From: Zygnema circumcarinatum SAG 698-1b
Lineage: Eukaryota; Plantae; Zygnematophyceae
Assembly (NCBI GenBank): GCA_037447605.1
Contig: CM074812.1
Location: 2,666,001 to 2,730,000, forward strand
Direction of reading: 5' to 3'
DNA length: 64,000 nt
The notes under the pieces were generated by a model that searched no databases, was not told the DNA's origin, and saw nothing but the letters and a program-made list of their open reading frames with translations. The position numbers and the translations under genes were made by a program. Numbering within the stretch: the stretch's first letter is position 1; each line of letters starts with the position of its first letter. This document shows positions 1 through 64,000 of this stretch, piece by piece.

Positions 1-344
1 AAAATCTAGACAAAAGGTTCCTGCAAATGCCTGTTTTCTAAGGAGCTGGAAGAAAGAAGGGAGCGTGGCACCTGGCCGGCCCCTCGCTTCATTTTGTTCA
101 TCGACAAAATCCCTTTGAGCCGTCGGAACGTTTCCGGGTCGAGAGATGATTCCGTCGCCGCTTCAGCTTTCTTCAGCCACTGGTGCTCTGCAAAGTGACG
201 TCAGCCCTGGGCCGAGGGCGTCAGCAAACCTGCAAGTGGCTAGACACACTTGCAAAGAGCAAGCGAGACACAAGAAAGGAAAGTGTCGCAACTCCCATCA
301 ATTGCCGCAAACAAAGTGCAAGAAAGTGGACACTCTTGAACCCT

Positions 345-520
345 GATAACCCTAAAAACCCTACAATCCCAGCAAACCCTACAAACCCAACAAACCCAAC
401 AAACCCAACAAACCCTACAAACCTACAAACCATAAAATACCTAATGGCCCTAAGACCCTAAAAGTGCCTACAAACCATACAGACCGTAAAAACCCTATAA
501 ACCCTAAAAACCCTAAGCCA
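345..520. repeat. Degenerate telomere-like (AACCCTA/AAACCC) repeat inside a CDPK intron
   Basis: aaccctacaaacccaacaaacccaac...aaccctaaaaaccctaag. Confidence 0.75.
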
Positions 521-1611
521 TTTTGATGGCTATGGAACCGTCATTCTTCGATCAGAGTTGCAGAACCACGTTTTGTTGAAGGGCAGATTCCCAAAACTTG
601 ATTCCCTTCACCAGCAACAACAGTGGCTTGTCTATACCGCGGCAAAAAAAAAAAAGGCTTAAAAGAGAATTTCTTCTAAGCAAATTAGTAAGCGGTTCAA
701 GTGAAGTCCCGAGCACCCATGTCATTGCTAATATATGCGTTATGATAATCAATTGGACCAAAGAAAAAGAAAAAAAACTCACTCAATGCCTGTTCGGCTG
801 TGATCCTCTCTTGCGGATTTCGACTAAGCAGACTTCTTGTCAGATTTTTGCCTTCTTCTGATACATTTGACCATGCATTCGAATCCATTTTGATTGAGTC
901 TTTGAGTCTATTTCGGAATATACGGTCAGTACCTGCCGACATCAACCGGTTGGCCCTTAAAAGTGTCAATTAGACTCCAATAGGGTTGAGAATCAAGATG
1001 GAAGGCTTCAACAACAAGGCATCATTTCTTGCTTTGCCCGAACTTGTGTCGCAATGCCAAAATCAAAAAATGCAATAGCATTTCCTGTTGTTCAAAACAA
1101 GCGTCCAATGACTTCATGAAGCACAAGGGCATATGCTGAAAAAAAAAAAAAAGAATTGGTATGCGCTATGACGATAAGTTCTCCCTGACACAATACCCTT
1201 TCACTTTTCAAATCCCTTCTGACTTCGGTGAATACTTTCCCTCAACCGATGCTTGAATGAAATGACTTATTGCATATCTCCAGCAGCCAAAACCAAACTT
1301 AGCATCAAAGAAGAAACAAGAAATGGTGAGGGCCAAGAAGGTGGGTTAAATTTTCTTTTTCTCATCAGTTACTACTCAAGAAAAGAAATTAGAGAAGGCC
1401 AGTGGCACCTATGCATCACCCTATTGATTGATTTAAATGCAAAAGCGGGAAACTCGAAGCTTGCTTGCTCTAAAGGGGACCTCTCCGGAGAGTAGAATGT
1501 GAAGACAAACGCCGCAGCTCCAAATGTCAACGTCAGAGTTGTATTCTCCATCGAAGACCTGCAACACGTGAGCACGGCATTCATGAATGGAGCCATGAAG
1601 ATGACACAGAC

Positions 1612-1645
<34 letters not shown>

Positions 1646-2350
1646 AGAGGGAATGCATCTGCAGAGCCAAAACATAGCCATCCAGGCTTCACCGTCCGCA
1701 GATAACGCTGATGAACTCATGCAAAACTAGTCCGAAAAAACCTTTCATAACAGCTTCAAAGATGTCAAGGGCCAGTCAGTAACCTCTGGTGCCGTGTATG
1801 TGAGAGAACCAAACTTCTCCTTGAATTTCTCATCTGCGAACCACAACTCATCACACAAGCCAAGTCAAGTCAAGTCAAGTCAAGTCCATTTGCAACATAA
1901 GTACACAATATGCCTTCAGAACGCCCAAAGCAGCATGCAAAGTACAAAAATGGCAAACACGTCCTTCAGCGTTAAATTGTGCATGCACTTTAGAGAAAGA
2001 GAGCGAGAGAGAGCGAGTCTGTGTGAGAGTGGGAGAGGCTCATAGACGAACATACTCGTTTCGAGTCTGGTTTGAAATAGTTGATTTGCCTACCATGTCA
2101 AGAGATGCACTGTTGGTAATTCAGCAATTGAAAATATGCAGCGGCAGAGCTGGTCACTCACCACGTCCTACGATCACGGCGTCACTGAAGTCGACAAGCT
2201 TTACGACAGCGTTTTGTCCCTTGTTGCTTTACTGAAAGTTCTCCAACTTAATGGTCCTGCGAAACGGCCCCCCTTCCACCTCACGTGCAAACATGAGCCT
2301 AGAGAATGGGCCTCCTCCGAGCTTGTGACAGCTCCAAGAACTGGGATAAA

Positions 2351-2530
2351 GGTTAAGGGTTTAGGGTTTAGGGTTTGGGGTTTAGGGTGTAGGGTTTAGG
2401 GTTCAGGGTTTAGGGTTGAGGGTTTAGGGTTCAGGGTTTTCGGGATAGGGTTCAGGGTTTTCGGGATAGGGTTTAGGATTTAGTGTGGGTTTAGGGTTTA
2501 GGGTTTAGAGTTTAGAGTTTAGGAGGGTTA
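2351..2530. repeat. Interstitial telomere-like (TTTAGGG/TTCAGGG)n tract inside a CDPK intron
   Basis: gggtttagggtttagggtttggggtttagggtgtagggtttagggttcaggg... Confidence 0.9.
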
Positions 2531-4389
2531 GAATGTTCGGGTTGCAGGGCCGTTCAGCCTGAACGACTGCTTCAAGGCAGTGCGGCAAAAGCCTGCCTGT
2601 GCTGTTACTATAATATAGAGACTGCGCTTTCAATTTTTTTTCCTTTCTGTCGGCAATCGGGAACTCTTTCTCAAGAAGGAGAGATGGCTTGTGCCCATTT
2701 CCCAGAAAAGTTGCATATCAATGGCAAAACGAACGTTTAGCAGTCACACAACTTAGGCGACCATGCATGAGGGGAGAAAGGGGAAGGAGGGGAGGGGAGA
2801 AGAGGGGAGGAAGGGGAGGATGGGAGGGGCAAGGCGGGAGGGAGGGAGGGAAGCGAGGGAGGGAGGGGAGGGACGGAGTGAGGGGAGAGGAGGGTAGGGA
2901 GGGGAGGGGAGGGGAGGGGATAGGGGGGAGGGAGGGGGAGGATGGGAGGGGCAAGACGGGAGGGAGAGAGGGAAGGGAGGGAGGGAGGGAGGGGAGGGAG
3001 AGAGTGAGGGAAGAGGAGGGGAGGAGGAAGAGGGAGGGAATGGGGGGAGGGGTGGGAGTGAGGGGAGAGGAGGGGGGGATGGGAGGGAGGGAGGGAAGGG
3101 GGCGAGGGGAGGCAGAGGGGCCTCGATACCTTTTCAAATTCGATAATCTACGTGGCATTCGCTCACCTGAGCATTATTCCCCGCGAATGACAGGTGTCCA
3201 CAATTTCCAGGATAGACCGAAATATAGAGGCAGCTTGTTTTTCCGTATGTACCCCCTTCTTAACAATCAAGTCCAGAAGCCCATCTCCGGAACACCATTC
3301 CAGAATGAGATGCACGTCATGTCTGTCTTCATACGTTTCCAGGAGGTGCACGCAATTTGCTTGGTCTGAACAGCAAACAATCTCCGCAATCACTGAAATT
3401 GTTTTCGACCACGCACTGCCCTCCACAAGATTGATTGGATCTTCTGATAAAGAACTGCCTTTATGCCTTCCATTCAACACCATACCATACCATACCATAC
3501 CAAGATCATTACTAAAAGGAAGGACACATATAACGAACACATGTGATCGTTGAACAGGGGGAAATCTCTCGAGCTCCTCACTTTTAACGCAATACATTAT
3601 GGCGATTTCTGTGACCACCGCCTCCACGTCTTTCTTCACAACCAGCTTCTCCTTTGAAACGCGCTTGCAAAGCACTGGCTCCTTACTCCTTAGGTTCGTC
3701 GCGCTGTACATAGTTCCAAACCTGCAAGTTCCAATCTTGCGGTCGACCCGATAGTCCTCGCGCACGTCCTTGTAATCCTGATTCAAAATTTTTTCGACCA
3801 TACCCCATCGTCCTTCTTTCTTCCTCCCTCTGCTTTCTTCTGCAGGTTCTGAAAATTCTGAAGGTTCTGAAACCTCCTCCACCTCCTGCCTCTCCTTCCT
3901 CCATGAATCACTGTGTTCGCAGCAGGGTTTCAGCACCGGCAGAAGCCATCCTTTAAGAAAGGCGAACATGGAGTTGCCTTTCGTTTTCCCGGAATCCAAT
4001 TTTGTCTCTCTCTTCTTTATCGATTTCCCTCTTATCTCTCTCTCCTCTCTCTTCACTCCCTCCTTTATCTCCTCTCTTCCCCTTCTCTCCCCCTCTTCTC
4101 TCTCCTCTCTCCCCTCCCTCTCCTCTCTTCCTCTTCTCTCTCCTCTCTCTCGACTCGTTCTCCTATCTCCCTCTTCTCTCTCCTCTCCCTCCTCTCTCCC
4201 TATTTTCTCACCTCCTCGCCTTTCTCCCTCTTCTCTCTCTTCTGTCCTCCCTCCCCACCCTCTCCTCTCTCCCTCGTCTCTCTGCTCTTTATCCTCTCCC
4301 ACTTATCCAACCTTCTCGACTCTCTCCCCCTCCTCTCTCCCTCTTCTCTCTCCTCTCCCTCCTCTCCCCACTTTCTTATCTAATCTCCT

Positions 4390-5660
4390 CTCCCTCTCCT
4401 CTCTCCCTCGCGCTTTCTGCTGTCCAACGTCCGTATCGTACGATTCAGATTCGGTTCATTTTTCGAAAGAAATGTATGGACAAGTACGGCGTGGAAAAAA
4501 ATGGAAAATGATACAGCGGCCCCACTTTTTGGATATCGGCGCCCCCTTTTGGGAAAAAATGTACTTCTTTTTTTTGGCTAATTATCCCCCCCCCTTGGAA
4601 CTTTCGGGAGGAGAGATCTTGTAGACAATCGGACCCCGCGCCTCGCTCGCAGGATCCGACCGTGCACCGACGTACGGCGCCGCGCATCGCGGCGCGGCCC
4701 GCGAGATGCGGCGAGCCTACGGAAACGTTGTCCTCACCTGACCCTTTTGGGTCAGAGGTTGCCACGTGGCAGTCTTCCATTGCACAGCCCTGCTGCCGGT
4801 CCCCCATTCCGATACAGTGGACCCCCATAATATTTTCCACCTTGTACAGTGCGTTCCCAAGAAATTCGCCCCGATTTTGCCGAAACCACCTTTTTGTACG
4901 GTAACTCAATGTTAACGTATTAGGGGTGTTAACCTAACCTGACCTATTCTCCAATACAAAATCTGTTAATCGAAACGGATTTCAAACATGGGTCACGCTT
5001 TTACGCGTACGGTATGTACGAATAAAATCTCTAAGTCGTACGGTATACGTACGGTACCAATAGGAGCTCGTGTATCTAAATCACGGTACGATACGATACG
5101 ATACGATACGTACGAACAGACATGAACTCTAACATAATACCGCTCGCCTATTAGTAACACGGACCTTATATTTGCAAATTACAATATTTTCGCCCAGTAT
5201 TTGCCGAAACCATGGCGAAAATATTATGGGGGTCCACTGTATCGGCATGGGGGACCGGCAGCAGGGCTGTGCAATGGAAGACTGCCACGTGGCAACCTCT
5301 GACCCAAAAGGGTCAGGTGAGGACAACGTTTCCGTAGGCTCGCCGCATCTCGCGGGCCGCGCCGCGATGCGCGGCGCCGTACGTCGGTGCACGGTCGGAT
5401 CCTGCGAGCGAGGCGCGGGGTCCGATTGTCTACAAGATCTCTCCTCCCGAAAGTTCCAAGGGGGGGGGATAATTAGCCAAAAAAAAGAAGTACATTTTTT
5501 CCCAAAAGGGGGCGCCGATATCCAAAAAGTGGGGCCGCTGTATCATTTTCCATTTTTTTCCACGCCGTACTTGTCCATACATTTCTTTCGAAAAATGAAC
5601 CGAATCTGAATCGTACGATACGGACGTTGGACAGCAGAAAGCGCGAGGGAGAGAGGAGAG
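4390..5660. repeat. Inverted-repeat block that mirrors 5671-6830 across a 10-N gap; probably a mis-assembled second walk through the same foldback element
   Basis: 5671-6420 is the reverse complement of about 4910-5660, and 4390-4810 is the reverse complement of about 5240-5660. Outer-arm variants match the 5780 arm (ggaactttc) while inner-arm variants match the 6520 arm (ccccattccg), so the block is chimeric. Confidence 0.7.
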
Positions 5661-5779
5661 NNNNNNNNNNCTCTCCTCTCTCCCTCGCGCTTTCTGCTGT
5701 CCAACGTCCGTATCGTACGATTCAGATTCGGTTCATTTTTCGAAAGAAATGTATGGACAAGTACGGCGTGGAAAAAAAT

Positions 5780-6826
5780 GGAAAATGATACAGCGGCCCC
5801 ACTTTTTGGATATCGGCGCCCCCTTTTGGGAAAAAATGTACTTCTTTTTTTTGGCTAATTATCCCCCCCCCTTGGAACTTTCGGGAGGAGAGATCTTGTA
5901 GACAATCGGACCCCGCGCCTCGCTCGCAGGATCCGACCGTGCACCGACGTACGGCGCCGCGCATCGCGGCGCGGCCCGCGAGATGCGGCGAGCCTACGGA
6001 AACGTTGTCCTCACCTGACCCTTTTGGGTCAGAGGTTGCCACGTGGCAGTCTTCCATTGCACAGCCCTGCTGCCGGTCCCCCATGCCGATACAGTGGACC
6101 CCCATAATATTTTCGCCATGGTTTCGGCAAATACTGGGCGAAAATATTGTAATTTGCAAATATAAGGTCCGTGTTACTAATAGGCGAGCGGTATTATGTT
6201 AGAGTTCATGTCTGTTCGTACGTATCGTATCGTATCGTATCGTACCGTGATTTAGATACACGAGCTCCTATTGGTACCGTACGTATACCGTACGACTTAG
6301 AGATTTTATTCGTACATACCGTACGCGTAAAAGCGTGACCCATGTTTGAAATCCGTTTCGATTAACAGATTTTGTATTGGAGAATAGGTCAGGTTAGGTT
6401 AACACCCCTAATACGTTAACATTGAGTTACCGTACAAAAAGGTGGTTTCGGCAAAATCGGGGCGAATTTCTTGGGAACGCACTGTACAAGGTGGAAAATA
6501 TTATGGGGGTCCACTGTATCGGAATGGGGGACCGGCAGCAGGGCTGTGCAATGGAAGACTGCCACGTGGCAACCTCTGACCCAAAAGGGTCAGGTGAGGA
6601 CAACGTTTCCGTAGGCTCGCCGCATCTCGCGGGCCGCGCCGCGATGCGCGGCGCCGTACGTCGGTGCACGGTCGGATCCTGCGCGCGAGGCGCGGGGTCC
6701 GATTGTCTACAAGATCTCTCCTCCCGAAAGATCCAAGGGGGGGGATGATTAGCCAAAAAAAAAAGTACAATTTTTCCCAAAAGGGGGCGTCGATATCCAA
6801 AAAGTGGGGCCGCTGTATCATTTTCC
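5780..6826. mobile_element. Foldback / long-TIR non-autonomous element (about 310-bp arms starting GGAAAATGATACAGCGGCCCCACTTTTTGGATATC) with a MITE at its centre
   Basis: Arms 5780-6091 and 6517-6826 are reverse complements with a few mismatches. The 7-mer AAAAAAT flanks both ends. The terminus resembles the GGAGAATGAT.. termini at 7447, 15022, 28235 and 63122. Confidence 0.7.
6092..6516. mobile_element. Tc1/mariner-type MITE (425 bp); inverted copy at 4815-5239
   Basis: TA|CAGTGGACCCCCATAATATTTTC ... GAAAATATTATGGGGGTCCACTG|TA. Internal sequence is shared with the 26702 and 54215 elements (gcggtattatgttagagttcatg; ttaccgtacaaaaaggtggtttcggcaaaatcggggcgaa). Confidence 0.75.
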
Positions 6827-7446
6827 AAAAAATTAAAGGATCTCCGTACTCGTTCGTACGGACGTAAGCTAGAAACTACGAGGTCTGATCTCCAGAGAGG
6901 CCAAGATCAACCGAGAGCCCGCGGCCGAGTTCAAATTGTGTCAATCATGCAAATCGATTTGAGACCGTCGGCTGGAATCCACGTGAGATCTGAGCCGTTG
7001 AATCTTATCCAACCGGTGAGTAAGTGCAGTGGGTCTGCCGTCAGGTGGATCTAAGATTCCACTTTGGTCGGTGAGAATCCACCTACCATCTGCCCGACCA
7101 ATCGCAGCTATTCATTTGTGCAAGTCTTGGAACACCAATTATAGAATCAGTACAAAACTAGAAACAACCTCTCCCAATCGAGATACCGATTACGATTTTT
7201 TTTATGGATGGTTGCGACAATACCAGTGGAAGATCCGTGTCAGAATGCGACATATGGCGGACACGTGGCTGCAGACTTCAGAATATACGACAAAAAATCA
7301 TCATTACAGAGAGTACGCAGAATTCAAAAGTCCACTTCCCAGCCGGGCAGATTTTAAAAGGGATGAAAACGGAAAAAGCTATTTTCACTCCTTTTTGGAA
7401 TCGATACAGACCTTTTCCGTTGGGCAGATTTTATTTTTGCAAACAA

Positions 7447-7921
7447 GGAAAATGATACCCCGTCCTGATTTTTTATTTTTGATAGAGAAAAACAGTCGGC
7501 CTGCCTGAATTCGCTCGCAGAGGAAGATCCGTCCGAATACGAGATCGTTCGTGGGTGTGCGACCTTCACACCTGCGATAAATCTCCGCCGTCGATTCCCT
7601 CGGATTCAGATCGCTCCACGGCAGATCACCGTTCGATCTGCAGCCGTGCTCAGTCCCAGCGAATGGCACGCGCCCACGTGTCACACCCAAGCCGGCTCGC
7701 ACATGCGAGTGCGTTCGTCCCTCAGTACGAGATCTCCGCAAAAATACGAGCCAGACAGTGGCGGCTCGCCAAAATTCTAATCTACTAGCCAATCACCATC
7801 TGCCACGTGTTATTTTGTATAACGTGGGAAATTTCGATTGGCTCAGGATCCATGTACGGTATTTCACCAATCCTCGAAGCTGTAACCGTACGATTTGTGT
7901 ACAGGCCCACTTTGAGCGCTA
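7447..7921 (+). mobile_element. Left part of a GGAGAATGAT-family foldback MITE, interrupted by the MULE at 7931
   Basis: Starts ggaaaatgataccccgtcc. Internal blocks match 28330-28470 (cccagcgaatggcacgcgcccacgtg) and the reverse complement of 28600-28640 (cctcgaagctgt.accgtacgatttgtgtac). Confidence 0.6.
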
Positions 7922-7930
7922 TTTTGTTAG

Positions 7931-9726
7931 GGGTAACTCTACTGCACCCCCGCGTTTTGTCTTTCGCACCCCCCCGTTTGAAAATTTTACCTGCCCGTTT
8001 TGGTTACCCCTCCAGTTTTGTATATTTCGGGATTTTTTTTTTTTCCCGCCCCTCCCGTCCCCTCCGACCCCCCTCCCTGCCCTCTCCTCCCTCCCCTCCC
8101 CTCCCCTCCTCCCCTCCCCCTCCGTTCCCCTTCCTCCCCTCCGTCTCTCACCTGCCCTCCTCCTCCCTCCCTCCCCTTCCTCCCCTCCCCTTCCCCCTCT
8201 CCCTCCCCTCCTCTCTCCGCTCCCTTCCCCTCCCCGCTCCTTCCCTCCGTTTCTTCCCTGGGCCCTTCTCCTCCCCTTCCTTCCCCCTTCCCTTCCTTCC
8301 CCCTTCCCCTCCCCTTCCCTCCCTCCCTCCCCTCCGCTCCCTTCCCCTCCGCTCCTCTTCCCCTCCGCTCTCTCCCTCCCCTGTCTGTCCTTCTTGCCTT
8401 CTTTCCTGCCTGTCCTCCCTCCCTCCTTCCTCTCTTCCCTTCCTTCCTCCCTTCCTCCCTCCTCCTCCCCTCCCCTCCCCTCCCTCCCCTCCCCTCCCCT
8501 CCCTCCCTCCCCCTCCCCTCCCCTCCCCTTCCTCCCTCCCTCCCCTCCCCTCCTCCCCCTCCGCTTCCTTCCCCTCCTCTGCTCCCTTCCTCTTCTTGTC
8601 CCCTCCCCTGCCCTCTCCCTCCCTCTCCCCTCCCCTTCCTCCCCTCCCCTCCCCTTCCCCTCCCTCCTCCCTCCCTCTCCGCTCCCTTCCCCTCCGTTTC
8701 CTTCTGTTCCCCTCCCTGCCCTGCTTCCTCGGCCCTCCCTTCCCGCCCGCTTCCTCCCCCTCCCCCTCCCCTCCCTCCCTCCCCTCCCCTTCCCCTTCCC
8801 CTCCCTTCCCCCTTCCCCCTCCCCTCCCTCTCCTCCCTTCCCCTCTGTCCTCCCTCTCACTCCCCCTCCCGGCCTTCCCTGCCCTCCCCTCGGCCCTCCC
8901 TTCCCGCCCGCTCCCTCCCTCCCTCCCCTCCCCTCCCTCCCCCTCCCTTCCCTTCCCCTCCGCCCTTCCTCCCTCCCTCCCTCCCCTTCCCCTCCGCTCC
9001 CTCACTCCCTCCCCTGCCCGTCCTCCTCGGCCCTCCCTTCCCGCCCGCTCCTCCCTCCCTTTTCCTTTTGCCCTTCCTTCTTTTTTCCCAACATTCCACC
9101 CCCTCGTTTTCCCTTCACTACCGACTTCCAACAATGTGCGATAAAGGAAAGGGGGTTTGCATTGGTCTCAATATTGTGAGGCCATCAAATAAACATGGAC
9201 AAAGTCAACATGGTGGAATCACAAGAAACTGGTCAGCTAACCAGCACAACAAAAAAACCACTGAAACTAAGCTTAAGCGCAAAAACGCAGCTTTAAACGC
9301 AGCTGCAAAAGTCACCAATATTGGGCAACTATTACTCTTTGTTTTTAGGTTAGGATCATAGACCCCCTAATTAAGGCAAGATCTTAAGTTGTGGCCTGTT
9401 TGCGTGCAATTGGAACATTTTTTCCCTTCAGCGTACTCGATATGGCTCTTGTCCCGGCTGATTGCCAAACTGCAAGGGGGGAGGGGAGGGGAGGGGAGCG
9501 GGCGGGAGGGGAGGGCCGGGGAGGACAGGGCAGGGGAGGGGAGCGGAGGGGAGGGGAGGGGAGGGAAGGAGAGGGCAGGGGAGGGAGTGAGCGGAGGGGA
9601 CGGGAGGGGCGGGAAAAGAATTTTTCCCGAAATATTCAAAACTGGAGGGGTAACCAAAACGGGCAGGCAAAATTTTCAAACGGGGGGGTGCGAAAGACAA
9701 AACGCGGGGGTGCAGTAGAGTTACTC
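7931..9726. mobile_element. Non-autonomous Mutator-like element (MULE) with 9-bp TSD and a residual transposase C-terminal zinc knuckle
   Basis: Direct repeat TTTTGTTAG at 7922-7930 and 9727-9735. TIRs of at least 135 bp (GGGTAACTCTACTGCACCCCCGCG.. / ..CGCGGGGGTGCAGTAGAGTTACTC). Minus strand 9367-9470 encodes SRDKSHIEYAEGKKCSNCTQTGHNLRSC (CX2CX3GHX4C). The rest is CT/GA low complexity. Confidence 0.85.
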
Positions 9727-9913
9727 TTTTGTTAGAGTCCGGCCTGCGGCCGTACTGATTCTCTCTGTAGGCGGATTATGTCCAAGCCATGACGAAGGTA
9801 GGCGCTCTCCTATTAAGCAGGCCCCTCCCCTCCCCTCCCCGCCCTCGCCCTCTCTCGCCCCTGGCCGGTTCCGCGTCCTCTCCCCTCCTGTCGCCAGCGG
9901 GCGCTTGGCCGCG

Positions 9914-12900
9914 ATGGCGCGCGCTCGGTCACTTACTCTCGCAGTGGCGGTCCTCCTCTTTGTCGCCGCCGCCGCCACCCCGCGCGAAGCCGCCGCTCAG
10001 GACATGGACCCGCGAAACAGTGAGCCGCCGCGGGAGGGAGGGAGGGAGGGAGGGAGGGAGGGAGAGAGGGAGGGAGGGGGGAAGAGAGGCTGGAAGAAAG
10101 ATGGGGGGCAGAGAAGGGTGCAAAAAGGGAATACGAGAAGGGGAAGAGGGGATCCCCTCTCACCCCCCTTCCCCTCCCGGGGGGGGAGAGAGGGGGGTGA
10201 GAGGTTGAGGAGAAACGGGGAGAGGGGAGGAGAGGGCTGGGGAGGGGGAAAGAGGGGGAAGAGAGCGGGGAAAGGAGGTTGGGGAGAGTGGGATTGAGGT
10301 GGGGGTGGTGAGAAGTAAGAGGAGGAGAGGGGGGGGGAGAGAGGGAGGAGAGAAGGGGGGAGAGAGGTTGTGAGAGAGGGGGGAAAATAGGAGGGGCGAG
10401 AGGGGGGGAGTTCGGGGGGAAGATTGGGGAAAGAGATGGGGNNNNNNNNNNAGGGAGGGAGGGAGGGAGGGAGGGCGGGCGGGCGGGCGGGCGGAGAACC
10501 AATAACCAAGAACTGTGATGATTCCTTCGCTTTCTTTCTTTCCCTTCCATTCCTGCTTTGATGAAGCTTCTAATCGATTTCGTTCTTTTCCTTCATGCAG
10601 CTGTTCAAATCTGCGATGAACTACTTAACGACTATGATCACTTTTCCTCTTTCGACTCCCCCTTCAATGACATTGGAAACTTCACAGTATCAACTATTGA
10701 TGAGTGTGCAGCTCTATGTAATGCCAACTGTTCCTGCATTGCATTTGTACCTTCAGTCCCTCTTCCCTCGTATTGCTGGATTAAGGACAAAATTTATCCT
10801 AAAAACAATTGGCGTTTAACCCCTTCTAGAGACATCTATATGAGGAAGCGGCGAAGCAGTAAGTGCTCAAAGATAGCTTCCTTTGCTACCATTTGAAGAG
10901 GAGGAAAGCTAGATGACCTAGTGTAGCTTTCCATATGAGGAAGGGAGAGAGGGAGGGAGGGAGGGAGTCGAGGGAGGGAGGAAGGGGAGGGAGGGGAGGG
11001 AAGGGAGGGAGGGGAGGGAAGGCAGGGAGGGAGGGGAGGGAGGAGAGGGGAGGGGAGGGGAGGGGAGGGAGGGGAGGATTTCTTTTTCTCCATCGAATGC
11101 ATCCTGATTACAAACTAAACCACAGACTATTACAGGCTATTGTTTAAGAGGCTATTTCTATACAGACTCTCATTCGCAATATCCTCCTCCTCCCCATCCC
11201 CATCCTCGGATTCGACCCGTAATGTTCAACACCAACTTCGTTACTCGTCAAGTTCTGTTTGTAGTCTACGTATTGATGCTTGGGGTGCAGTCGATCATGC
11301 TCAAAGGATGCTCCATACATTGAGGTTTATCAACCAGCCATTCTAATTCCTATGTATTGCGATCGGTTTTGTGACACCTACAGGTGGAAAAAATCTGGTT
11401 CCTATTGTTGTTCCAACAGCAATTGCTGTTGGCCTTATTTCCGTAGCAGCGCTCCTGGTTTTCATTTGGTGGTTGCGCCGAAACAAAAGAGCTTCAAGAG
11501 CTTCATATAAAGGTGCATAGAATGGCTCCTTGCTCTGATCCCTTGCTTCGTCCTCTCTCTGCCACATATGCACATCGCAACTATCTCCGGCTCAAGCTGT
11601 GCACTATCTTCAATTTCGTTCATCCTTATTCATCGACCGCCTCCTATAGTCCACTTTGCTTTCCCAACAAAAAGCGTACCTCTCCTAATAGATCCCTCCC
11701 GTGAAACAACGCATAGACGACGATAAAATGTTGACCATCTATTTTCCTTCATTCAAATACAACAAGCAATACATTACTCACATGACCTATACAGAGCATT
11801 TTGGGCATATTTTCGCTCTGCTCTCGTTCTGCTGCATATTTGAGTCCGACAAGACCAATTCCCCTGTTATATTGCGGCGTACAGGCATGCCAAGAGGCAC
11901 CCCCTCGCCTCGAGGAATGCTCTCACGGGCCGGCAAAGGTGTCATTCAGCTGCCCGGAGGACATCTCATTCAAGCTTTGACCTTTGAAGAAGTTGCAGCA
12001 GCAACTTCGAACTTCAGCGATGAGAACAAGCTTGGAAAAGGAGGATATGGAACAGTCTACAGAGGGACTGCTCCCGATGGCTCCGTTTGGGCGTTCAAGA
12101 GAGCGCAGCGAGTGAACGATGGAGAGGCCGACGCCGAGTTTGAAGACGAGGTGGGATGCAAAACTTCATGGCAGAGGGAGTTTACTCTTCAGGAGAGAGC
12201 AGCTTGTGGAATGCTGCTGCATTTGATTGACTCCTTATCTTCCTTTCATTATATATTCCAAAATTCTTACCTCCATTTGCTCCTGACAATCATATGCAAT
12301 GACTTGCACTTGCAGGAGAGGTGCTGATATTGGGAGGGGAGGTTAAGTGCAGGTCAAACTGACCGCACCCATGGCGCACCGTAACTTGGTCTCTTTGAAG
12401 GGATTCTGCGCGGAGAAGGGAGAGCAGATTCTCATATATGAGTTTGTGGCAAATGGAACCCTAAAGCAGCACCTCATGTTGGATCCAAGTGAGGCCCCAT
12501 TCTCGATCACGCGTTCTTGAGTGAAGGATTTCCTTCCATTGCCTGCATTCTAAAGCCTTGCAAAGCCCGACCAGTTCCTCTTTCTTAAGTTAACTCTTTC
12601 CATGTACATTTGATGGCATCATCGCCATCGTGAGATCAATGCCACATCCCCATTGCATGTCATGTACATGCCATATGATGGCATGTGCCGTTGCGCCCAA
12701 ATCCTCGTGATTCCCCATGATGCGGATGTTTTCCATGGACATGTGATGGCATCATCGCCATCGTGAGATCAATGCCACATCATTTCCACGAAGAAAGGAA
12801 AGCTTTAACCATACTTCTTGTTATTTTCTATTTTAAAGCTGAACGGATAAGAAAACGCCGAGAGTGATTGAAAAATAATATCGTGTTTATCTATTTACAA

Positions 12901-14164
12901 AGGGATTCGTGTGCCTAGCTAGCCTAGCTCTAAGCTCATTGAAATGTGCTAACTTGAGCTAATCCGTTTTTTTCTTTCTGTTTTCTCTGTACACAGAGCT
13001 CGGCGGAGTCCCTTTAAGTTTCTCGCAGCGTTTGGAGATTGCCGTCGGCTCCGCGCGAGGGCTGCAATACCTGCACAGCTTCGGGAACGAGCCGGTCATC
13101 CATCGAGACATCAAGTCGGAAAACATTCTCCTTGATGCGAACTTGCAGGTGAGAGCCCGGCATGCCTTATTCAAACACACATGAATATACTTTTCTTACT
13201 TTTTACTAGACTTTACCTCTCTACCTATCTCAAGTTCCCCATGTTTATTATGCTCTTTTCCTTTGTCCCCGGCTCTGCAGGCCAAAGTCGCAGACTTCGG
13301 TCTTTTGAAGCCCTTGAATGAAGAGGCAACGCACGTGTCGACTCGCGTTGCAGGAACCATTGGCTACATGGATCCGGAGTACCGCCATCTTCACCGAGTT
13401 TCAACAAAGAGTGATGTGTATAGGTAAACACCACGCGGAGGGCTAAAGAGGGAGGAGGGTGCAGAAGGGCAGCGGATGAGAGTTACAAAAAGTGTCTACG
13501 CTTCACTCGATTTAAAGCAATTCAACACGTATGTGACTTCTGTGCCTAATGGTGTGAACTTTGCATGCATGGCTGCAGCTTTGGAGTGGTGCTCTTGGAG
13601 CTAATCTCAGGGAAGAAGCCGGTCGTAATGGCTGACCGGCCTACAGAAATAGAGCAGACAGTAGAGCACATCACTCTGGTACAGTGGGTGAGTTCTGAAG
13701 CGCCTTCATTCATCTTTGTACTTTTCTTTCCCACCCTTTGTTCTTCTTGCTTCTTGTTTTGTCTGTAACAGCTTAGATGTAACTATTAGTTTTGAGCCTT
13801 TTACTTTAATCTTATGCTGCTCAACTTGTTTGCTCAGGTGAACCTGCAAGCTCAAGCTGGGAATTGGACAACCATAGTTGATCCTCTCCTTAAGGAAGAC
13901 TACCCCCTTGAAGGCGCCAAGAGGTTCATTCAGCTTGCAAGATTATGCACACAACTGGAGAGCCGAGTGAGGCCGAGCATGCAGGAGGTTACAAGAATCC
14001 TTGAAGAGATAATTTCTGGAGGGGCTGTGGACTGGGAGAAGGACATTGGAACAGTACCAAATCAAACGATCCCTTTCCCTTATCAACAGGGGAGTGGCTC
14101 CATAGCAACAACCTCAAGTGAAAGCTTCATTCCTCCACTTTCGCAACGTCCAGGGATCCGGTAA
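9914..14164 (+). CDS. Receptor-like kinase A: signal peptide + PAN/apple-like domain + TM + RD Ser/Thr kinase (RLK/Pelle family), about 541 aa
   Basis: Exons 9914-10019, 10601-10858, 11384-11512, 11885-12150, 12353-12488, 12997-13148, 13281-13423, 13579-13687, 13838-14164, all GT-AG and in phase. [26 protein letters not shown]-like [48 protein letters not shown] followed by LRRNK. Kinase motifs [75 protein letters not shown]. Confidence 0.9.
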
Positions 14165-14622
14165 ATTAGGTCTGCCACTGCAACATCAAAACTTGTATTG
14201 ATGATTATGTTTTCTAATTAGGTCTGCCTCTGCATCATCAAAACTTGTATTGATGATTATGTTTTCTAATTAGGTCTGCCTCTGCATCATCAAAACTTGT
14301 ATTGATGATTATGTTTTCTAATTAGGTCTGCCTCTGCATCATCAACATTTGTATTGATGATTATGTTTTCTAATTAGGTCTGCCACTGCAACATCAAAAC
14401 TTGTATTGATGATTATGTTTTCTAATTAGGTCTGCCTCTGCATCATCAAAACTTGTATTGATGATTATGTTTTCTAATTAGGTCTGCCTCTGCATCATCA
14501 AAACTTGTATTGATGATTATGTTTTCTAATTAGGTCTGCCTCTGCATCATCAAAATTTGTATGGATGATTATGTTTTCTAATTAGGTCTATCATCAAAAT
14601 TTGTGTTGATGATTATGTTTTC
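14163..14622 (+). repeat. 52-bp minisatellite, 9 copies, starting at the RLK-A stop codon
   Basis: Unit taattaggtctgcc(t/a)ctgca(t/a)catcaaaacttgtattgatgattatgttttc at 14163, 14215, 14267, 14319, 14371, 14423, 14475, 14527 and 14579 (last copy has an internal deletion). The paralogue has one copy at about 17885-17940. Confidence 0.95.
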
Positions 14623-15199
14623 TAAGTTAAATAGATGGTTCACGGAAGCAAAGCTGAGTGCGAGGTCAATCAATTTATTGGTTACTTAATCAAAGAGCAG
14701 TTTGGTGAGGAAGTTTTCTGCAATATCAGTGACCAGACAGGAGCCAGTTCGTCCTTGTTGAAGGGACGGTTCCATTTTCTGGAAGGCTAACCAAATTCAG
14801 TGCAGAGAGAGAAAACAATCGAGCAGGATAGATAGCTTTGCCTTTCAATACAAAAGATGCAAGAAAACAAGTAAAACATACGACTTCAGTGCTTCTGGCA
14901 ATAAAGTTATTTTTTTAGGCTTTAGAATAATATAAGAAAAAGTTCAATAGTTCAATTTTTTTGCTGTGGATTTCAACTTTTGCCACGACTCAAGATTCAA
15001 GCAGTCCAAGGGATTTCCTGAGGAGAATGGTACACCGTCCCCCCTTCTTGGATATCCCATCCCCCTTTCGAGACATTTCGCACTTCCAGTTTGTCTATAC
15101 ACTCCCCCTATTTGGGATTTTATTTTTTATATATTTTTTACAAGTAGTGTTTGCAAACGATTATTCAGCGGCGTTGATCATTGCGTCCCCGGTAGATGA

Positions 15200-15385
15200 A
15201 CTTTTAGCTGCTGAACCACTGCAGTTGAAAAACCCCCACCAAATTACGACGAAACAAGGTCGATCTACTGCGCGCGTAATTTGGCGAGCAACCGGGACAA
15301 GAGCCATTTTGAGTATGTTGAGGGTAACAAATGTTCCGATTGCAAGCAACCAGGCCACAATTTATGAACTTGCGCTAATTAAAAC
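15200..15385 (+). pseudogene. Decayed MULE transposase C-terminal fragment
   Basis: Encodes LASNRDKSHFEYVEGNKCSDCKQPGHNL*TC, homologous to the fragment at 9367-9470, with an in-frame TGA. A GGAGAATG-family terminus remnant lies at 15022-15065. Confidence 0.65.
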
Positions 15386-16367
15386 AAAAACAATGCTTTT
15401 CCCTAGACATAGATTGTTGTATGGCTTGACATCAAGTCCAAAGGATGGGCTGCCGGATTCAAAGTGATTTGGGCAATTTCTCCTATATTCAAAATATGCG
15501 CTCTCTTGCGAACTTCACCCTCGTCCCTCCCTCCCTCCCTCTCTCCCTCTCTCCCTCCTCTCCCCTCCCTCCCTCCTCTCCCCTCCCCTCTCCCCCCTCC
15601 GCCCTCCTTTTGAGGAATGTTTTGGCAGGCTGGCTCCAGCGTTGTAGTTCTGTACACTGTACTGTAGGCTCCAAATGCGCAAACGCTTAGTCGAGTTTTT
15701 CTTTATTTAGGACCTTTTTATTCTTTGTTTACCCTTTGTTTCCATTGAAATGCATTATGTTCGATTGTGGATGTGAAGCTCTATGATGATGTAATGGTTG
15801 GCTTGCTTTGCGTTGCTTCTATCTCTCTCTCTCTCTCTCTCCCCAAAAAGTTGGCTGACCGGACGAAAAGTTCAGACCGGCTAGAAAACTAGCCAACATT
15901 GAAATGGGAATCTTTTCTCCACTAAAAGGATGCAAAGCAAAAACCTTCTCCCGTAATAAATGATGATAGCGTGGATCTTGCGAAGGAACAAATAAAAGCT
16001 ACATCGGCAAAAATAGTTTCTGGGCGACTAGTAGCTACCTCAATGAAACTGTTCTTTTCCGCTAGAAAATATTTTAGATAAAAAATTTCTTGTGCTTGCG
16101 TTCGATAAACTACTTCAATATCGGAAATGACAGTTTCTGATAGATATAGGATCTCAAGTTATCAAAAGAAGACCGCGAGAAACTAAACCATCCTGATAAA
16201 GTTGGCAGAAAGCTTGTAATGGGCAATTGCAGCTTCTAAAGTAAAAGTAGATTTTTCTACCACTAAAGAAAGAGCCAAAAAAATTCATTGCTTGATAAAA
16301 GTGGTAGTGCTAAACTAAACTAAAGTGCTGAGTTGAGAGTATTTAATGAGTCAATACCCAATACTCT

Positions 16368-17610
16368 CTTTTACCTGAAGCTGACTTTTGTAAAAAGCCT
16401 TGTAAGCTTTCTTGGTGGCCGGCGCGAGCTAAACTTTCTATTTTGCTTTGCGTAGAAAAATACCATTCAGCAATTCAGAAAACTGTGTGTCCTTGTTGCC
16501 TTCACAAACGGGCTCAAATATCTTGTGTAAAAAATAAATATCTAAATACAACAAGGTTAAAAAAATCGTTAATCGTTAATAAAACAGCGTTTCAAGCATG
16601 TCCTAAGAGTAAAGCTCCGGTAATATTTGCTGGCGGAAATAAAAAATAGTTCGGTCAGTTGGCTGGCTGGGAATTTGCTTCTCAGTTTCTTGACTAGTTT
16701 TTTGCACTAGTTGGAAAGAATAGTTTTTATCTTTCATAAAAAAAGTTGATGAACGGAATTCTCTCTCTTAAAAAGAACAGCTTCTTTGACGAGAAAAAAA
16801 GTCAAGATGCTTATTTATTTTTACAAATATGAGACCTTTTTCCTTGACTTACTATTCTTTTGACTACTTCTCTCAGACTTTTGATTGCCTCTTTGTTGTT
16901 TCTATTGTCTGACTAAGGCCATTTTTATTAGGCGATATTATCAGTATCAAAAAGAGATTGCCAATTGCTTCTTCCCCGCTCCAGTAAACTAATTATTTTT
17001 TTTTATTTAAAAGAGTTTGCTTTTTGAAAAATATCAATTTTTGAAAAATGGCCTTAGTCAGACAATAAGAACAACAAAGAGGCAATCAAAAGTCTGAGAG
17101 AAGTAGTCAAAAGAATAGTTAGTCAAGGAAAACGATCTCATATCTGTAAAAATAAATAAGCATCTTGACTTTTTTTTCTCGTCAAAGAAGATTTTTCTTT
17201 TCAAGAGAGAAAATTCTGTTCATCAACTTTTTCTTTTTTTATTTTAGATAAAAACTATTCTTTCCAACTAGTGGAGAAAACTAGTCAAGAAACTAAGAAG
17301 CAGATTTCCAGCCAGCCAACAGGCCGAACTATTTTTTATTGCCGCCACCAAATATTACCGGAGCTTTACTCTTAGGACATGCCTGAAAGCCAGATTTTAC
17401 TTACGATTTACAATTTTTTTGATCTTGTTGATTTTAGATATTTATTAGTTTACAAGATTTTTGAGCCCGTTTCTGAAGGCAACAAGGACACACAGTTTTC
17501 TAAATTGCTGAATGGTATTTTTCTACGCAAAGCAAAATAGAAAGTTTAGCTCGCGCCGGCCACCAAGAAAGCTTACAAGGCTTTTTACAAAAGTCAGCTT
17601 CAGCTAAAAG
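16368..17610. repeat. Long imperfect inverted repeat (about 560-bp arms, about 117-bp loop), AT-rich
   Basis: 16368-16925 (cttttacctgaagctgacttttgtaaaaagcc...gactaaggccattttt) versus 17044-17610 (aaaaatggccttagtc...ggctttttacaaaagtcagcttcagctaaaag). Many substitutions and small indels; no TSD seen. Confidence 0.9.
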
Positions 17611-17937
17611 TGACATTTACTTATTTTCTTTCATCTTTTTAAGAAAAGGCAAAGCTATCTATCCTGCACGATTGCTCTCCTCTCTCTCTCTCTCTCTCTC
17701 TGCACTGAATTTGGTTAGCCTTCAAGAAAATGGAACCGTCCCTTTAAAAAGGACGAACTGGCTCCTTTCTGGTCACTAACAGTGCAGAAAACTTCCTCAC
17801 CAAACTTCTCTCTGATTAAGCTAAGTAGCCAATAAATTGATTGAACTCGCACTCAGCTTTGTTTCCGCTAACCATCTTGTTAACTTAGGAAACATAATCA
17901 TCAATACAAGTTTTGATGTTGAAGAGGCAGACCTAAT

Positions 17938-20900
17938 TTACCGGATCCCTGGACGTTGCGAAAGTGGAGGAATGAAGCTTTCACTTGAGGTTGTTGCTAT
18001 GGAGCCACTCCCCTGTTGATAAGGGAAAGGGATCCTTTGATTCGGTATTGTTCCAATGTCCTTCTCCCAGTCCACAGCCCCTCCAGAAATTATCTCTTCA
18101 AGGATTCTTGTAACCTCCTGCATGCTCGGCCTCACTCGGCTCTCCAGTTGTGTGCATAATCTTGCAAGCTGAATGAACCTCTTGGCGCCTTCAAGGGGGT
18201 AGTCTTCCTTAAGGAGAGGATCAACTATGGCTGTCCAATTCCCAGCTTGAGCTTGCAGGTTCACCTGAGCAAACAAGTTGAGCAACATAAGAAGAAAGTA
18301 ACAGAGTCAAAACTAATAATTACATCTAAGCTGTTGCAGACAAAACAATCAAGCTGAACAAAGGGTGGGAAAGAAAAGTAAAAAAATGAATGAAGATCCG
18401 AAGTTTTGATATAGGGCGCTTCAGAACTCACCCACTGTACCAGAGTGATGTGCTCTACTGTCTGCTCTATTTCTGTAGGCCGGTCAGCCATTACGACCGG
18501 CTTCTTCCCTGTGATTAGCTCCAAGAGCACCACTCCAAAGCTGCAGCATGCATGCAAAGATCACACCATTAGGCACAGAAGGCACATACGTGCTGAATTG
18601 CTTTATATCGACTGAAGCGGAGACACTTTTTGTAACTCTCATCCGCTGCCCTTCCGCACCCTCCTCCCTCTTTAGCCTCTGCGTGGCGTTTACCTATACA
18701 CATCACTCTTTGTTGAAACTCGGTGAAGATGGCGGTACTCCGGATCCATGTAGCCGATGGTTCCTGCAACGCGAGTGGACACGTGCGTCGCCTCTTCATT
18801 CAAGGGCTTCAAAAGACCGAAGTCTGCGACTTTGGCCTGCAGAGCGGGGTACAAAGAAAAAGAGCACAATAAACATGTTGATCTTGAGATAGGCAGAGAG
18901 GTAAAGTCTGGTATTTTTAAAAGGTATATTCAAGTGTTTGAATAAGAAGGCATGCGCGGCTCTCACCTGCAAGTTCGCATCAAGGAGAATGTTTTCCGAC
19001 TTGATGTCGCGGTGGATGACCGGCTCCTTCGCGAAGCTGTGCAGGTATTGCAGCCCTCGCGCGGAGCCGACGGCAATCTCCAAACGCTGCGAGAAACTTA
19101 AAGGGACTCCGCCGAGGTCTGTGTACAGAGCAAACAGAAAGAAAAAAACGGGCTAGCTCAAGTTAGCACATTTCAATGAGCTTAGAGCTAGGCTAGCTAG
19201 GCACAGGAATCCCTTTGAAAGTAGATAAACATGATATTGTGTTTCAGTCACTCTCGACGTTTTCTTATTCGTTCAGCTGTAAAATAGAATAGTAACAAAA
19301 GTCTGGTTAAAGTTTCCTTTTCTTCGGGGAAATGAGGTGGCATTGATCTCACGATGGCGATGAGGCAATCAAATGTATATGGAAAGAATTAACTTAAGGA
19401 ACCACGAGAAACTGGTCGAGCTTTTCAAGGTTTTAGAATGCAAGCAATGGAAGAACAAAAAAAAAAAAAAGGAGAAAAAAAAAAATCCTTCACTCAAGAA
19501 CGCGTGATTGAGAAAGGGGCCTCACTTGGATCGAGCATGAGGTGCTGCTTCAGGGTTCCATTTGCAACAAACTCATATATGAGAATCTGCTCTCCCTTCT
19601 GCGCGCAGAATCCCTTCAAAGAGACCAAGTTGCGGTGCGCCATGGGTGCGATCAGGTTGACCTGCACTTCCTCCCCTCAAAATATCAGCAGCCTCTCCTC
19701 CAAGTGCAAGTCATTGCATATGATTGTCAGCAGCAAATGGGAGGTAAGAATTTTGGAAGAGATAATGAAAGGAAGATAAGGAGTCAACCAAATGCAGCAG
19801 CATTCCACAAGCTGCTCTCTCCTGAAGAGTAAACTCCCTCTGCCATGCAGTTCTGCATCCCACCTCGTCTTCAAACTCTGCGTCGGCCGCTCCATCGTTC
19901 ACTCGCAGCGCTCTCTTGACCGCCCAAACGGAGCCATCGGGAGCAGTCCCTCTGTAGACTGTTCCATAACCTCCTTTTCCAAGCTTGTTCTCGTTGCTGA
20001 AGTTCGAAGTTGCTGCTGCAACTTCTTCAAGGGTCAAAGCTTGAATGAGATGTCCTCCCGGCAGCTGAATTATGCCTTTGCCTGCACCCCTTGCGAGCCT
20101 CCCTCGAGGAGAGGGGGTGTCTCCTTGCATGCCTGTACGCCGCAATATAACAGGGGAATTGGTTTTGTCAGACTCAAATATGAAGCAGAACGAGAGTAGA
20201 GCGAAAATACGCCCGAAATGCTGTGTACAGTGTCATGTGAGTAATGTATTGCTTGTTGTGTTTTAATCAAGGAAAATAGTTGGTCGACAGTTTATCTTTG
20301 TCTATGCGTTGTTTCACGGGAGGGATCTATTAGGAGAGGCACCTAAAAACCGTAAAAACCCTAAAAACTTTTTGTTGGGAAAGCAAAGTGAACTATAAAA
20401 GGCGGTCGATGAATAAGGATGAACGAAATTGAAGATAGTGCACAGCTTGAGCCGGAGATAGTTGCGATGTTTCTGCGTGGCAGAGAGAGGACGAAGCAAG
20501 GGATCAGAGCAAGGAGCCATTCTATGCACCTTTATATGAATCTCTTGAAGCTCTTTTTTTTCGGCGCAACCACCAAATGAAAACCAGGAGCGCTGCTACG
20601 GAAATAAGGCCAACAGCAATTGCTGCTGGAACAACAATAGGAACCAGATTTTGACTCGATTTTTTTCCACCTGCAGCTGTCACAAAACCGAGAGCAATAC
20701 ATCGGAATTAGAATGGCTGACCGATAAACCTCAATGTATGGAGCATCCTTTGAGCATGATCGACTGCACCCCAAGCATCAAAACGTAGACTAAAAACAGG
20801 ACTAGAAGAGTAACGAAGGTGGTGTTGAATATTACGGGACGAATCCGAGGATGGGGATGGGGAGGGTACTGCTGCTGGAAGAGGGGAGGATATTGCGAAT

Positions 20901-23900
20901 GAGAAAACTCAAGAATTCAATGAGACTATCGAAAGCTTGAATAAGTGCCAGATTTCATTATCCACAACTACAAGCTGCAAGTACTCTGTAAGTGACCTTC
21001 CACACTCTCAATAAAGAGAAGGTTAAAAGTATGAAGATGTAGATCGGGTGCAGAAGTACCGATTTCGTTGGACGAAGGTGGTGGTGGTGGTAATGATTCC
21101 GGAGGAGGTACTGCAATTGAGAACACTCAAGAATTCAATAAGTCTATATAGAAATAGCCTCTATCACAATAGCCTGTAAGAAGTCTGTGGTTTAGTTTGT
21201 AATCAGGATACATTCGATGGAGATGAAGATGATGGACTGCAGGAGAGAGGATACTGGCATTGAGAAAACACAAGGATTCTAAGAAAGTATCGGGACACTT
21301 GAAGAGTATCAATGTGGGGAACAACGGGGACGATACTGCAATTGAGAAAACTCAAGAACTCAATGGGACTATTAAAAGCTTGAATAAGTGTCAGATTTCA
21401 TTGTCCACAACTACAAGCTGCAAGCTAAAAGGCGATACTCTGTAAGTGATCTTCCACACTCTCAATTAAGAAAAGGTAAAAAGTATGAAGCTGAAGGTTG
21501 GGTTCAGAAGTACCGATTTTGTTGAGGGAAGGTGGTGGTGGGGGTACTGATTCCGGAGGAGCAGCTACTGTAATTCAGAAATCACAATAATTCAATGAGT
21601 CTGAATAGAAACAGCCTCTATCACAATTGCCTGTAAATAGTCTGTAGTTTAGTTTGTAGTCAAGATTCATTCAAAGGAGTGAAAAAGCATCAATGTGGGG
21701 AAAAACTCTTGTTTTCAGGATTACCAGTTGTCTTAAGGGGAGGTGGCGGTGAGGGTGATGGTGGTGGAGGAGGGGGTACTGCAACTGCAAAAATAATGGT
21801 TTTCGTCAAAGATAGTACTTTGTTGACGATGTCTAATCTTTGTACAACAATAAAAAAAAGATAGAGATTAAATGTCCAGTGTATGCACGTGAACAGTGAT
21901 GCTTCATTTTGGTTTTTTATTCCAAACTGAGAGCAAAGGTTTAGCGGTGAGATTAGTAGTCAAGCTGGAGATAAAACTGATTGAACTTAGAAGAATTGAT
22001 AACTTACTGTCGCGCACATACAGCTTAACAGATTCTGCGCTCTTTGTGTTGGTAACATTAGTTTTCAGGTAACATTCGAGCCTGTCTTCTACCAGACGTG
22101 TAGCAAATCCGAGGCACGAGCAGTCGCTTGCACAGAGCGGTATGCAATCTTCATCAGTTACCACAGTCACATTTGTGTAGTCGTTCCCATTAGAATTAGT
22201 ATTATTGGACAATGTGAACGTATCAGCTAGGCCCGCACATTCTCCTGCACAGTCGAACATAAAAAATGAAGCAAATGATGAATAATATCAATGATAATAT
22301 TATCATCATCAGCCGTATAATTCGCGTATCGGTATATCGCATCGTCAGTATCTATGGCTATACCACTAGATCTTTTTAAATTCATGGAAGCGATGGAGAC
22401 GCACAGGGGAGGAATGCAGCAAGACTGTATAAGCAGACGAGCCAGATATTAAAAAAACTCACAATTGACCAGACTGACTACGCATTCAGGACTGATTCAA
22501 AACGAAAGAGTGAGCTCCCTACGAAAGTAGACCGAATCTAACAGTGCCCTTCTAATCTCTAGGGATGTGACGGTGAGAGAATAAAAAAGGCGATTTCGAA
22601 AATTACCGCCAGAAGATGGTGTGGGTACTCGTGTATACAACTTAACAGCCGAGGTAGAGCTCTGTTGGTTGGAAACATCAGTTTTCAGGGAACATACGAG
22701 ACGCGAGACGTTTTCTTGAGTAGAAAAATACATAGAAAATCCGAGGCAGAAGCAATCGCTATTGCACAGCGAAAGGCACTGGACATTGTCTGCCACGTAA
22801 TATGCTCCATAGTCGCTCCCCGGAGAATCACTATAATTGAAATAGCTGAAGGCATTCGTTAGGCCTGCACATCCTCCTGCACAACCAAACATAAAACTGA
22901 AGCAAATGATGAATAATGTCGATGATGACAGTATCATCATTAGCCGTATAATTCACCTATCGATCTATCACATCGTAACATGTACTGCCACCTATGGAAC
23001 CGTATGGTGCCCTGGATCGCGTAAGTCACGAACTCACTGGCCAGCGATTGGCTAATGGGGGAGTTGGCAACGCACCCGTCCAGCTGCTCTCAAAGCTCCA
23101 CGACAAAATCTGATGAATATCATAACATAGTCCCGTTGCAGCTGTGAATCCAACGTAGGCCGCCGTTACATTGGCGCAGGCCGTACACCCGAGAGGCCGA
23201 AGGATGCTGCAAAGGGACTCGGTGTAGGTGACAACGGGGTTATGAGGGGGGCTATCGACATCGCTCAAGTATATGGACCACTTGCTGGTATCGCCGAAGT
23301 AGTGTACCCATGCATACTTCGTCGAGTTTTCCCACAAGTGGTCAAGGGCGGACGTACTTTGTTGTGTAACAACCGAGGGGCTCCACTTTTCAAGTATTGC
23401 AACATGTCTTCCATCAGGTTCGTTGTACTCAGGATTGGGGTACGTGTCGAATGCAACGGCTATGGAACCAACATTGGCCGATGGAACGGTAGTATCTCCG
23501 TACGTGTACCCGAGGCTCCCGCCCTTGACTAAAGAAATGTTGCTCAAGTCCGCATTGGAAGCAACAAAAGTGAAAGTAAGGCCATCTCCGTCACACCCAT
23601 TGTTGGTGTTGAAAATGAGGAACGAGAAACTAGCCGTAAAAGAAGCTGCTTGGCAATCTCCAGTTGTACTTTTCCGGAGCAAGGTCACCGGAGCCGGATG
23701 GAATGCATTACCAACAACGTATTGGTTCATGTCTGTAAGCTGCAGACTGCTGCCAACGATTGCTGTGCTGCCTTGCATGATGGGAGGTAGGCTTGCGTTG
23801 AAACCCTCATAGTTGAAGGCCGTCGGGGGAGTAAGAACTGCATCACCAAAAAGACGAAGATCGGAAATAAGTAGAAGAGCAATGCATCTGTCGCGTAGCT

Positions 23901-25387
23901 GGTAGAAAGGAGAGTACTTAATGGAACTAACTTGGGAAGAGCTCTCTGTGAAAAAATCCAACTTGGAATCATTCCCAAATTTCGAATGAAGATTGGTGAA
24001 GCACCGGAAAGGAAACGATCGAGGAGAAAAAAACAGCACAGCAGTGTTGTTTTAGAAGCTCTGTTCTGTAGAGCAGTCAGATGGAGAAAACACTCTCCCC
24101 ACCTCTTCCCCCCCTCTGTCTCCCTCTCTCCCCCACTCTCCCCCCCTTTTTCCCCAACCTCTCTGCCTCCTCTCAGTCCCCCTCTGAAAACAATTTTTTG
24201 ATCGTCCGGAGACAAATGCTCGAAAGAATCGTGCGAAGGATTCATTCCATGCATGCATCATGCTATCAAACTTCAACGGTCCGAGTAACATGCATGCTGT
24301 CGATTTGAATTACAGATATTCATCCTGCAAACGTTACGATGAGAAGTCCCTTCTGTCCTTTCATCATGAAAGGACTGTTCTACGCTCAATTCTTGGTCAT
24401 GGTTAACCAGAGGCGTCACTTTACAAAACCTGAGATGACCACGCCATTAAACAAAGTACCCAAAACACAAAAGGACCTAAATCCAGAACTCACCCCTCCA
24501 ATGGAAGTGGTTGGGAAACAGCTTACCACATATTCCGTACTCTTTCTGACATCCGACACCACAGTAGTCCGCCGTTTTGCCGCACTTGTTGACATTGGAG
24601 CAGCACGCAGTGTCGTTACATTGCAGATTTACAAAGGGCCCACAAGTGCCTGAAAGAAACGGAGCAGCAACAAGCAAGTACGACACGCAAACAACAACAA
24701 AAAAACAAAAAAAGTGAAATGCGTATTAAGAAAACAAAACAGAAAGATAAGAAAACAAGATGCAAATACATAGAGACAAGTGGTTCACAGAGGCATTGAC
24801 TGATGAAATGCATGTGCAAGCAAAAGTTCCACGAACAATTCCATTTTAACGCCGTTCAGGGCAGACGCTGACCGTCAGTAGATGTCGGAAGTAGACTCCG
24901 GCGAGTTGTTCTTGTCGGACCCAGTTCAAGAGTTCTCCCCTCTTCTGTTCAGAGTCAATTTTGAAAAGTGGGATGTAAGAAGCAGAGAAGGGAAGGAAAA
25001 AGAGTGAAGACGAAAGACATACGAGACACGAGGAAAATATCATACATACAAGACCACTCCATCCCTCCCTCCCTCCCTCCTTCCTGAGCTGCACGCGGGG
25101 AGCAATGCAGCACGTTAACACATGAAGACAGCAGAAAAGCCAGCTCTTAAAAAATCTCAAAACTGACAAGGACTGAATGGGGTTTCTCCTTTCCAGATCC
25201 CTCTCTCCCTCCCTCCCTCCCTCCCTCCNNNNNNNNNNCCTCCCTCCCTCCCTCCCTCCCTCCCTCCCTCCCTCGGCGGCTCACTGTTTCGCGGGTGCAT
25301 GTCCTGATTGGCGGCTTCGCGCGCGGCGGCGGCTGCGGCAATGAGGAGGATCGCCGCCGCGAGAGAGAGAGACCGCGCGCGCGCCAT
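17938..25387 (-). CDS. Receptor-like kinase B: signal peptide + hevein/CBM18 + legume (L-type) lectin + 2x PAN/apple-like + Pro-rich stalk + TM + RD kinase, about 989 aa
   Basis: Exons 25387-25285 (SP), 24649-24527 (hevein), 23837-23076 (L-lectin), 22876-22607 and 22244-22008 (PAN), 21778-21725, 21567-21514, 21110-21060, 20874-20836 (Pro-rich), 20670-20530 (TM), 20132-19864, 19661-19526, 19118-18967, 18836-18694, 18540-18432, 18264-17938 (kinase). All GT-AG with an open frame throughout. Kinase exons are nearly identical to RLK-A. Use of each stalk micro-exon is predicted, not proven. Confidence 0.85.
22008..22876 (-). CDS. Two tandem PAN/apple-like domain exons of RLK-B
   Basis: [21 protein letters not shown] and [21 protein letters not shown]. 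The intron sequence upstream of each is also duplicated (about 22920-22975 versus 22290-22345); both exons phase 1-1. Confidence 0.8.
23076..23837 (-). CDS. Legume (L-type) lectin domain exon of RLK-B
   Basis: [74 protein letters not shown] matches the lectin_legB motif order; 762 nt, phase 1-1. Confidence 0.9.
24527..24649 (-). CDS. Hevein-like chitin-binding domain (CBM18) exon of RLK-B
   Basis: [40 protein letters not shown]: 8 Cys in hevein spacing (CG..C..CCS..CG..YC..GCQ..YG.C); 123 nt, phase 1-1. Confidence 0.85.
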
Positions 25388-25831
25388 CGCGGCCAAGCGC
25401 CCGCCCGAGACAGGAGGGGACAGGACGCGGGCGCGGCCAGAGGCGAGGAGAAGGCGGGGAGAGGGAGGGGGGGGGAGGGGCCTGCTTAGTAGTTGGGCGC
25501 CGTCCCCCGCCATGGCCGGTGACAGGGACGTTGGAGCGTTCTCGGCGCGTTGACTTGGGACGTTGGCGCGTTGACTTGGGACGGGTGGGATGTGACCGTC
25601 ATTCCTGGAAGGAATGGTTTATCGAATTTAGGATTCGCCAGGATTTAGGCCAATCACCATCTGCCACGTGTTATTTTGTATGACGTGGCTGCAGACTTTG
25701 TAAGAAACGACAGAATACATCATTTTAAATGTACGGAGAGTTCAGAAGTCAATTTCCTTATGAGGAAAACATTAGGGGTTGTCAGACTTAAAAATCATCC
25801 GTATGTCCGTTCGTACGTTTTTCACGAAATA

Positions 25832-26034
25832 GGGGGAGTCAGACCTTGACCATCGCTTACGAAATTCCTGAATTCCTTATTATACTAAAAGTCACATCTT
25901 TCGTGTACGAATTCTGCGTCGGGATCCGCGGCTCCGCCGAACACAGCCGTACCAAAATGCGTACCTAGCCAATCCTTAATTCGCCCGACAGGCTTACGAA
26001 ATTGATTTGGCGATGGTCAAGGTCTGACTCCCCC
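25832..26034. mobile_element. About 200-bp MITE with TIR GGGGGAGTCAGACCTTGACCATCGC, TA-flanked
   Basis: TA|GGGGGAGTCAGACCTTGACCATCGC...GCGATGGTCAAGGTCTGACTCCCCC|TA. Inverted close copy at 63334-63532 and a diverged neighbour at 26047-26251. Confidence 0.8.
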
Positions 26035-26046
26035 TAATGAGTATTA

Positions 26047-26251
26047 GTGGGGGTCAGACTTAACAAATGGCCAAATCAATTTAGTCAGCCTGCCGGGCGT
26101 ATTTTCGCTTTAGCTTGGTACGCATTTCGGTACGGCCAGGTTCGGCGGAGCCGCGGATCCCGACCCGAAGTCCGTACACGAAATAAGTGACTTCTCGTAC
26201 ACTGTACTGAATTCAGGAATTTCGTAGTCTACGCGTTAAGTCTGATCCCCC
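26047..26251. mobile_element. Diverged copy of the 200-bp MITE family, adjacent and in opposite orientation
   Basis: Shares cggcggagccgcggatcccgacccgaa..cgtacacgaaa..gtgactt with 63334-63532; termini gtgggggtcagactt / aagtctgatccccc|TA. Confidence 0.65.
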
Positions 26252-26701
26252 TATTCCGGAGAAATTGCGAGCAGGCGAGGGACCGTCCGACGGGGACAGA
26301 CCGCCTGTACGGAGTGCGGGTGTGGAAAGTGGGGGCTCTCAGACTTAACAAAATTTGACGGAAAGGTGAAGGTGAGTTACGGAAGTGCTCCTCTGCGGGG
26401 GGGTCGCGATGTCGCCGCAGTGCTCGTTCCACGAACAATCGGCCGCGGGGACGCAGAGTGGCTCGGGTCCCGTCGCACGCGGAAGTTGGCCTCTTGCGCC
26501 ATTGTAGCAATCGCGTCGCGCACAACATTATGGGTTTAAACTAAAACCGGAACTGGAGCTGGAGCTGGAACTGGAACTGGAACTGGAACTGTACATGGAG
26601 ATATGCCCCCTTCAGTCATGCGAGCAGTCCAGAGTTTCAAACTCCGGAGCATTAGAGATGCCCGTACGGATCTGTCCCTTTCTGTACAGTACAGTACTGT
26701 A

Positions 26702-27240
26702 CAGTAGGGGGTCCTCATATTTTCCACCCTTGTTCCGGGCAAAATGAGGCGAAAATATTAAATTTGCATATATAAGGTTCGTGTTACGAATAGACGGGCG
26801 GTATTATGTTAGAGTTCATGTTGAACCGTGCGTATCGTACCGTACCATATCGTACCGTATCGTACTGTATCATTTAGCATCGTATCGTATCGTGACATAT
26901 CGTGACGCATATATTGTCGTACATACTGTCGTCATCTAACCATCTGGGAGTTTCGTATCGTATTTATCGTGTCGTATCGTATCGTATCGTATCGTATCGA
27001 AGTCAAGAAGACGGGGAGAGGAGCGAGCGCCTCTTACGGCGGCACGAGCGGGGAGATTAGGTGCGTTTTGCGTAAGCCCGTAACGGCTAGTACAGATAGT
27101 ACGGACAGTACGAACAGTACGAACAGTACGGACACTACGGCTAACACAAGTTACCGTACAAAAAAGTGGTTTCGGCAAAATTGGGGCGAAAATATTGAGG
27201 ACGCACTCCTTGGGGTGGTAAATACGAGGACCCCCCACTG
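26702..27240. mobile_element. Tc1/mariner-type MITE (539 bp)
   Basis: TA|CAGTAGGGGGTCCTCATATTTTCCACC ... GGTGGTAAATACGAGGACCCCCCACTG|TA; internal (TATCG)n; second copy at 54215-54797. Confidence 0.85.
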
Positions 27241-28234
27241 TACAGTATAGTACTGTAAGGACAAACTGTCCGGTCAAGCAAGCGTACGTCACCCATGAGG
27301 ATAAATTCTGGTGCTTTCAAAAAACGACAAGACACATAACGTTTTCTGGAGTTGACGCTGAAACGCTTGGACCGTTTCCGGCTTTCGACACTTTCATGTT
27401 GGCGGCAGGGATCAAAGTTCTCCGTACATGGGTTTGTCTGTAGTTTCGTACGAGTCTCGGAGAGTCCTTCCAGCAAATCAGCCATGCGGCAGTTGTCCTG
27501 CGTCCGTTGACCGTGGACAGTGTCAATCCGTACGATCCATACGTGGCATTTTCTAATTAGTGATTTCCGCTAAAAAAGTTATTTACTTTGTTCGATTTTG
27601 TCTTTTCTGCCGAAACGGTCAGAAAACTCTGGTTGGAGAATGTACGAATCTAACGGTAAGGAAAGTTACCAATCAGTTCGCACTTGTAAGAAAATCGTTA
27701 ACGAACGTAGGTAGGTCGGTGGCTGATTGTGAGATCGCCACGTTTGGAATGTGTCGGTTGCCGGACAGCCGACCTATTGAAAGCCTAGCAATGACTGCTG
27801 ACGGTTTGTCGCGTTTAGGGATCTGGTACGAAAGTTCGGCAGTCGTTGGGAAGGCATGTTAATGGCACTTTGTCACCGAATCTGTGGTAATCGTTGAGTC
27901 TTTCTCCTTTTTAGAACTGGAATTGTACGGTCTGTGTCCTGTTAGAACCCTAAAAACCCTAAAACCCTAAAAACCCTACAAACCCTAAAAACCCTAAAAA
28001 TTCTAAAACGCAGCCCCTAAGAAGCAGCCGCGAAGGTCACCGATGTGATCACCAACAACCGCAGCACGCGAGGCCATCAAATGTACAGTACATAGACAAA
28101 AGCAGCAACATGGGGAACCACGAGGAAGTGGTCGCAAAGGACCTGAGAACAAACGAAAAATGCTAGGAGCGGAAAAGTACGCCTAGGCGCAACAACAACA
28201 TGGAACCCTCGAATTTATGTCCATCTTAAAAAAA

Positions 28235-28906
28235 GGAGAATGATGGACGGCCCCCCTTTTTTGGATATCCTCTCCCCTTGATTTCTTTTTGAGAGGCAAA
28301 AATATGTTAGTGCCTGCCCGAATCCGCTCGGAGTGGAAGACCCGTCCGGCTCGCATGTGCGAGTGCGCGCGTCCTTCACACTTGCGGTGAATCTCAGCCG
28401 TCTCTCTCCCAGATCGCATCACGGCAACCGTTCGATCTGCGGTCGGGCTCGGTCCCAGCGAATGGCACGCGCCCACGTGGCTCAGTATGATGGTCAGACG
28501 GTAAGTTCGACGGACGGCACGCGGTGGCGCCTGGACGCGTTTGTACGGATGGAAGTACAGTACTGTACAGTACTGTAGCCGAATCGGTTTGGTACACAAA
28601 TCGTACGGTCACAGCTTCGAGGAAAGTCGAAATACCGTTTTTTAAAATATTGAGGGTCTGGACCAAGCACAATTTGCTACGTCATACAAAAGAACACGTG
28701 GTAGACGATGATTGGCTGCCAATTTTCTGCAGGTCCAGCTCATAGTTTTCCGGAGATCTCGGGCCGAGGGTCGCTCGCACTCGCACTTGCGAGCCGGACG
28801 GATCTTCCGCTCCGAGCGGATTCGGGCAGGCCCTAACATTTTTTTGCCTTTCAAAAAGAAATCAGGGGAGAGGATATCCAAAAAAGGGGAGCGTCCATCA
28901 TTCTTC
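28235..28906. mobile_element. Foldback MITE of the GGAGAATGAT family (about 140-bp TIRs)
   Basis: ggagaatgatggacggccccccttttttggatatcctctcccc...cgcatgtgcgagtgcg versus cgcactcgcacttgcgagcc...ggggagaggatatccaaaaaagggagcgtccatcattcttc. A-rich flanks; TSD unresolved, so the superfamily (possibly MULE-like) is uncertain. Confidence 0.75.
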
Positions 28907-30152
28907 TTAAAAAACCGAAAAAAGGTACAAAAGAAAAGTACAGATTGTATTTCATTTTTGACTGTGATAGACCAGACCATTTTTTGTCGCGTAGTAATTG
29001 CTGCACACTTGAGCATGCCCACAAACCGACAAGTGTTTAATTTTGACGATCCCATTTATAGCTTTTGCCGGCCAATCAGGTACGGTCCCACCGACCAAAC
29101 CTTTGGAGATTCTCAAATCGCCGAAAAAGTCACGTCAACGTTTTGTCCCATCGGTGGTCTATGATTTCCAAAACGACAAAACGATCCGTGATTTCCGGAT
29201 CCAAACTGTCTGTTCATACACGTGCGACAAAATCCAGTGTAGATGAAGGTGACACGTGTCACAAACACCGTAATTTACGGATGTAAATCCAATCAGAGGG
29301 CTCCAAAATCTCTCAGATTTCGGCGCGCTTTGTGAAAACTCCGCGATCTGTGCGGAAAAGAACAATAAAGCCAAAAATGGTCGCACACCGACAAGCATTT
29401 CCAACATCATTTTTCTCAACATCACTCCCTTCAACATCAACACATCGACCAATCACGTCTCTCTCCTGAGACTCAAACATCATATCATGCCGCCCAACAT
29501 CACACATCGGGAACATATGCTCGTCGGTCACATCACCATCACTTACCTCTGAAAGGGGCCTTCCCCAAAGTCGACCCATTTTGAATCAAACGTCAGCCAA
29601 TGGGAAGATGCCGCGTGTACAATTTGTACACGTTCCTCGTTCCCATTGGGGCGATGATGTCGGTGGTCCGCAAAGCTGAAGGGCCCCTTTCAGGGTCCCG
29701 TGAATGGACCGGAGGCATGGCATGGCATGGCATGGCATGGCATGATGGGGCATGCCATGAGGCCATGGGGCCATGGAGCCATGGAGCCATGGGGGATGAC
29801 ATAAGGGCCTGCTTCGCCTTAAGCTTTGGACTTTGGGGTTGTAGGGGGGGGAAAGAGGTTGAGAGAGAGAGGGGTAGGAGGCTTGAGAGGGGCAGAGAGT
29901 AGGAGAGGGAGAGGGGGAGGGAGAGGTAGTGGGAGAGGAAGAGGGGGAGATGGTGGAGAAGAAGAAGGCGAGAGAGGCAGAGAAGAGATAGAGAGATAAT
30001 GAAACTGTGAGGGAGAGAGAGAGACTGAGAGAGGAGAGAGGTAAAGCGAGATGAATAGGGAGAGAGAAAAGGAGCAGCACTCTCAAAATTAGGGTTTACT
30101 TGACCACTCATGCGCTGACAGCTGAACCCTAAAATCCCAAAAGCATACGGCC

Positions 30153-48131
<17,979 letters not shown>

Positions 48132-48922
48132 AGCATGTAAATGGCGCTGCTTAGTTATGAGAAACTTGTAAGGAGTCAGGTTGTGAAGGACGACCAATTG
48201 ATAATAAAAATTGAGCTTTTGTACTCAGTCTGTGGTTCTGAATTTCGACCGAGCCAGTTTTTTCTTTGTGTGGAGAATCAAAATCGTTTCAGTAGCTTCA
48301 ATATTGGGTGGAGTTTTTTTTTTTTTTTTTTTTTTAGGGTTTCCTCCCTAGTTTTTTTGGTCGTTTTCAGTCAGCTCGATATGGGCACTACTCGGTCCCT
48401 CCACCCCTGTCCTTCCCAGCGGCTTGCCTTGTTGCTGCCACGTGGCGGCCTCTCGTTGTTACTGCCATTTGCTTCTTGGACTCTTTAAGGGATTCGATAT
48501 GAGAGTGGTACTGATGTTGGGAGAAAGTAATTTCACTGAGAAAGGTCAAAGGATATTTTCCAGTCGGAGGAGTTCACAGGTTGGACCATTCGATCGACCA
48601 TTCGAATGGTTCGGAACCATTGGGCGTCCAACCATTGCCATCCAATGGTTGTCCAATGGTTGGCGATCCAATCCAATGGTTGTCCAATAGTTGGCAATCC
48701 AATGGTCCTACTTGTGGAGGCTTTCTCGGTAAAGAGAGATAGAGAGAGAGAGAGAGTGTCTCATATTGAAGTGAAAATTTCGTGAGGAGGTGCCGGTACA
48801 TATAACCGCATCCATTACAGACCCCACCAACCTCCGTTACAAAATCCGTCGAGACAAGGAAAATGACATAAATAAATAACACTCGCAACTTTTTATATGA
48901 AAGAAAAAAAATACTTTCGCAT

Positions 48923-51900
48923 TCATTGATCGTCCCTTTGAGTGGGAAAAGGCTTCAAGACGCCCTCCTTGAGACAGTACTCGAGAGCGAGAGCGCAAAA
49001 GGCCAATACAATGACACCTTCGCCTGCGTTCAAGCTTGAGAGGAGGACTGCCTCGAGGGAGGGAGAGGAGGGGAAGTGAAGGAGAGCTTGAGTGGTGTCA
49101 ACTTGGGCTAAACCTGCAGCGTATGAAATGAGAGGTCGGAAGGATGTTAGCGGAGAGGGAGGGAGGGAGGGAGGGAGGGACGGAGAGACAAGGAGGGACA
49201 CAATGAGAGGGAGGTGAGGTAGAGGGAGGGAGAGGGGGGAAGAAGTGGAGGGAGGGATATTAGGGTAGGAGGGGGCAGAGAGAGTGGGTGAAGGGGGGTG
49301 GGGGAGGGAGAAGGAGGGGTGGAGAGAGAGTGAGGAGGGGGAGGGGAAGGGATATTGAAAACCTTGGGAAATCTAAGAATCTAAAAAATCCCAAATTTTC
49401 AGAACCCAAAGAAATGCCTAACACGCCAACAACACCAAACGGCAGAGCCTCCCAAAACCCTAAACCCCAAAACCCCGAAAATTTCAGAAACCCTACCAGC
49501 GCCCAAAGTCTGTAGCGACCCCCAAAATCCTCTACAGCCCCAAAAACCCCGAATGGGACAAAACCCAACGCCGAATACGACAAACCCAGAACCCCGAATA
49601 CGACAAAACCCAAACCCTGCACACGACAAAACCCAACCCCCAAATACGACAAAACCCGAACCACAAAGGACGAACCTCTCACGAGTGCGAACGCTCCCAC
49701 GGCCCCAGCCTTGAGCTGGAAGTTTCCGAGATCCTTCCGAACCACGTAGCGGTACGTCACTCCGAAGAGAACACAAGTTATCAAAACGGAGGCTGCACTT
49801 ATGAGGGAGTTGATCCCGAGTGGAATCTCCGAGGTCAAAAAGATAAATGGCCAGCCAATGAGAGCCCCCGAAAGTCCGGCCACGGCGGCCGCTTTAACCG
49901 ATTCCACTTTCTCCTTGGCTTCATCGACCCCTTCCGTGCTCCACTTTCCGTCGTAGCTGACGGAGGGTCCGTTCAGTCCGGCGCGGGCTTCTATGAGGGC
50001 GATTCCGGCGGCTTTGAGCTCTTCTCCAGCGAGGGCGACTTCACGCTCACTCGCATCCATCTGGGGGGAGGGAGAGGGGGGATGGGACAGGGGGGGTGGG
50101 AGAGAGGGGGGGATGGGAGGGAGGGGGGAGGAGAGGGAGAGGGGCGGTGGGAGAGGGGGAAGAGGAGAGAGGTGGGAGAGTGGGGAGGGAGAGGGGGCGG
50201 GAGAGAGGGGGAGAGAGAGAGGGAGGGAGAGGGAGAGGGGGGTGGGACAGGGGTGGGAGAGGGAGGGAGAGGGAGGGAGAGGGAGGGAGAGGGAGAGGGG
50301 GGTGGGAGAGGGGGAGGGAGAGGGGGGTGGGACAGGGGTGGGAGAGGGAGGGAGAGGGAGGAGGGAGAGGGGGGTGGGAGAGAGGCGGGAGGGAGAGGGA
50401 GGGAGAGGGAGAGGGGGGTGGGAGAGTGGGGGAGGAGGGGGTGGGAGAGGGGGAGGGAGAGGGGGGTGGAGAGGGGGGTGGGAGAGGGGGGGTGGGAGAG
50501 AGGCGGGAGGGAGAGGGAGGGAGAGGGAGAGGGGGGGAGGGAGAGGGGGGGTGGGAGAGGGGGGGGGGCGGGAGAGACGGGGGGGGGGAAAACGGGGGTG
50601 GGAGAGGGGGGTGGGAGAGGGGGGGTGGGAGAGGGGGGGTGGGAGAGGGGGGTGGGGGAGGGGGGGGTGGAAGAGGGGGGGTGGGAGAGGGGCGTGTGGG
50701 GGACGAAGAGAGAGAAGGGCGGGAGGGAGCCAGGAAGGGAGAAAGAGGAGAAGGGAGCAGCGGGAAGGAGAGAGAGAGAGAGAGGGAGGGAGAGGGGGAG
50801 GGAGAGGGAGGGAGAGGGAGAGGGGGAGGGACAGGGGATGGGAGAGGGGGAGGGAGAGGGAGGGAGAGGGAGGGAGAGGGAGGGAGAGGGGGGTGGGAGA
50901 GGGGGGGGTGGGAGAGTGGGGTGGGAGAGGGGGGGCGGGAGAGAGGGGGGAGGGAGAGGGAGGGAGAGGGAGAGGGGGGGTGGGACAGGGGGGGTGGGAG
51001 AGGGGGGTGGGAGAGGGAGGAGGGAGAGGTGAGAGAGAAAGGGAGAAAGGAGAGAGAAAGCCTCCGACCCTAATCCCTAACTCTAACTCCCCCTAACTTT
51101 AAACCCCAAACCTTGAACTTTGAACCCTAAACCCTGAACCGTACACCCTGAACCGTAAACCCTGAACCCTGAACCTTAAACCCTAAACCCTAAACCGTAG
51201 ACCCTGAACCCTAAAACCCTCAACCCTCAACCCTGAACCGTAAACCCTGAACCCTGAACCTTAAACCCTAACCCTAAACCCTGAACTGAACCCTCAGCCC
51301 TAAACCGTACACCCTGAACCCAGAACCCTCAACCGTCAACCCTCAACCCTAAACCCTCTACCTGAACCTTAAACCCTGAACCCTGAACCCTAACTTTCAA
51401 CTCACCTCCGCCAGAGCCTCCCGCGCCTGCGCCTCCCACTTCCCCACACTCTCCCTCTCTCTCGCCCTCTCCCTCTCCTCCCTCTCCACTGCCTCCAACG
51501 CCGCCTGAGCATCCGCCACTCTCATTGCTGCCGCCCGGAAGTCCGCTAGAAGCTTCCGAGACTCTTCCGACTGCATCACCTTCTCTAGCTCCCTCTCCCA
51601 TTCAATCCCTCTCTCTCCCAATCTCTCTCCCTCTCTCTCTCCCCCTCTCTCTCCCGCTCTCTCTCCCTCTCTCTCTCCCTCTCTCTCTCCCACTCTCTCT
51701 CCCACTCTCTCTCCCTCTCCCCCTCCCGCTCTTACGTTTGCGCTCTCTCCTTCCTTTCCCTCTGCATTGGAGTTCGATGAAGCTCGACAGCGAAAAACGT
51801 TGACGTGGCAGGAGGATAGCGCGCCACGTGGCGGGCCATGGCGAGAGGTGGGGACTGATAGAGTGCCACGTGGCGGCGGAGTGCGGAGAGTCGGGGTTAA

Positions 51901-52002
51901 GGGTGACAGATGGCAGCAGCACCGAGATGCGGCCATGGCGGGAGGGAGAGAGGGAGATGAGGTGGAAAGAGAAAGGAGGGAGAGAGAGGGAGAGGTGGCC
52001 AT
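48923..52002 (-). CDS. Putative plastid-targeted integral membrane protein of an uncharacterised conserved family (FGVTYRY motif), 3 exons, about 390 aa
   Basis: Exons 52002-51406, 50060-49676, 49113-48923 are in phase. Ser/Pro-rich N-terminus ending ..FRCRASS (transit-peptide-like), then a coiled-coil, then EKVESVKAAAVAG..CVLFGVTYRYVVRKDLGNFQLKAGAVGAFALVRGLAQ with hydrophobic segments. I recall similar motifs in plant and cyanobacterial unknown proteins (not verified). Confidence 0.75.
51075..51395. repeat. (CCCTGAA/CCCTAAA)n telomere-like tract directly downstream (sense strand G-rich) of the plastid-protein exon-1 donor; duplicated at about 52852-53172
   Basis: aaccctaaaccctgaaccgtacaccctgaacc...; minus-strand donor at 51405. 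Confidence 0.85.
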
Positions 52003-52834
52003 GGCGCCTTGCAGAGAGACCGGCGTTCTATGTGGCAGTTCTCAACTAGGGCCTTTGAACGGCGCCCTCATTCTATGTGGCCGTTTCTCAGTTAGGGTTT
52101 CCTCGGAACGGTTTCCGCAGTTTTCAGGCTATTTCAACGGACACGATCACACGCGATCTATGTGGCACTCTCAGTTAGGACTGCCGAAAATCGCCCGCCG
52201 GTTTGGAGCGTTTTGGGTATTCGAGAAAGAGTTTGCGGCCTTTGGTAAAAACAAGGGTCTAATCGAAGGCCAATTGGGACTCTCATGAGGACACGTGGCA
52301 CGTTCTCATTGGATGATATGTCNNNNNNNNNNGGAGGGAGACGGGGGGTGGGAAAAGAGGGGTGGTAGAGGGGGGTGGGAGAGGGGGGGTGGGAGAGGGG
52401 GGTGGGGGAGGGGGGGGTGGAAGAGGGGGGGTGGGAGAGGGGCGTGTGGGGGACGAAGAGAGAGAAGGGCGGGAGGGAGCCAGGAAGGGAGAAAGAGGAG
52501 AAGGGAGCAGCGGGAAGGAGAGAGAGAGGGGGAAGGGGGACACGAGAGAGCGGAGAGAGAGGGAAAGGCATCCAAGGGAGGGACAGGAGAGAGGAGGGGA
52601 GGGAGAGAAAAAAGGAGAAGGGGGAGAGGGAGATTCAATGGAGAGAGAGAGGGAGGGTGGAGAGTAGCAGAGGGGGAAACGAGAGTGGGGGGATTAGAGA
52701 AAGTGAGCGAATGGGGAGAGAAGGCGGAGGGGAGAGGGAAGTAGAGGGGAGAAAGGGAAGGGAGAGGGATAGGAGTGGAGAGGTGTGGGAGAGAGAAAGG
52801 GAGAAAGGAGAGAGAAAGGGAGAAAGGAGAGAGA

Positions 52835-54099
52835 AAGCCTCCGACCCTAATCCCTAACTCTAACTCCCCCTAACTTTAAACCCCAAACCTTGAACTTTGA
52901 ACCCTAAACCCTGAACCGTACACCCTGAACCGTAAACCCTGAACCCTGAACCTTAAACCCTAAACCCTAAACCGTAGACCCTGAACCCTAAAACCCTCAA
53001 CCCTCAACCCTGAACCGTAAACCCTGAACCCTGAACCTTAAACCCTAACCCTAAACCCTGAACTGAACCCTCAGCCCTAAACCGTACACCCTGAACCCAG
53101 AACCCTCAACCGTCAACCCTCAACCCTAAACCCTCTACCTGAACCTTAAACCCTGAACCCTGAACCCTAACTTTCAACTCACCTCCGCCAGAGCCTCCCG
53201 CGCCTGCGCCTCCCACTTCCCCACACTCTCCCTCTCTCTCGCCCTCTCCCTCTCCTCCCTCTCCACTGCCTCCAACGCCGCCTGAGCATCCGCCACTCTC
53301 ATTGCTGCCGCCCGGAAGTCCGCTAGAAGCTTCCGAGACTCTTCCGACTGCATCACCTTCTCTAGCTCCCTCTCCCATTCAATCCCTCTCTCTCCCAATC
53401 TCTCTCCCTCTCTCTCTCCCCCTCTCTCTCCCGCTCTCTCTCCCTCTCTCTCTCCCTCTCTCTCTCCCACTCTCTCTCCCACTCTCTCTCCCTCTCCCCC
53501 TCCCGCTCTTACGTTTGCGCTCTCTCCTTCCTTTCCCTCTGCATTGGAGTTCGATGAAGCTCGACAGCGAAAAACGTTGACGTGGCAGGAGGATAGCGCG
53601 CCACGTGGCGGGCCATGGCGAGAGGTGGGGACTGATAGAGTGCCACGTGGCGGCGGAGTGCGGAGAGTCGGGGTTAAGGGTGACAGATGGCAGCAGCACC
53701 GAGATGCGGCCATGGCGGGAGGGAGAGAGGGAGATGAGGTGGAAAGAGAAAGGAGGGAGAGAGAGGGAGAGGTGGCCATGGCGCCTTGCAGAGAGACCGG
53801 CGTTCTATGTGGCAGTTCTCAACTAGGGCCTTTGAACGGCGCCCTCATTCTATGTGGCCGTTTCTCAGTTAGGGTTTCCTCGGAACGGTTTCCGCAGTTT
53901 TCAGGCTATTTCAACGGACACGATCACACGCGATCTATGTGGCACTCTCAGTTAGGACTGCCGAAAATCGCCCGCCGGTTTGGAGCGTTTTGGGTATTCG
54001 AGAAAGAGTTTGCGGCCTTTGGTAAAAACAAGGGTCTAATCGAAGGCCAATTGGGACTCTCATGAGGACACGTGGCACGTTCTCATTGGATGATATGTC
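52835..54099. repeat. Apparently identical second copy of 51058-52322 (includes exon 1 of the plastid-protein gene); likely contig-overlap artefact
   Basis: Offset 1777 bp; the first copy ends exactly at the N-gap 52323-52332. Confidence 0.75.
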
Positions 54100-54214
54100 A
54101 CTCCTGTATCCAATCAGAGAACGGGGTTTTCCCACGGATCGTGATATCAACGGGTTCAGGGTTCAGGGTGTACGGTTCAGGGTTCAGGGTGTACGGTTCA
54201 GGGTTCAGGGTGTA

Positions 54215-54797
54215 CAGTAGGGGGTCCTCATATTTTCCACCCTGGTTCCGGGCAAAATGAGGCGAAAATATTAAATTTGCATATATAAGGTTCGTGTTAC
54301 GAATAGACGGGCGGTATTATGTTAGAGTTCATGTTGGACCGTACGTATCGTACCTTACCATATCGTACCGTATCGTACTGTATCATTTAGCATCGTATCG
54401 TATCGTAACATATCGTGACGCATAGACGTAGTTTTCCGCTTTCTGTTGTTCGTCTCAGCTCGTACAGCTCGTACGGACAATACCATATCGGGGCGTTTCG
54501 TATCGTATCGCCTAGTATCGTAAAGTATCGTACCGATCGTTTCGTATCGTATCGTAACGAAGCCAGGAAGAAGGGGAGAAGAGCGAGCGCCTCTTACGGT
54601 GGCTCGAGCGGGGAGATTCGGTGAGTTTTGCGTAAGCCCGTAACGGCTAGTACAGATAGTACGAATAGTACGAATAGTACGGATAGTACGTATAGTACGG
54701 CTAACACAAGTTACCGTACAAAAAGGTGGTTTCGGCAAAATCGGGGCGAAAATATTGAGGACGCACTCGGGGTGGTAAATACGAGGACCCCCCACTG
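54215..54797. mobile_element. Tc1/mariner-type MITE (583 bp) inserted at a TA within a (GGTTCAG)n telomere-like tract
   Basis: gggtgTA|CAGTAGGGGGTCCTC...GAGGACCCCCCACTG|TAccg; highly similar to 26702-27240; degenerate telomeric repeat on both sides (54133-54212, 54800-54897). Confidence 0.85.
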
Positions 54798-55705
54798 TAC
54801 CGTTTAGCGTTCAGGGTTCAGGGTGTACGGTTCGGGTTTAGGGTTCAGGTTCAGGGTTCAGGGTTCAGGGTTCAGGGTTCAGGGTTCAGGGTTCAGGGAA
54901 AAATGGGTTCCAAAAAATATCGGCAAACTTTCTGGCCACGTGGCGGCCCCAGACGGGGCCCACATTGGCAGTTGGAATTTGGGACTGTTGACGGGGAACT
55001 CTACCCGTCGGCTGTTCGATACCGTACACTTTCGTACTGTTTTCGTACTTTCTCATACGGTACTCCATATCCCATCCAAAATATTTCAGGATGCGCTTCT
55101 GTCGATGGGATTTTCCCTCTGGATAAGAAATCGGATCCGAACTTTTTTTTTCGCAGCGCTGGCGGCGGACACGTTGCAGGGCATTTAATCGGAACGACCT
55201 TTCCGAGGCAGGGCTGGCACTAACGGACAAGAGAATCTCAAATCGGAAATAATAAAAAACGACACAATCGAATTGAATTCGCTGTGTCGTCATATCAGGA
55301 CCAGAGAGGGGATCGCGTTTCAGGAAAACGACAAGGGACGGGATCCGAAATTTTGGGTGAGCAGTGCCAGACGGAAGTACGGCCAAGGGATGGCAAAAGT
55401 CCGTACTCGCAGGGTTCTAGATTTTAGGGGTTGTGAGACATAGAAATCGTCTGAAATTCTAGGGTTTTTAGGGTTTAGGGTTCACGGTTTACGGTCAACG
55501 TTTAGGGGTTAGGGTTAAAACCTAAAACCTAAAACCTACATATGGCGACTCTCGACCAATCGTGAGCTGCCACCTGTCCCCCCCCCCAATTCCGGCCCGG
55601 CCCATCTACAGTACTACGGTCCTCGCCCCTGTTCGCCTCCCATTTTCATGTGCGCCAAGTCAAAGATTCTATCCTTTACATGATTGTCTTGCAGTTTTTT
55701 TGTCT

Positions 55706-58308
55706 TTATTCGCAAATTCAGATTGCGCCGACCAAGGTTCGAAACACCGCTCTCAATGGAGAATCCGATTCGATCTTGTCAGAATCATCTTGGAATTATC
55801 AGCCGCACTACCTGCCAGGATTTGTCGTACGGTCGTCCGAAAGTGTATTCCAAACAAGTACCGTTGGAAGACCACTGATGAGTGGAGGCCACTCACATGA
55901 TGTCACGTGTCAATTTTGCAGATTCAACGAATCCGAGTGTACCACGTCACGATTTGTCCCAGGGACACCCGAAGCTGCGCAAGTAACAGGCGGGCGACTC
56001 CACTGAGATGCCAGCGTCAATCGTCGAATGCCACGTTTCATATGAGCTTACGTGTCACCAATGACTGAATGCCATGTTCCCTATGGGATGACGTTGAACC
56101 AGTACCTGAACGCCAGATGTCGATAATTGCGACTACGAAGGCGACCACCAACAGTTTGACCACGGCAGCCGGGCCGACCGCAAAATGCCAATATCAAGAT
56201 CTTGAGATTACAGGAACGCACGCGCAAATCTTGGAGATAGCGTGGCGTGACGTGACGTGACGTGACGTGATGTGACGTGACGCATGTGATAGCGTTCAGA
56301 ATCTTGAACTAAGACCCGGAATGAAAAAGATCGTACGAATATTTTGGACGGACCTCGCTGGCGAATCTTAGGGACACGTCAGTTGGGACACGTGTCGAAT
56401 TGTGAGCATCGGGCGGCGCCGGGTTTCCCGTTGGCTTTCCTTGAAGTTTTGTCGTGTAGCGGGCCCAATGGCCGAGGCAGGATCACCCGCTTGGCGGCTC
56501 CGGACGAAATTTGTAGGAGAAAAAAAAATGCCGACGTCAAATATTTTAATGTGAAATAAGAAATCGAATAAAAAACAAAACAAATCATGACGGTCAAAAT
56601 GTTATCCACTAATCCGCGTGCAGCTTTACACGTGTTTCAAATCACTAACAGCAGACCAAAAGTTTTTTTGGATGGTCAAAAACTTTCATACGAAATAAAT
56701 GGATGAATGTAAATTTCGGCATGCAAAATATTTTCATACTTTGTTCGCCCGCACTCGTCGTACGGTGGATCGGCGTTTCGCTACTCCGAATAGCGCTGTC
56801 GGCGAGAAAGGTAGGTTTTGAGAGGGAGGGAGAAGGGAGAGGTAGAGAGTGGGAGAGAGAGAGAGAGGGAGTGGGAGGGAGAAGAATTGAGAGAGGGGGA
56901 GGGAGTGGGAGGGAGAGAGGGAGTGGGAGGGAGAAGAATTGAGAGAGGGGGAGGGAGAGGGAGAGGTAGAGGGAAAGGGAGAGAGGGAGAGGTATAAGGA
57001 GAGGGAGAGGGAGAGGGAGAGNNNNNNNNNNTTATTCGCAAATTCAGATTGCGCCGACCAAGGTTCGAAACACCGCTCTCAATGGAGAATCCGATTCGAT
57101 CTTGTCAGAATCATCTTGGAATTATCAGCCGCACTACCTGCCAGGATTTGTCGTACGGTCGTCCGAAAGTGTATTCCAAACAAGTACCGTTGGAAGACCA
57201 CTGATGAGTGGAGGCCACTCACATGATGTCACGTGTCAATTTTGCAGATTCAACGAATCCGAGTGTACCACGTCACGATTTGTCCCAGGGACACCCGAAG
57301 CTGCGCAAGTAACAGGCGGGCGACTCCACTGAGATGCCAGCGTCAATCGTCGAATGCCACGTTTCATATGAGCTTACGTGTCACCAATGACTGAATGCCA
57401 TGTTCCCTATGGGATGACGTTGAACCAGTACCTGAACGCCAGATGTCGATAATTGCGACTACGAAGGCGACCACCAACAGTTTGACCACGGCAGCCGGGC
57501 CGACCGCAAAATGCCAATATCAAGATCTTGAGATTACAGGAACGCACGCGCAAATCTTGGAGATAGCGTGGCGTGACGTGACGTGACGTGACGTGATGTG
57601 ACGTGACGCATGTGATAGCGTTCAGAATCTTGAACTAAGACCCGGAATGAAAAAGATCGTACGAATATTTTGGACGGACCTCGCTGGCGAATCTTAGGGA
57701 CACGTCAGTTGGGACACGTGTCGAATTGTGAGCATCGGGCGGCGCCGGGTTTCCCGTTGGCTTTCCTTGAAGTTTTGTCGTGTAGCGGGCCCAATGGCCG
57801 AGGCAGGATCACCCGCTTGGCGGCTCCGGACGAAATTTGTAGGAGAAAAAAAAATGCCGACGTCAAATATTTTAATGTGAAATAAGAAATCGAATAAAAA
57901 ACAAAACAAATCATGACGGTCAAAATGTTATCCACTAATCCGCGTGCAGCTTTACACGTGTTTCAAATCACTAACAGCAGACCAAAAGTTTTTTTGGATG
58001 GTCCCCAAAAACTTTCATACGAAATAAATGGATGAATGTAAATTTCGGCATGCAAAATATTTTCATACTTTGTTCGCCCGCACTCGTCGTACGGTGGATC
58101 GGCGTTTCGCTACTCCGAATAGCGCTGTCGGCGAGAAAGGTAGGTTTTGAGAGGGAGGGAGAAGGGAGAGGTAGAGAGTGGGAGAGAGAGAGAGAGGGAG
58201 TGGGAGGGAGAAGAATTGAGAGAGGGGGAGGGAGTGGGAGGGAGAGAGGGAGTGGGAGGGAGAAGAATTGAGAGAGGGGGAGGGAGAGGGAGAGGTAGAG
58301 GGAAAGGG
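55706..58308. repeat. Tandem near-identical 1.27-kb duplication (55706-56977 and 57032-58308) across an N-gap; no recognisable gene
   Basis: The second copy starts right after the gap 57022-57031. The only difference noticed is a 3-bp indel (ggtcaaaa versus ggtccccaaaa). Contains (GTGAC)n at about 56248 and 57574. Confidence 0.75.
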
Positions 58309-59622
58309 NNNNNNNNNNGAGAGGGAGAGGGAGAGGGAGAGGGAGAGGGAAAGGGAGAGGGGGAGGCAGAGAGGCAGAGAGGGAGAGGGAGATAAAGAGA
58401 GTCGAAGAGGAATAGGAGTGAGGGAGAGAAGAGGGAGGGGAGGAGAGTGAGGAAAGAAGAGAGAGGGAAGGGAAGAGGGAGAGTTGGGGAGAGAGGGAGG
58501 GAACGCGGGAGAGAGCGATTGAGAGAGGGGCAGAGAGGGAGAGCAAGACGAGGAAACGGGTGAGAAAGTGGGAGACAGAGAGGGAGTGGAGAGTGTGAGC
58601 AAGGCAGAGAGAGTGGGAGGGAGGCAGAAAGAGGCAGACAGAGAGAAGGAGGCAGAGAGAGGCAGAGAGAGAGAGAAAGGGAGACACAGCGAGGCAGAGA
58701 GTTAGAGAGAGTGAGGACGAGAGAGAAAGGAAACAAAAGATATTGTAAAATGCCGCCTTCGGGCGAATCACATGTTTCCACGTGTTCCGCGAAACTGCGC
58801 GTGCGGAGGTCCCCCGAAGAGGGAGAGAGGGGGAGAGAGAGAGAGGAAGAGAGAGATGCAGGGAGTTGGGGGGAGAGAGAGCGGAGGGTGAAGCGGAAGA
58901 GAGAGAGTGCTGACATGGCAGAAGTCCATTCGTCGTCGATGACAGTACTTGACAGAGCGACACGTGGCGAGTGTTGCGATGAGGCCGTGACAGGTGGCGC
59001 AAGCGGAGAGGATGAGGAGAGGTGTAGATGGGAGGAGGACGACTCCACAGGTGAGAGGAGGGGGAGGGAGAGAGTAAGGAGGGAGAGAGAGTGGAAGTGG
59101 GGAGGGAGGGAGAGAGGAGGGAGAGAGAGTGGAAGTGGGGACGGAGGGAGAGAGGAGGGAGAGAGTGGAAGTGGGGAGGTAGGGAGAGAAGAGAGAGAGT
59201 GGAAGTGGGGAGGGAGGGAGGGAGAGTGGAAGTGGGAAAGGATGGAGAGAGGACGGAGGGAGAGTGGAAGTGTGGAGGGAGGGAGAGAGGAGGGAGAGCG
59301 AAAGGAAGTGGGGAGGGAAGGAGAGTGGAAGAGTAGAAATGGAGAAATAAGAAGGGAGGGGAGTGCGAAAGGGAGAAAGGAGAGGGAGAGAGAGTGAGAG
59401 AAAGAAAGAGAAGGAGGAGGTTGTTTCTGGAGTGTTCCTAGTCGTTGATTGTTCTTGGAACTGAACTGGAACTGCGGTTCCTTGCGGGTTCCCTGCGTCA
59501 GGAACGTCAAGGTTCAGAGGGGAAGCATTCCATGGAGGGGAGCCGTTGATCTTCAGTGGATCTCAGAGCCTGCCTGGACTGGCCCTCATCGTCACCGACA
59601 TCACCGGCTGCATCACCGACTG

Positions 59623-59920
59623 GTATGTATGTATGGTTGCATGTATGTATGTATGTATGTATGTATGTATGTATGTATGTATGTATGTACTGTATGTATG
59701 GTTGTATTTATGTATGTATGTATGTATGTACTGTATGTATGGTTGCATGTATGTATGTATGTATGTATGTATGTATGTATGTATGTACTGTATGTATGGT
59801 TGTATGTATGTATGTATGTATGTATGTACTGTATGTATGGTTGTATGTACTGTATGTATGGTTGTATGTATGTATGTATGTATATTGTATGTACGTATGT
59901 ATGTATGTATGTATGTATAT
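59623..59920. repeat. (TATG)n microsatellite with recurring gtactgtatgtatggttg variants
   Basis: Read directly from the sequence. Confidence 0.95.
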
Positions 59921-60059
59921 GTACTCACCACATCACAATTGATGGATGATGTAGATACATCATTGGTTTTACAATCCAGTCATGTTTCTCCCTTTGTATG
60001 TCTTCGCAAATATCCCACATCTCCCGCTCGTTTCCCCTCCCTCTCTCCTTCTGTCACTT

Positions 60060-62185
60060 CTTCGCTCTCGTTCTCACTCCCGCGCATTCCCCTCCCGCTA
60101 TTTCGCTCTCCTTCTCTGCTCTCTTTCCCCCTGCGCCTCTCCCCACCTTTTCCTTTCTTTCGTCCTCACTCCCTCTAGTTCTGTCTCTCTCCTTCTCCAT
60201 GTCCCTCCCACTCCCTTACTCTTCCTCCCTCCTCTCCTCTCTCTTCTCATGTCCCTCCCTCCTCCTCCTCCTCCTCCCTCCCTCACCCTCCCCTCCCTCC
60301 TCCTCCTCCTCCTCCTCCTCCTCCTCCTCCTCCTCCTCCTCCTCCTCCTCCTCCTCCTCCTCCTCCCTCCCCTCCCTCTCCCTCCTCCTCCCTCCCTCCC
60401 TCCTCCTCCTCCTCCTCCTCCTCCTCCTCCTCCCTCCTCGTCCCTCCTCCCTCCTCCCTCCTCCCTCCTCCTCCTCCTCCTCCTCCTCCCTCCTCCCTCC
60501 CTCCCTCCTCCCTCCCTCACTCCCTCCTCCTCCTCCTCCTCCCTCCTCCTCTCTCTCTCTCATTCTCCTTCATCTCCTCCCTCTCTCCTTCCTCCTCCTC
60601 CCTCTCCGCTTCTGTCCATGTCCCTCATTCCCTCCCTCCCTCCCTCCCTCTCTCTTTCTCTCTTTCTCTCCATGTCCCTCCCTCTCTTTCTTCCTCCCTC
60701 CCTCCCTCTCCCACTTTCTCTCCATGTCCCTCCCTCCCTCACTCACTCTCTCCCTCCCCATGTCCTCCTCCTCCTCCCTCCCTCCCTCCCTCCCTCCCTC
60801 CCTCCCTCNNNNNNNNNNNNNNNNNNNNNNNNNNNNNNNNNNNNNNNNNNNNNNNNNNNNNNNNNNNNNNNNNNNNNNNNNNNNNNNNNNNNNNNNNNNN
60901 NNNNNNNNTCCCTCTCCCTCTCTGACTCTCTCTCTCCCCCTCTCCGTTTCTCTCTTCCTCTCTCTCTCCCCCTCCCTTTTTCTCTCTCTCCCTCTCCCAC
61001 TGTCCCTCTCGTCGTCTCCTTTGCTCCTCTTTCCCTCTCCCGCTCTGACTCTCTCTCTCTCCCCCTCCCTTTTTCTCACTCTCTCCCACTCTCACTGTCC
61101 CTCTCGTCGTCTCTTTTTCTCCTCTTTCCCTCTCCCTCTCTGACTCTCTCTCTCTTCCCCTCCCTTTTTCTCTCTCTCTCTCCCTCTCCCGCTGTCCCTC
61201 TCTCCCTCTCTTTTTCTCCTCTTTCCCTCTCCCTCTCTGACTCTCTCTCTCTCTCCCTCCCTCTCCATTTCTCTCTTTCTCTCTCTCCCACTCCCCCCTC
61301 CCAGTCTCTCTCTCTCTCTCCCTCTCTCACTGTCCCTCTCTCCCTCTCGTTTGCTCCTCTTTCCCTCTCCCTCTCTGACTCTCTCTCACCCTCTCCGTCT
61401 CTCCCTTCCCCTCTCTCTCTCCCCCTCCCTTTTTCTCTCTCTCTCCCTCTCCCACTGTCCCTCTCGTCGTCTCTTTTTCTCCTCTTTCCGCCTCCCTCTC
61501 TGACTCTCCCTCTCTCCCTCCCTCGCCATTTCTCTCTTTCTCTCTCTCCCTCTCTCCCTCTCTCTGTCCCTCTCTCCCTCTCTTTTTCTCCTCTTTCCCC
61601 CTCCTCCTCTGACGCTCTCTCTCTCTCCGTTCCTCTCTTCCTCTCTCCCTCTCCCCCTCCCTTTTTCTCTCTCTCTCCCTCTCCCACTGTCCCTCACTCT
61701 CTCTCTTTTTCTCCTCTTTCCCTCTCCCTCTCTGACTCTCCCTCTCCCTCTCTGACTCTCTCTCTCCCTCCCTCGCCATTTCTCTCTTTCTCTCTCTCCC
61801 TCTCTCCCTCTCTCACTGTCCCTCTCTCCCTCTACTTTTCTCCTCTTTCCCTCTCCCTCACTGATTCTCTCTCTCCCTCTCCGTTTCTCTCTTCCTCTCT
61901 CTCCCTCTCCCCCCTTTCTCTCTCTCTCTCTCCCTCTCCCACTGTCCCCCTCTCCCTCTCTTTTTCTCTTCTTTCCCTTTCCCTCTCTGACTCTCTCTCC
62001 CTCTCCATTGCTCTCTTCCTCTCTCTCTTTGTCTCTCCCTCTCTTTTTCTCCTCTTTCTCTCTCCCTCTCTCACTGTCCGTCTCTCCCTCTCTTCTCTTT
62101 CCCTCTCCCTCTCCCTCTCCCTCTCCCTCTCCCTCGCCCTCTCCCCTTCTTATCCTCCCACTCTCCCCCCCTCTATCTGCCTCTC
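60060..62185. repeat. 2.1-kb polypyrimidine/polypurine (CT/CCT/CCCT) tract containing a 100-N gap
   Basis: Almost G/A-free plus strand; internal longer-period repeats such as ctctgactctctctc..ctcccactgtccctctc. Confidence 0.95.
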
Positions 62186-63121
62186 TGGTCGGGCCTCCTT
62201 TAAGCGTACGTCGAGGCGTCGTCCAATGGCGTCCCTCCACGTGTGCAGTATTACTCCAATGGTTGCATCCACTTATTGCCAACCATTGCCAATTCGGACA
62301 ACCATTGGTCTGCCAACCATTGCCCTTCAAGGTTGGTCAACCAACTGTTGCCGATCCCAAGGTCCGTCACGTGCTTCAAGAACTTGTAACAGTACTCAAG
62401 TGTTTTTCAAAACCAGTACAAATACATCCTCTGTTTCTTTGGGCATTGAGGTACTTAATTCGATTATGAACCCTTGGCGTTTCGATCCGCGCACCTCCCC
62501 CTGTGCAGCGCTGCAAAAGCGCGGGCCTCTGATTGGTCACTTTGGTATACGTGGCATGGTCTGAGGGAATCCACGTCATTGACATGAATTGGACCTACCG
62601 ACATTACCGGTATTACCGACATTATCCACGATGAATCTACGGAACACTTCCGGGTCAAGCGCAGTCAAACTGATTCAAACTGATTTGGAAAGCTACGGGG
62701 GAAGGATCCGACGGTTGCTAATGGTCGGTCCTTAGGGTGGTTGTTTGTACAAACTGAAAATCTTTTGAAGAATTAATGTTGTCCGAACGTCAAGATCTTA
62801 TCAAGATCGGATTCTATTAGATGTTTCTGATACGATGGCGTCATCAGTTGATTGGATGGCGTCGTTTTCTGGCGTATGACGGCATCCATGTGCTCGCTGC
62901 CAAGGGGCGTATCTTTAGAGATTCGAAGATTTATTTTGAAAGATTCGGACTGCACTGATGAGGGGAGCTCAATCTTGAAAAAATCTTTCTTTAAGCGATA
63001 GTGACCGACTTCGACTTGACTTGACTTGACTTGACCAGTTGGAATTTGTCTACCAAATCTAGGGCGTCCACGTAGGACGGACACGGACGGACATACGGAC
63101 ATAGGGATGGCCGTAAAATTA

Positions 63122-63322
63122 GGAGAATGATAGACCTTCCCCCCTTTTTGAATATCCCGTCCCCCTATTTTCGAGAAGAGGTGAGGGGACCGGGGGGGAG
63201 GGAATATCTCCTCCCGAAATAATATCCGAATCAGGGGGAGTTGATAGCCAAAAATGGAAGTGCGAAACGTCCCGAAAAGGGGGGTGGGATATCGAAAAAG
63301 GGAGGAGGGTCTATCATTCTCC
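63122..63322. mobile_element. Short (201-bp) GGAGAATGAT-family MITE
   Basis: ggagaatgatagaccttccccctttttgaatatccc ... gggatatcgaaaaagggaggagggtctatcattctcc; flanks TAAAATTA / TAATATTA (7 of 8 match). Confidence 0.7.
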
Positions 63323-63333
63323 TAATATTAATA

Positions 63334-63532
63334 GGGGGAGTCAGACCTCGACCATCGCCAAATCAATTTCGTAAGCCTGTCGGGCGAATTAAGATTGGCT
63401 AGGTACGCATTTCGGAACGGCTGTGTACGGCGGAGCCGCGGATCCCGACCCGAAATTCGTACACGAAAGAAGTGACTTTCAGTATAAGGAATTCGGGAAT
63501 TTCGTAAGCGTTGGTCAAGGTTTGACTCCCCC
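63334..63532. mobile_element. About 200-bp MITE, inverted copy of 25832-26034
   Basis: TA|GGGGGAGTCAGACCTCGACCATCGCC...GGTCAAGGTTTGACTCCCCC|TA. Confidence 0.8.
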
Positions 63533-64000
63533 TATTGTCTTCTTTTGAATTAACCAGAAAACAAAGAACAAAAAATTATGGTCGATTTAAAATTAGGGAA
63601 TTACTATTCACACACCTCTTTTGTCTATATACACACCTTTGAGACAAGGAAAGAGGGAGGAGTTTTTAGGGTTTTTTTGTGCATCTGCCCCGAGGTAATA
63701 GCGGAGGAGTTCTGCAAACTGAAACTGTGCATGGGACCGTTCAGATTTACAGATAGTTTTTTGCTTAACCTCAGGGCCACAAGAAAACCACGAGGAATTG
63801 ACTCGCTGCCCCAGACCTTAATAACCCTAAAACCTAGAACGCTAATACCCTAAACCCTTAAACCCTACTAAGTGAAGTCGACAAAACCGCACTAATCAGT
63901 AAGAAGAACAGAGAGAGAGAAACTAATAGACAGATAGATATCTTCTATTTCATTCTCTATCTCTATTCTATCTCTATTCATCTCTATAAAGATGTTTTTT

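Follow-up and report, generated by a model that had tools for sequence, protein, structure and literature searches.

The shuffling of extracellular modules encoded by class 1-1 exons, as described by Patthy, is regarded as a hallmark of the animals, and is even considered to be restricted to the Metazoa (PMC8001218). The principal features of this system are shared by the locus described here, and include a single autonomous, mostly beta, disulphide-rich domain per exon, phase-1 flanks from the signal-peptide boundary onward, the tandem duplication of modules, and a membrane-receptor chassis with an intracellular catalytic part of mixed intron phase. The present locus differs in that it belongs to a streptophyte alga, is built on the plant RLK/Pelle chassis, and carries hevein, legume lectin, PAN, and extensin-like proline modules, and it is a single documented case. 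The exon shuffling of LRRs has also been described in the ROCO and NB-TPR candidate immune receptors of the brown algae (PMC11378527, with Zambounis 2012 as cited there). These receptors, likewise found outside the animals, devote a symmetric exon of its own to every binding module, and share the tandem duplication of exons and the rapid evolution of the modules, but their exons are of 72 bp in phase 2 and encode a single repeat type, and the receptors are cytoplasmic with many alternative isoforms. The algal locus studied here, by contrast, combines different domain families on phase-1 exons with a transmembrane kinase, and its contigs revealed no alternative isoforms. In rice, the LRR-RLK genes devote a short phase-2 exon to each LRR (PMC3050792), which also represents a plant RLK ectodomain of symmetric exons that has grown by exon duplication, although it involves a single repeat type in one domain, in phase 2, rather than different domain families in phase 1. 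In the streptophyte algae themselves, RLK duplications and “gene shufflings” were deduced from the cDNAs of Closterium and Nitella (Sasaki et al. 2007, Gene 401:135, as cited in PMC10868138). As presented in that citation, related kinases are joined there to different ectodomains, as they are here, and the evidence consists of cDNAs only, whereas the present locus provides a genomic basis, in the form of modules encoded by phase-1 exons, breakpoints located in introns, and a palindromic gene pair of recent origin.

The L-type and G-type lectin receptor kinases of the land plants also combine a single membrane helix with an RLK/Pelle kinase. The L-type genes are mostly intron-poor. The legume-lectin ectodomain of the L-type is found in only one of the two genes at the locus (RLK-B), the other (RLK-A) having no lectin, while the membrane-adjacent PAN/apple domain of the G-type is found in both. 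Unlike the G-type receptors, neither gene has a B-lectin (GNA) or S-locus glycoprotein domain, given that the Pfam scan of the large ectodomain exons recovered Chitin_bind_1, Lectin_legB, and PAN only. RLK-B also differs from the land-plant lectin receptor kinases in its combination of hevein, legume lectin, two PAN domains, and a proline stalk, on separate exons, for which no description was found in the literature search. Phase-1 exon shuffling in streptophyte RLKs was not described in any of the literature recovered by the searches, and the origin of the plant RLK ectodomains has so far been known only as “domain shuffling”, from comparisons of proteins.

The window analysed, a stretch of 64,000 nucleotides from Zygnema circumcarinatum SAG 698-1b, contains a near-complete palindrome (9810–25492), the arms of which are 8–9% diverged and meet at approximately 16985, within a spacer of some 117 nt (16927–17043) that was delimited by the comparison of the arms. 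The palindrome holds two RLK/Pelle genes with intact reading frames, RLK-A on the forward strand and RLK-B on the reverse. The sequence-only reading had described these genes as convergent inverted copies which share their signal peptide, transmembrane (TM), and kinase exons, their introns, and their 3' flank, and the palindrome alignment bears this out. Positions 11189–14875 and 16368–16926 of the A arm pair with 20865–17616 and 17610–17044 of the B arm at an identity of approximately 91–92%, and a 5' block (A 9810–10064 and B 25492–25240) is 87% identical, while 393 of the 418 amino acids encoded by the TM and kinase exons are the same. The 3' shared block forms one collinear arm of approximately 5.7 kb, which includes all the introns and the whole 3' flank, up to the centre. 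No third RLK copy was recovered within the window by tblastn with both proteins as the query.

An assembly artefact, in which either a false fold-back join was made or two haplotypes were placed head to head, would account for the shortness of the spacer and for the N gaps that occur at matching places in both genes (10442–10451 in A and 25229–25238 in B). This explanation is nevertheless very improbable, given that the arms differ by 8–9%, with many indels, one insertion of 1.5 kb, and one repeat expansion, and that positions 10452–25228 are free of gaps across both kinases and the palindrome centre. The vegetative cells of this algal group are also haploid, which argues against the presence of two haplotypes. 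Both gaps lie inside the (GGGA)n arrays of intron 1, so that no reading frame crosses either of them.

The model of RLK-B (17938–25387, reverse strand) is supported by RNA, and has 16 exons, which encode 1004 amino acids; an earlier exon set gave 989 amino acids, with all junctions GT-AG and the frame intact. The signal peptide exon (25387–25285), modelled from the sequence, is followed by a 72-nt exon recovered from the RNA contigs (24944–24873, phase 1-1), the hevein exon (24649–24527, 123 nt; Chitin_bind_1, 30.6 bits), the legume lectin exon (23837–23076, 762 nt; Lectin_legB, 123.5 bits, with the whole domain covered), and the PAN1 (22876–22607, 270 nt) and PAN2 (22244–22008, 237 nt; PAN_2, 25.0 bits) exons, which are 43–45% identical, PAN1 by itself having no Pfam match. 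There then follow three proline-rich micro-exons of 60, 54, and 51 nt (21784–21725, 21567–21514, and 21110–21060), the TM exon (20676–20530, 147 nt, from RNA contigs), and the kinase exons (20132–19864, 19661–19526, 19118–18967, 18836–18694, 18540–18432, and 18264–17938).

Nine consecutive introns of RLK-B, from the 72-nt exon to the first kinase exon, were verified by spliced RNA contigs from runs X2, X3, and X5, which are identical to B in sequence, while none of the contigs listed bridges the gap at 25229–25238 to link the signal peptide exon with the 72-nt exon. The joint between 21060 and 20676, at a depth of 119–255, bypasses a 39-nt exon (20836–20874, reverse strand), a decayed fourth micro-exon that is skipped by every spliced contig, and which corresponds to a decayed copy that the adjacent repeat unit carries near 21340. 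A stronger GTGAGT donor located 30 nt beyond the lectin exon was discarded, given that it is in phase 0 and that the transcripts are spliced from the GTGCGT donor immediately following 23076. The search for proteins homologous to this lectin exon recovered three distant proteins, of which two match PEP-CTERM (PF07589). One foreign transcript ends its lectin exon as B does, with 38 of 39 letters in common and the same boundary, and is spliced to a proline-rich exon absent from the window. Another transcript has kinase exons that match neither A nor B.

The sequence-built model of RLK-A (9914–14164, forward strand) has nine exons and encodes 541 amino acids. It comprises the signal peptide exon (9914–10019, 106 nt), a PAN exon (10601–10858, 258 nt, phase 1-1; PAN_2, 22.7 bits), the TM exon (11384–11512, 129 nt, phase 1-1), and kinase exons with a Pkinase match (11885–12150, 12353–12488, 12997–13148, 13281–13423, 13579–13687, and 13838–14164). 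Every junction is GT-AG. The scores for Chitin_bind_1, Lectin_legB, and PAN_2 (in A and in PAN2 of B) are all above the Pfam cut-offs. A search for homologous proteins with the PAN exon of A returned nothing, and a search for contigs that encode the open reading frame of its last exon likewise gave no record.

The ectodomain is encoded by class 1-1 modules, with one domain per exon, an arrangement verified by RNA in the case of RLK-B. All nine verified introns are in phase 1, and each exon between them is a multiple of three; the signal peptide exon also ends in phase 1, and the hevein, the legume lectin, the PAN domains, the pieces of the proline-rich stalk, and the membrane helix each occupy one phase 1-1 exon. 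The introns within the kinase region of the same genes, by contrast, are of mixed phases (0, 1, 0, 2, and 0). The general share of phase-1 introns is near 0.28, and at this share, the chance of finding only phase 1 among approximately six evolutionarily independent introns is around 5e-4. The PAN exons of A and B, which are unrelated in sequence, have the same phase boundaries.

The exon sizes proposed by the sequence-only reading (258 nt in A; 123, 762, 270, 237, 54, 54, 51, and 39 nt in B; and 129 and 141 nt for the TM exons) were reproduced from the sequence, all in phase 1-1, but the RNA corrects the first micro-exon to 60 nt and the TM exon of B to 147 nt, and bypasses the 39-nt exon. The list of B ectodomain exons was also incomplete, as the 72-nt exon had been missed. 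The phase rule itself survives these corrections, given that the sites used at the nine B junctions are all still in phase 1. The combinatorial splicing that had been suggested, with isoforms that skip modules, was not borne out in the three RNA runs, in which the Logan contigs, a resource that drops rare variants, follow one path per junction, and the sole exon skipped is the decayed one, which is always skipped.

This layout permits the gain, loss, and duplication of modules, and one such event appears to have been caught at the locus, while the plug-and-play system of receptor diversification that had been suggested, with a raised rate of swaps across the genome, would be hypothetical. The duplication of modules is confirmed within RLK-B, where the PAN1/PAN2 exon pair forms a tandem duplication (22008–22990, reverse strand) that includes approximately 110 nt of conserved upstream intron, and the stalk contains a second tandem duplication (20883–21683, reverse strand), with a unit of some 445 bp (83.6% identity over 359 nt, at an offset of 443), each unit of which has one used and one decayed proline-rich micro-exon. 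These intragenic duplications carry intron sequence along with the exons.

Both assembled proteins have a signal peptide, an extracellular region, a single membrane helix, and a C-terminal kinase, with the hydrophobic N-terminus and a VPIVVP...FIWWLRR helix being visible in the sequence. The Pkinase and PK_Tyr_Ser-Thr families match kinase exon K3, and the PDB sequence matches of the last kinase exon, an exon-sized query, place CERK1, LYK3, and BAK1 closest among the solved structures. A comparison of the same exon with representative proteins, a set from which the gene itself is absent, recovered only kinases of 33–45% identity, and no paralogues, while the full A and B models have a generic RLK similarity of 33–44% to the library hits in a local BLAST. 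The motifs GKGGYGTV and GYMDPEY and a longer motif that begins with VWA are common to A and B, and both proteins retain the motifs that characterise an active RD kinase. A and B are probably cell-surface sensors with different ligands, and the modules of B suggest that its predicted ligand is a glycan or a component of the wall.

The two halves of these proteins differ markedly in their divergence. The Ks of the TM and kinase exons is 0.070, with a Ka/Ks of 0.38, whereas the pS between the PAN of A and the PAN1 and PAN2 of B is 0.88 and 0.83, respectively, which upholds the proposal of a near-constant kinase chassis with different ectodomains. As the synonymous sites of the PAN exons are saturated, the PAN of A is not a decayed copy of those of B. 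The introns of A and B differ by a K2P of 0.05–0.20, and have 14 indels in 1519 nt, of which 11 are not multiples of three, while the shared exons have only two (12 and 3 nt) in 1262 nt, a pattern which indicates selection on both reading frames.

These data bear on the view of RLK-A as a decaying, unexpressed deletion derivative of RLK-B, to which the phase-1 pattern would be irrelevant. This is unlikely, even though A lacks the hevein, lectin, and stalk, has a broken micro-exon relic, and is followed, directly after its stop codon, by a 52-nt repeat expanded ninefold. Its PAN exon cannot derive from those of B by deletion, on account of the saturation, and its open frame of 541 codons, all 16 splice sites, all six PAN cysteines, and the kinase motifs have been kept; the indels of its exons are only in-frame, those of the introns often being indivisible by three, and the Ka/Ks is 0.38. 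The kept splice sites, the cysteines, and the in-frame indels also contradict a simple dead deletion copy, the outcome that had been set to refute the sequence-only reading. There is no unambiguous A transcript among the spliced RNA contigs, nor any contig that supports its PAN exon or the junctions thereof, although this is uninformative, given that the 95% likeness filter would hide most of the A-type contigs when they are aligned to B. One A-like contig (X1, 19942–20030) was rejected as proof of expression, because its neighbouring contig has letters of neither A nor B, which a third paralogue may explain.

The homology between A and B breaks at two points, both of them intronic, in intron 1 and in the intron before the TM exon. 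Most of intron 1 in A consists of G-rich (GGGA)n arrays (10029–10483, forward strand), which hold the N gap and the left breakpoint, and B has a (GGGA)n array after the donor of its intron 1 (25196–25277, reverse strand), which holds the corresponding gap. A further G-rich array lies directly after the PAN exon of A (10933–11080, forward strand), and the B-like intron resumes at its 3' end, which marks the right breakpoint. The position of both breakpoints in introns, at G-rich arrays, supports the intronic recombination that had been proposed, with its direction and donor being inferred. Homologous recombination from array to array is plausible only on the left, as B has no array on the right side.

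Beyond the right breakpoint, A has a relic of the proline stalk (11082–11218, forward strand), made up of one copy of the micro-exon intron repeat (11087–11168) and a remnant of the fourth micro-exon (11188–11218). The repeat is 91.6% identical to 21223–21141 of B and 83.5% identical to 21687–21597. Given that the repeat units of B differ by 16%, and that the repeat in A stands at the level of divergence between A and B, the stalk is older than the split. A functional equivalent of the fourth micro-exon was sought in A and rejected, as a 17-nt deletion has removed the acceptor and the only other AG would give a frame-breaking exon of 53 nt. As it has lost the stalk micro-exons, RLK-A is not an equal alternative build to RLK-B, and would be a derived, reduced copy.

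A history consistent with these features, and one that we consider somewhat probable, begins with the inverted duplication of a B-like gene, followed by the replacement or deletion of the sensor half in A through intronic recombination. The ancestor, its stalk units already duplicated, would have undergone an inverted duplication that gave rise to a fold-back palindrome, some 0.07–0.09 substitutions per site ago. In A, approximately 4 kb, from the G-rich array of intron 1 to the intron before the third micro-exon, would then have been replaced, with the loss of the 72-nt exon, hevein, lectin, PAN1, PAN2, and two micro-exons. The incoming cassette, of approximately 1 kb, would have consisted of one unrelated PAN exon flanked by G-rich arrays, and the third micro-exon would also have been deleted. 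As every boundary is in phase 1, the product in A remains in frame, as signal peptide, PAN, TM, and kinase.

The main rival to this ectodomain swap is gene conversion between older paralogues. Under concerted evolution, A and B would be old neighbours whose ectodomains have always been different, and conversion from arm to arm would have recently equalised two tracts, one beginning at the TM exon and extending across the kinase as far as the 3' flank, and another, separate tract with the 5' UTR and signal peptide exon, leaving the ectodomains outside. Inverted repeats with a short spacer, such as palindromic gene pairs, are classic substrates for gene conversion, and the palindrome described here is of this type. 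The homology also ends abruptly within introns, and the divergence of the two blocks (K2P of 0.15–0.16 in the 5' block versus approximately 0.08 in the 3' block) fits two conversion events of different ages no less well than it fits one duplication. This alternative is nonetheless less probable, given that the 3' block is one collinear arm of approximately 5.7 kb, in which A includes non-functional relics of the stalk introns of B, that there is no divergence gradient or mosaic of tracts along the arm, and that the same later deletions in A would still be required.

A wider and more tentative possibility is that lectin, PAN, hevein, and proline-rod modules, as symmetric phase-1 exons, may have been exchanged between wall proteins and RLKs through recombination within introns loaded with same-sense G-rich arrays. 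This exchange may have yielded much of the diversity of the RLK ectodomains, to be inherited by the land plants as intron-poor genes.

In an alga located near the root of the land plants, then, a receptor locus has an animal-like gene layout, verified by RNA, together with the tandem duplication of its modules, and a gene pair of recent origin, one member of which would have had its sensor half exchanged while the kinase was left almost unchanged. The locus brings the mechanism by which RLK ectodomains diversify within reach of testing, and A and B form a natural comparison for the binding partners of the sensor modules.

The receptor-like kinase genes RLK-A (9914-14164, forward strand) and RLK-B (17938-25387, reverse strand) had been described in the sequence-only reading as inverted, convergent copies, which is borne out by a self-comparison, in which 9810-25492 forms an almost complete palindrome. 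The arms join at approximately 16985, with a spacer of some 117 nt, and share an inner block (A, 11189-14875 and 16368-16926; B, 20865-17616 and 17610-17044), at approximately 91-92% identity, and an outer, 5' block (A, 9810-10064; B, 25492-25240), at 87% identity. No further RLK copy was recovered by tblastn in the window beyond these two. An insertion of 1.5 kb (14876-16367) is found in the A arm only, and contains a C-rich array (15513-15612) and a segment (15280-15381) with 82% complementarity to 9368-9469, which lies upstream from RLK-A. The nine copies of a 52-nt tandem repeat that extends from the stop codon of RLK-A (14164-14625, 94% matches) are a young expansion within its 3' UTR, and the RLK-B counterpart is a single copy (17938-17881).

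Both genes were rebuilt from sequence, with GT-AG at all the junctions. RLK-A has nine exons (541 aa), encoding a signal peptide, one PAN module, a transmembrane (TM) segment, and six kinase exons, while RLK-B, with the exons proposed previously, encodes 989 aa. The exon lengths of that proposal were all reproduced exactly in these models, and some of those of RLK-B were then revised by the RNA. In both models, all the exons located after the signal peptide and before the first kinase exon have lengths divisible by three, with phase-1 introns on either side; the five introns within the kinase have phases 0, 1, 0, 2, and 0, and this mixed-phase half provides an internal control for the phase-1 run.

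The Pfam cut-offs are exceeded by Chitin_bind_1 (30.6 bits), Lectin_legB (123.5), and PAN_2 (22.7 in RLK-A and 25.0 in PAN2 of RLK-B, 22244-22008), whereas PAN1 of RLK-B (22876-22607) has no Pfam match of its own, but 43-45% identity to PAN2. The lectin exon (23837-23076) spans the entire legume-lectin domain. The hevein module (24527-24649, reverse strand) retains the full set of eight cysteines, as well as the serine and tyrosine, and the two tryptophans of the classical chitin-binding site are apparently replaced by Val and Lys. For the last kinase exon, the closest solved structures are those of CERK1, LYK3, and BAK1, and the glycine loop, lysine, HRD, DFG, and activation-loop motif are retained in both kinases.

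The RLK-B stretch is present in four RNA runs from the same organism, for which the assembled contigs (Logan) were placed on 19500-25450. The contigs from three of these runs (X2, X3, and X5) are identical to RLK-B, at depths of approximately 90-290, and omit exactly the predicted introns. The joints link an exon overlooked previously (24944-24873) to hevein, hevein to lectin, lectin to PAN1, PAN1 to PAN2, PAN2 to micro-exon 1 of the proline-rich stalk (21784-21725), micro-exon 1 to 2 (21567-21514), 2 to 3 (21110-21060), 3 to TM, TM to the kinase exon K1 (20132-19864), and K1 to K2 (19661-19526). The additional exon is phase 1-1 and 72 nt long, in exact agreement with the bin depth. It codes for a basic linker, rich in Thr and Arg, that separates the signal peptide from hevein and matches no domain; an RR pair within it might be a processing site. 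The joint between this exon and the signal-peptide exon is absent among the RNA contigs listed, and the two are connected on the evidence of their phase and orientation, of coverage, and of homology to RLK-A.

Micro-exon 1 is 60 nt long, rather than 54, and the TM exon 147 nt, rather than 141, in each case because the RNA uses the upstream of two tandem acceptors. These acceptors lie 6 nt apart on the reverse strand (TTGCAG TTGCAG, 21778-21784; GACAG CTGCAG, 20670-20676); at the RLK-A TM exon, the upstream AG of the pair has been lost. The 39-nt "micro-exon 4" (20874-20836) is left out of the spliced RNA. The corrected RLK-B has 16 exons and an open frame of 1004 aa. The claim that the ectodomain exons are multiples of three in phase 1-1 thus stands across nine consecutive phase-1 introns verified by RNA, while the calls for micro-exon 1, TM, and micro-exon 4 do not. 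After allowing for duplicated units, the nine introns amount to approximately six independent ones, which would be rare by chance. The suggestion of combinatorial splicing or module skipping found no backing, given that each RLK-B junction has one path, with no alternatives among the Logan contigs, which drop rare variants and may miss minor isoforms.

Class 1-1 shuffling has been described, together with the question of why it is restricted to the Metazoa (PMC8001218), and signal-peptide cleavage sites are enriched in phase-1 introns (PMC1626468). The LRR exons of rice RLKs (PMC3050792) and brown-algal ROCO proteins (PMC11378527) are symmetric, as at the present locus, but in phase 2 rather than phase 1. 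Architectures combining hevein with a kinase are reported from ferns, chlorophytes, and Marchantia (PMC6362431), and a passage in PMC10868138 cites a cDNA-based inference, from 2007, of RLK ectodomain shuffling in Closterium and Nitella. The literature searched, the coverage of which was incomplete, yielded no description of phase-1 module exons among the RLKs of streptophytes.

Some contigs hint at further family members. Contigs matching K1 and K2 (19526-19968) at ≥95% carry letters found in neither RLK-A nor RLK-B, and at least one additional close kinase paralogue must therefore be expressed. A contig that is very abundant in run X1 (depth of approximately 470) matches the end of the RLK-B lectin exon at 38 of 39 letters (23064-23124), and its splice, at the boundary that RLK-B uses (23076), leads into a proline-rich exon not present in the window. 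Another contig (23809-24087, 97.8%) covers the first 29 nt of this lectin exon and 250 nt of the upstream intron, diverging from RLK-B at 24087, beside an intronic G-rich array. These foreign contigs would fit modules shared with other gene contexts.

Within RLK-B, PAN1 and PAN2 derive from a tandem duplication of an exon, which is old (Ks 0.68, Ka 0.47). The final 110 nt or so of the intron before each (22877-22990 and 22245-22360, reverse strand) are 79-88% identical, and are conserved beyond the synonymous sites. They include two exact blocks of 20-23 nt found nowhere else within the window, and their conservation suggests either constraint on an intronic element or local conversion. The proline micro-exons also sit in a duplicated unit, of approximately 445 bp.

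The TM and kinase exons common to the two genes have a Ks of 0.070 and a Ka/Ks of 0.38, with K2P of 0.05-0.20 in the introns and flank. Two indels (12 and 3 nt) separate 1262 nt of common exons, in contrast with 14 in 1519 nt of introns (11 not multiples of three), which indicates that selection has preserved the frame in both copies. The PAN of RLK-A retains the six-cysteine pattern, but is saturated at synonymous sites (pS 0.88 and 0.83 to PAN1 and PAN2), which rules it out as a diverged remnant of either. RLK-A nevertheless retains a relic of a B-type stalk, in the form of a single micro-exon intron repeat along with a remnant of micro-exon 4, the acceptor of which was lost to a 17-nt deletion; the absence of micro-exon 3 reflects an additional deletion of approximately 275 nt. 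The repeat in RLK-A shares 91.6% identity with the unit preceding micro-exon 3 of RLK-B and 83.5% with that preceding micro-exon 2, while these two units differ by 16%, so the stalk units are older than the A/B split, and RLK-A is the derived copy of the two, and the reduced one.

G-rich arrays follow the splice donors of four introns at this locus. Two 10-N gaps, at matching positions in RLK-A and RLK-B (10442-10451 and 25229-25238), lie inside (GGGA)n arrays shortly past the intron-1 donor, which seem to halt sequencing or assembly; no reading frame crosses them. The A-specific segment begins within the intron-1 arrays, present in both genes, and ends where a G-rich array of 148 nt, found in RLK-A only, gives way on its 3' side to B-like intron sequence. 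The PAN exon thus lies in a cassette of approximately 1 kb bounded by arrays, where RLK-B has some 4 kb of modules. The best reading is that a gene resembling RLK-B would have undergone inverted duplication, and that the sensor half of copy A would then have been swapped by recombination in the introns, with the product remaining in frame due to the uniform phase 1. In the main rival explanation, the two genes are older paralogues, the common chassis of which was homogenised by arm-to-arm gene conversion. The greater divergence of the 5' block (0.15-0.16, versus approximately 0.08) agrees with this, but the arm that the two genes share is collinear over a long stretch, continues through the palindrome centre, and contains non-functional intron relics. 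This locus supports the exon shuffling proposed from the sequence, and under duplication and swapping or conversion alike, chimeric receptors would arise by exchange at intronic breakpoints.

Follow-up and report, generated by a model that had tools for sequence, protein, structure and literature searches.

The 64,000-nucleotide window of Zygnema circumcarinatum SAG 698-1b analysed here contains an intact, expressed minus-strand gene (gene A), which is spliced as one chain. It encodes, from N- to C-terminus, a signal peptide, a 24-aa linker, a hevein/CBM18 module, an L-type lectin, two PAN/apple domains, a stalk, a transmembrane (TM) helix and an RD kinase. Every ectodomain module truly belongs to the fold family assigned to it. 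We propose that gene A probably encodes a functional single-pass RLK/Pelle kinase, and that phase 1-1 shuffling of exons added its ectodomain to a TM-kinase chassis, which a neighbouring paralogue, gene B, has as well. The predicted combination of hevein, legume lectin and two PAN domains on a receptor kinase was found in no database protein and in no paper.

Gene A (25387..17938) starts with an ATG at 25387 and ends with a TAA stop codon at 17940-17938, exactly the limits given in a preliminary description of this DNA. Its 16 exons (Table 1) form a single open frame of 1004 aa, with GT-AG in every intron, and all ectodomain exons are phase 1-1. The ectodomain contains 26 Cys, an even number in each domain. 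The preliminary description had read the locus as one open spliced gene ordered from signal peptide to kinase, and both the GT-AG frame and the RNA contigs agree with this.

Spliced RNA contigs from three runs cover ten consecutive junctions of gene A, from exon 2 through K2. They chain exon 2, hevein, lectin, PAN1, PAN2, the three stalk exons, TM, K1 and K2, without any competing junction in the contigs over this span. The earlier proposal that the hevein-to-kinase exons form one transcript is thus confirmed from hevein through K2. The joint between exon 2 and the hevein exon (24649/24873) is present in three runs, the lectin exon is flanked by joints 23837/24527 and 22876/23076, and the PAN2 exon by 22244/22607 and 21784/22008. 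RNA depth is ~100-250 in exons compared with 0-25 in introns. The RNA data also changed the gene model. An extra 72-nt exon (24944-24873) was placed after the signal-peptide exon and before the hevein exon, the first stalk exon begins at 21784, and a mini-exon of low depth (20868-20836) is bypassed by joint 20676/21060. The acceptor of exon 2 was inferred by an acceptor scan (24944, or 24941 as a NAGNAG alternative). A naive splice model, in which exon 1 leads straight to the hevein exon, with a donor at 23038, an acceptor at 21778 and four exons in the stalk, was ruled out by the frame check and the RNA joints.

Downstream, the K2-K6 junctions of the gene A copy were not seen in RNA and no one long read covers gene A from end to end; the K2-K3 junction was seen for the homologous gene B. 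At the 5' end, the exon 1-exon 2 splice was not seen in the RNA contigs of the three runs. RNA depth is 92-160 over 25221-25400, the region of exon 1, and drops to 0 over 25022-25220 in intron 1, which also holds an assembly gap. This gap leaves the reading frame untouched, since it is intronic and both flanking exons are phase 1. The idea that a secreted lectin gene and a PAN-RLK were misread as one, or joined chimerically at the gap, is highly improbable and largely refuted: it could draw on the gap in the 5' part, on the unseen exon 1-exon 2 splice and on gene B, which shows that a PAN-only RLK exists, but the contigs cross the lectin-PAN1, PAN1-PAN2, PAN2-stalk, stalk-TM and TM-kinase boundaries in three runs with no alternative junction, and the gap lies upstream of all RNA-joined junctions in a zero-depth intron.

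Table 1. Exons of gene A, associated features and the paralogous gene B, in window positions.
Feature	Position	Strand	Evidence
Exon 1: start codon and signal peptide, ends in phase 1	25285..25387	-	open frame, GT donor
Intron 1: (GGGA)n tract with assembly gap (N at 25229-25238)	24945..25284	-	sequence
Exon 2: 24-aa linker, phase 1-1	24873..24944	-	3' end from RNA, acceptor inferred
Exon 3: hevein/CBM18	24527..24649	-	Pfam, alignment, RNA joints on both sides
Exon 4: L-type (legume) lectin, 6 Cys	23076..23837	-	Pfam, PDB matches, model, RNA joints
Exon 5: PAN/apple domain 1	22607..22876	-	identity to PAN2, model fold, RNA contigs
Exon 6: PAN/apple domain 2	22008..22244	-	Pfam PAN_2, RNA joints
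Exon 7: Pro-rich stalk unit A	21725..21784	-	RNA joints 21784/22008, 21567/21725
Exon 8: Pro-rich stalk unit B	21514..21567	-	RNA joints; within tandem duplication
Exon 9: Pro-rich stalk unit C	21060..21110	-	RNA joints 21110/21514, 20676/21060; tandem duplication
Fourth Pro-rich mini-exon copy, GT-AG, phase 1-1, skipped in sampled RNA	20836..20868	-	model
Exon 10: TM helix and basic stop-transfer LRRKKR	20530..20676	-	hydropathy, RNA joints 20676/21060, 20132/20530
Kinase exon K1: juxtamembrane, Gly loop, catalytic Lys, alpha-C Glu	19864..20132	-	Pfam, RNA joints
Kinase exon K2	19526..19661	-	Pfam, RNA joint 19661/19864
Kinase exon K3: HRDIKSEN (RD type)	18967..19118	-	Pfam; limits set by GT-AG and reading frame alone
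Kinase exon K4: DFG and activation loop	18694..18836	-	Pfam and gene model; outside RNA coverage
Kinase exon K5	18432..18540	-	gene model; collinear with P0001
Kinase exon K6, C-terminal tail and stop codon	17938..18264	-	gene model; tail matches gene B
Gene B: tail-to-tail paralogue with one PAN_2 exon, TM, kinase and tail	9914..14164	+	sequence comparison

Pfam and other domain tests were run exon by exon. At the N-terminus, hydropathy marks a single hydrophobic, signal-like segment (residues 4-26). The hevein exon matches Pfam Chitin_bind_1 with 30.6 bits (24528-24647; cut-off 27.8) and encodes the 8 Cys of an eight-Cys knot with its CCS...CG...YC core. Where WGA and pokeweed lectin (lectin-C) read CCSQWGYCG, the aligned residues of gene A are CCSNVNKCG. 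Ser19 and Tyr30 of the chitin-contact set are kept, and the aromatics at 21 and 23 are replaced by Val and Lys. The alignment upholds the earlier reading of SNVNKC with Ser and the later Tyr retained, and the caution that the ligand may not be chitin is well founded, as both stacking aromatics are gone. Chitin as the ligand of the gene A receptor thus appears doubtful.

The lectin exon matches Pfam Lectin_legB with 123.5 bits (E 1e-35; 23077-23835). Its AlphaFold model (pLDDT 90) has a beta-sandwich fold with TM 0.75-0.83 to legume lectins, and Foldseek retrieves the Dolichos, Griffonia and peanut lectins at E 1e-16. The monosaccharide triad of peanut lectin (Asp83, Gly104, Asn127) reads D, G and N in the aligned columns of gene A. 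Four of the six Mn2+/Ca2+ ligands (peanut lectin E121, D123, Y125, N127, D132, H137) are identical, with Glu at D132 and Ala at the Mn2+ ligand E121. The substitution in IAVAFDT that had been remarked on previously is borne out by its alignment to VGVEFDT of peanut lectin. In legume lectins, loss of the Mn2+-ligand Glu is expected to weaken the metal-stabilised binding loop. The lectin domains of many land-plant L-LecRKs bind no sugar, and the domain type alone is no predictor of the ligand. With the canonical sugar triad of its lectin in place, gene A would be a convenient candidate for a LecRK that truly senses carbohydrate.

The second PAN exon matches Pfam PAN_2 with 25 bits (22009-22242; cut-off 21.1); the first (22608-22874) has no Pfam match. 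PAN1 is 45% identical to PAN2, and its AlphaFold model (pLDDT 86) adopts the apple/PAN fold, the top structural matches being apple domains of factor XI and prekallikrein, an Eimeria PAN and SRK. Four Cys are invariant across six aligned PAN-like exons. Below the 460-aa globular head follows a 55-aa stalk, which is extensin-like, of the SPPPP type, and 47% Pro. A tandem duplication of ~455 bp takes in stalk exons 8 and 9, and the stalk arose through tandem duplication of mini-exon units. There is one TM helix, at residues about 589-615 (hydropathy peak 2.74).

Kinase exons K1-K4 match consecutive parts of Pfam kinase profiles (K1: positions 2-37; K2: 54-92), and K5 and K6 alone gave no Pfam match. 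All catalytic motifs are present in this RD-type kinase, including GYMDPEY. With complete motifs and a TM helix defined by hydropathy, the preliminary assignment of an intact RD kinase and TM segment holds. The nearest kinase relative, P0001, is 44% identical in the kinase. The P0001 search retrieved only plant proteins named RLK/Pelle, mostly tandem-kinase proteins of land plants, so that the placement is coarse. In a kinase tree of 35 rows, composed of RLKs only, genes A and B sit among the RLK subfamilies. L-LEC forms a 99/98 clade with gene A outside, and the AU test rejects the union of gene A with L-LEC (p 0.009; 35 rows, the group being named after the tree was seen). The gene A kinase does not fall inside the SD/CRK/L-LEC clade either; a position as its sister is not rejected by the AU test (p 0.116). 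Judged by this placement, gene A encodes an RLK/Pelle-type receptor kinase outside the land-plant L-LEC clade.

Among plant receptors, lectin receptor kinases form a major class that is still poorly understood, and most of them have no known ligand. In gene A, L-lectin and PAN domains sit on an RLK kinase that falls neither in the L-LEC nor in the SD clade of land plants, and lectin-RLK architectures therefore appear to have arisen on more than one occasion.

The comparison with gene B hints at how this architecture was assembled. Exon 1 of gene A, encoding the signal peptide, is homologous to exon 1 of gene B, and the TM, kinase and tail of the two proteins are 93% identical in amino acids (tail alone 96%). 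The gene B ectodomain consists of a single PAN exon only. In the shared half, exons are 96.4% and introns 91.4% identical. The dN/dS of 0.40 in this half indicates that the cytoplasmic part is under purifying selection. Variant letters and loose RNA ends suggest that gene B is expressed. Going by its neighbour, gene A would be one product of RLK ectodomain shuffling. The pair, with its ectodomains swapped on almost the same kinase, is an experiment of nature that is useful for asking how phase 1-1 exon shuffling builds receptor specificity.

An exhaustive search of ~15 billion proteins, from which the annotation of this genome itself is seemingly absent, returned no close homologue of the gene A lectin (best 42% identity). 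The lectin is of an algal subtype that contains Cys, and the next-best relatives come from bacteria. Weak bacterial matches were all that word-based searches returned, both for the lectin exon and for P0153, and the lectin relatives in Closterium proteomes are distant. A loose regular expression for the hevein-type cysteine pattern found none among the best 150-153 lectin relatives, and none of the lectin-search matches scanned against Pfam carried Chitin_bind_1. PAN occurs among 153 lectin relatives in P0042 and P0018 only. Judged by title and abstract, none of the papers searched deals with a protein that has both Chitin_bind_1 and Lectin_legB.

In a table of lectin architectures from 21 species (Van Holle & Van Damme 2019, Table S3), hevein and legume domains likewise never share a protein, nor do legume and PAN domains. 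The same table lists hevein(2x)/ and hevein(4x)/protein kinase in Marchantia and hevein/jacalin/protein kinase in Chlamydomonas and Sphagnum. For Zygnematophyceae and their relatives, 26 domain combinations with Lectin_legB have been reported, which may include that of gene A (Feng et al. 2024, PMC11096116). Shuffling of RLK ectodomains has been described in Closterium ehrenbergii and Nitella (Sasaki et al. 2007, cited in PMC10868138). The preliminary claim that gene A fits no standard RLK class is consistent with the best 150 relatives and the 21-species table, neither of which holds the hevein pairing. The surprise attached to it was overstated: the combination was met in none of the proteins and papers searched, but hevein kinases, the 26 Lectin_legB combinations and shuffling in Closterium were already known. 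As similar shuffling is documented, gene A alone opens no long-standing question.

Parts of gene A resemble several known receptors. As in land-plant L-LecRKs (Arabidopsis LecRK-I.9/DORN1) and Zygnema Zci_10218 (PMC11096116), an extracellular Lectin_legB is followed by a single TM and an RD kinase. In gene A, however, the lectin shares the ectodomain with three other modules, and the kinase lies outside the L-LEC clade, which suggests that its fusion of L-lectin and kinase may be independent of the L-LecRKs. With G-type (S-domain) LecRKs and Brassica SRK, gene A shares a membrane-adjacent apple domain of the PAN_2 type on an RLK. It has two PAN domains instead of one and lacks the bulb-lectin, S-locus-glycoprotein and EGF domains; Pfam found no B_lectin or S_locus_glycop in its exons. 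The hevein kinases of Marchantia, Chlamydomonas and Sphagnum likewise combine CBM18 with a protein kinase, and the jacalin type also pairs two lectin families. In contrast, gene A has a single hevein module without the aromatic pair, and its partners are L-lectin and PAN rather than hevein repeats or jacalin. PERKs also carry an SPPPP-type, extensin-like segment just outside the membrane of an RLK, which in their case is the whole ectodomain, unlike the short stalk of gene A. The closest parallel in process is provided by the shuffled charophyte RLKs, in which ectodomains are swapped on a TM-kinase chassis and of which genes A and B are a direct example; the module set of gene A was found in none of them (Sasaki et al. 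2007).

From the domain types, we infer that gene A may encode a glycan sensor, perhaps acting as a pathogen or wall receptor. The extensin-like stalk, presumably rigid and probably O-glycosylated, would hold the head out into the cell wall or mucilage. Sugar would most likely bind to the L-lectin, since the Asp/Gly/Asn triad is present there and the Ca2+ ligands appear to be retained. By analogy with S-locus-type kinases and apicomplexan PAN lectins, the two PAN domains, which lie closest to the membrane, may mediate dimerisation or contact a further glycan or a protein. The hevein module, having lost its stacking aromatics, could bind weakly or have a new target, or could simply cap the structure. 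Once clustered by the ligand, the receptors would activate their RD kinases through trans-phosphorylation. Chitin is a less likely ligand than a glycan of the alga itself or of its environment. In its most specific form, this would be a working glycan receptor, in which a sugar-binding lectin, a retargeted hevein module and PAN jointly read a complex polysaccharide of the alga's own pectin/AGP-rich wall or mucilage, or of a parasite wall, with gene B as a possible co-receptor through PAN-PAN contacts, independently of LysM, malectin and the origin of land-plant LecRKs. We offer this only tentatively, as an unlikely reading in such detail. If true, it would mean LysM- and malectin-independent carbohydrate sensing in the algal sister lineage of land plants.

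Alternatively, gene A may act in cell-cell recognition or adhesion during sexual conjugation or mucilage contact and read glycoproteins of the partner cell instead of its own wall. This appears improbable; it would suit the rapidly varying ectodomain on a conserved kinase chassis, which resembles recognition loci, and, more indirectly, the PAN/apple and lectin domains, which are classic adhesion modules (microneme adhesins and SRK are among the matches).

A role in pattern recognition, in which gene A would detect chitin or some other glycan of microbial walls (such as those of chytrid parasites) and serve as a LysM-independent chitin sensor via its hevein module, seems to us distinctly improbable. 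A true CBM18 with all 8 Cys, Ser19 and Tyr30, the predicted multivalent lectin head on a kinase with intact motifs and the hevein-kinase proteins of Marchantia would all be compatible with such a role. However, Val and Lys take the place of the two aromatics with which hevein and WGA stack on GlcNAc, and strong chitin binders are usually multivalent, whereas gene A has one hevein module only.

Finally, gene A could be an evolutionary by-product, newly shuffled and transcribed, with an ectodomain that has no selected function and is heading to loss or neofunctionalisation. No orthologue or close homologue was found in any searched collection, key ligand residues are degraded in two modules (hevein and lectin), and one stalk mini-exon is already skipped. 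We nevertheless regard this, too, as quite improbable and favour a functional receptor kinase: the 16 exons are open over 1004 codons, the 26 ectodomain Cys are even in number per domain, expression is high and splicing correct, and dN/dS is 0.40 in the half shared with gene B.

The receptor kinase gene studied here, gene A (minus strand, 25387 to 17938), is visible as pieces in the translation of three minus-strand frames, and its explicit model has an open frame with GT-AG at every intron. After revision with RNA evidence, the model comprises 16 exons and 1004 codons. The preliminary description of this gene was correct in all substantive points. Its domain order of signal peptide, hevein, L-lectin, two PAN domains, Pro-rich stalk, transmembrane (TM) helix and RD kinase is borne out by Pfam, predicted folds and hydropathy. 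The Pfam search that it had proposed was run exon by exon and places Chitin_bind_1 on the hevein exon (30.6 bits, cut-off 27.8) and PAN_2 on PAN exon 2 (25 bits, cut-off 21.1) above their cut-offs, with Lectin_legB at 123.5 bits on the lectin exon. The matches of kinase exons K1, K2, K3 and K4 follow one another along the profile (positions 2-37, 50-92, 99-138 and 138-188); K5 and K6, searched alone, gave no Pfam kinase match. The catalytic motifs of the kinase are complete and of the RD type. Hydropathy reveals only a signal-like stretch at the N terminus and a single TM helix.

Despite the lack of a Pfam match, the call of PAN exon 1 is supported by its 45% identity to PAN exon 2, by four invariant Cys that are common to six PAN-like exons, and by its predicted fold (pLDDT 86). 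The best PDB matches of this model are without exception PAN/apple domains, from factor XI, prekallikrein, Eimeria PAN, Brassica SRK, the N domain of HGF and SML-2, a galactose lectin of Sarcocystis. The model of the lectin exon (pLDDT 90) reaches TM-scores of 0.75-0.83 against legume seed lectins. The number of Cys in each ectodomain module is even (8, 6, 6 and 6), the ectodomain carries ten N-x-S/T sequons, and the stalk consists of 47% Pro with SPPPP-type motifs.

That hevein, lectin and TM/kinase exons belong to one gene had also been proposed, and transcript evidence agrees. RNA contigs from four public runs of the same organism were placed on 19450-25400. Three runs, all from one 2024 study, behave like RNA, with word depths of ∼100-500 in exon bins and 0-25 in intron bins, and with CT..AC joints that correspond to GT..AG on the minus strand. 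These joints agree with the modelled boundaries of the hevein, lectin, PAN1, PAN2, stalk, TM, K1 and K2 exons. They also revealed an additional 72-nt exon ending at 24873 and set the start of the first stalk exon at 21784. Contigs of 540-599 nt bridge the lectin end, PAN1, PAN2 and stalk A, and a second contig set with a single shared depth value bridges stalk A, B, C and the TM exon. Since contigs and joints span these exons, the alternative that the hevein or lectin exons lie on another transcript does not hold. The one competing junction reported over 19450-25400, a 'goes back' joint among the stalk repeats, is an artefact. The sampled RNA bypasses a fourth Pro-rich mini-exon (20868-20836), though it retains GT-AG and phase 1-1.

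Splice joints of gene A and neighbouring features
Feature	Position	Strand	Basis or remark
Linker-hevein joint	24649/24873	-	RNA contigs
Hevein-lectin joint	23837/24527	-	RNA contigs
Lectin-PAN1 joint	22876/23076	-	RNA contigs
PAN1-PAN2 joint	22244/22607	-	RNA contigs
PAN2-stalk A joint	21784/22008	-	RNA contigs
Stalk A-stalk B joint	21567/21725	-	RNA contigs
Stalk B-stalk C joint	21110/21514	-	RNA contigs
Stalk C-TM joint	20676/21060	-	RNA contigs
TM-K1 joint	20132/20530	-	RNA contigs
K1-K2 joint	19661/19864	-	RNA contigs
Gene B	9914 to about 14164	+	tail-to-tail with gene A
516-codon ORF with FYVE zinc finger	30153-31700	+	interrupted by long Gly/Arg/Glu tract
ORF with N-terminal part of Ser/Thr kinase domain	3163-4299	-	behind Glu/Arg-rich repeat; separate gene

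The first intron contains an assembly gap. The N run at 25229-25238 sits within a (GGGA)n tract, with a GGGA unit on either side, in the intron that separates exon 1 (donor after 25285) from the 72-nt exon, whose acceptor would lie at 24944 or, as an in-frame alternative, at 24941. RNA depth is 0 over 25022-25220 and 92-160 over 25221-25400. The splice from exon 1 to exon 2 is absent from the junctions seen in the three RNA runs, one of which had a joint dropped at repeats. As both flanking exons are of phase 1, the reading frame does not depend on the true length of the gap, which could in principle conceal a further exon. The equivalent intron tract of gene B, the neighbouring paralogue, is likewise interrupted by Ns (10442-10451), so the (GGGA)n repeat breaks the assembly systematically.

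Gene B is homologous to gene A in the 5' region and signal-peptide exon (82% nucleotide identity). Its ectodomain holds one PAN_2 exon only (22.7 bits), and its TM, kinase and tail regions are collinear with those of gene A, introns included. Identity over the shared part is 96.4% for exons, 91.4% for introns and 92.7% for protein, with a dS of 0.069 and a dN/dS of 0.40. These values fit either a recent duplication or gene conversion, both copies being under purifying selection. Gene B appears to be expressed, because four of six RNA variant letters and a loose end at 19526 match it. The variants at 19572 and 19898 match neither gene and might stem from an allele or from a third, near-identical copy of the kinase. 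Within gene A, the stalk is a tandem duplication of ∼455 bp (20883-21222 versus 21326-21679, 78-90% identity), the minus strand of 20700-21800 carries four copies of the mini-exon motif, and the exons from the linker through the TM exon are all of phase 1-1. Judged by the stalk duplication and this uniform phase, the origin of gene A would be textbook exon shuffling.

The lectin exon was compared exhaustively, without a profile, with 1.84 billion representatives; this gave 1521 matches, and word-based searches found nothing closer. The closest match, P0001 (42% identity), is a EukProt transcript that combines a kinase with two L-lectin domains, followed by bacterial Calx-beta/GSDH multi-lectin proteins; land-plant L-LecRKs share ∼33-38% identity with the exon. 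An algal lectin subtype (P0001, P0007, P0018, P0042, P0016, P0014 and P0036) is recognised by a four-Cys signature (C-x-ASF; LC..LRP..C..C) and is probably disulfide-stabilised. This signature was not found in the aligned legume, land-plant LecRK or bacterial lectin domains, and the gene A lectin has two Cys beyond it. L-lectins adjoining PAN are known: P0042 reads PAN-lectin-PAN, then another lectin ORF, P0018 reads PAN-lectin, and contig L002 (Logan SRR9302961, 9835-12838) has consecutive ORFs for PAN, two L-lectins and a papain-type protease, all three from one Logan sample of a eukaryote. A hevein-type cysteine pattern occurs in none of the 153 fetched lectin-related proteins, and the whole gene A protein has no close homologue in the searched sequence data. 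Closterium proteomes gave distant lectin matches only; in P0080 and P0155, both from Closterium, an L-lectin is joined to Peptidase_C1. Short RNA contigs of great depth (∼470-500 in run X1) at 23076-23124 agree with no more than the final ∼40 nt of the lectin exon and run on into dissimilar sequence, suggesting that the genome holds further lectin-domain paralogues with high expression at other loci.

The kinase of P0001, used as query, matched only plant RLK/Pelle proteins, whose identity was 31-39% and whose subfamily names varied; an algal LRR-RLK transcript, P0218, is 52% identical to it. In an IQ-TREE phylogeny of 35 kinase domains, a small and biased sample with no outgroup, the pair of genes A and B has P0001 and P0218 as its sister group (support 93/92). 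The L-LEC kinases of land plants form a clade of their own (99/98) nested in a larger L-LEC+SD+CRK clade (100/98), and A, B, P0001 and P0218 lie outside both. Topology tests used groups named after the tree was seen: grouping A, B and the algal pair with L-LEC was rejected (AU p 0.009), and placing them beside the whole L-LEC+SD+CRK clade was not (p 0.116). The simplest reading is that the joining of lectin and PAN modules to the gene A kinase was an event separate from the origin of the L- and G-type LecRKs of land plants.

Van Holle & Van Damme 2019 record kinases with hevein(2x) or hevein(4x) from Marchantia and a hevein/jacalin/kinase type from Chlamydomonas and Sphagnum. The same survey found no hevein+legume or legume+PAN protein across 21 species, with zero zygnematophytes among them. 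L-lectin RLKs have been called exclusive to embryophytes (Ngou et al. 2024). According to Feng et al. 2024 (PMC11096116), the Lectin_legB+Pkinase fusion dates back to the last ancestor that Zygnematophyceae and embryophytes have in common, and Lectin_legB occurs in 26 domain combinations. RLK gene shuffling in Closterium was reported by Sasaki et al. 2007, as cited in PMC10868138. Among the papers searched, none deals with Chitin_bind_1 and Lectin_legB as components of a single protein, going by titles and abstracts. The architecture is not categorically new, as each pairwise idea has a precedent: a lectin on an RLK, hevein on a kinase, PAN close to the membrane, a stalk rich in Pro, and algal RLKs that arose by shuffling. 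The preliminary description knew of no standard class combining hevein, L-lectin and PAN, the searched databases hold no match, and it is fair to call this receptor-kinase architecture undescribed and unmatched in the searched data.

Chitin stacking and sugar binding can be judged from what is established for hevein and legume lectins. Compared with WGA and pokeweed lectin-C, the hevein module, which reads CCSNVNKCG, has lost both stacking aromatics of CCS-Q-W/Y-G-W/Y-CG and retains the conserved Ser and later Tyr, as had been cautioned at the outset. Given the lost aromatics, strong chitin stacking seems unlikely, and chitin is an unlikely ligand of the receptor. Against peanut lectin, the L-lectin retains the sugar triad Asp83, Gly104 and Asn127 and four of six metal ligands; D132 is replaced by Glu and E121 by Ala. 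Few of the 28 aligned lectin domains carry the latter change, which P0007 and P0153 share with gene A. Sugar binding by the L-lectin may be possible but is uncertain. Most likely, the gene A product would act as a wall- or mucilage-facing sensor of glycans or glycoproteins. The L-lectin would provide the main binding site, the PAN domains would mediate dimerisation, and the RD kinase, predicted to be active, would pass on the signal.

Elsewhere in the window, the Gly/Arg/Glu tract in the FYVE ORF is an in-frame reading of GGGA-type repeats and probably represents an intron read through.
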